From NCBI GenBank assembly GCA_049515895.1, contig JBEKTQ010000001.1, forward strand, positions 1 through 64,000: a stretch of 64,000 bases of DNA. Reading direction: 5' to 3'. Positions 1-64,000 of this stretch are shown here, piece after piece; position 1 is the first letter of the stretch; each line of letters starts with the position of its first letter. The notes under the pieces were generated by a model, which saw only the letters and a list, made by a program, of their open reading frames with translations, was not told the DNA's origin and ran no database searches. Both the position numbers and the translations under genes were made by a program. Source of the stretch: Candidatus Bathyarchaeia archaeon. GTDB taxonomy: Archaea; Thermoproteota; Bathyarchaeia; Bathyarchaeales; Bathycorpusculaceae.

Positions 1-618
1 GGAACAACAAGCTACTTCTCATTCTTGTCATGCGGAATGCTTGCTTTCATCGTCCTCTTCACTTCCGCGTTCAGCGGAATGTCAGTAGTCTTCGACCGTA
101 GATTCGGTTTCCTAAACAAAGCACTGAGCACACCAGTTGCACGCGGATCAATTGTGATGGGCAAAATCCTACAGAGCGTCGGTAGATCTCTGATACAAGC
201 AGCCGTAGTTCTAGTGATTGCAGTAGCTCTCGGGATGGATACGGCGCATTTCACCCCTCAAGGAATCGCCGGTGCATTCGTCGTCATCTTCCTTATGGCC
301 GTCGGGTTATCTGCTTTGTTCACTGTGCTCGCGCTAAGATCAGGTGATTGGCAAACACAAATGGCAGTCATAAACCTACTCAACCTCCCACTACTATTTG
401 CAAGTAATGCATTGTTTCCAGTAAAAATAATGCCAGCTTGGCTTCAAGACGTCGTAAAAGTTAACCCAGTAAGCTACGCAGTTGACGGAATAAGACAAGT
501 GTTGATTGGAGCGACAGGCATGAATAGTCTCTTGCTTGACTTCGCGGTTGTGACAGGATTCGCGATAATATTATCTGCGATCGGGATAGTTCTCTCCTGG
601 AGATTCCTCTCTAAGTAA
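1..618 (+). CDS. ABC-2 type transporter permease (5'-partial)
   Basis: Frame open from position 1; DRRFGFL..LSTPV.R..I..GK and NPVSYAVDGIR ABC-2 motifs; multiple TM helices. Confidence 0.9.
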   Translation, partial: GTTSYFSFLSCGMLAFIVLFTSAFSGMSVVFDRRFGFLNKALSTPVARGSIVMGKILQSVGRSLIQAAVVLVIAVALGMDTAHFTPQGIAGAFVVIFLMAVGLSALFTVLALRSGDWQTQMAVINLLNLPLLFASNALFPVKIMPAWLQDVVKVNPVSYAVDGIRQVLIGATGMNSLLLDFAVVTGFAIILSAIGIVLSWRFLSK

Positions 619-860
619 CCTCGCGACAAAACAGAAAAAAGTCGCTTACCCCATCGCAAGCAAAGGAACAATAACATCGTAAATTGTGGCTTCAGCGGCG
701 AAAGCAAAAAAGAAAAACTGACTTGCCAAGACCAAGAAATAGACGTCAATGACCTTCACAAAACCCTTTCTTTTATTGGAATTTCAAGAAGTCAGCAGAG
801 CAGTCATTGTTACCGATAGCACAGTAGTCGCCATTGACGGTTGCTGTGAGAATCTCTTTG

Positions 861-1067
861 TCAACCAAGGTGACCGATCTTGGTGTATAGTGGCTCAAAC
901 TCTGACAAGTCAAGCGGTTTTCCTCGCACGTTTGAGAGCACTTGGACACAGAGCAATCCGAGGTCTCTTACTGATCTTTCAACTTCGTCAACAGCCTCTT
1001 CTACATAAAGAAGAGAAACCGTTGCTATTCCCTTAAAACGATCATGCGAATCCGGAAAACTGTAAGC
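861..1067 (-). pseudogene. Internal fragment of an amidohydrolase-2 (ACMSD-like) gene
   Basis: Manual translation AYSFPDSHDRFKGIATVSLLYVEEAVDEVERSVRDLGLLCVQVLSNVRGKPLDLSEFEPLYTKIGHLG, bounded by TGA on both sides; matches the DRF.G.A...ELER.V..LG..GVQ..SN..GKPLD..EFEP pattern. Confidence 0.7.
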
Positions 1068-1277
1068 TCACATTTTTTGGTGAGGTCTATGCTTGGCTTC
1101 CATTTTTTCTCTTTTCAAGTCTGCAATAGATAATGTTGCAAACTCAACTAATTCTTGATCATGCGTGAAAAGGTATGTTACGCCGAGGCGTTCTCTACTT
1201 AATAATTTATGGGTGTGCACGCGTCGGCTTGGCTAGAAATGAGAAAAAGACTCAAAAGCTGTTTGTCGAGAAAGCAA

Positions 1278-2063
1278 TTATGTATTGAATAGTAATGGGG
1301 CTGATGCCTTTTCAATCTCTAAACTAGCAATGTACTCGCGGTCTTTTGGCGGATTCTTGTCTCTCTCTTTTTCAAACACGATTTTGGTTTTCCAACCTAA
1401 GTGTTCGGCCGCGAGTTGCAAGTGACAAATAGCAATACCCACATTGAGAGAGAAATAGCTGCCGCCGACGATGCTTCTGAGAAAGCCGGGTTTGGCTGAA
1501 TAGGCATGGATCAAACTCTTGTCGCCGGTGAAGTACCAATTCTGCAGGTTGATTGCTGATGGGGCTAGGCGGGCGGGTTCCAACAATTCATCAGCGCCCT
1601 GGATGTTGCTTATCTCTGAGAGAGGTTTTCTTTTAAACTGTGAAATGCCGGTTCTGTGCAGTGTTTCCTTTGGATTTCCAAACGACATCAAAATGATGAA
1701 TTCTAGGCTTGAAGACTCCCTTACTTCCTTGGTGGGTTGAGGAATGCCTAGCCAGCAACTGCCTGTGCCGGTCGCTGAAAAATAAAGATCCATTTGCTGC
1801 AGCATGAAACCCATGTTGGCTTTGTATGTGTCCTTTGCTTCGGAGAATGCTGCTATGTAATGGGGTGCTTTGTTCATGCCCTTTCGGGTTACTTGATCCG
1901 GCGAAATAATCTTGAACTCTGTCTTAATTCCCGTGGACATTGGCTTTAGAGAGCCCAGGTTCTTGGAAATCTCTTCTAGGCGATTTTGGTCAAGTTGAGC
2001 GGAATCATAATTTCGAATTGATTTTCTCTTGAAAATCGCTTCGTACAGATCATTCTCATTCAT
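1278..2063 (-). CDS. Nitroreductase family protein (tandem domains)
   Basis: AIFKRKSIRNY, GTGSCW and ARLAPSAINLQNW motifs. Confidence 0.85.
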   Translation of the reverse strand: MNENDLYEAIFKRKSIRNYDSAQLDQNRLEEISKNLGSLKPMSTGIKTEFKIISPDQVTRKGMNKAPHYIAAFSEAKDTYKANMGFMLQQMDLYFSATGTGSCWLGIPQPTKEVRESSSLEFIILMSFGNPKETLHRTGISQFKRKPLSEISNIQGADELLEPARLAPSAINLQNWYFTGDKSLIHAYSAKPGFLRSIVGGSYFSLNVGIAICHLQLAAEHLGWKTKIVFEKERDKNPPKDREYIASLEIEKASAPLLFNT

Positions 2064-2173
2064 TTTCTCACACTAAATAATCACAAGTTGACTGCTAGTA
2101 AAAGCTTCCTTTGCGGCACGAGTCTACGCAGAGGATGATGGCTGGAAAATGCGGGTATCGTGAGAGATCGACC

Positions 2174-2285
2174 GGTCAGCTGCCAACCGCGGGTTTCGGG
2201 AGATTTTAAGAGATTTAAAGACTTAACCTGCAGCCAATCCAAGCAACATTTCAAGAAAGCAACCCAAACCACAAAGAAAAAAATT
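2174..2285 (+). repeat. Dispersed decamer-array repeat, copy A (short: two GAGATTT decamers + terminal GAC unit + conserved tail)
   Basis: GAGATTTTAA-GAGATTTAAA-GACTTAACCTGCAGCCAATCCAAGC...AAGCAACCCAAACCACAAAG; tail matches those at 11722, 18646 and 43117. Confidence 0.75.
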
Positions 2286-2461
2286 GCGCAGAGAAACGCG
2301 GCATTTAAGGTTACTCTCCGGCGCCACAGACTTCACATTCATGCTCGTTGCTAAACCAGTTATAGTCTTTCCCTGCCATGAATTTCTAAAATCCAACCAC
2401 AACCAAAAAGGAATACAAAAAAACTTATCAAGCAAACGGAGGATAAGCAAAAGCGATTGCC

Positions 2462-2767
2462 ATGTCGAAACAGGAAGCACCTGCCAAGGAGTTACCTCTA
2501 GGCGAACGATTGCGCAACCGCTTTAGAAATCGGTCGGGCAAAAGAAAAAAGCGCGGGAATGACCAGCGGGAGGCTGACGAGAAATATCGGGAGTGGCTTG
2601 AGAAGAATAAGCAGAAGCCGACTGAATCGGCGAGTGCTGAGGGCGAAGAGGGGCAGGAAGAGAACTCGGATCAAAGCGTTTACGAACCGGACAACCCCGA
2701 AGCCACCCAAGAAGACGACATGGAAGAGGACCTGGCACTACTAGACGAAGAAGACGATTTATGGTAA
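2462..2767 (+). CDS. Hypothetical small protein, basic N-half and very acidic C-half
   Basis: ATG start, 101 aa, strongly charge-segregated composition. Confidence 0.55.
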   Translation: MSKQEAPAKELPLGERLRNRFRNRSGKRKKRGNDQREADEKYREWLEKNKQKPTESASAEGEEGQEENSDQSVYEPDNPEATQEDDMEEDLALLDEEDDLW

Positions 2768-3113
2768 ACAATGCCTCTTAACGAAATCTGCCAAAAGTTA
2801 TCAGTAACCTAGTGATGGATCGACCAAAACTTGATTGTTAAAGCAACGAAGTGCACAGAGCGCTTTTGGAGTTGCTTGCAGGCCACTAAAGTGACCTTTT
2901 ATGGGAGGCCTTAATGATACAGCACAATGTAGAAAAAAGCAAGCAATATGGGACTGGTCTAATGATTCGTTTGTCTAACCGATTGAAAACGTAACTCATT
3001 AGAAGTTCGCTTAACACGCGAACCCCCTTCGGTCAAGATGAGAGCTTTTTCTATTATTTGTCACTAACTACCGACTATATTCAAAACATAGAGAAGGGGC
3101 AGCAGGGGATTTG

Positions 3114-3128
3114 GACAAACCTTTTAAG
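3114..3128 (+). promoter_or_regulatory. Putative BRE/TATA promoter for the giant glycosyltransferase operon
   Basis: GACAAACCTTTTAAG about 25-30 nt upstream of the structured leader. Confidence 0.5.
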
Positions 3129-3152
3129 GCTTAAACGGCGAATTTCATTCAC

Positions 3153-3250
3153 AGCGTGGAGCTATCGTAGGAAACATCTCTGGATGTTTCCCTGGGTCTC
3201 AGATAGAGACTTAGATCGCTTGACGTGATGAAGGCAAATTGCCTTTAGTC
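3153..3250 (+). ncRNA. Putative structured 5' leader RNA (multi-hairpin)
   Basis: Perfect 9-bp stem GGAAACATC/GATGTTTCC (3170-3191); 9-bp stem CTGGGTCTC/GAGACTTAG with 2 G-U (3192-3214); GAAGGCA-AAT-TGCCTTT hairpin (3230-3246). Confidence 0.45.
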
Positions 3251-3264
3251 CGGAGTGGTAACGA

Positions 3265-6200
3265 ATGAAAGAAAAAAGCGAAACTAGAAGAGGAATAGCT
3301 GGAATTGGCTCCGTTAGGGCCAAACAGCGACACAACAATAATCAGAAAATCGAAAATATTGAGCAATCAAAAAACGAAGAACTCGGAATCATAACAGTTG
3401 TTCCAACAAAGTCTAGACCTGCACTCCTAGAGAAGGCACTCATGAGCGTTGCAGAGCAAACTCGACCCCCTAACGAACTAATAATTGTTGGAGAACAAGC
3501 AACAGATTTTCCTTCGAACAAAAGAATTATAGAAAAAAAACTCATTGATACAAAAATTCACTGGCTTCTAAATGCAAGAACAAAAAACCTTTCTGGCTCA
3601 ATAAACACGGCAGTACAATTCCTCATTAGCGAAGGAATAAACCCGTATTCGACGTACCTTGCGTTATTAGATGACGATGACTTATGGGAGTCAGGATACC
3701 TCCAAACGGCGTATGAACAACTCATCAAAGGGAACAAGGATCTGGTCATCTCAGGGATTATCCGCCATAATACAAGAAACGACGTAGGAATCAAGCAAAC
3801 TATACCCAACTATATCGACCAAAAGATGTTTCTAACGGGCAACCCCCACATTCAAGGGTCAAATCTCTTTGTGAAAATGAGCACTTTCCTCAGAGCAGGA
3901 GGATTTGATGAAAACCTGCCAAGCACCACAGATCGAGATTTCATGACCCGTGCGCTGGACTTAGGAGATATAACTTATGCAAGTACTGGCAAGCATCTAG
4001 TTCATCATTACGCCGACCTACCAAATCGCCTTTCAACCTACGGTTCCGAAGCCAAAATCACAGGGCTAACTCGCTTTTTCCAGAAGTATAAAGATAGAAT
4101 GACAAACGAAGAAATACTGCAATTCAAGCAAAGAGCAACAAACCTCTTCGGATGGACAGAAACAGCAGCCGAAAAAGAAACGACTCCCTTAAACATTCCA
4201 ACCCCAACAATAGGGAAAACCACGCACAAATTTCATTTAACCATCGGCTTTACTGTTTCCCACCTATCATGCGCTAGCAAACTTATGCAAGACCTCGAAA
4301 GCTTTCAGAAAAACTTCCCACAACCTATCTCACTGGTGATTTTAGACAACACCGGAACGCCAAAACTGCTACAACAAATAATCCAAGCAAACAAATCGAG
4401 CTTCTACACAATCAGAATTATTCCTGAAGGTGAAGTTGAGAAAGACGCTCAAGCAGGCAAACTAGGGACATTTTACATAAGTAAAGAACGGAGGAAAGGA
4501 CCAAGCTTCGGGAGAACAGCACTTCACCGGTATCTGTACCTGACAGGCATGGAACTTGAAAAACCCGTCTTCTGGATACTCGACGACGATGTTAGAATAG
4601 ACAGAATATACTACGCTTCTAATTGTCAAACAATTACTCCAGCCCAATTTGCACAAATCTTAGGGTACTTGCTTGAAAAGAAAATCGCTATTTCTGTCGG
4701 GGGTATAATGGGAGACCCTCCTTTGCCAATAGCCTGTTCAACCCGCGGGCAATTACTTGAACTTAACAACTACCTTAGAAGCTACCGTTCAAACAAGACT
4801 CCTGAGAAAGAAGCAAACACAGACGCGATTGCACAAAAGTTCCCCGACCAATATTACGATCTATCAATTAATTACTACAACCATTTGGAAACTCCAGTCA
4901 AATCTTTTCTAAATCGCCGGAATAGGGATTTTACTATCTCTCAAGGTATCGATGCACTTCTGGAAGGCAAAAACCTGCTTAGACCATCGTTGCCCTGCAA
5001 AGGTGAGAACAAGATGCGAGGAGGCAACACAATCGTGACAGACATTGAATGCCTTCGAACCTACCCTAACTGTTCCCCCAGAATAAACGGGATTGAAACA
5101 AGGAGGGGCGACACCATCTGGGTAGAACTGAACCGATACCTCGGAGGGGAAATGGTTGGCAAAGAAAACAAACAAGTCATCAGCCTCCCCTTATTTCTTA
5201 AACAAGAACGAGCGCCAACATTCAAACCAAAACTGCTAAGCAATTCACTAGCAGCCGACCTTCTAGGCGGAGCCTTTGTCAGAGCATTAACTGACCTGAT
5301 AAAAACGAAAAACGAAATCGGCAAAGAGGCAATGGACATCGGCGACGCCCTTGCTTTCTCCAAAGAAGACTGCCAAAGAGTAATTGCTGAAACCACCCAA
5401 AATCTCGAACGACGAAAAGCCATTCTAATAATGAGCGCATGGAGAATAAGCGGTCTTATTCAAACAATCGAGCACCAAATCAACAGCGACAACTTCGCCG
5501 CAACCACATTGAACCAAAATGAGGTGAACCAACTAGAGGCAGTTCTTGATTGGATCCAACAAGAGATATCAGTTAGAGATGTAACCGAGTTCTGCCAAAA
5601 ATTGAAAAACGGGTTGAATGAAGGCATAAGCCAATATCTCCTCGAATACAAAAGAAACAGACAGCAATTCTCAAGCGACCTCAACCTCGAACCGACCAAA
5701 GTACAAGACAAAATCGCTCAAAAACTCATTCAAAAGCACTTCGGCGTTACCTCAGTTGAGTTGATCGGTCAAGGACAAGAAGGGTTAGTGTACAGCGATG
5801 GCAGCAAGGCATACAAGTACTTCATCAGCAACAGATTCCAAAGGAAAGTCGGATTGCTTGATCTTATTAAGAATAAGCTGAACGCGTCTGCACATCTTAG
5901 GCGCATCGTAACGATAGAAAACATCATTGTGGAAGGAAATCAGGTGTTGCTGAGAATGCCCTTGATAGAAGGTAACCATTACTCAGGCGGCAGGATAAAC
6001 GAAATCCTTGAATTTCTGAGAGAATGCAAGGAAACTGGTATAGTTACTACGAACATTTGGCCAGAAAACCTAATCGTTGGCAAAAACGGTTTGGTTTACG
6101 TAGACATCGGCAGAAGCATTGCTCCTTATCAGGAAAACCTCTTCAACGAGATGTGCAAAAGAGCTTTTCTTACTTACCGATGGCATTTCAGACCTGACCT

Positions 6201-8496
6201 GAAAGAACTGCTAACAAAAAGCCTCTACGAAACAAACATGCCGGAACTTTTCGGATTTGAAGAGTTTAAAAAAGCAATCAAACAAATTGACGTCCACACT
6301 CAAATGGATAAGTACTTGATCAAAGCGTGCCTCAAATCAAAACCCAAGAGAGTGCTAGACTTTGGCTGCGGAACAGGAGCAATTGCGGACAAGCTCGCAG
6401 AAAACGGCTCTGATGTCGACTGCTATGACCCAGATCCTACAAGGTTCACCATCCGGCCACATAAACAAACTGTGACCTTGCTATCGGAAGAAGACTTGAA
6501 AAGTCGAATCGAGGCACATCAAAACTACGACTTGGTTTTATGTAATTTAGTGCTCTGCTCAATAGAATCTGAGAATGAAGTCCAACGGACAATGCACAAG
6601 CTTAGAGCTTTAACCTCTCAAAGCGGCAGTGTCATAATTGGGATATGCAACCCGCTCTCAGATGAAGTGAAAACTAGCCCGAGCCAATCAAGAACCATCT
6701 CATCAGAAAACAAATACCACATGCATTATCCGATTACTGAAATTACCCCTAAAGGGAAACAGAGAACAGATTGGCACCGACCCATAAGCTGGTACGTCCA
6801 CCTTGCCCACAAAGCAGGCCTCGAAATAAAAGAAACAATCGAAGTGCCCAGCGTAGACATCGAAAGACTTTCGCCCAGTAGTGACCAAATCCTGCTGGTA
6901 CTTCAACCCATACAAAGACCCAAACAAACCAAAACCGTCTCACTCATGATTAAAGCCAGCGGAATGGAATGGCAAACCATAGAAAAACAAGTTAAGCACA
7001 TCGTCTCGCAACTTGAGGGACCACAAGAATTCTTCGAAAAAATTCTCGTCACAGATAACGCAACAGTAGGGTTCGCAAGGCAATATTCAACCGTGAACTT
7101 GGAGAAGTTCCAACAAGCTCTTCAAAAACTCGTAAATGATCATCTAATTGATCGAGTAATATCAGCTCCGACAGATGAGAATGAGATCAAGCAAATTTAC
7201 GTCAAATGGTTCGGAGTAGAGTGCTCCAAGCCCAGAGCAATCAACGGACAACCTACCTACATGACACTCTACGGACTCGACCAATGCAAAGGCGACTACG
7301 TGCTACAAACTGACTGCGACTGCATTTTCTTCCGATGTGAACGTTCAAACGATTACCTTAGAGAAATGGTCCATCTCTTTGAAAGCGACCCCACGGCTGT
7401 AACCGTAGCTTTGCCAATTTCGTACAAAGAAACTCAACCTTACAAAAAAGAAAACGAAAACAAACCCTTCCGAGTCGAAGTCAGATGCTGCCTACTAAAC
7501 ATGGCAAAGCTGAAGTCAATGCTGCCGTTGAAAAATGAAACACAAAACAACCAACTAAAACTGCCCTGGCATCGAATCTTGGACCTAGCTATTCAGGAAG
7601 GAAAAGCTAGTTCTTATCGAGTAGGAAACCCTCAAACATGCTTCGTTCACGTTCCAAACTTTAGAAAAACCGACACCAACGATTGGATGAGCATAATCGA
7701 CGCAGCAGAAGCAGGGTCGATGATTCCACAGCAATTAAACAATATACAGATAGTTGGAGAAGCGGCAGACTGGCTGGGCAAAAGAAACGAGGAAATGATA
7801 ATACTCATGCGCGGAAGAAATGTTCCTCTATCCAAAATACGCCGCTGTGTAGAGTCGTTGCAAGCTCAGTCTTTCAAAGATTGGTCAGCAGTAATAATTG
7901 ACGCAAGCTCTTCAAACGGCCATGAAGAACTCTTCAAATATACGCTCAAAAACACATTTGGCGACAAAGTAACCTATGTGCACAACCACGTTCTAATGAG
8001 CCCGATGGAAAACATAGACTACGTAACTAGCAGCATATGTACAAACCCGCAATCTATCATCGTCCACTTAGACCTGGATGACGCCCTTATCGGAACAGAC
8101 GCTTTAAACAAGGTCAAAGAAGCATACCAGAAGGGAGCTGACGTCACGGTCGGGTCAATGCTTCGAACAGACAAGCAAACAGAATACAAAGTTACCTTCC
8201 AAAGCCCGCGAGAGAACAGAGGGGGAAACATCTGGCAGCATCTCAGAACCTACCGTAAACACCTCTATGACAGAGTGCCCAAAGACTATTTCCAAATAGA
8301 TGGCGGATGGGTTAAACACGGCGAGGATTGGGCGTTCATGATACCAATAGCCGAACTAGCCAAAAAACCCGTGCAGATCAAAGACAAAGTATACTTTTAT
8401 GAACCATCAGAAGATAAACCAAACAGAAACGTTGACGAAAGAGAAAGGCTTATCGCTAAAATCATTGATAAGCCATCCTTGGAGAATCTAAATTGA
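3265..8496 (+). CDS. Giant multidomain protein: GT2 + GT-A-like + protein-kinase-like + class I SAM methyltransferase + GT-A-like + GT2
   Basis: LLDDDDLW/GGFDENL (GT2); WILDDDV; LIGQGQEGLVY..AYK..NIWPEN..VDIG (kinase fold); VLDFGCGTG (MTase); LQTDCDC; HLDLDDAL/EDWAF (GT2); no obvious TM helix. Confidence 0.85.
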   Translation: MKEKSETRRGIAGIGSVRAKQRHNNNQKIENIEQSKNEELGIITVVPTKSRPALLEKALMSVAEQTRPPNELIIVGEQATDFPSNKRIIEKKLIDTKIHWLLNARTKNLSGSINTAVQFLISEGINPYSTYLALLDDDDLWESGYLQTAYEQLIKGNKDLVISGIIRHNTRNDVGIKQTIPNYIDQKMFLTGNPHIQGSNLFVKMSTFLRAGGFDENLPSTTDRDFMTRALDLGDITYASTGKHLVHHYADLPNRLSTYGSEAKITGLTRFFQKYKDRMTNEEILQFKQRATNLFGWTETAAEKETTPLNIPTPTIGKTTHKFHLTIGFTVSHLSCASKLMQDLESFQKNFPQPISLVILDNTGTPKLLQQIIQANKSSFYTIRIIPEGEVEKDAQAGKLGTFYISKERRKGPSFGRTALHRYLYLTGMELEKPVFWILDDDVRIDRIYYASNCQTITPAQFAQILGYLLEKKIAISVGGIMGDPPLPIACSTRGQLLELNNYLRSYRSNKTPEKEANTDAIAQKFPDQYYDLSINYYNHLETPVKSFLNRRNRDFTISQGIDALLEGKNLLRPSLPCKGENKMRGGNTIVTDIECLRTYPNCSPRINGIETRRGDTIWVELNRYLGGEMVGKENKQVISLPLFLKQERAPTFKPKLLSNSLAADLLGGAFVRALTDLIKTKNEIGKEAMDIGDALAFSKEDCQRVIAETTQNLERRKAILIMSAWRISGLIQTIEHQINSDNFAATTLNQNEVNQLEAVLDWIQQEISVRDVTEFCQKLKNGLNEGISQYLLEYKRNRQQFSSDLNLEPTKVQDKIAQKLIQKHFGVTSVELIGQGQEGLVYSDGSKAYKYFISNRFQRKVGLLDLIKNKLNASAHLRRIVTIENIIVEGNQVLLRMPLIEGNHYSGGRINEILEFLRECKETGIVTTNIWPENLIVGKNGLVYVDIGRSIAPYQENLFNEMCKRAFLTYRWHFRPDLKELLTKSLYETNMPELFGFEEFKKAIKQIDVHTQMDKYLIKACLKSKPKRVLDFGCGTGAIADKLAENGSDVDCYDPDPTRFTIRPHKQTVTLLSEEDLKSRIEAHQNYDLVLCNLVLCSIESENEVQRTMHKLRALTSQSGSVIIGICNPLSDEVKTSPSQSRTISSENKYHMHYPITEITPKGKQRTDWHRPISWYVHLAHKAGLEIKETIEVPSVDIERLSPSSDQILLVLQPIQRPKQTKTVSLMIKASGMEWQTIEKQVKHIVSQLEGPQEFFEKILVTDNATVGFARQYSTVNLEKFQQALQKLVNDHLIDRVISAPTDENEIKQIYVKWFGVECSKPRAINGQPTYMTLYGLDQCKGDYVLQTDCDCIFFRCERSNDYLREMVHLFESDPTAVTVALPISYKETQPYKKENENKPFRVEVRCCLLNMAKLKSMLPLKNETQNNQLKLPWHRILDLAIQEGKASSYRVGNPQTCFVHVPNFRKTDTNDWMSIIDAAEAGSMIPQQLNNIQIVGEAADWLGKRNEEMIILMRGRNVPLSKIRRCVESLQAQSFKDWSAVIIDASSSNGHEELFKYTLKNTFGDKVTYVHNHVLMSPMENIDYVTSSICTNPQSIIVHLDLDDALIGTDALNKVKEAYQKGADVTVGSMLRTDKQTEYKVTFQSPRENRGGNIWQHLRTYRKHLYDRVPKDYFQIDGGWVKHGEDWAFMIPIAELAKKPVQIKDKVYFYEPSEDKPNRNVDERERLIAKIIDKPSLENLN

Positions 8497-9173
8497 ACAA
8501 ACCAATCATCTCGGTCATCGGAGACACACACATGGATCTTGGCGGCGCCAAATGGAACACTGCTGAAGAACTCGGAGAAAAACTAACCACAGCAGGATAC
8601 CGCATACTGACCGGCGGACTCGGAGACCTCCCAAGAGCAATCGCCAAAGGCGCAAGAAAATCACCCAGCTACACAGATGGTACATTAATTGCAATCCTCC
8701 CAGGCTTTGACCCCTCAATTGCCCAAAACTACGCCGACATTGTCATCGCTACAGGATTAGACCAAGCAAGAAACCTAATCATAGCTAACAGCGACGCCAT
8801 TATAGCAATCGGCGGCGGCGCCGGCACACTCTCAGAAATTGCCTACGCATGGTCTTTAAAACGACCCATCATAGCCTTTGGTATGCCTGGATGGAGCGGT
8901 CTACTAGCAGACAAAACATTAGATGAAAGAATCAGATATCCAGAAATTACCGAAGATAAAATCTTTAAGGTTGCAAACTGTGCTGAAGCGATACACAGGT
9001 TGAAAGAATATCTTCCTCGATACACAAAAAGACACTCCGGGATCAGATTAAAGGACCTTGAAACAACCGGATTGCTAGCTAAAGGATACGAAGAAAACGC
9101 TGAAGAAGACCTAGCCATAGCAAAAGATTTTGAAGCAATCGAAGGGGACCTAGACGAAGACCGCGACAGATAG
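8493..9173 (+). CDS. SLOG/LOG superfamily protein (TIGR00725-like) with acidic antitoxin-like C-terminal tail
   Basis: ILTGG, ATGLDQARN and IGGGAGTLSE motifs; start overlaps upstream stop (TTGA). Confidence 0.85.
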   Translation: MNKPIISVIGDTHMDLGGAKWNTAEELGEKLTTAGYRILTGGLGDLPRAIAKGARKSPSYTDGTLIAILPGFDPSIAQNYADIVIATGLDQARNLIIANSDAIIAIGGGAGTLSEIAYAWSLKRPIIAFGMPGWSGLLADKTLDERIRYPEITEDKIFKVANCAEAIHRLKEYLPRYTKRHSGIRLKDLETTGLLAKGYEENAEEDLAIAKDFEAIEGDLDEDRDR

Positions 9174-9178
9174 ACAGT

Positions 9179-10330
9179 CTAAATTTTGATCGAATCCAGC
9201 AGGGCAGCCAGGTTTTCCAGATTGACAGCTTGCCAGAACAATCGGTGTATAGGTTTCCCTTTCAGATGTTTACGATATGGAAGATCAGTTCTTATAAAGC
9301 CCATTAGTTTGCTCCTTATGAGCTTCACTTCTTCCCCCGTCATATTTTCCAGAACTCTTGCCATTTGCGCAGCTAAGTCATAGCTTTTCGAAGCTTCTTC
9401 TAACGCTAATTGCTTCCCGACCACTGCTCTAATGTATTGGCACAGAAGCTTAATTCTAAGCGCTCGGATGCTCCATTCAAACCAGGGCTTTTTCTGAGAC
9501 GATCTCACGTAGGTCTGTTGGAAGATTACAATATTATTCTTAATGCTACTGTCAGCTACAGGCGTGTCCAGTAAACAATACTTTTCTATCGTCTTCTCAA
9601 CGTCATTGAGAGCGTCAATTGCCGTTAATTTCAATCCTCTGTATCCAGCCTCAAGTGGCGTCAGAAGATCGATAACAGCTATTATCTCGGAAAGCTGCTT
9701 TTCAGTAAGTTTGGTCTCTTCAGTCAAAACTGACACATCGTAGATCTGTTTGGGAATGTCAGCTGGTTCAATTATGCCCACAGTGTTCTCCGCAAGGGTC
9801 AAAAGTTTGTCACCCACAAGAGAAGAGACTGAATAGCAATCAAGTTTCTTAACCTTCAATGCAAAAGTTTCCACGTTCGCAACGGCCTCAACAGGGAGCT
9901 TGAGGTCTTCAAGCAAAAAATCAATTTTCACCGCACGTGTTCCGCTTTCAGAGGGTATCAATGCCGGCATTTTAGCAAGATAGGTTATCATTTTGATGTC
10001 CTTCTTCGGACGTTTTGGCATGTACTTCTCAAATTCAAAGGTTGGATTTCTTTCATGAATATGAGATAAAACCTCTGCAATATCCCCCTCTTTGAATGGA
10101 CAAACAACGTCAATGTCTATACTGGCTCTTTGGGACTCAATTGGCAAATGAAGCTGAACCGCGGTCCCTCCTTTCAAGATGAACGCCTCGGACTCGTTTT
10201 GGAGCTGAGCCGCAATCTCGCAGTCCCACAGAAAAAACTCCACCGGTATCGGATCCGAAAATCCATGAAGTCTTGCTCTCTCACGAATTTTCTCTTGCGA
10301 AAAGTTAGCCTCATCATGAATAAACGGCAT
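9179..10330 (-). CDS. abiEii: AbiEii/AbiGii-family nucleotidyltransferase toxin (type IV TA)
   Basis: LKGGTA...RASIDID and KLLTL...KQIYD motifs. Confidence 0.8.
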   Translation of the reverse strand: MPFIHDEANFSQEKIRERARLHGFSDPIPVEFFLWDCEIAAQLQNESEAFILKGGTAVQLHLPIESQRASIDIDVVCPFKEGDIAEVLSHIHERNPTFEFEKYMPKRPKKDIKMITYLAKMPALIPSESGTRAVKIDFLLEDLKLPVEAVANVETFALKVKKLDCYSVSSLVGDKLLTLAENTVGIIEPADIPKQIYDVSVLTEETKLTEKQLSEIIAVIDLLTPLEAGYRGLKLTAIDALNDVEKTIEKYCLLDTPVADSSIKNNIVIFQQTYVRSSQKKPWFEWSIRALRIKLLCQYIRAVVGKQLALEEASKSYDLAAQMARVLENMTGEEVKLIRSKLMGFIRTDLPYRKHLKGKPIHRLFWQAVNLENLAALLDSIKI

Positions 10331-10334
10331 CCTT

Positions 10335-11153
10335 TCACTCCATAGCTCCTCTGAGAACTTGCATTACTTTCTCATTTTTCACGCCAGCAGGCAGCGGAAC
10401 AACCGGAACCAGAACCTTAACAATTGATTGGATTTCACCCTTCACTCCACGTCGTGCAGCCAAACTTAGCAACCTTGCAATTTCAATCTTCTCAGTCCTA
10501 AACGCATTTGCCATGATTCGTCCCACTTCCAGTTCCGGAAAAGGGATCCGACGCCGAGTTGCTTCAAAGTATACATCCACAAGAGCTTTTTCCAAGACGG
10601 CCCTACCATTAATGTTACCCGGCAACTCTGCAAACTCTCGGATTACGAAAACATCCCTATCCCCAAAAGTTTCAAGACCCATTTCTACCTCTCCTCTTCT
10701 CGGATTTAGGAGAGTTAGAAAGTTTTCTTTCTTAAGGATTGTACTCGCAAATTCCCCAGCCCCGTCAATGACGTAAATTAGATGTATTAACCTTCTTGGC
10801 AAAAGATGATAGTATCCTGCTAACGCTGAAGGCCCAGTAATCATGAATTCAACGCCTTTCTCCTTCAAGACCTGTTCTGCTCTAATCAAAACCCCTGAAG
10901 TCAAGGTAACAATCAACTTGTCTGAAATCGTAATTGCTTCCGTCTGAACTGCTTTCTTCTCGGCGATGCTGTAAAGGCCTCTCCCAAATTTTGTCAATAA
11001 ACCTTCTCTAACAAGCCCATGAAGAATTTGATAGGATGCGTTATGTGAGTAGCCCATTTCTCTCTTCAGTGCGGCCGTTGCTTGTTTTGTTGTGAAAGAC
11101 TCTTGTCCAAACACGGCCTTAAGATGGTCTAACGCTGTGCTCGTCCATTTCAT
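10335..11153 (-). CDS. AbiEi-like antitoxin (N-terminal wHTH); likely start MKWTST at 11153
   Basis: LHGLVREGLLTKFGRGLY wHTH wing and LEKALVD motif; directly upstream of AbiEii. Confidence 0.75.
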   Translation of the reverse strand: MKWTSTALDHLKAVFGQESFTTKQATAALKREMGYSHNASYQILHGLVREGLLTKFGRGLYSIAEKKAVQTEAITISDKLIVTLTSGVLIRAEQVLKEKGVEFMITGPSALAGYYHLLPRRLIHLIYVIDGAGEFASTILKKENFLTLLNPRRGEVEMGLETFGDRDVFVIREFAELPGNINGRAVLEKALVDVYFEATRRRIPFPELEVGRIMANAFRTEKIEIARLLSLAARRGVKGEIQSIVKVLVPVVPLPAGVKNEKVMQVLRGAME

Positions 11154-11345
11154 GGCATCTACTAAGAAACAACAAAAATAAAAATTTTTGCATTTACTTA
11201 GTAAAATATGCAATAAAATTTCAATCTTTCTCTGCAATTTTATAACTAACTACTTTCCGCCTTAACCTTCCTCTATACTCTCTAAATCCCGCCTCCCCCG
11301 CCAAAGCTGGTTTCCGCCCGTTTTTCCCTATTTTGGGTTTGGGGA

Positions 11346-11484
11346 TTATCGCTTGCGTTTTCTCGAGTTTTCTTACCGTTAAAGTCGCAGACGAACTTAA
11401 AACCGGATTCTGTGAGTTGGCAGGTCTCTTGTTCCGAATGGGCTATTCTTGCTAATTGCGCTTTGAAAGTTAACCCTTGTGTTA
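11346..11484 (-). pseudogene. Degenerate C-terminal remnant of a tyrosine recombinase/integrase
   Basis: VNFQS..ARIAHSEQETCQLTESGFKFVCDFNGKK..RKRKR* with frameshifts; resembles from memory the tail after the catalytic Tyr of Bathyarchaeia-type integrases (LVNF.SDE..A...EE...LIEAGFEYVC..DG.KLFRKRK); not verified by search. Confidence 0.55.
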
Positions 11485-11785
11485 GCGGTTATTCTTAATT
11501 TTTCCGCCTTGACTATTCCAGATTATTTGAGATTAATCGGGTAATCGGGAGATTTAAGGAGTTTTAGGGAGAATTTGAAAATTTTCCATCGCCTTACCTC
11601 GCTAATTCCCTCATCAGCGTTGACTTTCTTAGACTTTTTTAGACGACTATTGACTTTTACAGACGACTATAGACTTTAGCAGACTTCTATTGACTTTTTA
11701 CGACGAATTTAGACTTTTTAAGACGCAACCTGCAAACAAACCAAACCCCAAACCAAAAAACCAACCCAAAACAACAAGAACAGAA
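11441..11785 (+). repeat. Dispersed decamer-array repeat, copy B (head, GAGATT decamers, 11 x 10-bp GAC units, tail)
   Basis: 44-bp head is 43/44 identical to 18406-18449; GAC at 11622, 11632 ... 11722; tail GACGCAACCTGCA. Confidence 0.9.
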
Positions 11786-11804
11786 CTCAGGCACTCAAAA
11801 CATG

Positions 11805-11906
11805 AACAGCTAAACATAGTCGCCCTTGGCTTTTGCCCAAATTAAAGAATGGCTTTTATAATCATTGCACAGACTTAAGGCAGAATATAAATTGCCAATA
11901 GAATAC
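11805..11906 (+). repeat. 102-bp direct repeat, copy 1 (promoter + first codons of the yprB-like gene, ATG changed to AAG)
   Basis: Colinear with 12721-12822: TGGCTTTTG..CAAATTAAAGA.TGGCTTTTATAATCATTG...GGCAGAA.ATAA.TTGCCAATAGAATAC. Confidence 0.85.
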
Positions 11907-11966
11907 AATAACCGGGACATTACTTTAGAGCTTGGATATTTTATTAGAAAGAAGACATAAAAAAAA

Positions 11967-12371
11967 TTAAGTTGTAGTGCACCATTTTGTTTTTAGATTT
12001 TGTATTTCCTTGAAGTGTGCGTCATCGGAAAACAGGGTGCACTCCTTAATTTGAGCGGATGCAGCGATTATGCTGTCAGCCATCGGTATTGAATGTCCGC
12101 TTCTAAGTTCCGCACTTTTCACTGCTGTCTCATAGTCCACGTCAATAATTTGAAAGTCTCGGCGTATAGTGTTGCTTCTTAGGGCTGCAACATCCTTTCC
12201 TTCTCTTTTCAAATTGATGCGGTGTATCTCGTGAATTGTCAATGAAGAAACCATCCTTTCCTTAACTGTCCTTAAATCTTCTTTGAGTTTTCTTAGAAGC
12301 TCAGTGTCTTCTGAATAGAAATACTCTACGAAAAAACGAGTGTCATATAAGCGCCTTTCAGGCATCCTCAT
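11967..12371 (-). CDS. vapC: VapC-type PIN domain toxin
   Basis: LYDTRFF, IHE, MADSIIAASA, SDDAHF PIN motifs. Confidence 0.85.
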   Translation of the reverse strand: MRMPERRLYDTRFFVEYFYSEDTELLRKLKEDLRTVKERMVSSLTIHEIHRINLKREGKDVAALRSNTIRRDFQIIDVDYETAVKSAELRSGHSIPMADSIIAASAQIKECTLFSDDAHFKEIQNLKTKWCTTT

Positions 12372-12585
12372 CCCTCATCTGGTCGAGCATTTTCTTTAAC
12401 TCGTTAACGTTGCCCTTTCCAGCGCCGCTTCCGGCGAGATCGAAAATGCTTGGGGTCTTCTTTATCACTATCATGCCGTCTTGCTCCACAATCTTTACTT
12501 TGGAGCTTTCTTCTATGCCAAACTTTCTTCTAAGTTCTACTGGAATAGTGACTTGCCCCTTCCTTGTAACAACAACTTCAGTCAT
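12358..12585 (-). CDS. vapB: AbrB/MazE-family antitoxin
   Basis: VTRKGQVTIPVELRRKFGI; overlaps vapC start. Confidence 0.9.
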   Translation of the reverse strand: MTEVVVTRKGQVTIPVELRRKFGIEESSKVKIVEQDGMIVIKKTPSIFDLAGSGAGKGNVNELKKMLDQMRDEDA

Positions 12586-12597
12586 ACTTTAACCACA

Positions 12598-12626
12598 GTA
12601 CAACTTAACCAAAAGTACTACTTAAC
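12598..12626 (-). promoter_or_regulatory. Tandem GTTAAGTWGTAC boxes, putative AbrB operator
   Basis: Two 12-bp boxes (12598-12609, 12615-12626); same box at 17296-17307 upstream of the paralogous AbrB gene. Confidence 0.55.
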
Positions 12627-12720
12627 TTTTCTCCAACACAACAACTAAGACCCCCAAAATAAATCAACTTGTGGGACAAGGATTTTCCTGAAAAAAGAAC
12701 GCAACATCAAGTCAAACATC

Positions 12721-12822
12721 AACAGCTAAATCCAATTGTTGCTGGCTTTTGGTCAAATTAAAGAGTGGCTTTTATAATCATTGAGTTGATTTATGGCAGA
12801 ACATAAGTTGCCAATAGAATAC
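12721..12822 (+). repeat. 102-bp direct repeat, copy 2 (promoter/start of the yprB-like gene)
   Basis: Colinear with 11805-11906; contains TTTTATAA TATA box and ATG at 12793. Confidence 0.85.
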
Positions 12823-14079
12823 GTTTGCAGAAAATGCAAAAAAATTTATTCGAACCAAGAGTGTGAGCAGAGCAGGTTTTGCAGGGTTTGTGGTTCTTTT
12901 CTTTTGCGGAATTTTAGGGATGATCGTTATGCTCAGATGTTGGCTCAAAAAAGCTTTGGCAATCAAGCTTCCGCAGTTGGTGGGAATGGTTCTTTCAAAG
13001 AAAAAATCGCGTTGACACGGGCAGCTGAAAGTCTAAGCGAAAGAGTAGCTCGTTCAAAAGAATATGAGGTAATTTCTGAAACAGAAAAAGCAATAGAGCA
13101 ACCTGCTGGGTCGGCGGTTGAGAGCTGGATTTGGATCAGCGAGTACGATGAGGCACTCAAACTTGAAAAGAAACTTATCAAACAATACGAAGGCAAAAAC
13201 CTCCAAGATGCAGTAACTGGAGAGGTTGTTTCAAATCAGCAAGGCGAGTGCTAACAAATCTCAGCTTCTTGCACTTCTACTTTCAAAAAGGCAACTTATC
13301 AGGAAAGCAGACAACTAATTATTTCAGACCTGAAAGCTCTTCCTGGAATAGGACCCGCACGCGAACAAACCCTAAAGCAGCAGGGCTATACGACAATAGA
13401 AGACCTTGAAAATCACCCCCTTTGGAAAAAACAAGCCCATGCCTTCATGAAAATAATAGATAAAAAAGAAATCCCCCTGATTCAAAACTGGCTTTGGCAA
13501 CGCTTTCCAAAATCGCATCCGCTGCTTCATTATTTAGCTGGTTTCTGCCAAGATCAAGACTTCGCCATCGTAGACATCGAAACTTTGGGGCTGTCAGAGC
13601 GCCCCATAATTCTGCTTGGCGTAGCTAAACCAACCAAAACTCATGTTTCTACAAGCCAGTTTTTGCTAAGAGACATTCAAGACGAACCCAGTGCCATCTG
13701 GGCTCTTATTTCCCAGCTTGAACCCAACTTATCACTCATAACTTATAACGGCAGAAGCTTTGACATTCCATACATTAAGCAAAGATTAGCCTACTACGGA
13801 TTAGATGCGCCGCTGGATAACCCGCATTTTGATGTTCTCCACTTCACCAGAAGGGCACTGCGCCACAAACTGTCAGATTGCAAACTGGAAACCGTGGAAA
13901 AATACATCGGAATAAAAAGAGACATCAACATTCCAGGCGCCTTAGTTCCCCACTTCTACGAAACTTACTTGAGAACCAAAAATGTAGGACCGCTCGTCGC
14001 AATAGTTGAGCACAACAGGCAAGACCTGCTAACGCTTGGAACATTATTTTCCAAGCTTTATGAGGAGTGGGACCTTTGA
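12793..14079 (+). pseudogene. YprB/MrfB-like RNase H-fold exonuclease (Zn ribbon + HhH + DEDD) interrupted by one in-frame TAA at 13252-13254
   Basis: ORFs 12793..13254 and 13447..14079 share a frame; the gap is open and encodes LKALPGIGPAREQTLKQQGY (HhH); VDIETLGL, TYNGRSFDIP, HNRQDL motifs. Confidence 0.8.
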
Positions 14080-16352
14080 TAGACGACTTTATTCAAAGCA
14101 TAAAGCACATGCAAGGCTACAAAAAACAGATTGTGCACATACAAGAAATTCCTCCGCAAGAAGCATGTTTTGGTGAACTGGAAAAATCCCTGCCGCAAAA
14201 CATTCAAAATTGCTTATTGACCCGGGACATCCATCTTTATTCGCACCAGGCTGAAGCAATAAACAAAGCGAGAGCAGGCAAAAACGTGGCGATTGTTACT
14301 CCGACCGCTTCAGGAAAAACCTTAGCTTTCAACATTCCTGTTCTTGAAGCTCTCACAAAAGACTCCGAAGCAACTGCGCTGTACCTTTACCCGACAAAGG
14401 CGCTGACAAACGATCAGCTAAAAGTTCTAAGAGAACTAGAAAAAGAAACAGGAATCCAAGCTTACCCCAACGTTTACGACGGTGATACCCCTCAAAGTCA
14501 AAGGGCAAGCATAAGAGAAAACAGTAAAATAATCTTAAGCAACCCCTATGGGCTCCACCAGTACCTTCCATGGCACTATAAGTGGCGAAGCTTCCTTGGA
14601 AACCTCAAATTCGTAATAATCGATGAAGCCCACGTTTACCGCGGCGTATTTGGCTCAAACGTAGCTATGCTTCTGAGGCGGCTCATGAGGGTATGCAATT
14701 ATTACCATGCAGACCCACAAATCATTCTTTCGTCAGCCACCATCGCAAACCCCCAAGAGCACGCAAAGAAACTGACGGGAAAAGACCTCGAAATCGTCTC
14801 AAACGACGGTGCACCCAGAGGAAAGAAATCATTCCTGTTCTGGAACCCACCATTCATCGACGACGCCAACACAACTCGCAGATCTACTCATCAAGAAACC
14901 AAAGACCTCCTAACCCTCAACATCACAAAAAACTTGCAAACCCTCTGCTTTACAACATCCCGCCAAATGGCTGAGCTTATAACAAGATGGACTAAAGAAG
15001 ACCTCAAAAAAAGATCGCCAAAACTAGCCAACGCCGTTACCGCTTACAGAGCTGGCTATCTGCCTCAAGAACGACGTGAAATAGAAAACCGACTAAAAAC
15101 AAAAAGCTTAATCGGAGTCGTCTCAACCAACGCGCTCGAGTTGGGAATCGATATTGGTTCTTTGGATTCAGTGATTATCTCTGGTTACCCGGGAACTGTC
15201 ATATCGACTTGGCAGCAAGCGGGAAGAGCCGGCAGAACCAACGCAGATTCACTTGTAACACTGGTTGCTTTTCAAAACCCGCTTGACCAATACTTCATGA
15301 AGCATCCTCAAGATTTCTTTGGAATGCCGCATGAACAAGCCATCATTGATTTGCATAACCGCTACATTTCTTTGGGGCACATTATGTGTGCAGCAAGCGA
15401 ACTCCCCCTGACAGAGGTAGACAAAAAATATTTTCCAGAACTATTCCAAGAGAGCGTTCAAGCTCTTGAACAACAAAACCTGGTTCGCAAAACGCCAAGA
15501 GGATATGTTTATTCGGGCACGGCAAGACCTGTCGAGGTTGTAACGTTGGAGAGCATCTCCGACAAAACCGTCACTGTAATCTGCAACGGAACCGTACTCG
15601 AAACCCTCTCCTTAAACAAGGCCTACGAAGAAGCACACGCGGGAGCGGTCTTACTTCATCAAGGCGAAGCATACATCTCTGAAGAATTAGACCTCAATCA
15701 GTTAACGGCTAAAGTCACACAAGAAAACGTCAACTACTACACAGAAGCATTGAAAACAGTGGATGTCGCCATAAAGAAAAACCTTGAAGAAAAACAAATC
15801 GGAATCCAAGTTGGGTTATGCGAATTAATTACAACGGAATTTTACCACACTTACGTCACCAAATCGTATGATGAGGTTGTTGAGAGGAAACCGCTTAATC
15901 TCCCGCCGTTATCCTTTTCAACTGTCGGCATGTGGTTTATTATTCCAGAGGCGATCAAGAAAGAAATCGAAGATAGCGGGCTCGATTTTGACGGGGGAAT
16001 ACATGCGGTGGAACATGCGATGATTGCTATGGCGCCGATTTTTGCTATGTGCGACAGATGGGACATTGGAGGCTTATCAACTCCTCTGCATCCGGACACG
16101 GGGAACCCAACGATTTTCATTTATGACGGCTTCGAAGGCGGGATCGGAATTTCAGAAAACCTCTACCAAAACATAAAACCCCTACTCGAAAAAACCTTAG
16201 AGCTGATTGAGAATTGCGAGTGCAAAGACGGTTGCCCCTCATGCATCTACTCGCCCAAATGTGGGAACGAAAACAAACCCTTAGACAAAAAAGCAGCAAG
16301 TGTAATCCTAAAAAGGCTATTAAGCAAAATAAATCAAAAAACGGGCAAATAG
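14067..16352 (+). CDS. DEAH-box helicase with C-terminal DUF1998 (YprA/MrfA/Hrq1-like)
   Basis: PTASGKT, DEAH, SATIANP, QQAGRAGR and C-terminal CECKDGCPSC..SPKC. Confidence 0.92.
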   Translation: MGPLIDDFIQSIKHMQGYKKQIVHIQEIPPQEACFGELEKSLPQNIQNCLLTRDIHLYSHQAEAINKARAGKNVAIVTPTASGKTLAFNIPVLEALTKDSEATALYLYPTKALTNDQLKVLRELEKETGIQAYPNVYDGDTPQSQRASIRENSKIILSNPYGLHQYLPWHYKWRSFLGNLKFVIIDEAHVYRGVFGSNVAMLLRRLMRVCNYYHADPQIILSSATIANPQEHAKKLTGKDLEIVSNDGAPRGKKSFLFWNPPFIDDANTTRRSTHQETKDLLTLNITKNLQTLCFTTSRQMAELITRWTKEDLKKRSPKLANAVTAYRAGYLPQERREIENRLKTKSLIGVVSTNALELGIDIGSLDSVIISGYPGTVISTWQQAGRAGRTNADSLVTLVAFQNPLDQYFMKHPQDFFGMPHEQAIIDLHNRYISLGHIMCAASELPLTEVDKKYFPELFQESVQALEQQNLVRKTPRGYVYSGTARPVEVVTLESISDKTVTVICNGTVLETLSLNKAYEEAHAGAVLLHQGEAYISEELDLNQLTAKVTQENVNYYTEALKTVDVAIKKNLEEKQIGIQVGLCELITTEFYHTYVTKSYDEVVERKPLNLPPLSFSTVGMWFIIPEAIKKEIEDSGLDFDGGIHAVEHAMIAMAPIFAMCDRWDIGGLSTPLHPDTGNPTIFIYDGFEGGIGISENLYQNIKPLLEKTLELIENCECKDGCPSCIYSPKCGNENKPLDKKAASVILKRLLSKINQKTGK

Positions 16353-16445
16353 AACGAGTCTTTTAGTACCCTTAATTTTCTTTTTCAAAAAGCAAATGAG
16401 AGAAAACAGAAAGAATACTGATAGTTCACCCTGTGAAGTTAATTT

Positions 16446-16523
16446 TGGTGCGGTCGCCGAGATTTGAACCCGGGTATTCAGCGGGGCAAGCTGATGTACT
16501 AGACCAAGCTAGACTACGACCCT
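16446..16523 (-). pseudogene. Degenerate tRNA-Gly(GCC) copy, possible att-site remnant
   Basis: AGGGTCGTAGTCTAGCTTGGTCTAGTACATCAGCTTGCCCCGCTGAATACCCGGGTTCAAATCTCGGCGACCGCACCA: T-loop, GCC anticodon and CCA present, but pairs 1-72 and 2-71 broken, C at 37, and 5' end overlaps the hepT stop codon. Confidence 0.8.
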
Positions 16524-16869
16524 ATTTTTCCTTGTTTTTCTCTAGTATTTTTTCAAACTGCGGCTTTAGAGCGGGTAAATCATTGTTAACCGTGTTCCAG
16601 ACCCTTTTTAGGTCGACTCCAAAGTACTCGTGAATTACTTTGTCTCTCATACCAGCCATCTTCTTCCATGGTATTTGGCTATATTCCGCTTTGATTGAGG
16701 AGGGCACATTTTTGGTCGCTTCTCCAATAATCTCTAAAGCTCTGATAACTGCGTATGTAGTTCTACTGTCTTTAACAAATACCTCATAATCCATGTTTTT
16801 GACAAAGCTTAAGGCGTCATCTATAGCCTTGATTATGTCTTCAATGTAATCAATGAATTCCTTTGTCAT
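16522..16869 (-). CDS. hepT: HepT-like HEPN ribonuclease toxin (DUF86)
   Basis: LEIIGEA...IPW..MAGMRDKVIHEYFGVD (Rx4HxY). Confidence 0.92.
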   Translation of the reverse strand: MTKEFIDYIEDIIKAIDDALSFVKNMDYEVFVKDSRTTYAVIRALEIIGEATKNVPSSIKAEYSQIPWKKMAGMRDKVIHEYFGVDLKRVWNTVNNDLPALKPQFEKILEKNKEK

Positions 16870-17165
16870 ACGTTTACAACTTCTTCTAAAACATGCTTTC
16901 CAATTCTAGGCTTCAGAGTTCCCTTTTCTACCAAGTCGACTTTGACACCTAACATATCCGTAAGATAGTTCTCTAATCCAATAAAATCCAACAAGCTTAG
17001 TTCGGAAGACTCTTCAAAATCGACTAAGATATCGACATCGCTTTTTTTCTTTTGTTCCCCTCTTACGTAGGAACCAAAAATTCCGATGTCTTTTACTTGA
17101 TAATTCTGCTTTAGCTCTTCTTTGTGTTCGCTCAATATTTTTTTTATTTGGTCAATTGTTATCAT
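16866..17165 (-). CDS. mntA: MntA-like minimal nucleotidyltransferase antitoxin
   Basis: IFGSYVRGEQ...SDVDILV, KVDLV. Confidence 0.92.
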   Translation of the reverse strand: MITIDQIKKILSEHKEELKQNYQVKDIGIFGSYVRGEQKKKSDVDILVDFEESSELSLLDFIGLENYLTDMLGVKVDLVEKGTLKPRIGKHVLEEVVNV

Positions 17166-17344
17166 TGATTTTCACTGTATAGTTTGCCGGTGAAAAGTTA
17201 AGGTTTACTATCCGAAGGGTTTTAAGAAGGTTGGTATGGCGCGGTCTCCTAGGACGCGCCTTTTGTTTTTAAATTGGTTTGGGGAGAAAGTAATAGTTAA
17301 GTTGTACCTGCTGCAATGTACTACTTGAAGGTTGAAGTTGAACT

Positions 17345-17575
17345 GTGTATGAAGTGCTTGTAACCCGCAAAGGGCAAATCACAGTTCCTATCGCCCTTAG
17401 GCGCAAGTACGGAATAAAACAGGGAATGAAAATGATAGTGCAGGACTCAGGCGAAGGCATAGTTCTACAAGTTATTCCCAGATTTGAAGACCTTATTGGA
17501 ATAGATGCTGGAAAAATAGACCCGAAAAAAGTAATAGAAATGCTGGATAAAATGCGATCCGAAGACAGATACTAA
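17345..17575 (+). CDS. vapB: AbrB/MazE-family antitoxin
   Basis: VTRKGQITVPIALRRKYGI. Confidence 0.88.
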   Translation: MYEVLVTRKGQITVPIALRRKYGIKQGMKMIVQDSGEGIVLQVIPRFEDLIGIDAGKIDPKKVIEMLDKMRSEDRY

Positions 17576-17979
17576 TGAAAGCCGTAATAGATACGCGACT
17601 CTTTATCGATAGCTTGACAAGAGAAGACGAACAATTCAAAAAATGGGCAAAATCCACTCTTCAAACTATTCAGACAAGTGAAAATTTGGGTATAGTCCCA
17701 TCAATAGTAATACATGAGTTTTATAAGTTTCAACTAGAAAACCTTGGAAAAGATGTTGCTGAATTAAGAGTTAACTCCCTTCTCAAATTAAATCTTAAAA
17801 TTGTAAATCTGGACATACCTATTGCAATACAGGCGGCAAAACTACGATGCAAATACGCCGAGTTGCCAACAGCCGACGCTATAATTGCAGCAACTGCAAT
17901 TGCAATGTCCTGCGACTATATCTTAACCGACGACAAACACATCAAACAAATAAAAGAAACAAAAACAAGATGGATCTAA
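17575..17979 (+). CDS. vapC: VapC-type PIN domain toxin
   Basis: VIDTR, IHE, ADAIIAATA, LTDDKH; TAATG coupling to the antitoxin. Confidence 0.88.
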   Translation: MKAVIDTRLFIDSLTREDEQFKKWAKSTLQTIQTSENLGIVPSIVIHEFYKFQLENLGKDVAELRVNSLLKLNLKIVNLDIPIAIQAAKLRCKYAELPTADAIIAATAIAMSCDYILTDDKHIKQIKETKTRWI

Positions 17980-18003
17980 GCGACAGCGTTATGACCGATA
18001 AAA

Positions 18004-18108
18004 TCAAGGCCTTAGACAAGACCATAATTGGGTATGCAACTTTTCCTCTGACTTCCTATAGAAATGCTCTGCTTGTCTGGACAAAATAACCGTGCATTTG
18101 GGTTTCAA
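18004..18108 (-). pseudogene. Truncated RelE/ParE-like toxin (N-terminal 34 aa)
   Basis: MKPKCTVILSRQAEHFYRKSEEK... starts at a TTG overlapping the antitoxin TGA; resembles a RelE N-terminus (xVxLSxxAxKFYxKL). Confidence 0.6.
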
Positions 18109-18326
18109 CAGGCGTCTTCCTTCAGAAGCGTCCTCAACTCTTGTACTCTTCCCGCTTTAATGTCCGCTTGCCCTTCCTCTATGGCTTTCATCATTTCGGG
18201 GTCTCTTAAAATTTCAAAGGTTTCAACCAGTTCCCCCATAAGCTTGGTTGCTTCATCAAGTTTTTGCTTGGTTTCAGCGAGAAGTTTACGATCTTCCTCA
18301 TCCAAATGTACAGTCTTAGCCATCAA
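18105..18326 (-). CDS. RelB/Phd-like antitoxin
   Basis: ETFEILRDPEMMKAIEEGQADIKAGRV, typical antitoxin C-terminus. Confidence 0.75.
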   Translation of the reverse strand: MMAKTVHLDEEDRKLLAETKQKLDEATKLMGELVETFEILRDPEMMKAIEEGQADIKAGRVQELRTLLKEDAC

Positions 18327-18405
18327 AGATCACTACGGGATATGAATGCGAGAAGCGTCTTATAAATTTGAAAAAAACTGCTTCTTCTCAAAGAGTGGAT
18401 ATCGA

Positions 18406-18710
18406 GGCTATTCTTGCTAGTTGCGCTTTGAAAGTTAACCCTTGTGTTACCTGCATATCACCGGGCAATCGGGAGACTGAGGAGATTTAGGGAGAATTTT
18501 GAAGATTTTCCACCGTCTCATATCGTTAATTCTCTCACTATTTTTGACTTTTTAAGACGTTTATTGACTTTTCCAGACTTCTATTGACTTTTGTTGACGT
18601 TAGTAGACTTTAGTTGACTTTAGCAGACGATAGTTGACTTTAGTTGACGCAACCTGCAGCCAATCCAAGCCCTGTTCCAAAGAAGCAACTCAAAACACAA
18701 ATAACAAATT
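18406..18710 (+). repeat. Dispersed decamer-array repeat, copy C (head, GAGA decamers, 11 x 10-bp GAC units, tail)
   Basis: GAC at 18546, 18556 ... 18646; head 43/44 identical to copy B; tail GACGCAACCTGCAGCCAATCCAAGC. Confidence 0.9.
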
Positions 18711-18818
18711 TGCTAAAGCTAATGACACTTTCATCGTGAAGAGTAAATCAAGAAATTATAAATGTTGATTAACACAATTACGCTCTTATCTTGAAAAGGG
18801 AGAGTTGCAGGTGGGAAC

Positions 18819-21800
18819 ATGCTTCGGGCGGAGCTTTTTGGTAAGTTAGATAACCAGCAAAAACAGGCGGTTGAAGAGATTGAGCGCCCACTTCTAATTA
18901 TTGCTGGTGCAGGTTCCGGAAAAACCCTGACTGTGGCAAGCAAAATCGCCTATTTAATTGAGAAAGGTTTCAAGCCTGAGAATATTCTGGCGTTGGCGTT
19001 TAACCAGAAAGCGGCTGAAGAACTGAAGGATAGAGTTATCGGTATGCTGGGGAATTCGGAGGATTTGAGCATATCGACGTTTCACTCGTTCTGTAACCAG
19101 GTTATTCAGGATAATATTTTGAACACTAAACTTAACGCTAACTTTAAAGTGATCACTGACACTGCGCAACTGGTTTACTTAACGAAGAACATCAACCGTT
19201 TCGGGATTGAGCATCTTGAATTCAACCATGAACCATACACGTTAGCGGAAGAAATGAGGAAGTTCATTTCAAGATGCAAAGACGAATCCATCTCACCCGA
19301 TGACATTCAACATTACATTGAAAAACAGGAAAAGACCGCGCTTGATGAGGAAGCTCAAGGTGACCTAAACAATCTTAAGGACATTCTAAAAATTTACCGG
19401 TCCTACGAAGATTACAAGACAAAAAATAACATGCTCGATTTTGGAGACATGCTCTGCAATGTGTACATCCTACTCAAAAACCACCCGTCAATTTTGAAGG
19501 GCTACCAACAGAGGTTTCAGTATGTTATCGTTGATGAATTTCAAGACACCAATTACATACAACTGCACATAGTCCATCTGATAGCGTGTAAGCACGGCCA
19601 CATCACGGTGGTAGGAGATGACGACCAAAGCATCTACCGATTCCGGGGAGCCTACCTAACCAACATAGCGGAATTCAAAAAAATGTTCCCTAACCACGTG
19701 GAAAAAGCCCTGGAACACAACTACCGCAGCACCAAAAAAATCGTAGAAGTCGCCAACACACTAATCGAAAACAGCCCCGAAAGAACAAAAAAGAAACTCT
19801 TCACAAACAACCCAGACGGAGAAAAAATAGCCATCATCGAAACCCCATGCGACTCTTCACAAGCAAACTACATTCTTGAAACAGTCAAAGAACTCCTAAA
19901 AAAATACCCTGCAAATGACATAGCGGTACTGTGCAGGCGAAGATCAACTGCTGAACCAATAATCAAAGCATTCAGAAAACACGCTATACGCTTCAACTTC
20001 GTCGGCGAGACCGGCTTCTTCCAAGAGCCAATAGTCAAAGACATTACGGCTTACCTCAAAGTCATAAGTGACCCGCTTGAAAGCAATCCAGAACTCGTCA
20101 GGGTTCTGAACCGACATAACTACGACATTAAGCAGATTGATATATGCAGGTTCTGCTGCTTTGCCGATCAAAATAACCTTTCACTATACGAGGCATTTGA
20201 CCACTTAAGCGAGATAGATGTGGATAAATTCAAGTTCCTGCAAGTCAAACAGATCCTTTCCGGCATAATGCGCGCTAAAAAAAGGCTCCGAACACTGGAC
20301 CTTATCCATGACCTGCTTTTTGAACGGGAATTCTACAAGTACGAGATAGCACTCCAAAACAGCAGGAACATACAGCTCCTGAACCAGTTTTACGAGTTCG
20401 CCGAGGAATTCAACGGAATCTACCCCGACAACGACGTTGAAGACTTCACAGATTACCTGTCCTTTGCCTCCAACTTCGAAATCGAAGAGCGAAACCTCGA
20501 CGAACAAGCAATAACCATCTCAACCATCCACGGAGTCAAAGGCATGCAGTACCCCGTAGTCATAATTCCAGACGTTATCGAACGCAGGCTGCCAACAATC
20601 TACCAAGAAGACAAATTCCAAATTCCCCAGGACCTGCTCAAGGGAGTCAAATCCAAATTCGACGAAAAAGAATTACACTTCCAAGAAGAACGAAGACTCC
20701 TCTACGTAGCCATAACCCGAGCCAAAGAGAAGCTAATCATCACCTATGCCAAGCGGTACGGCGAAAACAAAACCGACTCCAAACCCTCACGATTCCTAAA
20801 AGAAATAAACTACCAACAAAACGAAAACATAAACTTCCAACAAGCAGACCCCCAAGAACTGCCACCCGAAGCCACAACAAAAGAGAACCAAACACAAGCA
20901 CGCCTCATGAAACAAGTAATATCAAACCTAACAACTGGAAAATTCAACGAAGCCATTGAAAACGTGCTCCTATACGCCAAATCAACAAACAAAGACTTAG
21001 ACGTCAAAACCGAGTTAATAGGCAAGATAAAAGAACCCGATTACAGGGCGCTGGAACAGCGTGAGGAGGAGCCGGTTACAGTCGCCGAAAACCACGTTTT
21101 CAGCGTCTCCCAATTTGTCGGCTACAAAAAATGCCCCCGCCTCTACCAGTACCGTCATGTCATGAAGATTCCGGAGAAGCCCCGCTACTACTTTGACTTC
21201 GGCTCCTCACTGCACAGCATCGCGGAGCAATTGACCCGGCTGCAGAAAGACGGCAAAGCCATCAACGAAGATGTCGCATTTGAGCTTCTCTCGAAGTTCT
21301 GGGATCCCAAAGGCTACAAGTCAAAGCTTGATGAACGAAGGGATTACAAAGATGCGAAGGTAATCCTTAGGGTTTTCCTGAAAGAGCAGGCCCAGAGCAA
21401 GACGGAAATCGTTGACATTGAACGGTGGTTTGAAACCTCTATCGGCGACATTCAGCTGAGAGGGCGAATCGACCGCATCGACCGGGAAGGATCCAGCTAC
21501 ACGGTTGTGGACTATAAGACAAGCAAAAAAGCACCATCTCTGAATGAGCTAAAGAAGGATATGCAGCTCTTGGTTTACGCGCTTGCGGTTAAGGAGATGT
21601 ATGGCGGCGGCCCGTTGAAGGTGGGGAACTGGTTCTTACGAACTAACGAAAAGGTGTTTTTTGAACCGGAAAACCAAGCTATCGAGGCGATGCGAGCAGA
21701 GATCGTGGAGATGGCGTCAAAGATCAAGGCAGCAGCGTTTGAACCCAAGAAAGGAAGCTGGGAATGCACCCAATGCGATTATAGCTGCCTATGCGACTGA
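18819..21800 (+). CDS. UvrD/PcrA SF1 helicase fused to C-terminal PD-(D/E)XK nuclease with 4-Cys (AddB/Cas4-like) cluster
   Basis: AGAGSGKT, VDEFQDTN, GDDDQSIYRFRGA, EERRLLYVAITRA; GRIDRID...VVDYKT; KCPR + CTQCDYSCLC. Confidence 0.92.
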   Translation: MLRAELFGKLDNQQKQAVEEIERPLLIIAGAGSGKTLTVASKIAYLIEKGFKPENILALAFNQKAAEELKDRVIGMLGNSEDLSISTFHSFCNQVIQDNILNTKLNANFKVITDTAQLVYLTKNINRFGIEHLEFNHEPYTLAEEMRKFISRCKDESISPDDIQHYIEKQEKTALDEEAQGDLNNLKDILKIYRSYEDYKTKNNMLDFGDMLCNVYILLKNHPSILKGYQQRFQYVIVDEFQDTNYIQLHIVHLIACKHGHITVVGDDDQSIYRFRGAYLTNIAEFKKMFPNHVEKALEHNYRSTKKIVEVANTLIENSPERTKKKLFTNNPDGEKIAIIETPCDSSQANYILETVKELLKKYPANDIAVLCRRRSTAEPIIKAFRKHAIRFNFVGETGFFQEPIVKDITAYLKVISDPLESNPELVRVLNRHNYDIKQIDICRFCCFADQNNLSLYEAFDHLSEIDVDKFKFLQVKQILSGIMRAKKRLRTLDLIHDLLFEREFYKYEIALQNSRNIQLLNQFYEFAEEFNGIYPDNDVEDFTDYLSFASNFEIEERNLDEQAITISTIHGVKGMQYPVVIIPDVIERRLPTIYQEDKFQIPQDLLKGVKSKFDEKELHFQEERRLLYVAITRAKEKLIITYAKRYGENKTDSKPSRFLKEINYQQNENINFQQADPQELPPEATTKENQTQARLMKQVISNLTTGKFNEAIENVLLYAKSTNKDLDVKTELIGKIKEPDYRALEQREEEPVTVAENHVFSVSQFVGYKKCPRLYQYRHVMKIPEKPRYYFDFGSSLHSIAEQLTRLQKDGKAINEDVAFELLSKFWDPKGYKSKLDERRDYKDAKVILRVFLKEQAQSKTEIVDIERWFETSIGDIQLRGRIDRIDREGSSYTVVDYKTSKKAPSLNELKKDMQLLVYALAVKEMYGGGPLKVGNWFLRTNEKVFFEPENQAIEAMRAEIVEMASKIKAAAFEPKKGSWECTQCDYSCLCD

Positions 21801-21822
21801 TAACCGGCAGCTTCCACTTTTT

Positions 21823-21969
21823 CTACATCATTGTTTCGTCAAAGAACACGTCCTCGGAATCCTGATTATCACCAGAATCGCCCACTTCATTAAATCTCAG
21901 CGCACCGCAGAATTCGCACGCTACCGAATCTTCCTTGTTTTCGTAGCCGCAGTTCTTACAAGGCCACAA
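21823..21969 (-). CDS. 48-aa RanBP2/NZF-type zinc finger microprotein with acidic tail (not in ORF track)
   Basis: MWPCKNCGYENKEDSVACEFCGALRF... = W-x-C-x2-C-x3-N-x6-C-x2-C; GGAGG SD before TTG start. Confidence 0.75.
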   Translation of the reverse strand: MWPCKNCGYENKEDSVACEFCGALRFNEVGDSGDNQDSEDVFFDETMM

Positions 21970-21991
21970 ACGATCGCCTCCTTTCCTCGAT

Positions 21992-22141
21992 TTACCTTAA
22001 GTCTCCGAACATGCTGTCTGATTCCTCGGTTACCTGGTCATCCCAGCATTCCCAGCACATGCCCTCAAAATTATCGTTATCTTCTTTGGTGATTTCCTTG
22101 CCACAAACTTCACAATAATACTTCTTATTTTCATGGCTCAT
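21992..22141 (-). CDS. 49-aa C4 zinc finger microprotein with acidic tail (not in ORF track)
   Basis: MSHENKKYYCEVCGKEITKEDNDNFEGMCWECWDDQVTEESDSMFGDLR; GAGGTG SD before ATG. Confidence 0.75.
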   Translation of the reverse strand: MSHENKKYYCEVCGKEITKEDNDNFEGMCWECWDDQVTEESDSMFGDLR

Positions 22142-22364
22142 TCTTTTCACCTCAACTTAAAGTTAAGGCTCCACCATGCGATTCTCTATATACTAAGGTC
22201 ATCAGTTCTTTTTAATTTTACTACAAGCTACAATAGGGCAATTTTTAGAACAAAGTAAAGTTGTAGCCAGGCAATTTTCATTTTTCTATAGCATTTTTAC
22301 TATAATATTATAGCAATTTTTATATATATCTAATTGGCTATAAGACAAAATTGAGGAAATAGAT

Positions 22365-23417
22365 ATGGATACTCCGACACTTCGAATACTAGAAACAATA
22401 TCGTCCAACATAGGCGATTCTCTATCAATTTACCAACTCACAGACCGAATTAAGGAAACTTACGGGTCTGCTTACTATGCAAATATTTATCAGAAATTGC
22501 AGGACTTAAAAAGTGAAGGATTACTCAGTCTAGAATCTGTGGGTAGATCCTCTATTATTAAGTTAAACTTTGAAAATTATCTTTTAATTGACAAGTTGGC
22601 AGAAATTGAAATTGAGAAAAAGATTGACTTCCTATCCGAGAGAAACAACTTATTCTCGTTTTTTGTTGAAATGGATAAATCCTTGAAAGATAAGTGTTCG
22701 ATAAAGTCAATCAGTTCGATTAATCCATCAAAGAACATAAAACTTAACAAAATTGAATTACTTTTTCTGCTAAGAGAAACCTCAGATTATCTCAGTGAGA
22801 CAATCGACTTATACGAAGATATGCTGAACCTCGAAAAAAAACATAATTTGAAAATTAATAATCTGATACTAGATAAGCATGATTTTTTTGATCTAATAAC
22901 ATCTGATGAAATTAATCCAGTTAGAGAAGCTCTCGGCGAAAAAATTGCCCTCTTCTGTCCTCAAGCATTCTGGAGCGAGATTAAAGAAATCGCTGAGAAG
23001 AATCGAATTCGCACAATTAAACCAGAGACAAAACCCCTAAACATATCGGATCTAGACTTACTGTTTAATCTTAATCGGTTTGGATACAAGGAATTTGGTT
23101 CCTATTTAGCTCAAGGCAAAAAATTCTGTATTGAGTATATAGCAACCAAAATACTTCTGGAAGAGGATGCACGAAGAATGGAAGCCTTAGCTGTCATCCT
23201 AACAAAAAACAATTTTAAAAGTAACTTAATGGCATTCTTAAGCCAAAAATATCCGATAGCCCCAAGGCTGAGGGGTATACTAAAAATATTACAGCAACTG
23301 AAGGCAAAACCAGAAATTGAGAAGACCATACAGATTCTACAAACATTCAATGAAGAAGAATTGCCTGCTGACAAAGCCAGCATAAAGCAGAAGTTGGAGC
23401 TATACAATGTCCTGTGA
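22365..23417 (+). CDS. wHTH-containing protein, probable antitoxin/regulator partner of the downstream nucleotidyltransferase
   Basis: N-terminal wHTH (LSIYQL...YANIYQKLQDLKSEGLL..ESVGRS); overlaps downstream start. Confidence 0.7.
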   Translation: MDTPTLRILETISSNIGDSLSIYQLTDRIKETYGSAYYANIYQKLQDLKSEGLLSLESVGRSSIIKLNFENYLLIDKLAEIEIEKKIDFLSERNNLFSFFVEMDKSLKDKCSIKSISSINPSKNIKLNKIELLFLLRETSDYLSETIDLYEDMLNLEKKHNLKINNLILDKHDFFDLITSDEINPVREALGEKIALFCPQAFWSEIKEIAEKNRIRTIKPETKPLNISDLDLLFNLNRFGYKEFGSYLAQGKKFCIEYIATKILLEEDARRMEALAVILTKNNFKSNLMAFLSQKYPIAPRLRGILKILQQLKAKPEIEKTIQILQTFNEEELPADKASIKQKLELYNVL

Positions 23418-23970
23418 TAAGAGTGCACTGTTTGAACTGTTAGAAGTTTTGAACGAGGACCTAACCAAAAAGATAACACTCATAGCGGTAGGTGGCACAG
23501 CAATGACACTGCAGGATCTAAAACCTTCGACAATAGATATCGATTTAACAATCCCCAGCGATGACCCGACCGAATTTAATCGCGTCCTTAAAAACAATCC
23601 ACCAGGTTTTAGAGTCGATCGATGACCCGACGGATACGTTTTTTGCCAATACTTGCCGGACGACTATCTAGAAAAAAGTGCTAGAATAAGAGAGTTCAGC
23701 CACATATCTTTGAGGGCTATCCAACCAGCAGACATAATTGTCACTAAAATTGGCAGACTTTACGAGAGAGATATCCAAGATATAGGCGATTGCATAAGGA
23801 AAGGTAACGTTTCAGAGGCTAAAATAAGGACCAGAGCAGCACTAGTGATTGCAACATATGCCGGCCGTGAAGAGGATTATCTCTATAACCTAGAGCTGGT
23901 CATTGAAAGGTATTTCAAAAAAAACAAACTAAATGAGAGTAACGGTTATAGCAAAAATAACAAGCAATAA
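23407..23970 (+). pseudogene. DUF6036/AbiEii-like nucleotidyltransferase with in-frame TGA at 23623-23625
   Basis: AVGGTAM..LKPSTIDID, DIIVTKIGRLYERDIQD; the two ORFs share a frame (VDR*PDGYVFCQYLPDDY). Confidence 0.78.
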
Positions 23971-24061
23971 TGGACGATTCCTTTCTCAAAAGTTCACTTG
24001 GTTTGCCGTCAGAAATTATCGCACTTACCAAAGCAGTGGTATTAAGCACAACTCGAAGCAT
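23915..24061 (-). pseudogene. Truncated PIN toxin remnant (TIGR00305-like)
   Basis: MLRVVLNTTALVSAIISDGKPSELLRK matches the RVVLDTNVLVSA..G.P..LL pattern with D changed to N; similarity stops after ~27 codons; lies just downstream of an AbrB gene. Confidence 0.7.
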
Positions 24062-24072
24062 CTAATCATCCG

Positions 24073-24330
24073 TTACTTTCTGCTGTCTGCAATTTCTTTT
24101 GCGGTTTCTTTGTCCGAAATCTTCAGTTGCTTTTTGTCCATCATCTTGAAGATGTCTTCCCACTCTTTCTTCAAGTCGGGAAGCTCAAGCTTTTTCATTA
24201 TAACTGTATCGCCTCTGCCGTATACTAGAAACTTTGTTTTAGGCTTTATCCCAAGCTCCCGTCGTATAGATTGAGGGATAACTACTTGCCCCTTTTCACT
24301 GATGGTGGTTACTTCAGGCTCTTCAGACAT
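24073..24330 (-). CDS. AbrB/MazE-family antitoxin
   Basis: TTISEKGQVVIPQSIRRELGI. Confidence 0.88.
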   Translation of the reverse strand: MSEEPEVTTISEKGQVVIPQSIRRELGIKPKTKFLVYGRGDTVIMKKLELPDLKKEWEDIFKMMDKKQLKISDKETAKEIADSRK

Positions 24331-24494
24331 TTTTCATCAGTAAGAATATTTTACTTTCATACTATCATTGTTTTTGCCAAGAAAATACGTTTGTTCCATT
24401 GCACCTTTTGCAATGACTTAGGCTTGGTTTTGGAAATTTCCGATTGATTGTAGCTCTGGTAAGAAGGCTTTAGTAAGAGTCTACCTTCAAAGTA

Positions 24495-24725
24495 ATGTTG
24501 CGTGATAAAATGAAATTCGGTGTAGTGGTTGAAAAAGATGAAGACGGCTACTATGTTGCTTCTGTGCCAGAGTTACCTGGTTGCCACACTCAAGCTAAGA
24601 CATTTGAGGAAGTCATAAGAAGAATCAAGGAAGCTATTCAGGTTTGTTTAGAAGTTGAGGGAACGAAAGCTCACGGACGTACCGAACTCGTTGGAGTTCA
24701 GTTCGTAGAGGTTCAAGCAGAATGA
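24495..24725 (+). CDS. hicB: HicB-family antitoxin
   Basis: EKDEDGYYVASVPELPGCHTQAKT. Confidence 0.92.
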   Translation: MLRDKMKFGVVVEKDEDGYYVASVPELPGCHTQAKTFEEVIRRIKEAIQVCLEVEGTKAHGRTELVGVQFVEVQAE

Positions 24726-24952
24726 GCTTGAAGCCACAACCAGCCAAAAAAATAATCAAAGTTCTTTCAAAATTAGGTTTCAAGATTGTTAGAAAACAAG
24801 GCAGTCATGTTGTTCTTAAGCATGCGGATGGCCGACTTACGGTTGTCCAAGTTCATTCAGGTGAAGAAATAGGCAGAGGATTACTTAACAAAATTATCAA
24901 AGATACTGGGCTGCCTAAAGAAGAATTCATCAAACTATTGGAAAACCAATAA
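24722..24952 (+). CDS. hicA: HicA-family toxin
   Basis: LGF..RKQGSHVVLKH..GRLTVV.VH...IGRGLL..I. Confidence 0.92.
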   Translation: MSLKPQPAKKIIKVLSKLGFKIVRKQGSHVVLKHADGRLTVVQVHSGEEIGRGLLNKIIKDTGLPKEEFIKLLENQ

Positions 24953-25026
24953 CGCCAATTTCTCTAATGCATACCTCAGACGAATTAGTTAGCCGAATTT
25001 TGCGATTACAAAATAGTTGCGTCATT

Positions 25027-25072
25027 AGGGCACCAGCCTCCTAAGTTGTGGGGCGAGGGATCAAAAGCCTTC
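25027..25072 (+). pseudogene. Highly degenerate tRNA-Arg(CCT) fragment (anticodon and T arms)
   Basis: AGGGCA-CCAGC-CTCCTAA-GTTGT-GGGGC-GAGGG-ATCAAAA-GCCTT keeps tRNA arm spacing; no acceptor stem. Confidence 0.45.
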
Positions 25073-25144
25073 ACTGTTTTCTGCCTATTATGACCGATAC
25101 TTAAGCGCGTGCGAGGAGAAACGCGGCCAATTTTGTATTTCTGC

Positions 25145-25732
25145 CTAGAAGACGAAGGGAATCAGCCGCTTCGTTCTGCTCATGTACTGCACGTATTCTC
25201 CGCCAAGCTCTTTCACCAAAGCGGGTTCCTCCACGTGTATCCTGTAGCCGTAGGCGATTCCGCAAACCACGGCTAGAATCAGCACGGCGACCGCCGATTG
25301 CGTGGCGAGTCCTAAGCCGATCATCGTGAGGATGCTTCCGCTGTAAGCAGGGTGCCGTACGAGGCGGTATGGTCCGTTTTCGATGACTTTGTGGTTTTGC
25401 CGAACACCCACTGTGAACAGGAAGAATCCTCTGAGTGTGGTGACGGCCCATTCTCTCACGAAGATGCCCAGCATCATAAGACAGATACCTACGATGAAGA
25501 CCCAATCTGGAAGGGGCATAATGTTGGCGCCTGCGAACTGGAAAGCCACAATTATGGATACGAACAGGCTGAGGTAAATCAGTAAACCCGACCCTTTGTC
25601 TTCTCGTGTCTTCGCCGTCTTTGTACCTTTGCTCCTGATTATGACGGGTTCGATTAGTAATGTTAAAACGAGCCATACGGTGAAGGCGACGTAGAAAACG
25701 ACTTGAGTCACTATTGTCGAAATGAAAGCCAC
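25145..25732 (-). CDS. Isoprenylcysteine carboxyl methyltransferase (ICMT/PEMT) family membrane protein
   Basis: GPYRLVRHPAYSG, RIHVEE..L...G.EY..Y..RTKRLIP. Confidence 0.9.
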   Translation of the reverse strand: MAFISTIVTQVVFYVAFTVWLVLTLLIEPVIIRSKGTKTAKTREDKGSGLLIYLSLFVSIIVAFQFAGANIMPLPDWVFIVGICLMMLGIFVREWAVTTLRGFFLFTVGVRQNHKVIENGPYRLVRHPAYSGSILTMIGLGLATQSAVAVLILAVVCGIAYGYRIHVEEPALVKELGGEYVQYMSRTKRLIPFVF

Positions 25733-25888
25733 GTCCTATCAGCCCACTATGGCATGTGGTCAGTTTCGGTATTTATGTCATTCCTCAAAAAGTGCATGCA
25801 GCGAATTCTTAAATAGACCTTTTTTGTAAGGGGCAGAGGAAGGCTTGGTTAGGGATTATTAAGCAGGTGACTTGAGACGGTTGAAGAT

Positions 25889-26860
25889 TTGGTGATTCAG
25901 ACTAGTGGGCTTCGGAAGACTTTCACTTCTGGTGGGAGAGGTGGAAAGAAAGATGTGGAGGCAGTTAAGGGCATAGATCTTAGTGTTAAAAAGGGGGAGA
26001 TCTTTGGTTTTCTAGGTCCAAACGGCGCTGGCAAATCCACCACTCAGAAGATGCTTTCTACCTTGTTGTGTCCGACAGGTGGGGAAGCCAAAGTTCTCGG
26101 ATACGACTTAGCTAAGCAGCAGGAGCAGATCAGGCAGAACATTGGCTGCGTGAGTCAAGCGGGCGGAGCAGACCTGTCTTCCACAGGGCTTGAGAACTTG
26201 GTCTTGCAAGCTCAACTTTATGGTTTAGACGATTTGACCTCAAAGAAATATGCCTCCGAATTCGTAGAGCGTTTCCAGATGAGCTCTTTCATTGAGAGGC
26301 CTGCCCAATCCTATTCTGGCGGTCAGAAGCGTAGATTGGACATTGCGCTTGGAATGATTCATCATCCGCAGCTGCTTCTTCTCGATGAGCCGACAACGGG
26401 ACTTGACCCTCAAAGCAGAGCTTATCTTTGGGGAGAAATAAGAAAACTCAAGGACGCGGGGGTCACCATCTTTTTGACGACGCAGTACATGGATGAAGCT
26501 GATAAACTCTGTGACGTAATAGCGATCATAGACGATGGAAAAATCATAGTGACGGGAACGCCGGGCGACTTGAAGAGCAGTGTCGGCGGCGACCACATCG
26601 TGTTTAGTTTTATGTCGGAAGAAATTGCTCACAAGGCTGAAACGCTGTTAACTGAGAAGGTTAAGGTGGAGAAAATTCAAACCAAGAACATGGCTGTGCA
26701 TCTTACCGTGAAGGATGGGGAGAGGATTATGCCTGACCTTTTGCGCTCGCTCGACGCAAGTGGTTTGGAGGCACAAGGCGTCACGCTATCCAGGCCGAGT
26801 TTGGATGATGTTTTTCTTAAGTACACTGGCCGTTCGCTTCGGGAGGACACTATAAAATGA
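25889..26860 (+). CDS. DrrA-type ABC transporter ATP-binding protein
   Basis: GPNGAGKST, YSGGQKRR, LLDEPTTGLDP, SLDDVFL.YTG. Confidence 0.95.
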   Translation: MVIQTSGLRKTFTSGGRGGKKDVEAVKGIDLSVKKGEIFGFLGPNGAGKSTTQKMLSTLLCPTGGEAKVLGYDLAKQQEQIRQNIGCVSQAGGADLSSTGLENLVLQAQLYGLDDLTSKKYASEFVERFQMSSFIERPAQSYSGGQKRRLDIALGMIHHPQLLLLDEPTTGLDPQSRAYLWGEIRKLKDAGVTIFLTTQYMDEADKLCDVIAIIDDGKIIVTGTPGDLKSSVGGDHIVFSFMSEEIAHKAETLLTEKVKVEKIQTKNMAVHLTVKDGERIMPDLLRSLDASGLEAQGVTLSRPSLDDVFLKYTGRSLREDTIK

Positions 26861-27618
26861 CTCTTCTGCGCGACACGAAACTGATGTTTATCCGCAACAT
26901 GCAGCACACGCTGCGGAGCCCAGTTTTCGTTTTTGTAAGCATGTTCCAGCCGCTTATGTACTTGATCCTGTTTATGCCGCTCCTCAACGGCCTTTCCGGC
27001 GCTCCTGGCTTGCCATCGGGAAAAACAGTTGATGTCTTCATACCGGGACTTTTGGTTCTGCAAGCACTCTTCGGCACAGCCTTCGTCGGATTCTCGCTCA
27101 TCGACGACATCAGAAGCGGAGTAATTGAACGATTCCTGGTCACCCCAGTGAAGCGGCCAGCCATCCTCCTAGGTAGGGTTTTACGCGATGCAATCGTTCT
27201 GCTTCTGCAATGCATCCTAATTACGCTGGTTGCCATCCCGTTTGGACTCAGCGTAAATATCTACGGGTTTTCGCTCTCGCTGCTTCTGTACGCTTTGATC
27301 GGGATCACCATGGCATCTATCTCATACGGCTTCGCCCTCATCTTCAAAATTGAGGATCCACTGGCACCCACGCTGAACACGATAACGCTGCCTGTCTCTT
27401 TGCTGTCGGGAATAATCCTTCCCTTGGCTCTTGCCCCAATCTGGCTTCAGGACATAGCGAAGGTCAACCCGTTCTCATACGCCGTTAATGCTACCCGCGC
27501 ACTATTTGCCGGGAACTTTCAAAACCTCGGAATCGTGGAGGGCTTCGTCATTATCGGTGCACTTGCAACATTGGTGTTCCTATGGGGTTTAAGGTCGCTA
27601 AACAAAATGGCATCATAA
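26857..27618 (+). CDS. ABC-2 type permease (DrrB-like)
   Basis: ERFLVTPV, NPFSYAV; about six TM segments; coupled to the ATPase. Confidence 0.92.
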   Translation: MTLLRDTKLMFIRNMQHTLRSPVFVFVSMFQPLMYLILFMPLLNGLSGAPGLPSGKTVDVFIPGLLVLQALFGTAFVGFSLIDDIRSGVIERFLVTPVKRPAILLGRVLRDAIVLLLQCILITLVAIPFGLSVNIYGFSLSLLLYALIGITMASISYGFALIFKIEDPLAPTLNTITLPVSLLSGIILPLALAPIWLQDIAKVNPFSYAVNATRALFAGNFQNLGIVEGFVIIGALATLVFLWGLRSLNKMAS

Positions 27619-27801
27619 ACAGGGATTCTATGGCGACATATTGTAAGAAAACATGATGCACCATTAGGTTTCCCAAGTAGCGCGCGAGATTGTTAATGCG
27701 GCCAAGCTTTTTGCTGCTTCTTCGGTCAAATTGTTCTCTTCGTTTTCCTCCTAAAGAAAGAACTCACTCAGCAGTAGCTCCCCTCCCGAACTTGCGACCG
27801 T

Positions 27802-30800
27802 TCATGAATAGGTTTGTTGTGGGCCCCAGACGGCGGTGATAGCGTCGCCAGTTATGTACTGTCGAGTGTAAACCCAGCCTACATGGACCACGGTGTTGGC
27901 CGAAGTGCTGTAGAAACCGACGTTATATTGGACATTGCTCCAGTAGCTTTGTTGGCTGTACACGGTTGTTGTTCCATATCCAAAACTCATGGTTCCATCT
28001 GTTCTGTACTGTATGAAAACTTGGGTGGGGGGCGGTGTTTGAGTTTTTGCGCCTATGAAAACCGCGGTTCTTGAGTCGTCCGCAACTCTCCAAACATAAT
28101 AGTTTGCCTTGTTTTCAGGCATGTTTTCATATTGGTTGCTCAGAGTGGGTGTAGTTGCAAGTGAAGCAATCATAGCGTAGCTTGAGTTTTCGTTTGAGAA
28201 TAAGACATTGGCCACAGCCATGTAGCCCTCATATAGGGGGCTAATTCCCGAAATTACTGTCTGTCCATAGATGCCCAGTGGACCAACTGAGGCCACTAGC
28301 TGATAATTTGAGATGCTTCCAGCCAGCATGACATTTCCATCGCTGTTAGTCATAACATCGGACCATTTCCAGTTTTCCGCGTTGAATGAAGCTAAATCCA
28401 GTTGTCCGATGCCTCCGCTGTCTTCGTCGAAAATCATGTCAACGTTGTTACCTGCCAAAATTATTGAGGGAGAACCTACACCCTCAGAGTCCCACGTTGA
28501 GCCACCGGCATAAGTCAAGTAGGGTTCATGGGGGTACATGTTCCAGGATATCAAATTGTTACTCCAATATGAGTAGATGGTGGGTCTTGGCCAATGGGTA
28601 CACACCATGAAGTAGTAGCCGGGTATTGTTGGTAACGTGAAAACAGCGGGACTCTCTAAACCTGCCACGTTCGTTAAAACTGGGTTGCCATTATACTGTG
28701 TCCAATCGTACGGGAAGTTTGACGCCGAAGTTGTTGCCAAGCCAATTCCCGTTTGTGCGCTAAAGTACATGTAGTAAGTGTCACCGACGAGTATCACGGT
28801 TGGGTCATAGACGCATGTTCCCTCCCAACTTTGCGACGGAATCAAAACTGGGTTATCCGCCATTTTAACCCAAGCAAACGGGTCGGTCAATGCATCCACT
28901 GGGCATGAAGCGACTCCTATACTGCTGTTGTGGCCTCCAATCTCAGACCCGTAGAACATGTAAACTGTGGAGCCATCCTGAACCAAACACGGCGCCGATA
29001 CTCCGTTAGGGCTCTCCCACGCCTCAGTTTCAGATAAAATTACCCCGATTGTTGTCCATGACTCTAAATTGGAGCTGTTTGCTAAAGCTATTGTCCAAAC
29101 GCCATTGAATGCACTGAAAGCCATGTAGTAAGTTCCGTCAACATCAATTACCGATGAATCTTTCACTGCGACTGAATCAAACCCAGAACCCGGAGTCATA
29201 ACGGGGTTATCAGCGTAGGGTATGACACCATACAAGTCTCCTTGGCTGAAATCATCTGCGAAGGGAAAAGTGTTGACTATGCTACTTGTAGTAGATGCGC
29301 CAGAGTTGCCATAATAAATGTAAATCACTGAACTTTCCAACCCTAAATTGTCTGAGAGTTGAACCCAGAAAACCGCTAAACCTCCAGAAGTGTAGTTTTG
29401 CATCCAGTAGTTAAGCAGCGTTGCGCCGTCACTGGCGGTAAAACGGACATCACCAAAGTTGGCTTCGCCCAGACGGTTAAGGTAAACTGTGTTCCTGCTG
29501 TCATTTCCGGAACCGTAACTTACGGTGAAATTCACGTCGTACCCAGTTGAAGCGTCCATCAACTGATTGATAACGTGGCTTTTTCGGTAGCTCCACCCTG
29601 TGAGCCAGTTTTCCCCTGGGACAAAGACATTTACCCCGGCGCTTACCGCGCTTATTCCCGTGGAGTGGTCGTGGACAGTTATGGTCTGTGGACCGACACC
29701 ACTTAGCTGTAACCCTGAGAATGTGTGTTGGCCAGCGTCGGCGCTTGTAAAAGTGTATTTGCTTCGGAGCGTGAAAGGCAAGACTGACTGATTATCCGAT
29801 GAAGTGAAGTAGACTGAACCCGTGTAGCTAGGCACTATGTCGCCAAAGGAATCACAGGCCGTTACAGCCACCGCGAAACTGGTGTTAGTGCCAACCGAGG
29901 ATGGTGTGCTGATGGTGAAATGATCAAGGGCAGCCGAGTACTGGTTCGGCGAAGCAACTGTCGCGGGCGGCATTACGTTGTTCGGTGGGTCTTGCCTGAC
30001 TCTGACCCATTTATACTGGAGTGTTGGGGTTGCGCCTGAAGCCGCTTCAGATCCCGCTTTTGAACCAAGGATTATGTACATGTTCTGGCTGAAGTTTCCT
30101 GTTACGTTTTCCACGGCGGCGTAATTGTGTGTGAATTGCACTTCGTTTTCAGTAGAGTCTGTAATGGTGATCCCTGCAATCCAGTAGTTGTCTGCTTTTG
30201 CAGTGAACAGCGCTGTCTCATTCAATAAGTCATAGGAGGCTGAGCTGCCGCTTGCTCCCCAACCGTAGATGGTGTACGATGCGCGGTTAGTGCAGCAAAG
30301 AACCATCGCATTTGAGCCGCTGTTTCCATCCTGTGGGTTTTGAGCGTTACAAATGGTGAACCCCGCTGTTCCAGATACGTTCGCTTTGTCTTCCATGTAG
30401 GTTTCAACGATGTTTCCTGCAGATTCAAAGGGCGTATTGGTTGTGTAAACTGAACCGGCTGTGACTGTGAGACCATTGTTGATTGTTTCGGCGTATGAAT
30501 CAGTTTTGCTCCAAATTGGCGGCAGGTTTGTGCCTGCAAAATTTTGGTAGAAACTGAACACGTTTGCTCCGTTGTCGTATTGTCCGTACGTCGAGGTGTA
30601 CGTTGGCGCCGCTCCCGTGCTTACGCCGTTCATGCAGTTGACTGATGTTGCGTAGATGCATTCGTAAATGGTGAAAGTTCCGTTGGCGACAACGGTGTTT
30701 GGACCGAGGTTTATCCAGTAGATAGACGCGTTGCTTGCACTTGTGAATCCACTTTCTAGCCAGCTGTTTAAGATTTTTCCTTGACCGTCTTGCCAATTAA

Positions 30801-31080
30801 CGTTATCAAGATTACTTGCGTAGCGAGCGAAGTTGGCGTTTGAATCAATTGTTACTTGCTGCTGAAAATCTTTCAGGGTCGCTGCCGACTGCGAATTAGT
30901 TAAGGTTACTGGCTTATAATACAGGGGCGCGTTGCTGTTGACGCCCAAGAAAACAACTTGGGGTTGGGTTGATGATGATTTAACTTTGGGCGCTTGATTC
31001 AAACCGATGAACACGCTAAGAGCAAGAAGAGCCAGTGTTATGAATACAACGACAATTACCGTTCTCGATTTCTTGCCCAT
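27802..31080 (-). CDS. Membrane-anchored surface protein: two DUF2341-like domains, Ig-like domain, GH43/32/130-like five-bladed propeller
   Basis: N-terminal TM; WLTGWSYRKSH...FGDVRFT..DG..LLNYW..IYIYYGN; repeated NPVL...WE...V.DP.V....YYMYFS blades. Confidence 0.78.
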   Translation of the reverse strand: MGKKSRTVIVVVFITLALLALSVFIGLNQAPKVKSSSTQPQVVFLGVNSNAPLYYKPVTLTNSQSAATLKDFQQQVTIDSNANFARYASNLDNVNWQDGQGKILNSWLESGFTSASNASIYWINLGPNTVVANGTFTIYECIYATSVNCMNGVSTGAAPTYTSTYGQYDNGANVFSFYQNFAGTNLPPIWSKTDSYAETINNGLTVTAGSVYTTNTPFESAGNIVETYMEDKANVSGTAGFTICNAQNPQDGNSGSNAMVLCCTNRASYTIYGWGASGSSASYDLLNETALFTAKADNYWIAGITITDSTENEVQFTHNYAAVENVTGNFSQNMYIILGSKAGSEAASGATPTLQYKWVRVRQDPPNNVMPPATVASPNQYSAALDHFTISTPSSVGTNTSFAVAVTACDSFGDIVPSYTGSVYFTSSDNQSVLPFTLRSKYTFTSADAGQHTFSGLQLSGVGPQTITVHDHSTGISAVSAGVNVFVPGENWLTGWSYRKSHVINQLMDASTGYDVNFTVSYGSGNDSRNTVYLNRLGEANFGDVRFTASDGATLLNYWMQNYTSGGLAVFWVQLSDNLGLESSVIYIYYGNSGASTTSSIVNTFPFADDFSQGDLYGVIPYADNPVMTPGSGFDSVAVKDSSVIDVDGTYYMAFSAFNGVWTIALANSSNLESWTTIGVILSETEAWESPNGVSAPCLVQDGSTVYMFYGSEIGGHNSSIGVASCPVDALTDPFAWVKMADNPVLIPSQSWEGTCVYDPTVILVGDTYYMYFSAQTGIGLATTSASNFPYDWTQYNGNPVLTNVAGLESPAVFTLPTIPGYYFMVCTHWPRPTIYSYWSNNLISWNMYPHEPYLTYAGGSTWDSEGVGSPSIILAGNNVDMIFDEDSGGIGQLDLASFNAENWKWSDVMTNSDGNVMLAGSISNYQLVASVGPLGIYGQTVISGISPLYEGYMAVANVLFSNENSSYAMIASLATTPTLSNQYENMPENKANYYVWRVADDSRTAVFIGAKTQTPPPTQVFIQYRTDGTMSFGYGTTTVYSQQSYWSNVQYNVGFYSTSANTVVHVGWVYTRQYITGDAITAVWGPQQTYS

Positions 31081-31477
31081 GCCCAGATCCCTTTAAACTC
31101 CAGATAGCTCTGTTAACGTAATTCCAGCCCCGACTGGAGTACGCAATCTGTTAAGTTGCCTGCATTTTCTTCTATCCCTTCGCGTTTAAAGTTTGTTAAT
31201 TGTCCGGCAAGAATCAAAATTTGGCAAATCAAATTTCCAGATTGGACAGCGCAAGTAATGTACGTTAAGTTTTTATACGTTGCCTGGTGGCGATGTCTCC
31301 CGCACAACATTCGCTCTTTTTCTTTGTTTTGTTGCTCATTTTCTTCTGAGTTCTGGAATAGGGACCGGGGTTTGGTTAAACCCTCCAAGCAGTGGGGACA
31401 TCACCCACATCATCTTTTTTTGCTGAAATCCTCTACAAAGTCAGCTGGGTCGGAAAAATTCAACGCTAGAAAACGTA

Positions 31478-31999
31478 TCACTCTGCAATTGAAACCCAGG
31501 TTGCATTTATGGGTATAGCAATCGCGTACCCTATGTGTGTTGATTGCATGTTAACGTGATAGCCTGCGGTATATTGTAGCATTTTAGAGGTAATCATTAT
31601 TGTCAGTCGTTCATGTATATGGCTAATGTTAGATATTCTATCAATTACGATTGTTTGACCTATGGAATATTTTGTTGGCGTTATGTAATCTGATGTTGCG
31701 TACTTACCGCCTTGCGGAATGTTCTGAGGTGTTGCCAACGGCTCTAAGCCTGTAGTATTAATGGCTATCGAATTTGTTATAATCGGTTCGTTTGCTTGGT
31801 ATGTTTTAATGCCTATGGATACCGACTCTATCTGCTTATCCGTTGAAAAGATGATGTTACTGAGAGCTATTGGATATTTCGATGAAAAGATTGATTGCCA
31901 ATTATATGCGATAATAATTGATGAAGCTACCGCACCAATTATTACGACAGCGATAAGTATTTTCACAATTCTTCGGTTTTTTGTTCTTGACATTGTCAA
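31478..31999 (-). CDS. Hypothetical protein with N-terminal membrane anchor
   Basis: Basic N-terminus followed by hydrophobic helix; 173 aa. Confidence 0.55.
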   Translation of the reverse strand: MTMSRTKNRRIVKILIAVVIIGAVASSIIIAYNWQSIFSSKYPIALSNIIFSTDKQIESVSIGIKTYQANEPIITNSIAINTTGLEPLATPQNIPQGGKYATSDYITPTKYSIGQTIVIDRISNISHIHERLTIMITSKMLQYTAGYHVNMQSTHIGYAIAIPINATWVSIAE

Positions 32000-32182
32000 T
32001 ACTCTGCTGCTTAGATGTTATTTAGTCATAGCGTTTCTATAATTTCTATAGAGCAGATTTCTTGACTCTTAGAATTCCCATCCACAGGAGACATTGCCCG
32101 CGATCCTCGCTTTTTTTTAAAATTCAGCATCGTTCTTAGCTTACGTTTCCAACTGCAAACTGACAAACCTTAAATGCAGATT

Positions 32183-33160
32183 CTAGTCGTCTATTGTTTC
32201 AATCATGGGTTGACCGCAACGTACAGGAGCCTTTTGCTCGAAGAGTAGCGGCAAACCCACCAGTGGAATCGACAGTAGCCACAAGTTCAAGTTATGCCCC
32301 AAGAACCACTCGTACCAGTTGCTCCAGGTTTGGTCTCTTCCGAAGAAAATCCATGTAAGGTAATTCCAAAGGTAGAACAAGCCCAATGCAATGGTAATGG
32401 CGCCGATTGTTTTAAGTTTAAGTTTTTCCACAATTTCTGTTCCGATAGATTTTTTCGCGAAGTACGCCGTGAAAACTGTTAGTGCAAGCATGCCGATTGT
32501 GGTTAAGGCGAAACTAAGCAGATTTTCTGGATAAGAAGTCAAATACTTCATTCCTTGTCGCATTACGGTTGATGCCCACAGGGCAGTGTTAGTGAGCCAA
32601 AAAACCAAAATGTAAACCGTGCCCGCAATCAACCCCCACTTTATTGCCCCCTTCGCTGGCTTGTTTGGGTTCAACTCGTAGGACAGTTTAAACAAGACAA
32701 CGGGAATAGAAATGGATTCTACGAGTAATGGTATTTCATTTATTAGAATGGAAGTCAAAACCGGGAGAGTCGAGATATGACTGTCAACGCGCCACATGGC
32801 GAAACCTTCCGTGGAAAATAAGGGTAGAACGCCTGAAGCCAAGAGCCCCAGCCAGTAAATCGCCTCTCCAATCAACACCACCGTCAACACCTTCATTGTC
32901 CTTTGTGTCGAAAGCCCTTTCTTTACAAAGTAGAGAATCGCCCCCGCGAAAGCGATGGTGCTGGCTACGAGTCTGAAAGCAATTCCAATGGTCGCTGATA
33001 TGTCTTCGACGAAAATGACGAACCTGAAGGAGCCGCTGAAAGATTCCCATTCGCCAATCCAAGAGAGGGTAAACATTGCATGGAACGTGAACAGGAAATA
33101 AGCTAAGGCGACGGTGAGGAACCCGATTTTTAGCGGCGAATAGAATTTTTTCTCGGTCAT
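32183..33160 (-). CDS. Polytopic membrane protein of unknown function
   Basis: About 8 hydrophobic segments, 325 aa. Confidence 0.75.
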   Translation of the reverse strand: MTEKKFYSPLKIGFLTVALAYFLFTFHAMFTLSWIGEWESFSGSFRFVIFVEDISATIGIAFRLVASTIAFAGAILYFVKKGLSTQRTMKVLTVVLIGEAIYWLGLLASGVLPLFSTEGFAMWRVDSHISTLPVLTSILINEIPLLVESISIPVVLFKLSYELNPNKPAKGAIKWGLIAGTVYILVFWLTNTALWASTVMRQGMKYLTSYPENLLSFALTTIGMLALTVFTAYFAKKSIGTEIVEKLKLKTIGAITIALGLFYLWNYLTWIFFGRDQTWSNWYEWFLGHNLNLWLLSIPLVGLPLLFEQKAPVRCGQPMIETIDD

Positions 33161-33415
33161 ATGTGCTTAACCAACAAATAGAAGCCTCTTCGCCTATATT
33201 GTATTAGGTTTGCAGTTCAAGCTGCCTGCCCAAATTCAGGGAAGATGGCCCATTCTTGCCTTGTTAACCATTTGTCCAGCTGTGTCAGCGAATCTGAGAA
33301 ACAAAATTTTGTTATGCTGCTAATTGATAAGCTCTGAAGTATTGAAGCGTCCGCGAAAAAAATTCCAATGACCTCGACATAACAAAGACGTTTTTTGGTG
33401 AGTTGAAAGTTACCT

Positions 33416-34531
33416 TTAAGAAAAAGCTTTAGTCTTTATTTTTTTCTTGAAAGCAATGGACAAAAGTGTTGCAATGACTAGTGAAAAGGCAGCCCATGTG
33501 GGTAACTCTGGAACTGGTGTAGTAGAGGAAGTGCTTAGATTTGTGGTGCTAAAGGGCGTGTATTGCATGTTGACGGTTGAAGCTTTCGTGAAAAGATTAT
33601 GGCCTCCCCCGATTGCGTATAAAGTATTGTTCACAACGGCTACGCTTAACCAGGCTCGATCTATCGGCATAGAGGCTCCGACTCCCCAAGAATTGTTCTC
33701 AGGAAAATACACTTGATTGGTAACTTGAGCATCTAACGGATAAGTGTCGTTGCACCCGCCCATTACATAGATTGCAGGCAGTACGCCAGCACCGTTTGTT
33801 AGGCCAGCCGCGGCGTTAGAAACGCCCATGGGAATGGCAGCGCCCAGACTCCAAGAATTTGTTTTTGTGTTGTATATTTGGGTCCGATTTGTGGTCACCG
33901 CGACTTCACCGTTGGGGTACGAACCAATTGCTTGCCCGGAAAAAATGTATATTTTGCTATCCACTACTGCAGATGTGTAGTCGGCTACTGGTGTTGGTAT
34001 TGGCGTTTTGGTAGTCCAAGAATCTGTTGCTGGGTCATAAACCTCGTTGACTGCTCCTTTGGGGTATCCGCCTATTAGATAGATTTTATTGTTAACAACG
34101 TTTGCTTGCAACTGGTAAGCCTCATCTGGCATGGGAGTTTTTGTTTCCCAAGTATTCGTTGTTGGATTGTAAACCTCGTTTTGGTTTTGTCCTATACAGT
34201 AGATTTTGTTCTGGTAAACTGCAATACCAAAGCTTGAAAGCGCAACTGGCATGGTTGCTTTTTCAGTCCAAGCATTGGTTGTTGGATCATAGGCTTCGGT
34301 CACGTTTGTACTTGCGGAGGTACCTTCGTTTCCGATGACTATGGGCACGCTGCCGCCTATTGCGTATATTACCTCGTTTACAACGGCCACTCCAAAATCT
34401 GATCGGGCCGTCGGCATTGGTGCTTTTTGAACCCAGGAATTTTCAGACTGCGCCTTCGTGAACTGAATACTAGTTAAGCATGAAGCTGTGAAACCGATAA
34501 GAATGAGGAATAAACCAAGCGTCTTCTTCAT
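33416..34531 (-). CDS. Secreted Kelch-repeat protein with PEF-like C-terminal sorting signal
   Basis: Signal peptide; IYAIGG...YDP..N.W..K.PMP repeats; VPELP + TM + KKK tail. Confidence 0.9.
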   Translation of the reverse strand: MKKTLGLFLILIGFTASCLTSIQFTKAQSENSWVQKAPMPTARSDFGVAVVNEVIYAIGGSVPIVIGNEGTSASTNVTEAYDPTTNAWTEKATMPVALSSFGIAVYQNKIYCIGQNQNEVYNPTTNTWETKTPMPDEAYQLQANVVNNKIYLIGGYPKGAVNEVYDPATDSWTTKTPIPTPVADYTSAVVDSKIYIFSGQAIGSYPNGEVAVTTNRTQIYNTKTNSWSLGAAIPMGVSNAAAGLTNGAGVLPAIYVMGGCNDTYPLDAQVTNQVYFPENNSWGVGASMPIDRAWLSVAVVNNTLYAIGGGHNLFTKASTVNMQYTPFSTTNLSTSSTTPVPELPTWAAFSLVIATLLSIAFKKKIKTKAFS

Positions 34532-34878
34532 AGCTTGATCACATTATGAGGGAGGTTATGGGCCCTTATAGCTCTCCCTGCGGAACACTACCTTCTCAGA
34601 AAAAAAAGCTACTATTCCTTAGAACAAAAGCAAAATTCGAGCCTTTAGTTTTCAGTACCCTCGTATTATTTTCTAGACTACCTGGATTATCACGTTATCT
34701 ATGTTGCCGAATTCTTTGTTACGCCTCAATAGAAGCTCACCGTTCGCGAGCCCGCATCACTCTTGAAACCTAAAAAAAAGAATGTTTATGAACGGAGGTT
34801 TAGCGCAGTCACCGTACTGAAATCTTGAACCAAGAACAGGCCCGCAGTTTCAGTGGAGGCTACAAAGATTTCAAAAGA

Positions 34879-35190
34879 TTACTTCTTCAGTTCCATCACT
34901 ATGAGGTCCAATGTTGAATTTCCGATGTTCTTCACTTCATGATCTTGCGCCTCGAGGAAAAGCACCGAGCCAGTCTTAATCTCCATTTCTTGAGTCTTTC
35001 CTCCAGAATTAAACGTCGCTTTGCCGCCCTTCAATGCATAAACCACGTGATCAGGATGATGATGCATCTTCGCAACAGCACCTGGCTTAAAAACGACTTC
35101 CAGAACGCGCACTCTATCATTTTCATTGAGGCACTTGTAAACATTAGACGCCGCAACCAATGGATCCATTTCCTTCTTCACCAAAAACAT
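34879..35190 (-). CDS. Cupin domain protein
   Basis: ENDRVRVLE...PG...MHHHPD..VY, HEVKNIG. Confidence 0.85.
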   Translation of the reverse strand: MFLVKKEMDPLVAASNVYKCLNENDRVRVLEVVFKPGAVAKMHHHPDHVVYALKGGKATFNSGGKTQEMEIKTGSVLFLEAQDHEVKNIGNSTLDLIVMELKK

Positions 35191-35635
35191 TCACCTTCCC
35201 AAGCAATAAGCCTATGAAAACATTCGCCGCCAGAAACATAAAAGATTGTGACTAACATTACACTACCACAAATAAAACAATATAAGAAATCTCGTGAACC
35301 CGATTCGAGTAAAAGCAAATTCTATGTCTTTTTTTGCCAAAATCAAGAAGAAATAATAATTCTTTCGATGACTAAATGCAATGCAATTACGGATTTTGAT
35401 CAGGTCTTCAATTGTTCTTAAAAAAAAATAAAAAAGAGAAATGAAGGTTTTTTGTAGTTGCCCAGTCAAGAGATTTTTTGAATCTACCTTTTTAGCCAAG
35501 AATGCGAATGTTTCTGATAGTTTTCTGTTTGAAAGGAAAAACTTCAAGCTCTGAAGAATTTCTAATCCATAGTTGGCATTCACAATTGATTTATGTCCAA
35601 AAGTTCTAAGATATGATCAATAGTGAGCGACCAAA

Positions 35636-36589
35636 ATGCACCGTAGTCTTAGCCAGGAGCGAAAAGCAGCGGCACAAATGTATGAAACGTCCGATGTCGT
35701 TAAAGCAACGGTTGATAGTAGGGACCCTTTCTGCGCGATGTTTGAGGAAGCTGTTGACGAGACATTTTCTTCTCTAGGTGAACCCGCAAAAAAAGCAATA
35801 TACATCCATCTGAAAAACTCGTTTGGAATTGAGAAGGGCGAAATTCCCCACAGGATCAATGATTTTTCAGATGCGCTCGAGAAGATTTTTGGACCAGCCG
35901 CCAGAAATCTGGAGATTCTCTGTATGAAAAAAATTCAAGCCAAAACTAGAATTGACTACAAGTGGGATCTGCCCGAATCGAGTGGACCCGGATTGACGTT
36001 TAAAGAATACATGCGCGTCGCTAAGCAGAAATATAAGCAGCAAGAAAGCTATCATGGAGTAGAATCAAAGAGCGCCTCCACTGAGGAAAAGCGGGTAACT
36101 CCAGTAGTTCAAGAAAAAACAGATGAAAGCAAAGTTACGTTAAAGACTGTTGACGTGATGGTCAAAAATGTAGTCACGGTTGATGAAGATGCGTCTGTCA
36201 AAGAAGCGGCTGACATTATGAACCAGTTCGAGATAGGTTCCGTAATCACTACTAGAAAACGGAAACCTATAGGCATAATTACTGAGCGAGATCTTTTGAA
36301 ACGTATAGTCTCCGAGGGCAGAGACGCAAGAAAAACTAGGGTTAAAGAAATTATGTCAACACCGTTGGTTGTTGTTTCACCCGACACAGATTTGGAAGGC
36401 GCGGCACGCTTGATGTTTAAGATGAAGATAAAGAAGCTGCCAGTGGCCGAAGAGAATCGCTTGGTGGGTTTGGTCAGCCTAACAGACATAGCTCGCGCTC
36501 AGCCAATGATAAAATTCTTGCAAGAACTTGCCGCGTCGCAACCTACGCCAAAAAGCATGCAGAAAGTCTTAAATTGCTACATTGTTTAG
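35636..36589 (+). CDS. DUF3227/NitrOD5-like domain fused to a CBS-domain pair
   Basis: EAVDE.FSSLGE..KKAIY.HL...FGI...EIP.RI.DFS.ALEKIFG; GIITERDLL and KKLPV..LVGLVSLTD CBS motifs. Confidence 0.8.
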   Translation: MHRSLSQERKAAAQMYETSDVVKATVDSRDPFCAMFEEAVDETFSSLGEPAKKAIYIHLKNSFGIEKGEIPHRINDFSDALEKIFGPAARNLEILCMKKIQAKTRIDYKWDLPESSGPGLTFKEYMRVAKQKYKQQESYHGVESKSASTEEKRVTPVVQEKTDESKVTLKTVDVMVKNVVTVDEDASVKEAADIMNQFEIGSVITTRKRKPIGIITERDLLKRIVSEGRDARKTRVKEIMSTPLVVVSPDTDLEGAARLMFKMKIKKLPVAEENRLVGLVSLTDIARAQPMIKFLQELAASQPTPKSMQKVLNCYIV

Positions 36590-36723
36590 CGCTAAGCAAT
36601 CGTTTCCGGTAGGATTTTGACCCCCGGCTAAATGGAGATTTCACCTACAAAACCTCTTTTTCTTTTGTTGTTTCAGAGTCACAACCACACACTATTAATA
36701 ACGTGACAGCGCATTTTTAGAAG

Positions 36724-37371
36724 GTGGTGGAAATTTTGTCGGGACCGATTGATATTGTGCGTTGTCTGCATAATGCGTTTCGCCGTGATGTTTTCCAAAT
36801 TGATGATTCAGCATTCAAAATAGCCCGCGGTGGAGGGGACCCAACTTTGATTCTGAACCGGTTGGATATTATGGGTGAGGTTCTGGACTACCATGCCAGA
36901 GGCGAGGAAACTGCGGTTTTTCCCGCCGTAGACAACGTAGCGCCTCTTGTGGCAGAAGCTTACCTAATGGATCATCGTGAACTTGACAGAATGGTTGCGG
37001 GTCTTAAGGAAACTCGTAAAACGCTTGACCCTCTAACGATAGCTAGGGCAACCGCAGCTCTATCTGCACACCTGAAGATTCATCTCGACAAGGAAGATGC
37101 CCACTTATATCCAATCCTCAGAAGAAAAACTACGGAGAGCGAACAAGCCCAAATTGCTGGCTTAATGTCAAAACAGGTGCCTCCTAACAAGTTTCCCACT
37201 TTAGTTCAATGGTTTTTCCCTCTGCTTGACCTCGAAGACCAATTCGTGGTTACCAACGGCTGGATGACTTTGATGCCGCCGCAGGTTTTCGCCGCCCTCA
37301 AACCACTAATTAAGCAAAACACTTCTGAAAACTGGGTTGAATTGACTAGGAGAATTCCCCAGCTAAACTAA
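36724..37371 (+). CDS. Hemerythrin/HHE cation-binding domain protein
   Basis: HNAFRRD, HARGEE..VFP, DH, HLDKED..LYP. Confidence 0.85.
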   Translation: MVEILSGPIDIVRCLHNAFRRDVFQIDDSAFKIARGGGDPTLILNRLDIMGEVLDYHARGEETAVFPAVDNVAPLVAEAYLMDHRELDRMVAGLKETRKTLDPLTIARATAALSAHLKIHLDKEDAHLYPILRRKTTESEQAQIAGLMSKQVPPNKFPTLVQWFFPLLDLEDQFVVTNGWMTLMPPQVFAALKPLIKQNTSENWVELTRRIPQLN

Positions 37372-37410
37372 AAATAAATCCCAAATAATCAGGCATTGGA
37401 AGAACAGTGT

Positions 37411-37949
37411 TTAGGGCGCAGCCGCAACTTTTCGAATCTGCATTTCCTCAGTAAGCAACCAAGTTTTACCGTTATCATGTGTTTCCTCTGAACGCCATCT
37501 GAAAGACTGAGGTGTAATTTGAGAAAATATCCATTTCTCCGGGTAACTCTCGGTGGTTTGGAGTTCAAGAACAATTTCGTCATTAACTTTTTTGGCTATG
37601 AAAGTTTGTACAAGGCCTTTGAGTGGGGAGAGCCAAGTGCTACGCCACGCATCAATCTTTGGGTCATAGAATCGGATGGTTGTTCCGAAAAGCGTCATCT
37701 TTTGGGAGACTTCTCGGCAGCCCATCCATCCTGTATGGCTGTGCCGCCTAAAATCCATCCAAAGTGAACTTCTCCCCTCATCTTGACCCATGTTCCATCT
37801 GCTTGAATATACCGAGCTTCTGAGATTTCCCAGTCGCCGACAAACTGGCCGAACAACATCAATTTCTCTTTCAAAGGTAAGTCAGGGCCATCGGCGCCCA
37901 GACCTTTGATCGTCCACACATTGTTTGATTCTATGGGCTTGTTGACCAT
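37411..37949 (-). pseudogene. Frameshifted DUF1579-like beta-barrel protein
   Basis: FGQFVGDW..GEVHFGWILGGTAIQD continues in another frame as WMG..GTTIRFYDP..DAWRSTW..WIFSQIT..SFRW; shift near 37720-37734. Confidence 0.72.
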
Positions 37950-38133
37950 TCGAGATCACTGCTCTAATCATAAGAATACTGACCTAAAAAGAAAATGAGT
38001 TTTGCAGTAAAGACAAAGATTGAAAGTGAGGGGTTTAAGTTGGCGGCGGACCAGTTGAGCGATTGTGGTTGTGGTTATGCAGTCACAGAGTCTTAAAGGT
38101 AGGTCTTTACAAAAATAGGAACGGTGTCTTACA

Positions 38134-38418
38134 TTGGAAAAAAGCATGATGAAATATCAAGTTTTAGTCAAAACGATTTCAGGAAAGGGCGGCGAGTTTT
38201 GGGAAGTGTTCCAAAAGATGCCTACCGAGCCGATGAAAGGAGTAATGGTCGAGTCTTCTTGGAGCTTGTTCGGATACTGGGATTTCGTCATTTTCTTCAA
38301 AGCGGACAGCAATGAAAATAGCCTGCACTTCGTAGGCGAGGTCTTACGAGCGATACCTGGCATCGCCGAAACTAGCACGTCACCCATGACCATTCTCAAA
38401 GAGCACAAGAAGCAATAG
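38134..38418 (+). CDS. Lrp/AsnC ligand-binding (or GYD-like) small domain protein
   Basis: LFGYWDFVI...LRAIPGIAETST. Confidence 0.7.
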   Translation: MEKSMMKYQVLVKTISGKGGEFWEVFQKMPTEPMKGVMVESSWSLFGYWDFVIFFKADSNENSLHFVGEVLRAIPGIAETSTSPMTILKEHKKQ

Positions 38419-38529
38419 GCAACTGTCTTTGCTGTGGTTTCTCACTTTCTTTTTCTTTAAAGTGCATCACGCCTCAAGCCTTGAGTTTCAATAGTTTAAA
38501 ATTAGTATTTCAAAAGAAAAAAAATGAAT

Positions 38530-39009
38530 TCATTTTCCGGTTTCAAACCATCTTTGGAGGTTTGTTTTCTTGATCGCTTTGTATACGGGGTATCCAATGA
38601 CTGTTGATGCAATAAGGTTTCCAACCAAAACATAAGCGAATTCGGCTATTAGTGGTAATCCGTATACGTAACTGAGCATGGCGCCGACAGTGCCTCCCAA
38701 TACTATGGAGTACATTACTGTTCCCGCGATTACGCTTCGGTTCCTTAATTTCCAGATTGCAAAAGCCATGAGGAAGCTAGGAATTGTATTCAGCAAATCA
38801 ATCCAGCCAAGAGGACTAAAGATGTTTGAAATGAAGACTCCAAGCGCGTGTCCAAGTATTCCCGCCCAGCCAAATATCGGAACCAAAGCCACCATCGCGT
38901 CGGCTAACCGCACCTGTACAGGTCCGTAACTAAATGGTCCCAACACGATGACCAGCGCAGCGTAAAGAGAGGCGTAGACTACAGCTACCGCTATCGTTTT
39001 AGTTTTCAT
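38530..39009 (-). CDS. queT: QueT family 7-deazaguanine precursor transporter (likely start MKTKTI at 39009)
   Basis: YAAL..L.PFSYGPVQVRLAD...G..LG..ISN.FSPLG.ID; directly downstream of queC. Confidence 0.85.
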   Translation of the reverse strand: MKTKTIAVAVVYASLYAALVIVLGPFSYGPVQVRLADAMVALVPIFGWAGILGHALGVFISNIFSPLGWIDLLNTIPSFLMAFAIWKLRNRSVIAGTVMYSIVLGGTVGAMLSYVYGLPLIAEFAYVLVGNLIASTVIGYPVYKAIKKTNLQRWFETGK

Positions 39010-39014
39010 CTTTT

Positions 39015-39776
39015 TCACCGAGCGTACTTGCTCGGATCCTGTATTTCTGCGAGTGCAAAAGCTTCCTTTCTCCGTCGGCAGTTGCTGCAGAATCCACAAT
39101 GTACTGGTTCACCTTTTTCGGTCCAATCCCATCCTTGATAACAGCTATACGTGTATAGGTAGTTGACGCCCAACGCCTTTCCTAAGGCAACGACGCCGTC
39201 CTTGTCGACTTCAAGCAAGGGAGCTGAGATTTTGTATCCTCCGAAGTGCGTCGCATGCGCAACGAGTCGATTCATCTCTGCGACGAATTCTGGAGTGTTG
39301 TCCTTCATCGCGACGGGGCCTTCTCTTCTGATTCCTATGTAAACGTCGTAGATGTCGCGTTCCTTTGTCTTGATGTAGCTGTCTAGATCGAAGTGTTCTG
39401 CATGAGCCAGCCCGATAGTCAGCAGCATTGTGTTGCGAACGACATCCCACCAGCGAAGGATCCTGTTTCTTGCTTTTTCAGCATCCCAAATGTCTTCTTT
39501 GGGCGTCTCTGGCACAGGAACGTCGTCTTTGACCAGTAAGCTTGTGGAAAGCTCTTTCATCCATGAGATGTCGATTTCTTTGTAAGTGGCCTTGAAGCCT
39601 TGTTTTTCTAAATCTTCAACTGCTTTCTTGACGCACCAGCGCTCCTCCTTGACCATCCTTTGACCGTAATCGGCATTTATGACCAAGATGGGGTTAGCGC
39701 GAATGACTTTAGCAACGTAATAGAGAGCTGTGACGGAATCAACGCCTCCGCTGCACAGTATCACCGCTTTCCTCAT
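39015..39776 (-). CDS. queC: 7-cyano-7-deazaguanine (preQ0) synthase
   Basis: SGGVDS PP-loop, DYGQR, RN..LL.I, D.TPEF, TYSCY...HCGFCSNC. Confidence 0.9.
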   Translation of the reverse strand: MRKAVILCSGGVDSVTALYYVAKVIRANPILVINADYGQRMVKEERWCVKKAVEDLEKQGFKATYKEIDISWMKELSTSLLVKDDVPVPETPKEDIWDAEKARNRILRWWDVVRNTMLLTIGLAHAEHFDLDSYIKTKERDIYDVYIGIRREGPVAMKDNTPEFVAEMNRLVAHATHFGGYKISAPLLEVDKDGVVALGKALGVNYLYTYSCYQGWDWTEKGEPVHCGFCSNCRRRKEAFALAEIQDPSKYAR

Positions 39777-39895
39777 GTTTTCACCTCACAAAAGGACAAA
39801 GAATACAGAAATCGTTGGGCTAAAATTTTGATTTGGACCATGCGCAAAATGGCAAAAGCATTCGATATTGCATTTTCTGTTTTTTCGTTTTTCAA
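39773..39895 (-). CDS. Putative 40-aa leader ORF translationally coupled to queC
   Basis: GGAGG 7 nt before TTG; stop overlaps the queC start (ATGA). Confidence 0.4.
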   Translation of the reverse strand: MKNEKTENAISNAFAILRMVQIKILAQRFLYSLSFCEVKT

Positions 39896-39902
39896 ATTTT
39901 TT

Positions 39903-39960
39903 CCTCCTACTCCGGGTTTTATTATGGCGGAACGGATGGAGGCCCACTCACCCGCCATGT
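39903..39960 (-). promoter_or_regulatory. Candidate preQ1-I-like riboswitch (H-type pseudoknot) in the queC-queT leader
   Basis: AUGGCGG-[GUGAGUGGGCCUCCAUCCGUU]-CCGCCAU-AAUAAAA-CCC-GGAGUA-GGAGG; TATA box TTTAAAAA at 39991-39984. Confidence 0.5.
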
Positions 39961-40162
39961 TTTCAGATGTTACAGAAGGGGCATTTTTAAACTTTGGGTT
40001 CAGGGGATTGGAATGGTTCAATGATTAAGTTGGGAAAGTATTGTCTGTGATGGGCGGAAGGGTCTGAACTGTGATGGCATTAGATTTTGATGAGATTATT
40101 CATTGCTTTTAAAAACTAAAAAAAGAGAAAGGAAAGGTTTTGTTATTCCCTTAATTCCTTAC

Positions 40163-42814
40163 TTATGGTCTTTTTCTCTGCATCAGAATTGCTAGTACGG
40201 CGATCCCTATGATTAATACGATGATTATTGCGATGACTCCGTACATGAGTGTGGTTTGTGTAGCTATTCCGCTAAGTGGCGTTGCCGTTGGTGCCTGTGT
40301 TGGTGCTGCAGCGCTAGCATAGAAGCCGGTGGAATCGGAAGATCCATAATAAGAACTTGAACCTGCAAACGTGGCGTACACAGTGTAGTTGCCTGCGATG
40401 TCGGGGGACCATGTAAACGCATAGTTGCCCAAAGCATTAGTCGTAGTTGTTCCGATTACTCTGTAGTTGTTATTTGAGTCTAAGACGGATAATGTAACTG
40501 GAACTCCAGTAATGTTGTTTGGCATTACCTGCTGCTCGTAAACAGCTTCCATGAACTGAGTCATACTTGCGTCAGAGACGGCTGGCAGTCCATTTGGGAA
40601 GTCTGATGCGACTGCCTCTTGTTTAGAGCCAGCAGAAACATCCCTCACTGAACCCGTTAGGGTTATTGGTGTAGCGGTTGTGACTCCGACGTCCGGAGCG
40701 TTAACTGTGGTTTTGCTCGGTCCTTGACCGAAGCAGTAGATTTGGTTGTCGTATGCATTTGCCACTACTAAGTATCCGTCTGCAAGCGCTGTGGAAGGAT
40801 TATTCGAATCTGGAAATTCAAGTATGCTCCATACTTCTTTTCCTGTGGCAGCGTTCAAGCAGTATAGTTGAGCTCCGCTGAATAGCGGCGGACTGTATTC
40901 ATGGCCGCCCATGACATAGAGATATCCGCCCCCTACGGCGTTGAGATACCAGATGGGGAAAATGTTATACGGAGTTGCATATGTGCCGTTTCCAGTGTTC
41001 CAAGTCCACATGAGAGCTCCAGTTGTAGCATTCATTGCGTAAACGTAGCCGCCTAAGTCCCCTGTAAACACTGTGTCGTAAGCTATGAGTGTACCTGTCT
41101 GGTATGAACCCCATTCGTCTCCTGTCGCGTTTAAGTATTCAGGGCCCCAGAGCTGTTTTCCCGTTGCACTACTGAAGGCGTTTAATGACAGCGATTCCAA
41201 ATAGACTTCTGTGTAAATTCCATTGTTAGCACCGTTAGCTGCTGACTGTCTTGAGAACGGCGTTACGGTTCGGTTAACTATCCATTGCTGTGCGCCATTA
41301 GTTAAGCTGTAGCCTGATTCGATTTGCCATGAAGTCCAACCAAGTTGGCCTGACCCAACTACAGCTGGGATGCTGTATAAAACGAGATTGTTGCCAGTAA
41401 AGTCCGGATAAGTAGGATAGCTAAGCGCCGGAGAGATAGCCACTGCTGTTCCGTTTGGTTCAGTAAAGGTAGTAGCTACTGGTGCTGCCCACATTATGCC
41501 TGATGACCATTGGATACTTGATCCTTGCACGGGTCTCCACTGCCAGCTTACTGCAGTGACTCCTGGGAAGTAGCCATTAGGATACTGAATTGCTTCGGAA
41601 GAGTTCCAACACTCAAGCATTCGACCGCCAGTAGGAGTGGTGACACGTGTCCCTTGGATTATCTGTGTGCCCGCGGTGGCGTTAACGTAGTAAGCTATCA
41701 TGTCCCCATTTGGATCGTTGATAAACTGGATACCTCCAGGACTATTGATAATATTCAATATCCAGTTGCCGGTCATGCCGTCGTACATCGACCACGTAGT
41801 GCCTAGATTGCCCCACAAGTATACGAGTCCTCCGTACTGATTTGGCGTTACGTAGTCAAGAACTTGACCGCATCTGAGTTGTGTTGTAGTTATGTTCTGT
41901 TCCCATAGCATTTTTCCCGTGAATAGGTCAATAGCTATCCAACCTTCAAGGCTTGTTGAAGCGCCCGGGTATGAATCGTAGTAGAGTACTCCGTTTATGA
42001 CAATTGGCGGTGCAAGTTTAGGTTCATACTGCGACGCAGAGTAATAGTTGGTGTATTCACTTGAGCCTGGAGGACTTCCATAGTTGCCTCCAATTAACCC
42101 TCCGATGGCAAACGGCGTTGTCCACATTATGTGTGCTGTTGAGGGACCAGTTGTGTACGGATTAAAGTCTTCGCTGGCATTGTAAACACTATTAAGTCTT
42201 AGCCCGAGTCCGTTTCCGAGCCAGTTTCCGGCAAGGTTGTACCAGGCAGTGTTCATTGCAAAAACTGGTGTCTGCCAGTAGCTTGTTGGAAGCGGGGTTG
42301 ATGGGTAGTTTGCTATCGGCGTCTGCTGAACATTCAAGTACTCTGTACTGCTAGTGCAAGGTTCAAAATAATCTCCGATTGATCCAGGATTGCTGGTGCC
42401 TGATGGTGCCGGATTCGCACCTGTTATTGTTTGGCCTGGAAAGCTGAAGACGAAGCCGTAGGTGCCGACTGTTGTAGGTATGTACGTAGTGTATGTTCCG
42501 CCTGTATCATCAGATATAAATGGCCCCAAGGTCTGGGTGGTTCCGTCAGGCTTTGTAACTGTAACTTTGAGGTTCTGCCATTCGTCGCCGTAAGCTCCGT
42601 TGGCCGTTGGCGTTGGCTTGTCGACCCACATGTTAATGTATGCTGTTTGACCGACTCCAATAGGGCTAGGTCCAACGTTAATGAAGCCGTATGTCGTTAT
42701 GTTTAGCCCAACTGTTGCTTTGGCGTTTTGTAAAAGCATCGTTGAAGCTCCCATTGAAATTGTTAATATTGCTGCAATCAAAATAGCGATAGTTCTACTT
42801 TTTAGCGATTTCAT
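40163..42814 (-). CDS. Secreted PQQ-like beta-propeller / Ig-like surface protein with C-terminal membrane anchor
   Basis: Signal peptide; A.DL.TGK.LW, NATTGALMW, LNAATGKEVW repeats; C-terminal TM + RKRP. Confidence 0.88.
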   Translation of the reverse strand: MKSLKSRTIAILIAAILTISMGASTMLLQNAKATVGLNITTYGFINVGPSPIGVGQTAYINMWVDKPTPTANGAYGDEWQNLKVTVTKPDGTTQTLGPFISDDTGGTYTTYIPTTVGTYGFVFSFPGQTITGANPAPSGTSNPGSIGDYFEPCTSSTEYLNVQQTPIANYPSTPLPTSYWQTPVFAMNTAWYNLAGNWLGNGLGLRLNSVYNASEDFNPYTTGPSTAHIMWTTPFAIGGLIGGNYGSPPGSSEYTNYYSASQYEPKLAPPIVINGVLYYDSYPGASTSLEGWIAIDLFTGKMLWEQNITTTQLRCGQVLDYVTPNQYGGLVYLWGNLGTTWSMYDGMTGNWILNIINSPGGIQFINDPNGDMIAYYVNATAGTQIIQGTRVTTPTGGRMLECWNSSEAIQYPNGYFPGVTAVSWQWRPVQGSSIQWSSGIMWAAPVATTFTEPNGTAVAISPALSYPTYPDFTGNNLVLYSIPAVVGSGQLGWTSWQIESGYSLTNGAQQWIVNRTVTPFSRQSAANGANNGIYTEVYLESLSLNAFSSATGKQLWGPEYLNATGDEWGSYQTGTLIAYDTVFTGDLGGYVYAMNATTGALMWTWNTGNGTYATPYNIFPIWYLNAVGGGYLYVMGGHEYSPPLFSGAQLYCLNAATGKEVWSILEFPDSNNPSTALADGYLVVANAYDNQIYCFGQGPSKTTVNAPDVGVTTATPITLTGSVRDVSAGSKQEAVASDFPNGLPAVSDASMTQFMEAVYEQQVMPNNITGVPVTLSVLDSNNNYRVIGTTTTNALGNYAFTWSPDIAGNYTVYATFAGSSSYYGSSDSTGFYASAAAPTQAPTATPLSGIATQTTLMYGVIAIIIVLIIGIAVLAILMQRKRP

Positions 42815-43016
42815 TTTTCTTTTTTCTCCTAAATCTTATTTTGTGTTGAGAAGAAGCATAAATAGCACACTTCCCAACATCCTCGCTCATAACCTAATTC
42901 AGTATTAAATAGCTTTCCAAAATCAACGTTAAGAGAGAAATTTAACTTGAGAAGACGAAAATAAGTTCCGTGAGCCTAGACAAAGTCTCCGTTGAATGTG
43001 GGCTCGCGGAACGGCT

Positions 43017-43182
43017 CTTTGAAAGTTAACCGTTTATTTAGCTGCATACTGAGTTCATCTGCTTCTTTGCCTGTTTCAGCTTATCTCGAACTAAGCGAGA
43101 TTTCTAGAGATTTCTAGACGCAACCTACAACCAATGCAAGCCCCAAACCAGAAAAGCAACCTAAAACACAAAGAACAAAATG
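43017..43182 (+). repeat. Dispersed decamer-array repeat, copy D (head core, two GAGATTTCTA decamers, terminal GAC unit, tail)
   Basis: CTTTGAAAGTTAACC at 43017; GAGATTTCTA x2 then GACGCAACCTACAACCAATGCAAGC...AAGCAACCTAAAACACAAAGAACAAAA. Confidence 0.85.
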
Positions 43183-43328
43183 CCAGAATTTCTATACGCT
43201 TGCCTTGTCGTACGGTTTTATTTTTTGTCTCTCGCGAGATATTGGAATATCTGTTTGTATGACGCGGCGGCGCAACATTTTTAGCATCGACATGACTGGT
43301 GGAACAAAACGTTGAGAAGTGAACTCTG

Positions 43329-43562
43329 ATGGTACGTGCATTTATGTTCCTAAACGTTGCGCCTGGTTCGGAAGCAACTGTGCTTGGGCACCTTAAGACA
43401 CTTGGAGCTGTGGAAGAAGCCTACGTTTCATATGGCGTATATGACATAATCATAAGGGTCAAGGCAGAATCGCCGAAAGAGCTCAAAGACGTGGTGACGA
43501 GACAGATCAGAAGTATCGATGGGGTACTATCCACTCTGACATTACTGATGACTGAAGAATAA
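43329..43562 (+). CDS. Stand-alone Lrp/AsnC ligand-binding domain protein
   Basis: AFMFLNV.PG.E..V...VEEAY..YGVYDII..IRSIDGV.STLT. Confidence 0.88.
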   Translation: MVRAFMFLNVAPGSEATVLGHLKTLGAVEEAYVSYGVYDIIIRVKAESPKELKDVVTRQIRSIDGVLSTLTLLMTEE

Positions 43563-43727
43563 ACAAATCGAAAATAGCCTTAGCGAATATCGAAATCGGC
43601 TCTTGCATGCGCTGTTATCCCACACTAACCACAAACGTAAACTTGAGTTTGGGAAACCTACTCATTTAAAATTTAATAAGCTAATGTAAACTAATTCTTT
43701 CAAAAGTGACTCAGCGTCGTTGATTTA

Positions 43728-46337
43728 ATGCCGGAAAACCAGGAAATCCTCGCTCTTCCAGTTGACGAGGTTCTAGCAAAGCTGAAGACTTCCCAGTCTG
43801 GGCTATCCTCACAGGAGGTTCAAATCCGACTTGCAACTTATGGCCCCAACGAACTTGCTGAGAAACAGAAGCGCACGGGCCTTGTTGAAATCCTATACCA
43901 CCTGAGAAACCCGCTCGTGCTTATCCTTCTGATTGCAGGTTTAATCTCTGCATTTGTGGGCGAGGTAACCAACGCTGTCATAATTTTCTTCATCGTGCTT
44001 CTCAGCATCATCCTAGACGTGTACCAAGAAACAAAAGCTCAGAACGCTGCTGAAAAGCTCAAAGAAAGAGTAACCACAAAGGCGACAGCTCTTCGAGATG
44101 GGCTTAAACAGGAAGTGAAACTTTCTGAAATCGTTCCGGGAGACATCGTGTATCTGATGGCAGGGGACCTTGTGCCCGCTGACGCGAGGCTAATCAGCGC
44201 GAAGGATTTGAACCTTAATCAATCAGCCTTAACAGGCGAAGCATTTCCAGTTGAAAAGAATGCTAATCACCTTTCAACCAGCACTGCTGAGGTGACTAGT
44301 TGGAGCAATTATGTTTTCTTGGGAACATCGGTGGTTAGCGGAACTGGAACCGCGGTCGTTGTGAATACTGGGGGCTCAACTCAGTACGGTGGAATTGCCA
44401 AAGAACTCGTTGGTAAGGCGACGGAAACCGAGTTTGAGAAGGGACTTAGGCGTTTCGGAGCCTTAATGACTGAGGTCACACTCTTTCTAGTTATTTTCGT
44501 GTTTTTTGTAAACGCGTTCTTCTTTTTGGGCAGCCGCAGCATTTTAGATTCACTTCTTTTCGCTGTGGCACTGGCGGTGGGCCTGACGCCGGAGCTATTA
44601 CCTATGATAATGTCCATTAACCTATCCAGAGGCGCCGTGGCCATGGCCCAAAAAGGCGTTATCGTAAAAAGGTTGGCCTCTATCCAGAACTTCGGCAACA
44701 TGGATGTTTTATGCACGGACAAAACCGGCACGCTTACCGAAAACAAGCTAACCTTAAACGATTACGAAGATTTAGAGGGAAAGCAATCTCCGAAAGTATT
44801 GATGTATGCTTACTTTAACAGCGTTCTTGAAGCAGGACTGAAAAGCCCTCTGGACGACGCAGTGGTTCAGTACAAGCAGTTCGACGTAACGGGTATCACT
44901 AAAATTGACGAGATCCCCTTTGACTTTATCCGCAGACGTGTTTCGGTGGTGGTTGAATACGAAGGGCAAAGACTCCTAATCGCCAAAGGCGCCGCTGAAG
45001 AAATTCAAAAGATTTGCACTTTCTGCGAAACAGACGAAAAAGTCAGCGACTTCGCAAATGTTTGCCAAAGCATGTTTAACCAGAAATACATGGACCTCAG
45101 TGCTCAGGGATACAGGGTTTTAGCAGTCGCATACAAAAAAGTCACAGACAACAAAACACACTACACCATAGGCGACGAAACCGACATGATCTTTTTAGGT
45201 TTCTTGTCTTTTCTAGATCCTCCTAAAGAAAGCGCCAAAGAATCTATCCGTTTGCTGGCCAGAGATGGCGTGGAACTCAAAATAGTTACTGGCGACAACG
45301 AGTTAGTCACAAAAACGACTTGTGAACAGTTAGGCTTTAACATAAAGGGCATCATCCTCGGAAACGACATTGCCCAGCTCCAAGACGACGCCTTAGCCCG
45401 AGTCGTGGAGGACAACAACATTTTTGCCCGCGTCAATCCAGCTCAGAAAGACAGAGTAATCAAGGCCTTACGGTCAAACGGGCACGTAGTTGGATACATG
45501 GGCGACGGCATAAACGACGCTCCGTCCCTGAAAACTGCGGACGTAGGCATATCAGTTGAGAACGCCGTGGACGTCGCGAAAGAATCTGCGGACCTCATCC
45601 TTCTGCAGCCCGACCTAAAGGTGCTCGATCAAGGCGTCTTGGAAGGTAGGAAAACTTTCGGCAACACCATGAAGTACATCATAATGGGCGTGAGCTCAAA
45701 CTTCGGCACCATGTTCAGCGTAGCCGCCGCGTCTTTGTTTCTGAGCTTTTTGCCCATGACAGCAATTCAGATTCTCCTAAACAACCTCCTGTATGACCTC
45801 TCCGAAGCCACTATCCCCACCGACAACGTAGACGAGGAATATATTGGAAAACCCAAAAGACTGAACATCTCCTACATAAGAAGGTTCATGGTGATCATGG
45901 GACCCGTAAGCTCCATCTTTGATTTTCTGACTTTCTTCTTATTGCTTTTTGTCTTCAGGGTAACAGGTCACATTTTTCAAACAGCATGGTTTGTCGAATC
46001 TCTTTCAACGCAAACGCTAGTAGTTTTTGTCTTGAGAACCAGAAAAACGCCATTTTACAAAAGCAAACCGGGCAAATACTTGCTGATAAGCAGCTTAGCT
46101 GTCGTTGCAACCACGTTCGCGTTGCCGTACACCCCTCTCGGCGCCATATTCCAGTTTGTGCCTCCCCCTACAATGTTCTATCCTGCACTGGCAGGGCTAA
46201 TAGCCGGCTACATATTCTTGGTTGAAGTCGTCAAAAAATGGTTCACTAAACGATTCGCTTACCTACTAGAACAGGAATATGTCCCGATAAAAGCAAAACT
46301 GGCTGATCCAACACCGAAACATGTTGAGGCGACGTAA
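43728..46337 (+). CDS. mgtA: Magnesium-translocating P-type ATPase (IIIB)
   Basis: LTGEAFP, AVGLTPE, DKTGT, DEIPFDF.RRR, GDGINDAP. Confidence 0.92.
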   Translation: MPENQEILALPVDEVLAKLKTSQSGLSSQEVQIRLATYGPNELAEKQKRTGLVEILYHLRNPLVLILLIAGLISAFVGEVTNAVIIFFIVLLSIILDVYQETKAQNAAEKLKERVTTKATALRDGLKQEVKLSEIVPGDIVYLMAGDLVPADARLISAKDLNLNQSALTGEAFPVEKNANHLSTSTAEVTSWSNYVFLGTSVVSGTGTAVVVNTGGSTQYGGIAKELVGKATETEFEKGLRRFGALMTEVTLFLVIFVFFVNAFFFLGSRSILDSLLFAVALAVGLTPELLPMIMSINLSRGAVAMAQKGVIVKRLASIQNFGNMDVLCTDKTGTLTENKLTLNDYEDLEGKQSPKVLMYAYFNSVLEAGLKSPLDDAVVQYKQFDVTGITKIDEIPFDFIRRRVSVVVEYEGQRLLIAKGAAEEIQKICTFCETDEKVSDFANVCQSMFNQKYMDLSAQGYRVLAVAYKKVTDNKTHYTIGDETDMIFLGFLSFLDPPKESAKESIRLLARDGVELKIVTGDNELVTKTTCEQLGFNIKGIILGNDIAQLQDDALARVVEDNNIFARVNPAQKDRVIKALRSNGHVVGYMGDGINDAPSLKTADVGISVENAVDVAKESADLILLQPDLKVLDQGVLEGRKTFGNTMKYIIMGVSSNFGTMFSVAAASLFLSFLPMTAIQILLNNLLYDLSEATIPTDNVDEEYIGKPKRLNISYIRRFMVIMGPVSSIFDFLTFFLLLFVFRVTGHIFQTAWFVESLSTQTLVVFVLRTRKTPFYKSKPGKYLLISSLAVVATTFALPYTPLGAIFQFVPPPTMFYPALAGLIAGYIFLVEVVKKWFTKRFAYLLEQEYVPIKAKLADPTPKHVEAT

Positions 46338-47140
46338 TGGCAAAACCGATTGGAACCATGCCTGTTCTATTCATTGGACATGGTTCACCGATGAACATAG
46401 TCTTGGACAACAGCTACACCCAGAGCATAGTCAAATTAGCCAAACAACTCCCCAAGCCTAGAGCGATACTGGTAATATCGGCTCATTGGCTGACAAACGG
46501 CACTTACGTTACATGCGTTAACAAGCCTAAGACTATCTACGATTTCTATGGTTTCCCAGACGAATTGTACCGCGTAAACTATCCGAGCCCTGGCTCACCA
46601 GAAAACGCCGAACTAGCGATAAAAACTGTAAAATCAACGGAGATAAAGTGCGGAGACTGGGGATTGGATCACGCAGCCTGGGCTGTCTTGAAACATATAT
46701 ACCCCGCTGCCGACGTTCCAGTTTTCGAGATGAGTTTGGACTACTCACCTTACAACAATTGGAACCCGAAGTCTCTGGAGCTTCATTACAAGTTAGGTTC
46801 AGAGCTTGCTCCTTTGAGAGAGAAGGGGGTTCTTATTATCGGAAGCGGGAACATTGTTCATAACTTGGGGCTTATTGATTTTGACGTTGATGCTAAACCT
46901 GTTGAGTGGGCCGTGAAATTTGACAGGGAAATCAAGCAAGCCCTTGTTTCAGGTACTCATGAACGCCTTATCAAATACCTTGGCTTTGGAAAAGAAGCAT
47001 TGTATGCCGTGCCAACTCTGGATCATTATCTGCCGATGATTTACGCGATTGGACTCCAAAAGAAAGAGGATAAGTTAGAGTTCATCCATGAAGGTTTTCA
47101 GTATGGCTCAATTTCAATGAGAGCCTTTCAAATAAGATAA
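46337..47140 (+). CDS. 4,5-DOPA dioxygenase extradiol-like (LigB/YgiD family)
   Basis: FIGHGSPMN, SAHW, DFYGFP, WGLDH, GSGNIVHNL, DHYLP. Confidence 0.9.
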   Translation: MAKPIGTMPVLFIGHGSPMNIVLDNSYTQSIVKLAKQLPKPRAILVISAHWLTNGTYVTCVNKPKTIYDFYGFPDELYRVNYPSPGSPENAELAIKTVKSTEIKCGDWGLDHAAWAVLKHIYPAADVPVFEMSLDYSPYNNWNPKSLELHYKLGSELAPLREKGVLIIGSGNIVHNLGLIDFDVDAKPVEWAVKFDREIKQALVSGTHERLIKYLGFGKEALYAVPTLDHYLPMIYAIGLQKKEDKLEFIHEGFQYGSISMRAFQIR

Positions 47141-47179
47141 CAAACACAAAAAAAACATTTTCATTTTTGAGAAAAGCTC

Positions 47180-47734
47180 TTAGCCACGCAGGTTTAGAGG
47201 CTTTTTGAATATTTCTTCTCGCCACTTACGTTCCCAACTTGCCCAACCAGTCTTCACAAGACTTTCTCTCAGATGAGGCTTCTCAGCAACCCACTCCAAA
47301 AAGGTCCAGAACCGTCTTTTGGTTTGGAGCATTTCCTTAGGCACACCTTTTTCTTCGCACCATCTGATGTAGCCATTTTCAACCATCTGTTTAAGCGCGA
47401 GTGGCGACTCGACTTTTTGCACTTTGAAGCCTATTCCTTCCAAGTGCTCGATAACGCTGGATAAGACGTATTCTGAACAAACTTTAAAGCAGGTTTCACC
47501 GTCGGGCTGCATGACGGCAACAATCTCATCCGCAATCTTTACCGCGTCATCTAGGTATTTTTTGTTTTTAAAGTTTGGCGGCTGAAAGGAAGAAGTGGAG
47601 ATTCTGCGCTCCATCAACATAGCGTCCGGAGGCTTAAGCGCGCCTACTACCACGCCCAATAATAGATCGCTCCAACCTGCAGCATCTATCAAAATCGTTT
47701 TTCCAGGAAGGAAACAGTCTAATGCCAAACTCAA
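47180..47734 (-). CDS. Hypothetical protein, possible divergent RNase H-like fold
   Basis: ILIDAAGWSDLL.GVVVG resembles an RNase HII-type first strand (IDEAGRG); remainder not recognised. Confidence 0.55.
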   Translation of the reverse strand: MSLALDCFLPGKTILIDAAGWSDLLLGVVVGALKPPDAMLMERRISTSSFQPPNFKNKKYLDDAVKIADEIVAVMQPDGETCFKVCSEYVLSSVIEHLEGIGFKVQKVESPLALKQMVENGYIRWCEEKGVPKEMLQTKRRFWTFLEWVAEKPHLRESLVKTGWASWERKWREEIFKKPLNLRG

Positions 47735-47952
47735 TCACCAAGACTATGGAATATTTAAGGTGCGTCTGTTTTTCTGTCTTTTGTTTATTGGTTCTTTCAA
47801 GAGCATCAAGAATCAGAAACTGAATCAAGAAGACCGTGGGACAAAAACAAAAGATGACAATTCAAACTTGCCCCTAAAATAGGGCAAAACGGTCATTCTA
47901 AATTTGCCACTAATGATTAATTGCCTTCGCGGCTGGGGGGAACCTGCCCGTT

Positions 47953-48159
47953 TTATGAAAAACCTTGATGTTGCTGTCGCATTGTTGTTTTTGGTGGTAG
48001 CCCAGGATTCAACCGGTTGTTTTCCTCCCCGAAATCTAAGCGCAATAGCATGTGCCTACACTTGTCATTTCTGCAACCATACAATATCAGGTTAGGATTG
48101 CCATAATTAACCCTCAAGACTTCGCCCTCCGATTTGCAGTTTTGACAGCGGGCAGACAT
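47953..48159 (-). CDS. Small Cys-containing (Zn-ribbon-like) hypothetical protein
   Basis: MSARCQNC...YGCRNDKC. Confidence 0.4.
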   Translation of the reverse strand: MSARCQNCKSEGEVLRVNYGNPNLILYGCRNDKCRHMLLRLDFGEENNRLNPGLPPKTTMRQQHQGFS

Positions 48160-48414
48160 TACTTGATTGTCCGAAAGGTATCCATCCGCTAGAAAAACGC
48201 TCCATGGTTTGTCCTTACTAATACCTAACAATTGAAAACCAACTTCCAAAAGAAGATTTTCTTAAAGCTCTAAGAGATAATATCGGCGTGACTAAAATTA
48301 ATTTGTGGTCACAAAGAGATGTAACATTTTTGAACAAATTCAGCATGAAAATTTCTTTTACAGCACGTAATCCTTTTATCGTGCAATTCCAACCGTTTGA
48401 AATGTGCATCCGAA

Positions 48415-48558
48415 ATGGTTAAGTGTCCTAGGTGCAGAGCAGAATTTACTAAGCTCCACAAGAAAATAGAGAATCCATATTTCTCATTGGCGTATTACAC
48501 TTGTGAAGACTGCGGTCATGTTTTCAAGGTGGCGCGCGTTGTATATCCAACTGCCTAA
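48415..48558 (+). CDS. 47-aa Zn-ribbon microprotein (not in ORF track)
   Basis: MVKCPRCRAEFTKLHKKIENPYFSLAYYTCEDCGHVFKVARVVYPTA. Confidence 0.7.
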   Translation: MVKCPRCRAEFTKLHKKIENPYFSLAYYTCEDCGHVFKVARVVYPTA

Positions 48559-48736
48559 TTCTCAAGCAAAAAATGTATGTAGAATTATGGATATAGAAAC
48601 CGCGATCAGGGGCTTTTAGTAATCCATAAACCACAAAAGCCTATTTCGTAATCTCATCTCTCTGATTTTCTATAAGTGCCTTCGTATGTGAGTTGTGTTT
48701 CAACTTTTACAATAGATAGTGTGCTTGTGGGATCGT

Positions 48737-49084
48737 TTAAACTGTCTGCTGAGACTCAAGTAGAATATCTTTGCCTTCAACCTTCACGACATAAGCAGGT
48801 TCATCTTTGATCTTTGGGTGCATTAAAGGAACCTTTGGACCAGAGACAACTTTCCCGGTTGTGACATCAAATTTAGCCTTATGCTTGGGGCAAGTCAATA
48901 TATTTCCTTCTAGCATTCCTTTTGAAAGGTCGCCCTTCATATGTGTGCAGCCATTTCCGATGGCGTAATAGACATTGTTTACATTGGCGATCAAGACTTC
49001 TTTTTCGGCAAGCTTTACGATCTTCATTTGTCCCAAGGGTATTTCCGAGGTGTCAGCAACTTTAACAAGAGTCACTTTTTTCAA
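48737..49084 (-). CDS. Rieske [2Fe-2S] ferredoxin
   Basis: CTH...CPKH..KFDVTTG. Confidence 0.92.
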   Translation of the reverse strand: MKKVTLVKVADTSEIPLGQMKIVKLAEKEVLIANVNNVYYAIGNGCTHMKGDLSKGMLEGNILTCPKHKAKFDVTTGKVVSGPKVPLMHPKIKDEPAYVVKVEGKDILLESQQTV

Positions 49085-49126
49085 CTCCCCTCATCATTCT
49101 TTCTCTCCTCACTCTTCTACCAAACG

Positions 49127-49759
49127 CTAATTGCTTATTGCTGGTGCTTGGTTCACGTATTCCATGTTGTCTATTTGTTTGAGCATGAAATCTGCGATGT
49201 CTGAGCGGGAAATCCACATTTCTACTTTACCGTCGCCAACATAGCCTGCTTTGACATTTCCAGATTTTGGATTGTTGTTAAGCATTGTTAAGCGGACGAT
49301 TGTCCAGTCAAGATCGGAGTTGCGCACGGCTTCCGCAGCATTCACTATGTCTTCGTAAGCTCCATGCATCGTAGTTTTAACTAGATTGACCATGGCTTTG
49401 GTTCGGAGGTTAGGCTTGTCGTTTGGATCCTTTGCACTGAGGGTTGAGGTCATAATTAGTCTACGCACCCCTTGCTTCTTCATTGCGACGATAATATTTT
49501 GTATTCCATGCGTTATCGGCTTGTTCTTTGAGCTTCCTCGCGGACCCAATGTACTAAGCACTGCGGTAACTCCTTGTATTGCGTTTTCAATCAAGGCTTG
49601 ATCGGCCAATTCACCCTGAACAACCGTTAAGTGCTCATGGGTGATGTTGAACTTAGATGGGTTACGTGCATAGGCGACCACTTCGTATCCTGCTGCCAGA
49701 GCCTGCTCCACAACCTGCTTTCCCGTGCCGCCTGTTGCGCCAAAAACAGCAATTTTCGT
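49127..49759 (-). CDS. NAD(P)H-binding Rossmann protein (BVR-B/NmrA-like); position equivalent to the start codon is ACG
   Basis: In-frame upstream extension (T)KIAVFGATGGTGKQVV restores GxxGxxG; GGTGGAG SD-like sequence upstream; SDLDWTIVR, ISRSDIADF. Confidence 0.82.
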   Translation of the reverse strand, partial: TKIAVFGATGGTGKQVVEQALAAGYEVVAYARNPSKFNITHEHLTVVQGELADQALIENAIQGVTAVLSTLGPRGSSKNKPITHGIQNIIVAMKKQGVRRLIMTSTLSAKDPNDKPNLRTKAMVNLVKTTMHGAYEDIVNAAEAVRNSDLDWTIVRLTMLNNNPKSGNVKAGYVGDGKVEMWISRSDIADFMLKQIDNMEYVNQAPAISN

Positions 49760-49999
49760 TAATACTCCACCAAACTTCGACTAATTGGCTCCTCGCATAA
49801 ATCTTTTGCCTAAATCAGTTAGTTACAAAAGTAAGTTCCTAGAGCAAAAATCCTCAAAGAAACCGCAATTACGGCATGATTTCGTTTAGGATCCTTTGAA
49901 AACACCAAAAAAAGGGAAGAAATTGCGGAAAGGGAGACTTCTCCATTGGAAGGTTTATTATAGACTGAGATGACGCTATTTTACTGAGCCGTGTAATTC

Positions 50000-50842
50000 G
50001 TGTTCAAAACCGTTGGATTGGTCGCCCGCTACGATAAGAAGGCAGCTTTGAAACTTGCTGAAGAGTTGGTGGAGCATCTTGCAAAGAAAGGATTGAAAGT
50101 TTACTTGGAAGACACCTTGGTGGGAAAGGTAGTTGCGCCTCAGGCAGAGATGGTTTCTCTTGAAAAAATGCAAACTGACTTCATAATAACGATTGGCGGG
50201 GACGGAACAATTCTCCGTACCTGCATCACCATTGCCAAGCCTGAACCCCCACTCTTAACCGTTAACATGGGTGAGCGAGGATTTTTAACTGAGATAGAAC
50301 CGAAAAACGCCTGCGAATCAGTGGACAAAATCTTGAGGGGCGAATACAAAATAGAAAAATGCGCTAAGCTATCTGTTGTGGCAAGCGGCAAGTCATTTCC
50401 CGATGCCTTAAACGACGTTGTCATTTCTGCCGGTGAACCGTCCAGCATTCTTAGTGCAAAGATATGCAAGGATGGAAAACCGATTCTTAAATGTCAAGCA
50501 GACGGATTGATCATTGCGACCCCAACAGGCTCCACGGGTTATTCTCTTTCGGCTGGAGGACCTGTTTTGGATTCCGGGGTTGGTGCCTTTGTCATAACAC
50601 CCATCTGCTCATTAACCGCCTTTCCTTCAATTGTCTTCCCAGCGGATTCAACCATAACCCTCAACGTGTTCCGCCCGAAGGAAGTGCTTATCTCGATAGA
50701 CGGAAAATACCGTAAACTCGTAAGCGACAAAGAGCCGACCCTAAAAGTCACCGTGTCAAAGAATTCGACGTCGTTTATCAGGTTTGAAGTAGACTTCTAT
50801 GACCGACTACGAAATCGACTTCTTTTTAAGGGAACACAATGA
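50000..50842 (+). CDS. nadK: NAD(+) kinase
   Basis: IGGDGTIL, DGLIIATPTGSTGYSLSAGGP. Confidence 0.95.
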   Translation: MFKTVGLVARYDKKAALKLAEELVEHLAKKGLKVYLEDTLVGKVVAPQAEMVSLEKMQTDFIITIGGDGTILRTCITIAKPEPPLLTVNMGERGFLTEIEPKNACESVDKILRGEYKIEKCAKLSVVASGKSFPDALNDVVISAGEPSSILSAKICKDGKPILKCQADGLIIATPTGSTGYSLSAGGPVLDSGVGAFVITPICSLTAFPSIVFPADSTITLNVFRPKEVLISIDGKYRKLVSDKEPTLKVTVSKNSTSFIRFEVDFYDRLRNRLLFKGTQ

Positions 50843-51390
50843 AAACCCAAACTGGCAATCAATGCAAAAAAATAATCATACTGGATACCTCTGCTTTTTT
50901 GGCGGGCTTTGACCCATTCTCTTTAAGCGAAGAGCAAGTAACCGTTCCCAGCGTTGAAGAAGAAATAAAAAGAAACTCGATGATTTCCACGCGGTTTAGG
51001 ACAGCCATCGAAAGCGGGAAACTCAAAGTCAAAGCGCCTAGCCAGAAGTTTCTCGACGACGCCAAGGTTTCTGCAAGCAAACTCGGCGATTCATACCTTC
51101 TTTCGAAGGCGGACATCCAACTTTTGGCTTTGGCACTTGAAATGAAAACCGAAGGCTACGCCCCCCAAATCGTTACCGACGACTATTCAATCCAAAACGT
51201 TGCGACACAGAGGGGAGTTGAATTCTTGGCGCTCGCCACTTTCGGGATCAAACGCCTTCTGGAGTGGATAAGATACTGCCCAGCATGTCACAGAGAATAC
51301 CCTGCTGACTGCGTATCCAAAGAGTGCTTGGTCTGCGGCACCCAGCTAAAGAGAAAGCCGCGTAGAACCGTCAAGAATGTGCACACTTGA
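50839..51390 (+). CDS. nob1: Nob1-like PIN/Zn-ribbon endonuclease
   Basis: ILDTSAF, LS.AD..LLALA, TDDYSIQNVA, CPAC...CLVCG. Confidence 0.9.
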   Translation: MKTQTGNQCKKIIILDTSAFLAGFDPFSLSEEQVTVPSVEEEIKRNSMISTRFRTAIESGKLKVKAPSQKFLDDAKVSASKLGDSYLLSKADIQLLALALEMKTEGYAPQIVTDDYSIQNVATQRGVEFLALATFGIKRLLEWIRYCPACHREYPADCVSKECLVCGTQLKRKPRRTVKNVHT

Positions 51391-51395
51391 TCGGC

Positions 51396-52730
51396 TCAAG
51401 TTTCCTTCGCGACCTCTGTAATTGTATCCTCAATGATATCCAATGCCGAGTCTAGCAGGTCTGTTTGTATGGTAAGCGGTGGAGCTATTCTAAGCGTTGA
51501 AACCCCACACGTAACAACTGCTACTCCACGCTTCCACGAACGCATCATAACCTCGAAGGCCTTCTTTGCTGCGGGTTTTCTTGTTTCCTTGTCCTCTACG
51601 AGTTCAACGCCGATCATCAGCCCTTTTCCGCGCACCTCTCCTACTAGGTTATTAGTTTGTCCGAAATCCACCAGTCGCTTCTCAATATAATCTCCCTGCT
51701 TTTTCGCGTTATCTAGCAAACATTCTTCTTTTATGACGTTGAGGACTGCGAGGGCGGCGGCGCAGGACACTGGATTTCCCCCGAAGGTGCTTGCATGCGA
51801 ACCCGCGGTCCAATCCATAATGGACGCTTTGGCGACGGCAGCGCCAATTGGTAAGCCTGAAGCTAAGGCCTTGGCACAGCTGATTATGTCGGGTTCAACA
51901 CCCCAATGCTCGATGGCGAACCATTTGCCAGTTCTGCCTATGCCCGACTGCACTTCGTCGTCAATTAGAAGTATCCCGTATTCGTTGGCGATTTTCTTGA
52001 GTTTTTGGAAAAACTCCGGTGGAGGAACCACGTAGCCGCCTTCGCCTTGGATAGGCTCAAAAAGAATAGCCGCCACGTCTTCGGGAGGCATATACTTATG
52101 CAGAACTTGCTCTTCGATGAAGTCTGCACACCAATAATTGCAGTTGGGACGCGTTAACTTGAATGGGCAACGGTAGCAATATGGGTAGGGAACATGGGCT
52201 ACGCCGGGCATCAGGGGAGAGAAATATCGCCTTTGGACCGCTTTGCTGGCGGTGAAAGCTAACGAACCCATCGTTCGACCGTGGAAAGCGCTTACAAAAC
52301 CGATGAACAAAGGTTTTCGCGTATGCCACCTGGCAAGTTTAACTGCCGCTTCAACGGCTTCGGTGCCGCTGTTGCCGAAAAACGTTTTTTTCTTGGATTC
52401 GCCAGGAGTGATCTCCGACAGCTTTTCGGCCAGGTTGATTGCTTCTTTGTAGTAGAAGTCAGTGTTGGAATAATGCAGGAAGCGGCTGCACTGAGCTTTT
52501 ATGGCGTCCACGACACGGGGGTTGTTGTGGCCAACGTTCATGCAGGCTATGCCAGCGTTAAAGTCGATGTACTCGTTTCCATCAACATCTTTAACTATGC
52601 AGTCGTTCGCTGAATCGATACAAAGCGGATAATACCGCAAGTAAGACGGAGAAACAAACTGTTCATCCTTCTTAACTAGCTCTCTAGCCTTGGGTCCAGG
52701 GGGAGAAACAACAATTTTTGGATAAGACAT
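51396..52730 (-). CDS. Class III PLP aminotransferase (4-aminobutyrate/acetylornithine-like)
   Basis: NSGTEAVEAA.K, FHGRT, EPIQGEGG, DEVQSG.GRTG, AKALASG, TFGGNP. Confidence 0.92.
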   Translation of the reverse strand: MSYPKIVVSPPGPKARELVKKDEQFVSPSYLRYYPLCIDSANDCIVKDVDGNEYIDFNAGIACMNVGHNNPRVVDAIKAQCSRFLHYSNTDFYYKEAINLAEKLSEITPGESKKKTFFGNSGTEAVEAAVKLARWHTRKPLFIGFVSAFHGRTMGSLAFTASKAVQRRYFSPLMPGVAHVPYPYCYRCPFKLTRPNCNYWCADFIEEQVLHKYMPPEDVAAILFEPIQGEGGYVVPPPEFFQKLKKIANEYGILLIDDEVQSGIGRTGKWFAIEHWGVEPDIISCAKALASGLPIGAAVAKASIMDWTAGSHASTFGGNPVSCAAALAVLNVIKEECLLDNAKKQGDYIEKRLVDFGQTNNLVGEVRGKGLMIGVELVEDKETRKPAAKKAFEVMMRSWKRGVAVVTCGVSTLRIAPPLTIQTDLLDSALDIIEDTITEVAKET

Positions 52731-52809
52731 TTCGGAGAAAACTCCATCAAAAAAGGACTAGTAGACACGCAATATTAATCTTTAGTCGCAAAGAATGGCA
52801 GCATTTAAT

Positions 52810-54615
52810 TTATAGAAACGTTAGAATCAAGATTAAGATTAGCCCTTCCAACCCGAAGACCGGAATTACCGTTTGCTTGACTTTTTGAATTGCTCGGTCA
52901 ACTAGCGTGGTCATTGACTTCAACCGTTCTTCCCCAATAGTTCTGACTTGGGGAACAACCAATTGCAGGCAACCTGCGTTTGAAACTTCCAAGTTATCTG
53001 CTGCCTTCTTCGCTACGTCACAGATAATTCGTTTCAGCAGTTCCTGATCCATGGCTTCGCCCACAGGATGGTAGCCTCGGCGGCCAGTGACGATTGCGCT
53101 TACTGCATGCGTATCCGTGGTGAAGACTTCGCTCTCGCTGAAACCAGCCAAAGCCAACGCTGCAAGAAGCTTCTCTCGCAAACGAGAAATCATGTTATTT
53201 CCATCGACAACAACGTAGGCCGTTTTCTGCTCCTGCACCTCAACAACTATTGCGGTGATCCCGCCGCTTCCCATTCCTGACTTGAGAGAAAACTCAGGAG
53301 GATAAACGCTGGCGGCGCCGACCCTGAACTGGCTGGTTGGTTGTGTGACCACTTTTTGGAGACATTTTGAAGCGGCAGCGTGCAGAGCATCTAAATGCTC
53401 TTCGACCTCTACGATGTCCGTGATGCTGTTGTGAGCATTAACCACCATAAAGTGGTTTAAGCCGTATTTTGCTGCTTCCTCACTTACAATGTGGCCTAAC
53501 TCTTGTGGAAGGTCTTCAGTTGTTTCAGGAGCAAGCGTAAAACTGAGAAAGACAGTATCGCCGAAGATCTGGCATGAAGCAGACGCCACCCCTTGAGAAA
53601 CCCGAACAAAAGGCGACGCCGAAGCAGCTGACGCCTTAAATCGTGCAGAAGATATCACTTGAGAGATGATTTTGCGGTTCTGCGCTTGTGATGCCAAATC
53701 GCGTTCATGCCCCAATATGCCCAGCGGCGTGCAAGCTTCGCAGTTGTATTCTCTCTGAAATTCATGCTTCATCATAGAAGGCAAGAGGCTGCTGCCGATG
53801 TTCTTGAATGGCCCTGGGTGCACACATGGAACGATTATGGCGGCTTTAGGTTTGGATGATTCAAACTTCAAGAGGTTAACTTCGATGTCCTTGTCCTCAC
53901 CCATGTCTTCAAAGAATTTTTCAAGAGGGGCATTGGAACCCGTTACCCAGTTGGCTATGAAGGCTTTGAAAAGGGGAAGTGAGGAAATTGAGTATTTCCT
54001 GCCCAAACGCTCGATGGGAAAAAAGAACAGTAGCGCCGTCAGCAATGCGACTACTGGAGAGAGAATTATGAAGGGCAGAACCTGCAAAAGTGGGATACCA
54101 TTTGAAGCCCAAAGGACAACTAAGGGAACTAAACACAGTGACGGCTGGAGCAAAACTGATAATCCCCTCCGCCACACATCTGCACCAGACGTGGCCATAA
54201 ACACTATGATTCTAAGGGTTACGATTCCGGCGAAACCTATCAGAGTGAGCTTTTCCGACAGTTGCCAACCGAAAAGGGAACCTAACGCGACGCCGATTAG
54301 TATGAAGATTAGCCAGAAAACCAAACTGAACAACGAAAGCACATGGGTACGCCGCATAAGGAAAATCGGGTCGTTTCTAAGAATTAGTTTACTGACTATT
54401 AAATCCGCGATAACCGTAAGGACAAAAAGCGAAAGAGCAAGAAGGAGGGCACGGATTAAACCCTGAGATGGAACGGCATAAGTCAACAGCCCAATCACGA
54501 AGCACACAACTGCGACAGCTACAAGCGCTTTTTTGAGCGACGGAAGAGTAAACATGGATGAGTAATGTTTCTTCGCGTCGTCTATGGAACGGTTAAGCGA
54601 ATTTGTGTCGTCCAT
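52810..54615 (-). CDS. DUF2070 family membrane protein
   Basis: N-terminal TM bundle; HPGPF.N.GSS, DGNN, TTDTH motifs. Confidence 0.85.
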   Translation of the reverse strand: MDDTNSLNRSIDDAKKHYSSMFTLPSLKKALVAVAVVCFVIGLLTYAVPSQGLIRALLLALSLFVLTVIADLIVSKLILRNDPIFLMRRTHVLSLFSLVFWLIFILIGVALGSLFGWQLSEKLTLIGFAGIVTLRIIVFMATSGADVWRRGLSVLLQPSLCLVPLVVLWASNGIPLLQVLPFIILSPVVALLTALLFFFPIERLGRKYSISSLPLFKAFIANWVTGSNAPLEKFFEDMGEDKDIEVNLLKFESSKPKAAIIVPCVHPGPFKNIGSSLLPSMMKHEFQREYNCEACTPLGILGHERDLASQAQNRKIISQVISSARFKASAASASPFVRVSQGVASASCQIFGDTVFLSFTLAPETTEDLPQELGHIVSEEAAKYGLNHFMVVNAHNSITDIVEVEEHLDALHAAASKCLQKVVTQPTSQFRVGAASVYPPEFSLKSGMGSGGITAIVVEVQEQKTAYVVVDGNNMISRLREKLLAALALAGFSESEVFTTDTHAVSAIVTGRRGYHPVGEAMDQELLKRIICDVAKKAADNLEVSNAGCLQLVVPQVRTIGEERLKSMTTLVDRAIQKVKQTVIPVFGLEGLILILILTFL

Positions 54616-54864
54616 GTTAACAGCTCAAGGTTGAGTTACTTAAGGAAACAGGAGAGGCTTATTAAAATTTAGTCAAGGTAGACTTGAAGTCTTGACAGGA
54701 AACACACTTTTTCTGCAATAGACTGCTGATTCGGCTGATGTTTTAGCACCTAGAAGTCAACGCACGGGGGAAAAGCAGGCTTTCCCAAGCTTCATCGCTG
54801 AAAATCAACATGCTGCATCAGGGCAATTGTTTTATCTTTAACTTGACTACTGTATTAGTTTGCG

Positions 54865-55161
54865 ATGGCTATGTCAGAACGAGACTTGCCTCCTTCAATA
54901 TTTCACATGCTGGAGCGAAACGTGGGCAAGAAAATTAGGGTAATCATTGACCCAGCTTACGGTTTCGAGGGCACACTAGCCGCGGTGACATATGAGCCGT
55001 CGGGAATCTGGCTATCTGAGGCAGAAGCTATCGTTTTAAGATCAACCATTGCGCAACCCATCCCGCAAATTACAAGTCGAGAAGAAAGAAGCGAGATATT
55101 TCTACACTTGAATTCAGTTCAAAGAATAGAGGTTCTGCACGCAAATGCTCCTAGACGGTAA
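54865..55161 (+). CDS. Sm/Lsm-like fold small protein
   Basis: L...VGKKIRV.I....FEGTL...IWLS.A...IF.HLNSVQRI pattern. Confidence 0.55.
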   Translation: MAMSERDLPPSIFHMLERNVGKKIRVIIDPAYGFEGTLAAVTYEPSGIWLSEAEAIVLRSTIAQPIPQITSREERSEIFLHLNSVQRIEVLHANAPRR

Positions 55162-55170
55162 ACAAAGCTT

Positions 55171-55344
55171 TTAAGGGAAGAATATTTTCGCCATCACTGA
55201 AAGAACAATTAGTGTAACTGAAAAAACCACAAGCAGTTCAGGTCTCATTTTTATCCCTTCAGTTTCTTCCTCGAAGAATCTGAGCAAACCCGCGCTTGCT
55301 GCAGGCATTGGACCAGTGTCTTTCTTTTTCCTTCTAGTACTCAC
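55171..55344 (-). CDS. secG: Preprotein translocase subunit Sec61beta (not in ORF track)
   Basis: MSTRRKKKDTGPMPAASAGLLRFFEEETEGIKMRPELLVVFSVTLIVLSVMAKIFFP; AGLLRFFEE + C-terminal TM. Confidence 0.9.
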   Translation of the reverse strand: MSTRRKKKDTGPMPAASAGLLRFFEEETEGIKMRPELLVVFSVTLIVLSVMAKIFFP

Positions 55345-55482
55345 TAGCTATCCCTGCCTTCTCAATGTTACCGTATCCATTAATTAATGTTGCGCAGACT
55401 GGCAATCCGAAACCTTCACTTTCGTTGATGGTTAGAAATGTTTAAACTCCGCTTTGTTTAGACACTAAAACTCGGGGAGCAC

Positions 55483-55773
55483 ATGCTCATAAGTGAATTC
55501 CAGCAGATGATGCGTCAACTATACTTCAAGAGAGACTTTGAACGGGGAGCAGAAGGAACTTTCAATTGGCTTGTTGATGAAGTCGGGGAATTAGGGGAAG
55601 AACTGAAAAAAGGAACCGACAGGGAAGCCACTGAGAAAGAGTTCGCAGACGTCATTGCATGGCTTGCTTCTCTTGCAAACATAATGGGAATCGATCTGGA
55701 GCAAGCAGCTGTCAACAAGTACAATTATAAATGCCCAAAATGCGAACAAACCCCATGCCAATGCAAATTTTAA
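55483..55773 (+). CDS. MazG-like nucleotide pyrophosphohydrolase
   Basis: WLVDEVGEL...EFADV.AWL.SLAN..GIDLE...KY..CPKC..PC.C. Confidence 0.9.
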   Translation: MLISEFQQMMRQLYFKRDFERGAEGTFNWLVDEVGELGEELKKGTDREATEKEFADVIAWLASLANIMGIDLEQAAVNKYNYKCPKCEQTPCQCKF

Positions 55774-56021
55774 CCCTGCAGCCGCTTCTGCCCTAAGCCA
55801 GTAGCAGCCCAATTGTAGGGTCTGCGTCCGTTTCGGGTTACGATGCCTTCGTTTTTAAGAAGAGATAGATGATGAATTACAACTTTGTAGGAAAGAGATG
55901 TGGTCTTGGCTATTCTCGGAGCATCGCATGGCTTGTCTTCGAGAGTTTCAAGAATTTTGCTTCTTGCCCTAAGACCATTCTTCATGTTTCTCGTGTTTCT
56001 CAAGTAAGCGTTGGGATGCAA
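55770..56021 (-). CDS. ArsR-like winged-helix protein
   Basis: RSKILE.L...IAK..LSY.VV.HHL.LL..EGIV. Confidence 0.8.
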   Translation of the reverse strand: MHPNAYLRNTRNMKNGLRARSKILETLEDKPCDAPRIAKTTSLSYKVVIHHLSLLKNEGIVTRNGRRPYNWAATGLGQKRLQG

Positions 56022-56063
56022 AGAGTCACCGGTAGAATACTCCGCTGTTTAGATTGAAAAGCT

Positions 56064-59000
56064 TTAGCTACTGAAATCGAAAAGTTTGGCTTGCTTCGGC
56101 TTTTTGTTGTCAAACATGGATGCTATTTCTTCTTTTATGAGGACCATGCGCTGGGTATAGTAGGTGGGTAAGCCGTACTTGTCAACAAGTTGCTGTGCCG
56201 CGACCAGATACTTCTCTATGTTGCCTTGGTATACGGTAAGAGTTAACTTTCCGCCGCAGAAGGGACATTTACCTTTAAGGGGCAATCGACGAAATTTTTT
56301 GTTGCATGATTTGCACCTGAAAGACTGGGTTGAGAAAGCTCGCAGGTTGCCAGCTATGTCTCTGATAAGGTGAGTGGTCAACACTTTTAACGCTACACGT
56401 TTAACGTCTACAGCATCAATTCTTTCCCCTAACTCCAATTGCTTGTTAAGTTTATCTGCCATCGACTTGAATTCTTTGTATGAGCTGTTGGCGTTCCCCA
56501 CGTTTATGTTGGTCACAGGAGTCGTGTACTGGAAACCTTCGAACTGGGCTTCAGTTCCAAGCCTATGGCTAATGACATCCATAATGGAGCTAACGGGTCC
56601 AGCCTCGCCTTTATCCCAAGTTTTCAAGTAGAACTCCACTGGGTAAGTCTGGTCAACGTCGAAATCGTGAGCTTGCCTCTGCACCTCTTTGGTATTGACA
56701 AACGGAATTAGCAGTATCGGAGCATCCATGATTCCTCCTATTTGAGCTGGCAAGTAAACGCGAGAAAAATTCAGAAGCGTATCTAGCGCCAACATAATCG
56801 CGTCTTCATCCCCATCGCAGTCACGACGCTTGGCCGAGTGCCAAATGGGATGTGCATAAATCACGTTGCGATCGGTGAAGCCGACAACACGCCCCAGAAT
56901 GCATGCGCATGTGTGCGGAGCTAAACCGAAAATGAGGTGGCCAACAAGGTCTTCAGGCTTCTTGACGCTGTAGTAAGGGGGAAGCTTGTAGACTCTGACT
57001 AGCAGGTCATCGATGAAAGCTGCAATTTGAAGGAAGTATTCTCCAGCTTTCCACGGAATTACCACGTCCTGGACTTTGAGTTCACAGACCTGGTTAGCGT
57101 TAGTCAAGGGGAACCCATGAGTGTCGTAGCTATATCCTAGCTGCCTTATTTTTTCAATGGAAATCCCAACTTCCTTGGGAGTAAAATGGGTGAGTGGAGC
57201 ATTTGTGCCGTCAAAACGGATTGTCCCATCCTTGTAAACCGACAACTCGTACTTTGCCCTCAAAATCCCCTTCTCGACAATTTCAGGAGTCTTATTCAGG
57301 TTCGTTAATCCTTTAACGCCCCTCAAAAGTTTTGGAGCGGAATAACCAAGCGATTTGCAAGCGTCATCAACCAACTCTTTGAAGTTAACTGACTGACGCT
57401 GGTAAAAGATAGGGTCTGCTTTGCAGGTTGGACAGGGGTTATCTTTCAATGCTTTTCCGCATCGTGGACAGCATTTCTCCTCTATAGTTTCGCTGCCGCA
57501 GCTCGGACATTTTATCCTGCGAGTGTAACTTTTACAGTTGAGGCACTTACGCCTTACCATTTCAACGAACACATGCTCTTGCTTTGCCGCTTCCAAAAGA
57601 TCTCTGTGTGTGCCGCCCGCTAAGCTTACGGGGAAAAGAACGTGAACAAGAGGCTTCATCTCGCGCCTTTTAGCCTTTTCAGGGCGCCCCATGCGTCCGC
57701 CGACGTAAGTTGGTGCCTTTTCCTTAACTTGCACCCCCGAAAGCCTGCTGATTGCTTCTGTCACACTCAGGGGTTCGGCAGCATCAATCATTCTGCTGGC
57801 GCCGTAACCGAGGCTGAATGCGAAAGCCGCAGCGTCTTCTCCTTCCATACTAATTTTGCCCTTAATGATTTTGTGTGGAGCAAAGATCTTCCTTAACAGT
57901 GCCACGACATCTTGGTTATTTTCCCCCGCAATCCTGCAGACAACATCCTCGTACTTCGTCACTTCTGAGGAATCCAACCAGCTTCTCAGCTCTTCAACCT
58001 CTTGAGCATTGGATAAACTTGACCAAAAAAAAGTGGCACTGGGGTGCAAAGGAACACCAAGGTGTATGCTGAGAAGAATGGCTTCTTTAGCGGTTGGTTT
58101 GTTGCTGAAGGGATCTTCGAGGAACCCCTTGATTTTTTCCACGGAAATCTGAGCGGCGTCAGCTGCTTTCCGGATGTCAGAGACGAATTTATTTGCGATT
58201 TGGCTCTGGAGATCCTTATTCCACCATTCCTCAACGTACCCTGAAGGAGGAAGGCTCTTGTTTGAGTAGAGGAAGTCGCCGAAACTGATGAGGATGTCGC
58301 CTAAGAATAGTATTTTCTGGATTTTGCCCTTAACTTCCGCAAAATTCTGAATTGAAACCCTTACAACTGAATTATCTTTAAGCAGAACAACGGGAGGTTC
58401 GATCGAGTCCACTGGAAGGGTAACGCAGCCTTTGCCGGGAAGCTCCAGACGCATCTGCGTGCCTGCTGCCAGAAAGTTTTCAAGCACAAGCATAGTTGCG
58501 GGATGAATGCCGACGGCTGACAACCCTGTGTTCCGTGACCTGCCATACCGCAGCCTAAAGCCGCCGCGTCTTGAGGGGAAAGCAAATATCGGCCGCCCGG
58601 CTATCACGTCATCCATGAAGCCGCCTGACTTCTTCTCTGACTTCTTCTTGAACTCTTTGAGCCAATCCCAACCCTGAAAACCTATCTTCTTGATAATCAC
58701 GTGGACTTTTTGGGCACGCCCCACAATGCCGTCGTTAACAACCCTAAGCGCACCACCTCTTACACGGTTTGTTTCAACTCTGGGAAGGTTTCGGTATGAG
58801 GAAACTTCAACTGGGTCGGATTCGGTGCCCGTGCATTCCACCGGAATCAGGTAAAGCGCTTTCTTTAATTCGTCGTCAGGAATGTGGTATTGAAAACGGC
58901 CTACGGATCGTTCATAGAGCCTAAGTTCTTCAGTGAAACGGGCAACTTCTTCCTCCGTGGGCTTGTACCTATCCAACCCTAACTGTTGTCTGACGAAGTC

Positions 59001-59477
59001 GCCTACAACCAAAGTTAACGCTTGGTCTGTTCCGCCCGCTGACCTTATCGGGCCTGCGAAGTATATTGCCAAGTATCGGGTTCTGTCGGCGTTGGTTTTT
59101 ATTTTTACTTGAGCGATGCCTTGAATCGGCGCAGCTGTTAAGCCCTCAGTGAAAATTGCAAGAGCTGTCCTTATCGCTTGTTCAGCCAGCTTCTCAGGGT
59201 CTGTTGTGCCGAATTTGCCCAGGACGATTTCCTCGGCCACTTTGAAGGCTATCTCCTCTCTTTGCATCTTAGTGCTTAATTCCCTGATGCTCAGTGCCAC
59301 TTGCTTCGGTCCAACAAGTCCCTCCACCAAATCAGCGATGTCTTGGGCAATAATACATTCTGTCTTCAAGGCTGGGTCCAAGCCTTCAGATCTTGCGCTG
59401 TCGCTTATTGCATACAAGTGCTTTAGCTCGTTTTCCAATGAGTCAACGTAGTTTAGATAGCCCTTGCTGATGTTCAA
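56064..59477 (-). CDS. polC: DNA polymerase D large subunit DP2
   Basis: AGPIRSAGGT, GGFRLRYGRSRN, RMGRPEKA, KRRDCDGDED catalytic motif, C-terminal Zn finger. Confidence 0.97.
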   Translation of the reverse strand: MNISKGYLNYVDSLENELKHLYAISDSARSEGLDPALKTECIIAQDIADLVEGLVGPKQVALSIRELSTKMQREEIAFKVAEEIVLGKFGTTDPEKLAEQAIRTALAIFTEGLTAAPIQGIAQVKIKTNADRTRYLAIYFAGPIRSAGGTDQALTLVVGDFVRQQLGLDRYKPTEEEVARFTEELRLYERSVGRFQYHIPDDELKKALYLIPVECTGTESDPVEVSSYRNLPRVETNRVRGGALRVVNDGIVGRAQKVHVIIKKIGFQGWDWLKEFKKKSEKKSGGFMDDVIAGRPIFAFPSRRGGFRLRYGRSRNTGLSAVGIHPATMLVLENFLAAGTQMRLELPGKGCVTLPVDSIEPPVVLLKDNSVVRVSIQNFAEVKGKIQKILFLGDILISFGDFLYSNKSLPPSGYVEEWWNKDLQSQIANKFVSDIRKAADAAQISVEKIKGFLEDPFSNKPTAKEAILLSIHLGVPLHPSATFFWSSLSNAQEVEELRSWLDSSEVTKYEDVVCRIAGENNQDVVALLRKIFAPHKIIKGKISMEGEDAAAFAFSLGYGASRMIDAAEPLSVTEAISRLSGVQVKEKAPTYVGGRMGRPEKAKRREMKPLVHVLFPVSLAGGTHRDLLEAAKQEHVFVEMVRRKCLNCKSYTRRIKCPSCGSETIEEKCCPRCGKALKDNPCPTCKADPIFYQRQSVNFKELVDDACKSLGYSAPKLLRGVKGLTNLNKTPEIVEKGILRAKYELSVYKDGTIRFDGTNAPLTHFTPKEVGISIEKIRQLGYSYDTHGFPLTNANQVCELKVQDVVIPWKAGEYFLQIAAFIDDLLVRVYKLPPYYSVKKPEDLVGHLIFGLAPHTCACILGRVVGFTDRNVIYAHPIWHSAKRRDCDGDEDAIMLALDTLLNFSRVYLPAQIGGIMDAPILLIPFVNTKEVQRQAHDFDVDQTYPVEFYLKTWDKGEAGPVSSIMDVISHRLGTEAQFEGFQYTTPVTNINVGNANSSYKEFKSMADKLNKQLELGERIDAVDVKRVALKVLTTHLIRDIAGNLRAFSTQSFRCKSCNKKFRRLPLKGKCPFCGGKLTLTVYQGNIEKYLVAAQQLVDKYGLPTYYTQRMVLIKEEIASMFDNKKPKQAKLFDFSS

Positions 59478-59567
59478 AGCGCAGCTCCCAAGGCAAGATA
59501 TACAGTGATGGTTTATTTTGCTTTTCTAAAAATTAGACGCAAAAGCCAGAAACAAAACGGTGCATAA

Positions 59568-60320
59568 TTAAGCTTTGATGTTTTTAATTGCCGCGATGAT
59601 TTCAGCGACTTTTTGCTTAGAACCGGACGTCTCTGTAACGTTCCCCGTTACTATGATGTCGGCTCCTGCGGAGGCGGCAGCTACTGCTTGCTCCTTGGTT
59701 CTAATTCCTCCGCCAACGATAAGGGGGATTTCAAGTACATGCTTCACTGCATGAATCATCTCTGGAGGTACTGGGTCTTTCGCGCCCGAACCGCCCTCAA
59801 GATAAACGAACCGCATACCTAGATATTGGCCCGCCAGCGCATGGGCTGCAGCAAGTTCCGGCTTGTTGTAAGGCACGGAGATTGCTTTTCCTACGATGCC
59901 AGCCGTTCCGCCTTCACCGACAATTATGTATCCCATGGATAAGGGTTCTAAATGGTATTTTTTGACAAGTGGTGCACCAAGTATTTGCGCGCCGATGAGA
60001 AAATAGGGGTCAACCGAGTTTAGAAGTGACATGAACCATATTGCGTCTGCATGGCTGCTAATGCCTGTTACGTTATTTGGGAAAAGTATTGTGGGGAGAG
60101 TTACGCGTGATTTGATAGCTTTGACGACGTCGTCGAGATGCGTCTGAGAAATAAATGTTGAGCCTCCAATCATGATGGCGGCTGTTCCGCTGTTTTTGGA
60201 GTTTTCAGCGATGCGTGAGGCATCTTGGGCTGTCACTTTTTCAGGGTCAATAAGTGTTAGGTGGATGGAGCCTTCGGTTTTCATTTTTTCAAGCAAGTAT
60301 TTTTCGGTAGGCCCTAGCAT
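59568..60320 (-). CDS. Geranylgeranylglyceryl phosphate synthase (group II)
   Basis: LIDPEK, IGGST, SLLNS, YLEGGSGA, VGGGIR. Confidence 0.93.
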   Translation of the reverse strand: MLGPTEKYLLEKMKTEGSIHLTLIDPEKVTAQDASRIAENSKNSGTAAIMIGGSTFISQTHLDDVVKAIKSRVTLPTILFPNNVTGISSHADAIWFMSLLNSVDPYFLIGAQILGAPLVKKYHLEPLSMGYIIVGEGGTAGIVGKAISVPYNKPELAAAHALAGQYLGMRFVYLEGGSGAKDPVPPEMIHAVKHVLEIPLIVGGGIRTKEQAVAAASAGADIIVTGNVTETSGSKQKVAEIIAAIKNIKA

Positions 60321-60336
60321 GCCAATAATCCTTCAA

Positions 60337-60606
60337 TTACTCTTTCTTTAAGTTCGGTAATGGCGCTCTCTTGCCGGAACCGTAAACTCGGTCGGTTAGC
60401 ATGCAGTAAACGTCAACTTCGCCTTGAGCTGGTTTAACTGGAAACTCTTCTTTAAGACCGCAACTACTACATTGGGCAACTGCGTGACCGCCGTCTTCTC
60501 TAGAAATTTCAACTTTAACGGTTTCCTTTCCACATCTGGGACAGGAAAAGAACTTTGGCAAACGCTTCTTGGGAATATGAACAACTTTTTTCCTTCTTCG
60601 ACCCAA
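60337..60606 (-). CDS. elf1: Transcription elongation factor Elf1
   Basis: MGRRRKK...LPK.F.CPRCG...CSSCG...VDVY. Confidence 0.9.
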   Translation of the reverse strand: MGRRRKKVVHIPKKRLPKFFSCPRCGKETVKVEISREDGGHAVAQCSSCGLKEEFPVKPAQGEVDVYCMLTDRVYGSGKRAPLPNLKKE

Positions 60607-60705
60607 CTACAACAGCCTTCAAATCGACGATGATGTTGAGTAATATTTATCCTTGTCCTTAAATACTTGCCTACAAACCAAGAATATAGGTCTGCGTGAA
60701 GCCGA

Positions 60706-61548
60706 TTGAAACTGGCGCCTTCTGTCTTCAACATTGACTTTTCGGAAACCCAAAAAAGAATTTGCCGCTTCATCAAAGAATACGTTGAAAACGCAGGATC
60801 TAAAGGAATAGTTCTCGGCTTATCGGGCGGAATCGACAGTGCCACAATAGCCGCGCTTTCAAGCCTTGCAGTAGGTGGAAAGAACGTCTTGGCCCTAATG
60901 CTTCCCGAAGAAGAAAACTTCAGCCAAAAGGACATTGAAGACGCAAAGGCCGTAGCCGATCAATTTCAACTGGAAACCAGTACCTGTGACATAACAAAGG
61001 TCACGGAATGTTTCTACAAGCAGATCCCAGTATTCGATCCCAAAGACAGGCTCTGCAAGGGAAACATCAAGGCAAGAACCAGAATGATTTATCTCTATTA
61101 TTACGCGAACAAGTTCAATAAGATCGTCTGTGGCAGCTCAGATAAATCGGAAACGATGATGGGTTACTTTACCAAATGGGGAGACGCAGCCTCGGACATA
61201 ACGCCAATCATGGACCTGTACAAGACCCAAGTTCGCAAGCTTGCCATTCACATAGGAATTCCAGAAGAGCTTGCGTCAAAACCGTCGACCCCAGCTCTTT
61301 GGCCTGCCCAGATGGCGGAGACGGAACTCGGCATCAAATACGAAACCTTAGACCTTATCCTCTACGGCCTAGAGCGTTTCATGACCCCTAAAGAGATTTC
61401 TGAGCAACTGAACATTGAAAAAACCCTCGCAGAAGCAGTTAAGCGGAGATGGCTCAGTAATGAGCACAAAAGAAGAATGCCGATTGCGCCTAAAATCGGC
61501 TACAGAACAGTGGGAATAGATTTTAGGCTTCCTAGACACACCTATTAA
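60706..61548 (+). CDS. nadE: NH3-dependent NAD+ synthetase
   Basis: LSGGIDSA, NIKARTRM, GYFTKWGD, LYKTQV, NEHKR. Confidence 0.95.
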   Translation: MKLAPSVFNIDFSETQKRICRFIKEYVENAGSKGIVLGLSGGIDSATIAALSSLAVGGKNVLALMLPEEENFSQKDIEDAKAVADQFQLETSTCDITKVTECFYKQIPVFDPKDRLCKGNIKARTRMIYLYYYANKFNKIVCGSSDKSETMMGYFTKWGDAASDITPIMDLYKTQVRKLAIHIGIPEELASKPSTPALWPAQMAETELGIKYETLDLILYGLERFMTPKEISEQLNIEKTLAEAVKRRWLSNEHKRRMPIAPKIGYRTVGIDFRLPRHTY

Positions 61549-61561
61549 AAGGGAAAAGCAA

Positions 61562-62395
61562 ATGAAAGACAAAATAAAAATTGCCCTTGCACAAATAAGC
61601 AGCAAACGAGAGGACAAAGAAGCGAACTTTCAGAAAATTGAGAAACTGACAGTCACCGCCAAACAACAAGGGGCAGAGCTGACTATTTTCCCAGAAATGT
61701 CGTTAACTGGATATGTTGTTCACGACCAGTTCTACGAGGTGGCAGAGACCGTTCCCGGACCGACCGTTGAAAAGGCGGAAGCGTTGGCTAAGAAGACAGG
61801 GATGCACCTCATTTTTGGGATGCCTGAGTTAAGCGAGAAAACCCAAGCAACAGTCTTCAACACCGCCGTCTTTGTAGGCCCAAAAGGCCTAATAGGCAAA
61901 TACCGTAAAATGTACTTGCCAACCCACAGCGTTTTTGAAGAAAAAAGATACTTCCGGCCAGGCTACCAGACAGCGGCATTCCAAACAGACCTTGGTAACG
62001 TGGGATTATGCATTTGTTACGATATTTTTTTCCCAGAGGTACTCAGATTAATTCGCTTGAAGGGCGCGCAATTAATTGTTTGTATTTCCGCCTCTCCTGC
62101 TGTTCGTAGAAGTTACTTTGAAACGTTAACTTGTGCGAGAGCAATCGAAAACACCGCTTATGTAGCTTATGTGAACCTTGCGGGTGTTCAGGATGGTTTG
62201 CAATTCTGGGGAGGAAGTAGACTTGTTAGCCCAAACGGAGACGTTTTAGCAAAGGCAAAGTATGACGAAGAAGACTTCTTGATATGCGAAGTGGATTACA
62301 GCGACCTCAGAAGCGCAGAGACGTTCATTCCAACCTTGAGGGACCTAAGACCTGAACTTTTCGACAAACTAAAAGAAGCCTCAGAGCGTCTCTAA
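61562..62395 (+). CDS. Nitrilase/carbon-nitrogen hydrolase family protein
   Basis: FPE, YRK, ICYD (E-K-C triad). Confidence 0.92.
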   Translation: MKDKIKIALAQISSKREDKEANFQKIEKLTVTAKQQGAELTIFPEMSLTGYVVHDQFYEVAETVPGPTVEKAEALAKKTGMHLIFGMPELSEKTQATVFNTAVFVGPKGLIGKYRKMYLPTHSVFEEKRYFRPGYQTAAFQTDLGNVGLCICYDIFFPEVLRLIRLKGAQLIVCISASPAVRRSYFETLTCARAIENTAYVAYVNLAGVQDGLQFWGGSRLVSPNGDVLAKAKYDEEDFLICEVDYSDLRSAETFIPTLRDLRPELFDKLKEASERL

Positions 62396-62420
62396 CGGCC
62401 AACTTGCAAAATTCTCTAAA

Positions 62421-62510
62421 AATCACAAGCGAATCACAAGATCATCACAACCTGTGATCTTACACATCTTATGAAGAAATCACAGTGACGCGCGTGATTA
62501 ATGACGTCAC
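62421..62510. repeat. Cluster of TCAC/GTGA motifs (left cluster)
   Basis: ATCACAA x3 at 11-bp spacing (TCAC at 62423, 62434, 62445); further sites at 62454, 62480, 62485, 62494, 62507; TGACGTCA palindrome. Confidence 0.75.
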
Positions 62511-62876
62511 ACCTCGCCATGCAGCTGGCTATTGAAAACTTTCTTGGAAATCTCAAAAGGATGAAGAGGAGTGAGTTGAATCCAGAAATCTAACGCTCCG
62601 AATTGATCACCGCGGCAAGTCCATAAACCACAAGTTCTTGTTTAAGGTCCTATCGAAGGGACTCTGCAGCTTGAATATCTTTGCCTCTTTCTAATTAATA
62701 AGCAGTTTTCAGGACTAAGTTAAAAAAATAGCCTCTGCCATTGCTTTATTTAGCTGTTACAGCCATGTTTATAGCCTTTTACCACAAAGGTTCTGCGTTT
62801 TTAATCCAATAAGCCTTAAAAACGTGAGCTAGTATACAAAATTGTATTCATAGAGATATACGGGGGAGCATGAAGT

Positions 62877-63356
62877 TTGAAACTAAAAGACAGCGTTCAA
62901 GCGTGGCTAAACGGGGCTCTAAGTGACCCTATTGTACAAATACTCAGTAAAAATAGCCAATTAACGAAAACACAGCTCGAAACATTATTAATAGATGTAT
63001 TAGCCGAAAATTTAGCAGGCAAAGATCTAAAATACGATGAAAAAGCCAATTTAAGGCTAACAAAGGCTAAAATAAGTCGGGGATCCTTTAACAGGACGCT
63101 ACAACAGTCTAAAGAAAATGTAATAAAATCGATCTACACCGTACTACTCCTAGGGTATTTAGGTGTGTTTGAGAGCTCAACTCTTGACCCATATCTCGAA
63201 ATCGCCAATAAGCTGCACGAATATGTGGAGGCACACCAGAACATGCCAGGCAAGGAAGAAGCACTAAAAGACCATCAAAAAGTGATAGAAATCATACGCC
63301 AGGAGATCGAAACAAGCCTTAAACGGCTCTCTAATCCATCAGAAGGCTTATTGTGA
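62877..63356 (+). CDS. Hypothetical protein with putative HTH DNA-binding region
   Basis: LTKTQLETL...YDEKANL....ISRGSFNRTLQQ resembles sigma4/Bat-like HTH. Confidence 0.75.
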   Translation: MKLKDSVQAWLNGALSDPIVQILSKNSQLTKTQLETLLIDVLAENLAGKDLKYDEKANLRLTKAKISRGSFNRTLQQSKENVIKSIYTVLLLGYLGVFESSTLDPYLEIANKLHEYVEAHQNMPGKEEALKDHQKVIEIIRQEIETSLKRLSNPSEGLL

Positions 63357-63638
63357 CGTCACAAATCACGGTTTAGATCGACAGTTTTTGGACTACAAGA
63401 ACAAGACTAAACAAGCCCAACGAAACGAGGCATAATAAGCTCAATTACAGAAAAAAAGCTCAAATTGTGGAGATCCAAAAGGCTTCTACGTAAGCAACCT
63501 GAAGTATAATAGATTGTGATGTGTGACGTCATAGTTAATACGTGATCACGTTACCAAAAACCTTAAAAAGTCCATGGATAACTGTGATGTGTGATGCAAT
63601 GGTCAAGTCACGCATGCGTCACAGAGATGGCAAATCAC
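63351..63638. repeat. Cluster of GTGA/TCAC motifs and palindromes (right cluster)
   Basis: TTGTGACGTCACAA (63351-63364), TGTGATGTGTGA at 63515 and 63583, ACGTGATCACGT (63540-63551), TCAC at 63366, 63608, 63619, 63635. Confidence 0.8.
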
Positions 63639-63651
63639 GATTGACTCCACT

Positions 63652-64000
63652 TTGGTAATTTTGGCAGTTTTGGCCATAGGTACAGTTGCAACTTCATTAG
63701 AATATTACAGTCAAGTACGCAAGGCCCAAAGGGAGTACGAGAAAGCTAAGAACACTGTTCAAGACATTGTTACGAGCTTTCACAGGGAGCTTAAGCGTGA
63801 AGCTGAAAAATTAGATATTGTCGCCTTCAAGATTGAAGGTAATTTTGCCAGAGCTGATGAAGGCCTCAAAAAAGCAGAAATGTTAGAAAAGAAGTTGATG
63901 CCAATTGATGGTCAAATTAGCATTGTCTCACAGAGTCTTAAACAGACCAGCACTAGCATCTTGTCCGGTTTGACTGACTTAGAGACGAAGATTCGGGATA
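63652..64000 (+). CDS. N-terminally membrane-anchored coiled-coil protein (3'-partial; not in ORF track)
   Basis: Open to window end: (M)VILAVLAIGTVATSLEYYSQVRKAQREYEKAKNTVQDIVTSFHRELKREAEKLD...; TTG start uncertain. Confidence 0.7.
   Translation, partial: MVILAVLAIGTVATSLEYYSQVRKAQREYEKAKNTVQDIVTSFHRELKREAEKLDIVAFKIEGNFARADEGLKKAEMLEKKLMPIDGQISIVSQSLKQTSTSILSGLTDLETKIRD

Follow-up and report, generated by a model that had tools for sequence, protein, structure and literature searches.

PreQ1-I riboswitches are minimal H-type pseudoknots of ∼34 nt, with a P2 helix of 3–4 bp, an L1 of 2–3 nt, an A-rich linker after P1, and a Shine-Dalgarno sequence (SD) in the P2 3′ strand; in the preQ1-II fold, the SD is hidden in a pseudoknot helix. 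Bacterial preQ1 riboswitches are described as standing before queT (PMC5372724).

According to a 2017 survey, hardly any of the known riboswitch classes are used by archaea, and most of what is used belongs to TPP and fluoride, which are shared with bacteria (PMC5473149); a 2014 transcriptome paper stated that riboswitch regulation in vivo had not yet been shown in archaea (PMC4247193). A literature search for archaeal or Bathyarchaeial preQ0/preQ1 riboswitches returned only papers on sRk28, a conserved archaeal RNA of ∼70 nt, comprising a hairpin and a putative pseudoknot, which is called a ‘putative preQ1 riboswitch’ in Pyrococcus abyssi and Thermococcus kodakarensis (PMC3124441, PMC4247193). 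The same accounts place sRk28 beside the QueC-like gene PAB1992 and describe it as unvalidated and regulated by growth phase; the T. kodakarensis RNA is reported as a small orphan transcript (PMC4247193).

Here we analyze a 64,000-nt stretch of a Candidatus Bathyarchaeia genome (‘the window’), in which an earlier note had proposed a preQ0/preQ1 riboswitch with a coupled leader ORF upstream of queC and queT. The leader at this locus is probably a cis-acting, ligand-sensing element, a riboswitch candidate that would govern translation of genes for 7-deazaguanine (preQ0) supply.

The queC–queT leader in the window

All features of the locus lie on the minus strand; promoter, loop and tail were read from the sequence, and the P2 pairs from the columns of alignment A3.

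39984–39998, minus strand: BRE/TATA-like promoter, CCCAAAG 5′ of the TATA-like box TTTAAAAA
39991–39984, minus strand: the TATA-like box itself
39952–39958, minus strand: P1 5′ strand, AUGGCGG (core GGCGG at 39956–39952), pairing with 39930–39924
39951–39931, minus strand: 21-nt loop within the 7-bp stem
39943–39951, minus strand: L1, GUGAGU followed by GGG, mostly invariant and unpaired
39933–39942, minus strand: P2 5′ strand, anti-SD CCUCC, then A, U and CCG, pairing with 39914–39903 as a pseudoknot
39931–39932, minus strand: L2, UU, nearly invariant, joining P2 to the P1 3′ strand
39924–39930, minus strand: P1 3′ strand, CCGCCAU, pairing with the P1 5′ strand
39915–39923, minus strand: L3, A-rich linker ending in AAA-N-CC (from the alignment), here AAUAAAACC
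39907–39903, minus strand: GGAGG, following the tail AAUAAAACCC 3′ of the stem
39903–39914, minus strand: P2 3′ strand, CGG, bulged A, GU, bulged A, GGAGG (SD)
39942–39903, 39941–39904, 39940–39905, 39939–39906 and 39938–39907, minus strand: P2 pairs
39937–39909, 39936–39910, 39935–39912, 39934–39913 and 39933–39914, minus strand: further P2 pairs
39773–39895, minus strand: 40-codon ORF (TTG 39895–39893; TGA 39775–39773)
39015–39776, minus strand: queC, 7-cyano-7-deazaguanine synthase family (Pfam QueC, E 1.4e-36, 126 bits)
38530–39009, minus strand: queT, ECF S-component of the queuosine-precursor transporter family (Pfam QueT, E 7.1e-25)

Checked against the sequence, the stem, loop, A-rich tail, SD, 40-codon ORF and overlap with queC all lie where the earlier note had put them. 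The TGA of the 40-codon ORF (39775–39773) shares bases with the queC ATG (39776–39774) in an ATGA overlap. The queC product scores 96.8 bits against NCBIfam TIGR00364, below the cut-off of 150.3, and is the sole clear QueC in its genome. The Pfam match for QueT was taken on 38530–39099, and the queT feature is limited by its likely start, the ATG at 39009, 5 nt past the queC stop; this is the only QueT in the genome, in which TGT, QueC and QueT are all present, while a search for QueF found none and nothing qualifies convincingly as QueE.

The TATA-like 8-mer begins 35 nt 5′ of the GGCGG of P1. An upstream 8-mer matching TTTAWATA at no fewer than 6 of 8 positions is present in 172 of 209 unique upstream regions, and begins at −37 to −30 in 98 of these 172. 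Because the TATA-like box lies ∼35 nt upstream, the element would stand at the 5′ end of the message; transcription would start 0–7 nt 5′ of P1. No terminator-like site was found in 38300–40200. A C/D-box-like match on the plus strand (40043–40095) was set aside, being under threshold and without conservation.

Conservation, pairing and gene context

A DNA search matched the region ∼39957–39891 of the window in 39 of 61 related genomes; the neighbouring intergenic region 40025–40115 was matched in 1 of 41, the window's own alone. By this comparison, conservation of the element is far beyond chance. Within the window's order, model R1 matches 116 of 151 genomes, belonging to 53 of 63 genera and 12 of 12 families; the window's own genome has a single true copy, which scores 82.3 bits, against 17.7 bits for the runner-up. 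In a sample of the phylum, 30 of 151 genomes are matched, of which 17 belong to other classes. Matches were also obtained in 18 of 81 genomes of a second phylum, to which a record with an Asgard title (Promethearchaeati) belongs, 10 of these at E≤1.3e-7. Archaeal genomes with the element number in the hundreds. The motif is also present on two contigs binned as bacterial (L223, whose element is canonical, and L224); apart from these and three bacterial DNA-pattern matches dropped as chance (L198, L249 and L258, which lack P1 and QueT), all records found to have it were archaeal. Weak model matches before a HAD hydrolase (L279) and unknown membrane proteins (L277, L278) were excluded as members, as were a partial match (L138) and L139; locus L270 was left out of the analysis.

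Single-sequence folding of the leader is unremarkable: the 81-nt fold of the window hairpin gave z = −0.20 against shuffles (76 of 200 fold as well or better), and the 206-nt leader fold gave z = +1.03. The weight of the element comes from its conservation, not from single-sequence folding. Across 150 diverse sequences, P1 and P2 are 92.9% paired vs. 85.1% after shuffling, a level that 0 of 500 shuffles reach, although the sequences are related and such shuffle controls therefore overstate the evidence; slid-helix controls gave 39–57% pairing. Two-sided changes occur at 14 of the 19 P1 and P2 pairs in this set. The five core pairs of P1 are 98.1% paired (95.1% with an optional sixth outer pair), the outer core pair being GC in 117 sequences, GU in 9, UA in 9, AU in 3 and CG in 1, and the inner pair GC in 145 and CG in 2. 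On A3, P2 is 91.8% paired with two-sided changes at 10 of 13 pairs, its CCG:CGG part being invariant and hence uninformative for covariation. Mutual information ranks P2 24–75 and 25–74 and P1 3–39 among the top column pairs, together with register-shifted versions of those P2 columns; a single coordinated register shift of 1 nt accounts for many of the two-sided changes at 24–75 and 25–74. Loop:SD duplexes have a mean energy of −13.0 kcal/mol when cognate and −11.3 when not (the cognate mean being reached in 0 of 5000 permutations), a complementarity that could partly reflect merely a conserved SD. Diverged lineages rewrite both P2 strands (UUCCGACCCG with CGGUGUCGGAA; CCACCCCCG with CGGGCGGUGG). 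Pairing in P1 and P2 is kept by compensatory changes across two archaeal phyla, and this covariation supports an RNA able to form an H-type pseudoknot of ∼56 nt from the two helices.

The comparison of leaders across relatives, which the earlier note had suggested, thus supports P1 and P2, and covariation bears out the H-type topology with an A-rich linker that it had proposed; the loop CCUCC that it took for an anti-SD does pair with the SD, as part of P2. Its drawing of P2 as loop GGG with tail CCC has to be given up: these positions are 80.8% paired, with no compensatory change and the third pair unpaired in 66 cells, and the G run is absent in several members though CCC persists. The real P2 joins the 3′ half of the loop to CGG…SD.

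Several parts of the fold vary among members. P1 is 5–7 bp long. In L1, GURRGU is nearly invariant, the GG(G) 3′ of it is missing in four members (L009, L098, L112, L120), an insert is variable and dispensable, and the span is 6–20 nt; we regard L1 as a candidate part of a ligand pocket. P2 is a helix of 10–13 bp between the loop 3′ half (anti-SD, A, Y, CCG) and CGG, a short spacer and the SD (window duplex −14.4 kcal/mol, RNAduplex). In A3, L2 never departs from U at its second position and has U at its first in at least 90% of the 150 sequences; L137 has AU. L3 spans 12–25 nt, differing in length in its upstream part; in nearly all members AAA and CC are retained, with A, C or U at the single position between them. 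One group (L133, L134, L137, L275) is without the tail GG. Since the candidate pocket bases never vary, their contacts are unreadable from covariation. An inner hairpin, GUGG/CCAY, is 94.6% paired, but its changes are all one-sided (G-U) and it cannot coexist with P2; it is possibly the ligand-free state, and cannot form in members without GG.

Two other pairings were rejected. A helix CGGGUG/CACCCG, which would compete with P1, is contradicted by two loci (L020, L099) in which a G to C change is compensated only in P1, and by uncompensated changes in GUAGGU variants; the same two loci contradict pairing of the tail CCCG with the P1 5′ strand.

In a gene-context set of 124 elements, 115 are followed by a first ORF of at least 60 aa, which is Pfam QueT in 114 and QueC in 1, in agreement with the earlier suggestion of a conserved, structured 5′ leader linked to 7-deazaguanine genes. 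The other nine comprise five QueT genes with odd starts or frameshifts, one element off the contig end, one with a 33-aa ORF and then QueT, and two with a short ORF and then QueC. Other operons run QueE-like then QueC (L159, L212), QueE-like then GATase-QueC (L208), and QueC then QueT (L185), and QueT follows at 5 of 6 loci inspected in the second phylum. Going by these annotations, the element is found almost only before queT, queC and queE-like genes. At two loci (L273, L276), a start codon becomes plausible only ∼25 nt past P2, which, like the lack of the tail GG in one group of members, counts against the switch reading.

Comparison with described RNAs and competing explanations

None of 4227 Rfam models identifies the element: no family matched it in the window at gathering scores, no family matched it in 39650–40200 at E≤10, and no match was found at 20 diverse loci at E≤1. 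The Infernal comparison proposed in the earlier note thus went against the known classes, preQ1-I (RF00522), preQ1-II (RF01054) and preQ1-III (RF02680) among them. The element nevertheless resembles preQ1-I in its H-type pseudoknot, its A-rich linker and the SD in its P2 3′ strand. It differs in a bulged P2 of 10–13 bp (3–4 bp in preQ1-I), an L1 of at least 6 and up to 20 nt (2–3 nt in preQ1-I), its ∼56-nt span, L2 UU, the 12–25 nt of L3, other conserved bases and archaeal hosts. With preQ1-II it shares a position before queT (COG4708) and an SD in a pseudoknot helix, a likeness in working, not membership; unlike preQ1-II, it is without a conserved embedded extra hairpin. Location before queC/queT-type genes is described for preQ1-I as well (PMC5372724). 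These common features are what a highly diverged member of class I or II would display, yet the failure of every Rfam model and the dimensions of P2 and L1 make that reading unlikely.

The archaeal fluoride and TPP riboswitches provide precedent for riboswitches in archaea, but both classes are described as shared with bacteria (PMC5473149), whereas the motif analyzed here is essentially archaeal. Like the element, sRk28 is archaeal, with a hairpin and putative pseudoknot adjoining a QueC-like gene (PMC3124441, PMC4247193), and it may be related to the element, perhaps as part of the same family; it differs in being reported as an orphan transcript in T. kodakarensis, while the element is fused to the ribosome-binding site of queT, queC or queE. 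That report (PMC4247193) would favour a mainly stable small RNA acting in trans, as suggested for sRk28. For the element this is very improbable: in the loci examined its 3′ strand either is the ribosome-binding site of the following gene or abuts it directly, and the terminator-like site sought at the window locus was not found.

Three features generally expected of a riboswitch are present (a covariation-supported 5′ leader, association with the genes of one metabolite, and an SD platform within P2). The element is best read as an OFF switch that would act on translation in response to preQ0 or a close 7-deazaguanine; its structural class has no curated family, and ligand binding is the inferred part. 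Of the riboswitch proposal in the earlier note, the conserved pseudoknot leader, the pathway genes and the pairing of the loop with the SD have stood, P2 as drawn has not, and ligand binding keeps its inferred status. Where P1 and P2 meet, the invariant joining bases would make up the ligand pocket; the ligand would be preQ0 (or CDG or preQ1), which QueE and QueC produce and QueT presumably carries. Binding would stabilize P2, hiding the SD and blocking initiation; without ligand, the inner hairpin may hold the anti-SD and so free the SD. In the window, the controlled SD would serve the 40-codon ORF, and the effect could reach queC through the ATGA stop/start overlap, and then queT across the 5-nt gap, by translational coupling.

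Invariant unpaired bases and an SD-hiding helix would be equally expected of a protein-binding translational operator, in which an RNA-binding protein such as a pathway enzyme or dedicated repressor, rather than a small molecule, binds the pseudoknot and its invariant loops. We consider such an operator about as unlikely as a diverged preQ1 class: no candidate regulator gene accompanies the element, its only constant neighbours being QueT, QueC and QueE-like genes, its core is kept across two phyla and differing operon make-ups, and its gene context is that described for bacterial preQ1 riboswitches before queT (PMC5372724). A structure that works independently of ligand, such as a constitutive SD-masking pseudoknot, an RNA thermometer or a stability element, would be in keeping with the unremarkable single-sequence folding, and P2 by itself would reduce initiation; a mask, however, would not require ∼20 invariant unpaired bases kept across phyla, nor be confined to one pathway, and we hold this explanation to be more improbable still, if less so than action in trans.

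For the ligand-sensing leader, we lean somewhat towards a fourth structural class of 7-deazaguanine riboswitch, archaea-specific and sensing preQ0 rather than preQ1, distributed in Bathyarchaeia, Methanomethylicia and relatives, and Asgard, and maybe of one family with sRk28. If so, few archaeal riboswitch classes would be as widespread, and none before it would lack known bacterial members. The motif is a compact RNA whose genes form a clear set, for synthesis and uptake of preQ0, and whose proposed mechanism of SD capture is simple; hundreds of natural variants are at hand for structure work. Should preQ0 be bound, the element would offer a new fold for 7-deazaguanine recognition, reveal archaeal control of archaeosine precursor supply, provide a sensor part compatible with archaeal translation signals, and aid annotation of QueT-based salvage in uncultured lineages of Bathyarchaeia and Asgard archaea.

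The 40-codon leader ORF

The coupled leader ORF of the earlier note is present, with its stop overlapping the queC ATG, but is a local peculiarity: only 2 of the 124 elements have one, those of the window and of G016, where the ORF is 39 codons long and likewise ends in an ATGA overlap. Elsewhere, the SD directly serves queT, queC or queE. A Pfam search of the 40-codon ORF returned no family. The G016 peptide aligns in register with the QueT profile (4.9 bits; 3 of 500 shuffles as good). For the window peptide the score is 0.5 bits, a level matched in 47 of 500 shuffles. Together these scores hint faintly that the leader ORF could be a relic of the queT 5′ end.

The leader of queC and queT in the window

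The leader that precedes queC and queT in the window carries a real, widespread archaeal RNA element of about 56 nt whose fold is supported by covariation; judged from sequence, its anatomy and gene context are those of a riboswitch, with a 7-deazaguanine as candidate ligand. The TATA-like sequence, stem and loop, A-rich tail, GGAGG, TTG-started ORF and ATG overlap described in an earlier note were all recovered at the positions below, and its queC and queT calls are confirmed by Pfam.

Features in the window, all on the minus strand (read from the sequence unless a Pfam match is given)
39991-39984, minus: TATA-like TTTAAAAA
39958-39952 with 39930-39924, minus: perfect 7-bp stem enclosing a 21-nt loop
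3' of the stem, minus: A-rich tail ending in CCC
39907-39903, minus: GGAGG, the Shine-Dalgarno sequence (SD)
From 39895, minus: 40-codon ORF with a TTG start, its TGA overlapping the queC ATG at 39776
39015-39776, minus: queC (Pfam QueC, E 1.4e-36)
Likely ATG at 39009, 5 nt past the queC stop, minus: queT (Pfam QueT, E 7.1e-25)

An 8-mer matching TTTAWATA at six or more of its eight positions is found in 172 of 209 unique upstream regions, starting at -37 to -30 from the stem (P1) in 98 of the 172, and at -35 in the window. Archaeal promoters stand at a standard distance from the start site; from this spacing and the position of the 8-mer, transcription would be expected to begin 0-7 nt 5' of P1. 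The upstream neighbour (40163-42814, minus) encodes a protein of 883 aa, secreted or anchored, whose domains are of the PQQ-like beta-propeller and Ig-like types; it lies outside the queC-queT unit. A C/D-box sRNA-like sequence with an imperfect D box at 40043-40095 (plus) scores below threshold against Rfam sR28 (23.5 bits vs. a gathering score of 39, E 4.9e-4); the intergenic DNA that includes it (40025-40115) had no match in 40 relatives.

Pairing in P1 and the P2 pseudoknot

By itself the window hairpin does not stand out from shuffled sequence: z is -0.20 for the 81-nt fold, with 76 of 200 shuffles folding equally well or better, and +1.03 for the whole leader. Pairing was counted on A3, an alignment of 150 elements picked from 207 unique ones by greedy diversity. 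The five core pairs of P1 are 98.1% paired (outer pair GC 117, GU 9, UA 9, AU 3, CG 1; inner pair GC 145, CG 2), and the helix including an optional sixth pair, which is sometimes present, is 95.1% paired. In the P2 pseudoknot, the 3' half of the loop (anti-SD, A, Y, CCG) pairs with a downstream strand made up of CGG, a 3-5-nt spacer and the SD. Over its 13 columns, 91.8% of P2 is paired, and two-sided change is seen in 10 of the 13 pairs, although many such changes at two central columns represent a single coordinated shift of 1 nt; nothing is proved by the CCG:CGG end, because it never varies. Examples are pairs 29-67 (CG 96, UA 10, UG 5), 28-69 (AU 125, CG 5, GU 2, GC 1), 21-78 (GU 25, CG 17, GC 13, AU 10, UA 8) and 22-77 (CG 57, AU 12, UG 11, GC 4, GU 4, UA 4). 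Compensatory changes maintain the pairing of both helices in two archaeal phyla.

P1 and P2 together are 92.9% paired, vs. 85.1% in shuffles (0 of 500 as high), a control that overstates the evidence because the sequences are related, and 39-57% when partner columns are slid. Mutual information is highest for a set of column pairs to which 24-75 and 25-74 of P2 and 3-39 of P1 belong, together with the same P2 columns in shifted register. For 122 of 124 elements (one unparsed and one misparsed element excluded), loop:downstream duplexes average -13.0 kcal/mol when cognate vs. -11.3 kcal/mol when non-cognate, and none of 5000 permutations reaches the cognate value. P2 exists in 81 distinct helix versions, such as UCAUCUCC with GGAGAUGA; in diverged lineages both strands are rewritten (UUCCGACCCG with CGGUGUCGGAA; CCACCCCCG with CGGGCGGUGG; and, free of bulges, CCCAUCCG with CGGGUGGG). 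Three unpaired segments are almost invariant: GURRGU, which opens L1, the UU of L2, and AAA-N-CC, with which L3 ends. A variable insert in L1 is missing in four loci (L009, L098, L112, L120) and much longer in others.

Distribution and downstream genes

At the DNA level, 39 of 61 related genomes searched gave matches, which in 38 are limited to window positions ~39957-39891 (stem to just beyond the SD); the sole exception, genome G016, also shares the leader ORF. A covariance model built from 20 aligned copies was used for wider searches, and found the element in 116 of 151 genomes of the window's order (84 of 105 high-quality genomes, 53 of 63 genera, 12 of 12 families), usually as one copy per genome; the window's own genome has a single true copy (82.3 bits; runner-up match 17.7 bits). 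In the phylum sample, 30 of 151 genomes were positive, including 17 that belong to other classes. With one genome taken per prokaryotic species, a scan for the exact pattern gave at least 120 matching stretches. Among the matches listed, record titles are almost all Bathyarchaeia or Bathyarchaeota, with a few Methanomethylicota, Methanomethylicus or Methanosuratincola, some labelled Nitrososphaerota, and one 'Promethearchaeati archaeon LC30'. Promethearchaeati is the Asgard kingdom (NCBI taxonomy), and the motif occurs in 3 of 3 genomes of this archaeon's order and in 18 of 81 of its phylum (10 at E <= 1.3e-7). Three matches to bacterial records, among those listed, are due to chance, with neither P1 nor QueT. 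Two further contigs, L223 and L224, lie in bacterial bins; L223, whose element is canonical, has probably been misbinned.

Removal of a partial match (L138) and a spurious one (L139) from 126 loci left the 124 elements of the order sample. The first downstream ORF of at least 60 aa, present in 115, is assigned by Pfam to QueT in 114 and QueC in one; the remaining nine comprise five QueT genes (own profile) with non-canonical starts or frameshifts, one locus running off its contig, one 33-aa ORF followed by QueT, and two (window and G016) with a short ORF followed by QueC. The global scan places QueT downstream in 111 of the 120 stretches listed (directly in 109), a tally that overlaps the order sample in many genomes and hence is not independent of it. 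Of six loci inspected in the phylum of archaeon LC30, five have QueT and the sixth runs off its contig. Other arrangements are element-QueC-QueT (L185); element-radical-SAM protein-QueC (L159, L212), where the best NCBIfam matches of the radical-SAM protein are all QueE models (E 1e-27 to 1e-31, under curated cut-offs); and, in a MAG labelled Nitrososphaerota, element-QueE-like-GATase-QueC fusion (483 aa, L208:5243-6691, plus). From these contexts, the genes behind the element are those of preQ0 synthesis and a presumed precursor importer. At L173 the element precedes a 277-aa protein (5727-6557, minus) with no Pfam or NCBIfam family, then QueC and a PRTase-HTH protein; the gene of the 277-aa protein is a candidate for a new role in the 7-deazaguanine pathway or in transport.

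Automatic start choice for the 124 elements gave TTG 55, GTG 40 and ATG 29, some calls being wrong; queT behind L056, L073, L061 and L077 apparently has a non-canonical start (CTG; possibly ACG or others). QueT frames are frameshifted at L015 (G023:C2) and L056, as pseudogenes or assembly errors.

A short leader ORF before queC is confined to two of the 124 elements, those of the window (40 codons) and G016 (39 codons). Both keep the ATGA overlap with queC, whose own SD sits within the end of the leader ORF, and any control of queC and queT by the element would have to run through translational coupling. The ORF may, tentatively, be a remnant of the queT 5' end, left once queC moved behind the switch.

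Proposed mechanism, ligand and related RNAs

The 3' strand of the pseudoknot is the SD, the joining bases are invariant, and the regulon is one pathway. At the P1/P2 junction the joining bases may create a pocket that takes a guanine-like 7-deazapurine, whose binding would lock P2 and block initiation; unbound RNA may keep the anti-SD in an inner hairpin, GUGG/CCAY, which is 94.6% compatible and mutually exclusive with P2.

The favoured ligand is preQ0, with CDG also possible, because QueE and QueC make preQ0, because archaeal TGT puts preQ0 directly into tRNA for archaeosine, and because the window's genome (rated 100% complete) has TGT (274.7 bits), one QueC and one QueT, as well as a PTPS, with no QueF found. 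No convincing QueE was found there either (best matches 25-33 bits vs. 90-108 bits for QueE-like proteins encoded after the element at other loci); QueT may therefore import CDG or preQ0, which keeps CDG among the candidates, and the gene set suggests salvage of either compound in place of de novo synthesis.

PMC5372724 describes the same direct use of preQ0 by archaeal TGT, and places bacterial preQ1 riboswitches before the same kind of genes, a gene logic (preQ0 synthesis plus presumed importer) that the element shares. Like preQ1-I and preQ1-II, the element is an SD-capturing pseudoknot before queT or queC; unlike them, it matches no Rfam 15 family, whether at gathering scores (window), E <= 10 (region) or E <= 1 (20 diverse loci). 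The element is not curated in Rfam. Among the literature listings searched, none described a preQ0 or preQ1 riboswitch for Bathyarchaeia or Asgard archaea. PMC3124441 reports sRk28 of Pyrococcus abyssi, a conserved RNA of ~70 nt with a hairpin and putative pseudoknot that adjoins the QueC-like PAB1992 and is said to share preQ1-riboswitch features; PMC4247193 confirms its transcription in Thermococcus kodakarensis, as an orphan transcript with riboswitch function unproven. The element resembles sRk28 in these published descriptions (hairpin, putative pseudoknot, QueC-like neighbour); were the two the same, the family would be wider and the claim to a first sighting weaker.

Several loci depart from the canonical form. 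L130 (G180:C3, ~1515-1581, minus), before QueT, has GUUAAU in L1, CCAGUU for CCCGUU and AAAACCUGG in the tail, and may represent either a shift in the register of P2 or a member whose specificity has changed. L277 (G239:C1) and L278 (G188:C1), weak model matches at 28.4 and 22.5 bits, have a P1-like GUCGG/CCGAC, an AAAACCCC tail and the SD GGAGAUGA, and precede two tandem membrane proteins without a Pfam family; their genomes also carry a canonical element before QueT, and the two may belong to a related motif that serves another cargo gene. At L134 (G111:C86), the element and a 33-aa ORF are followed by a second CCGGAGUAGGGAGG module directly before QueT, as if part of the expression platform had been duplicated.
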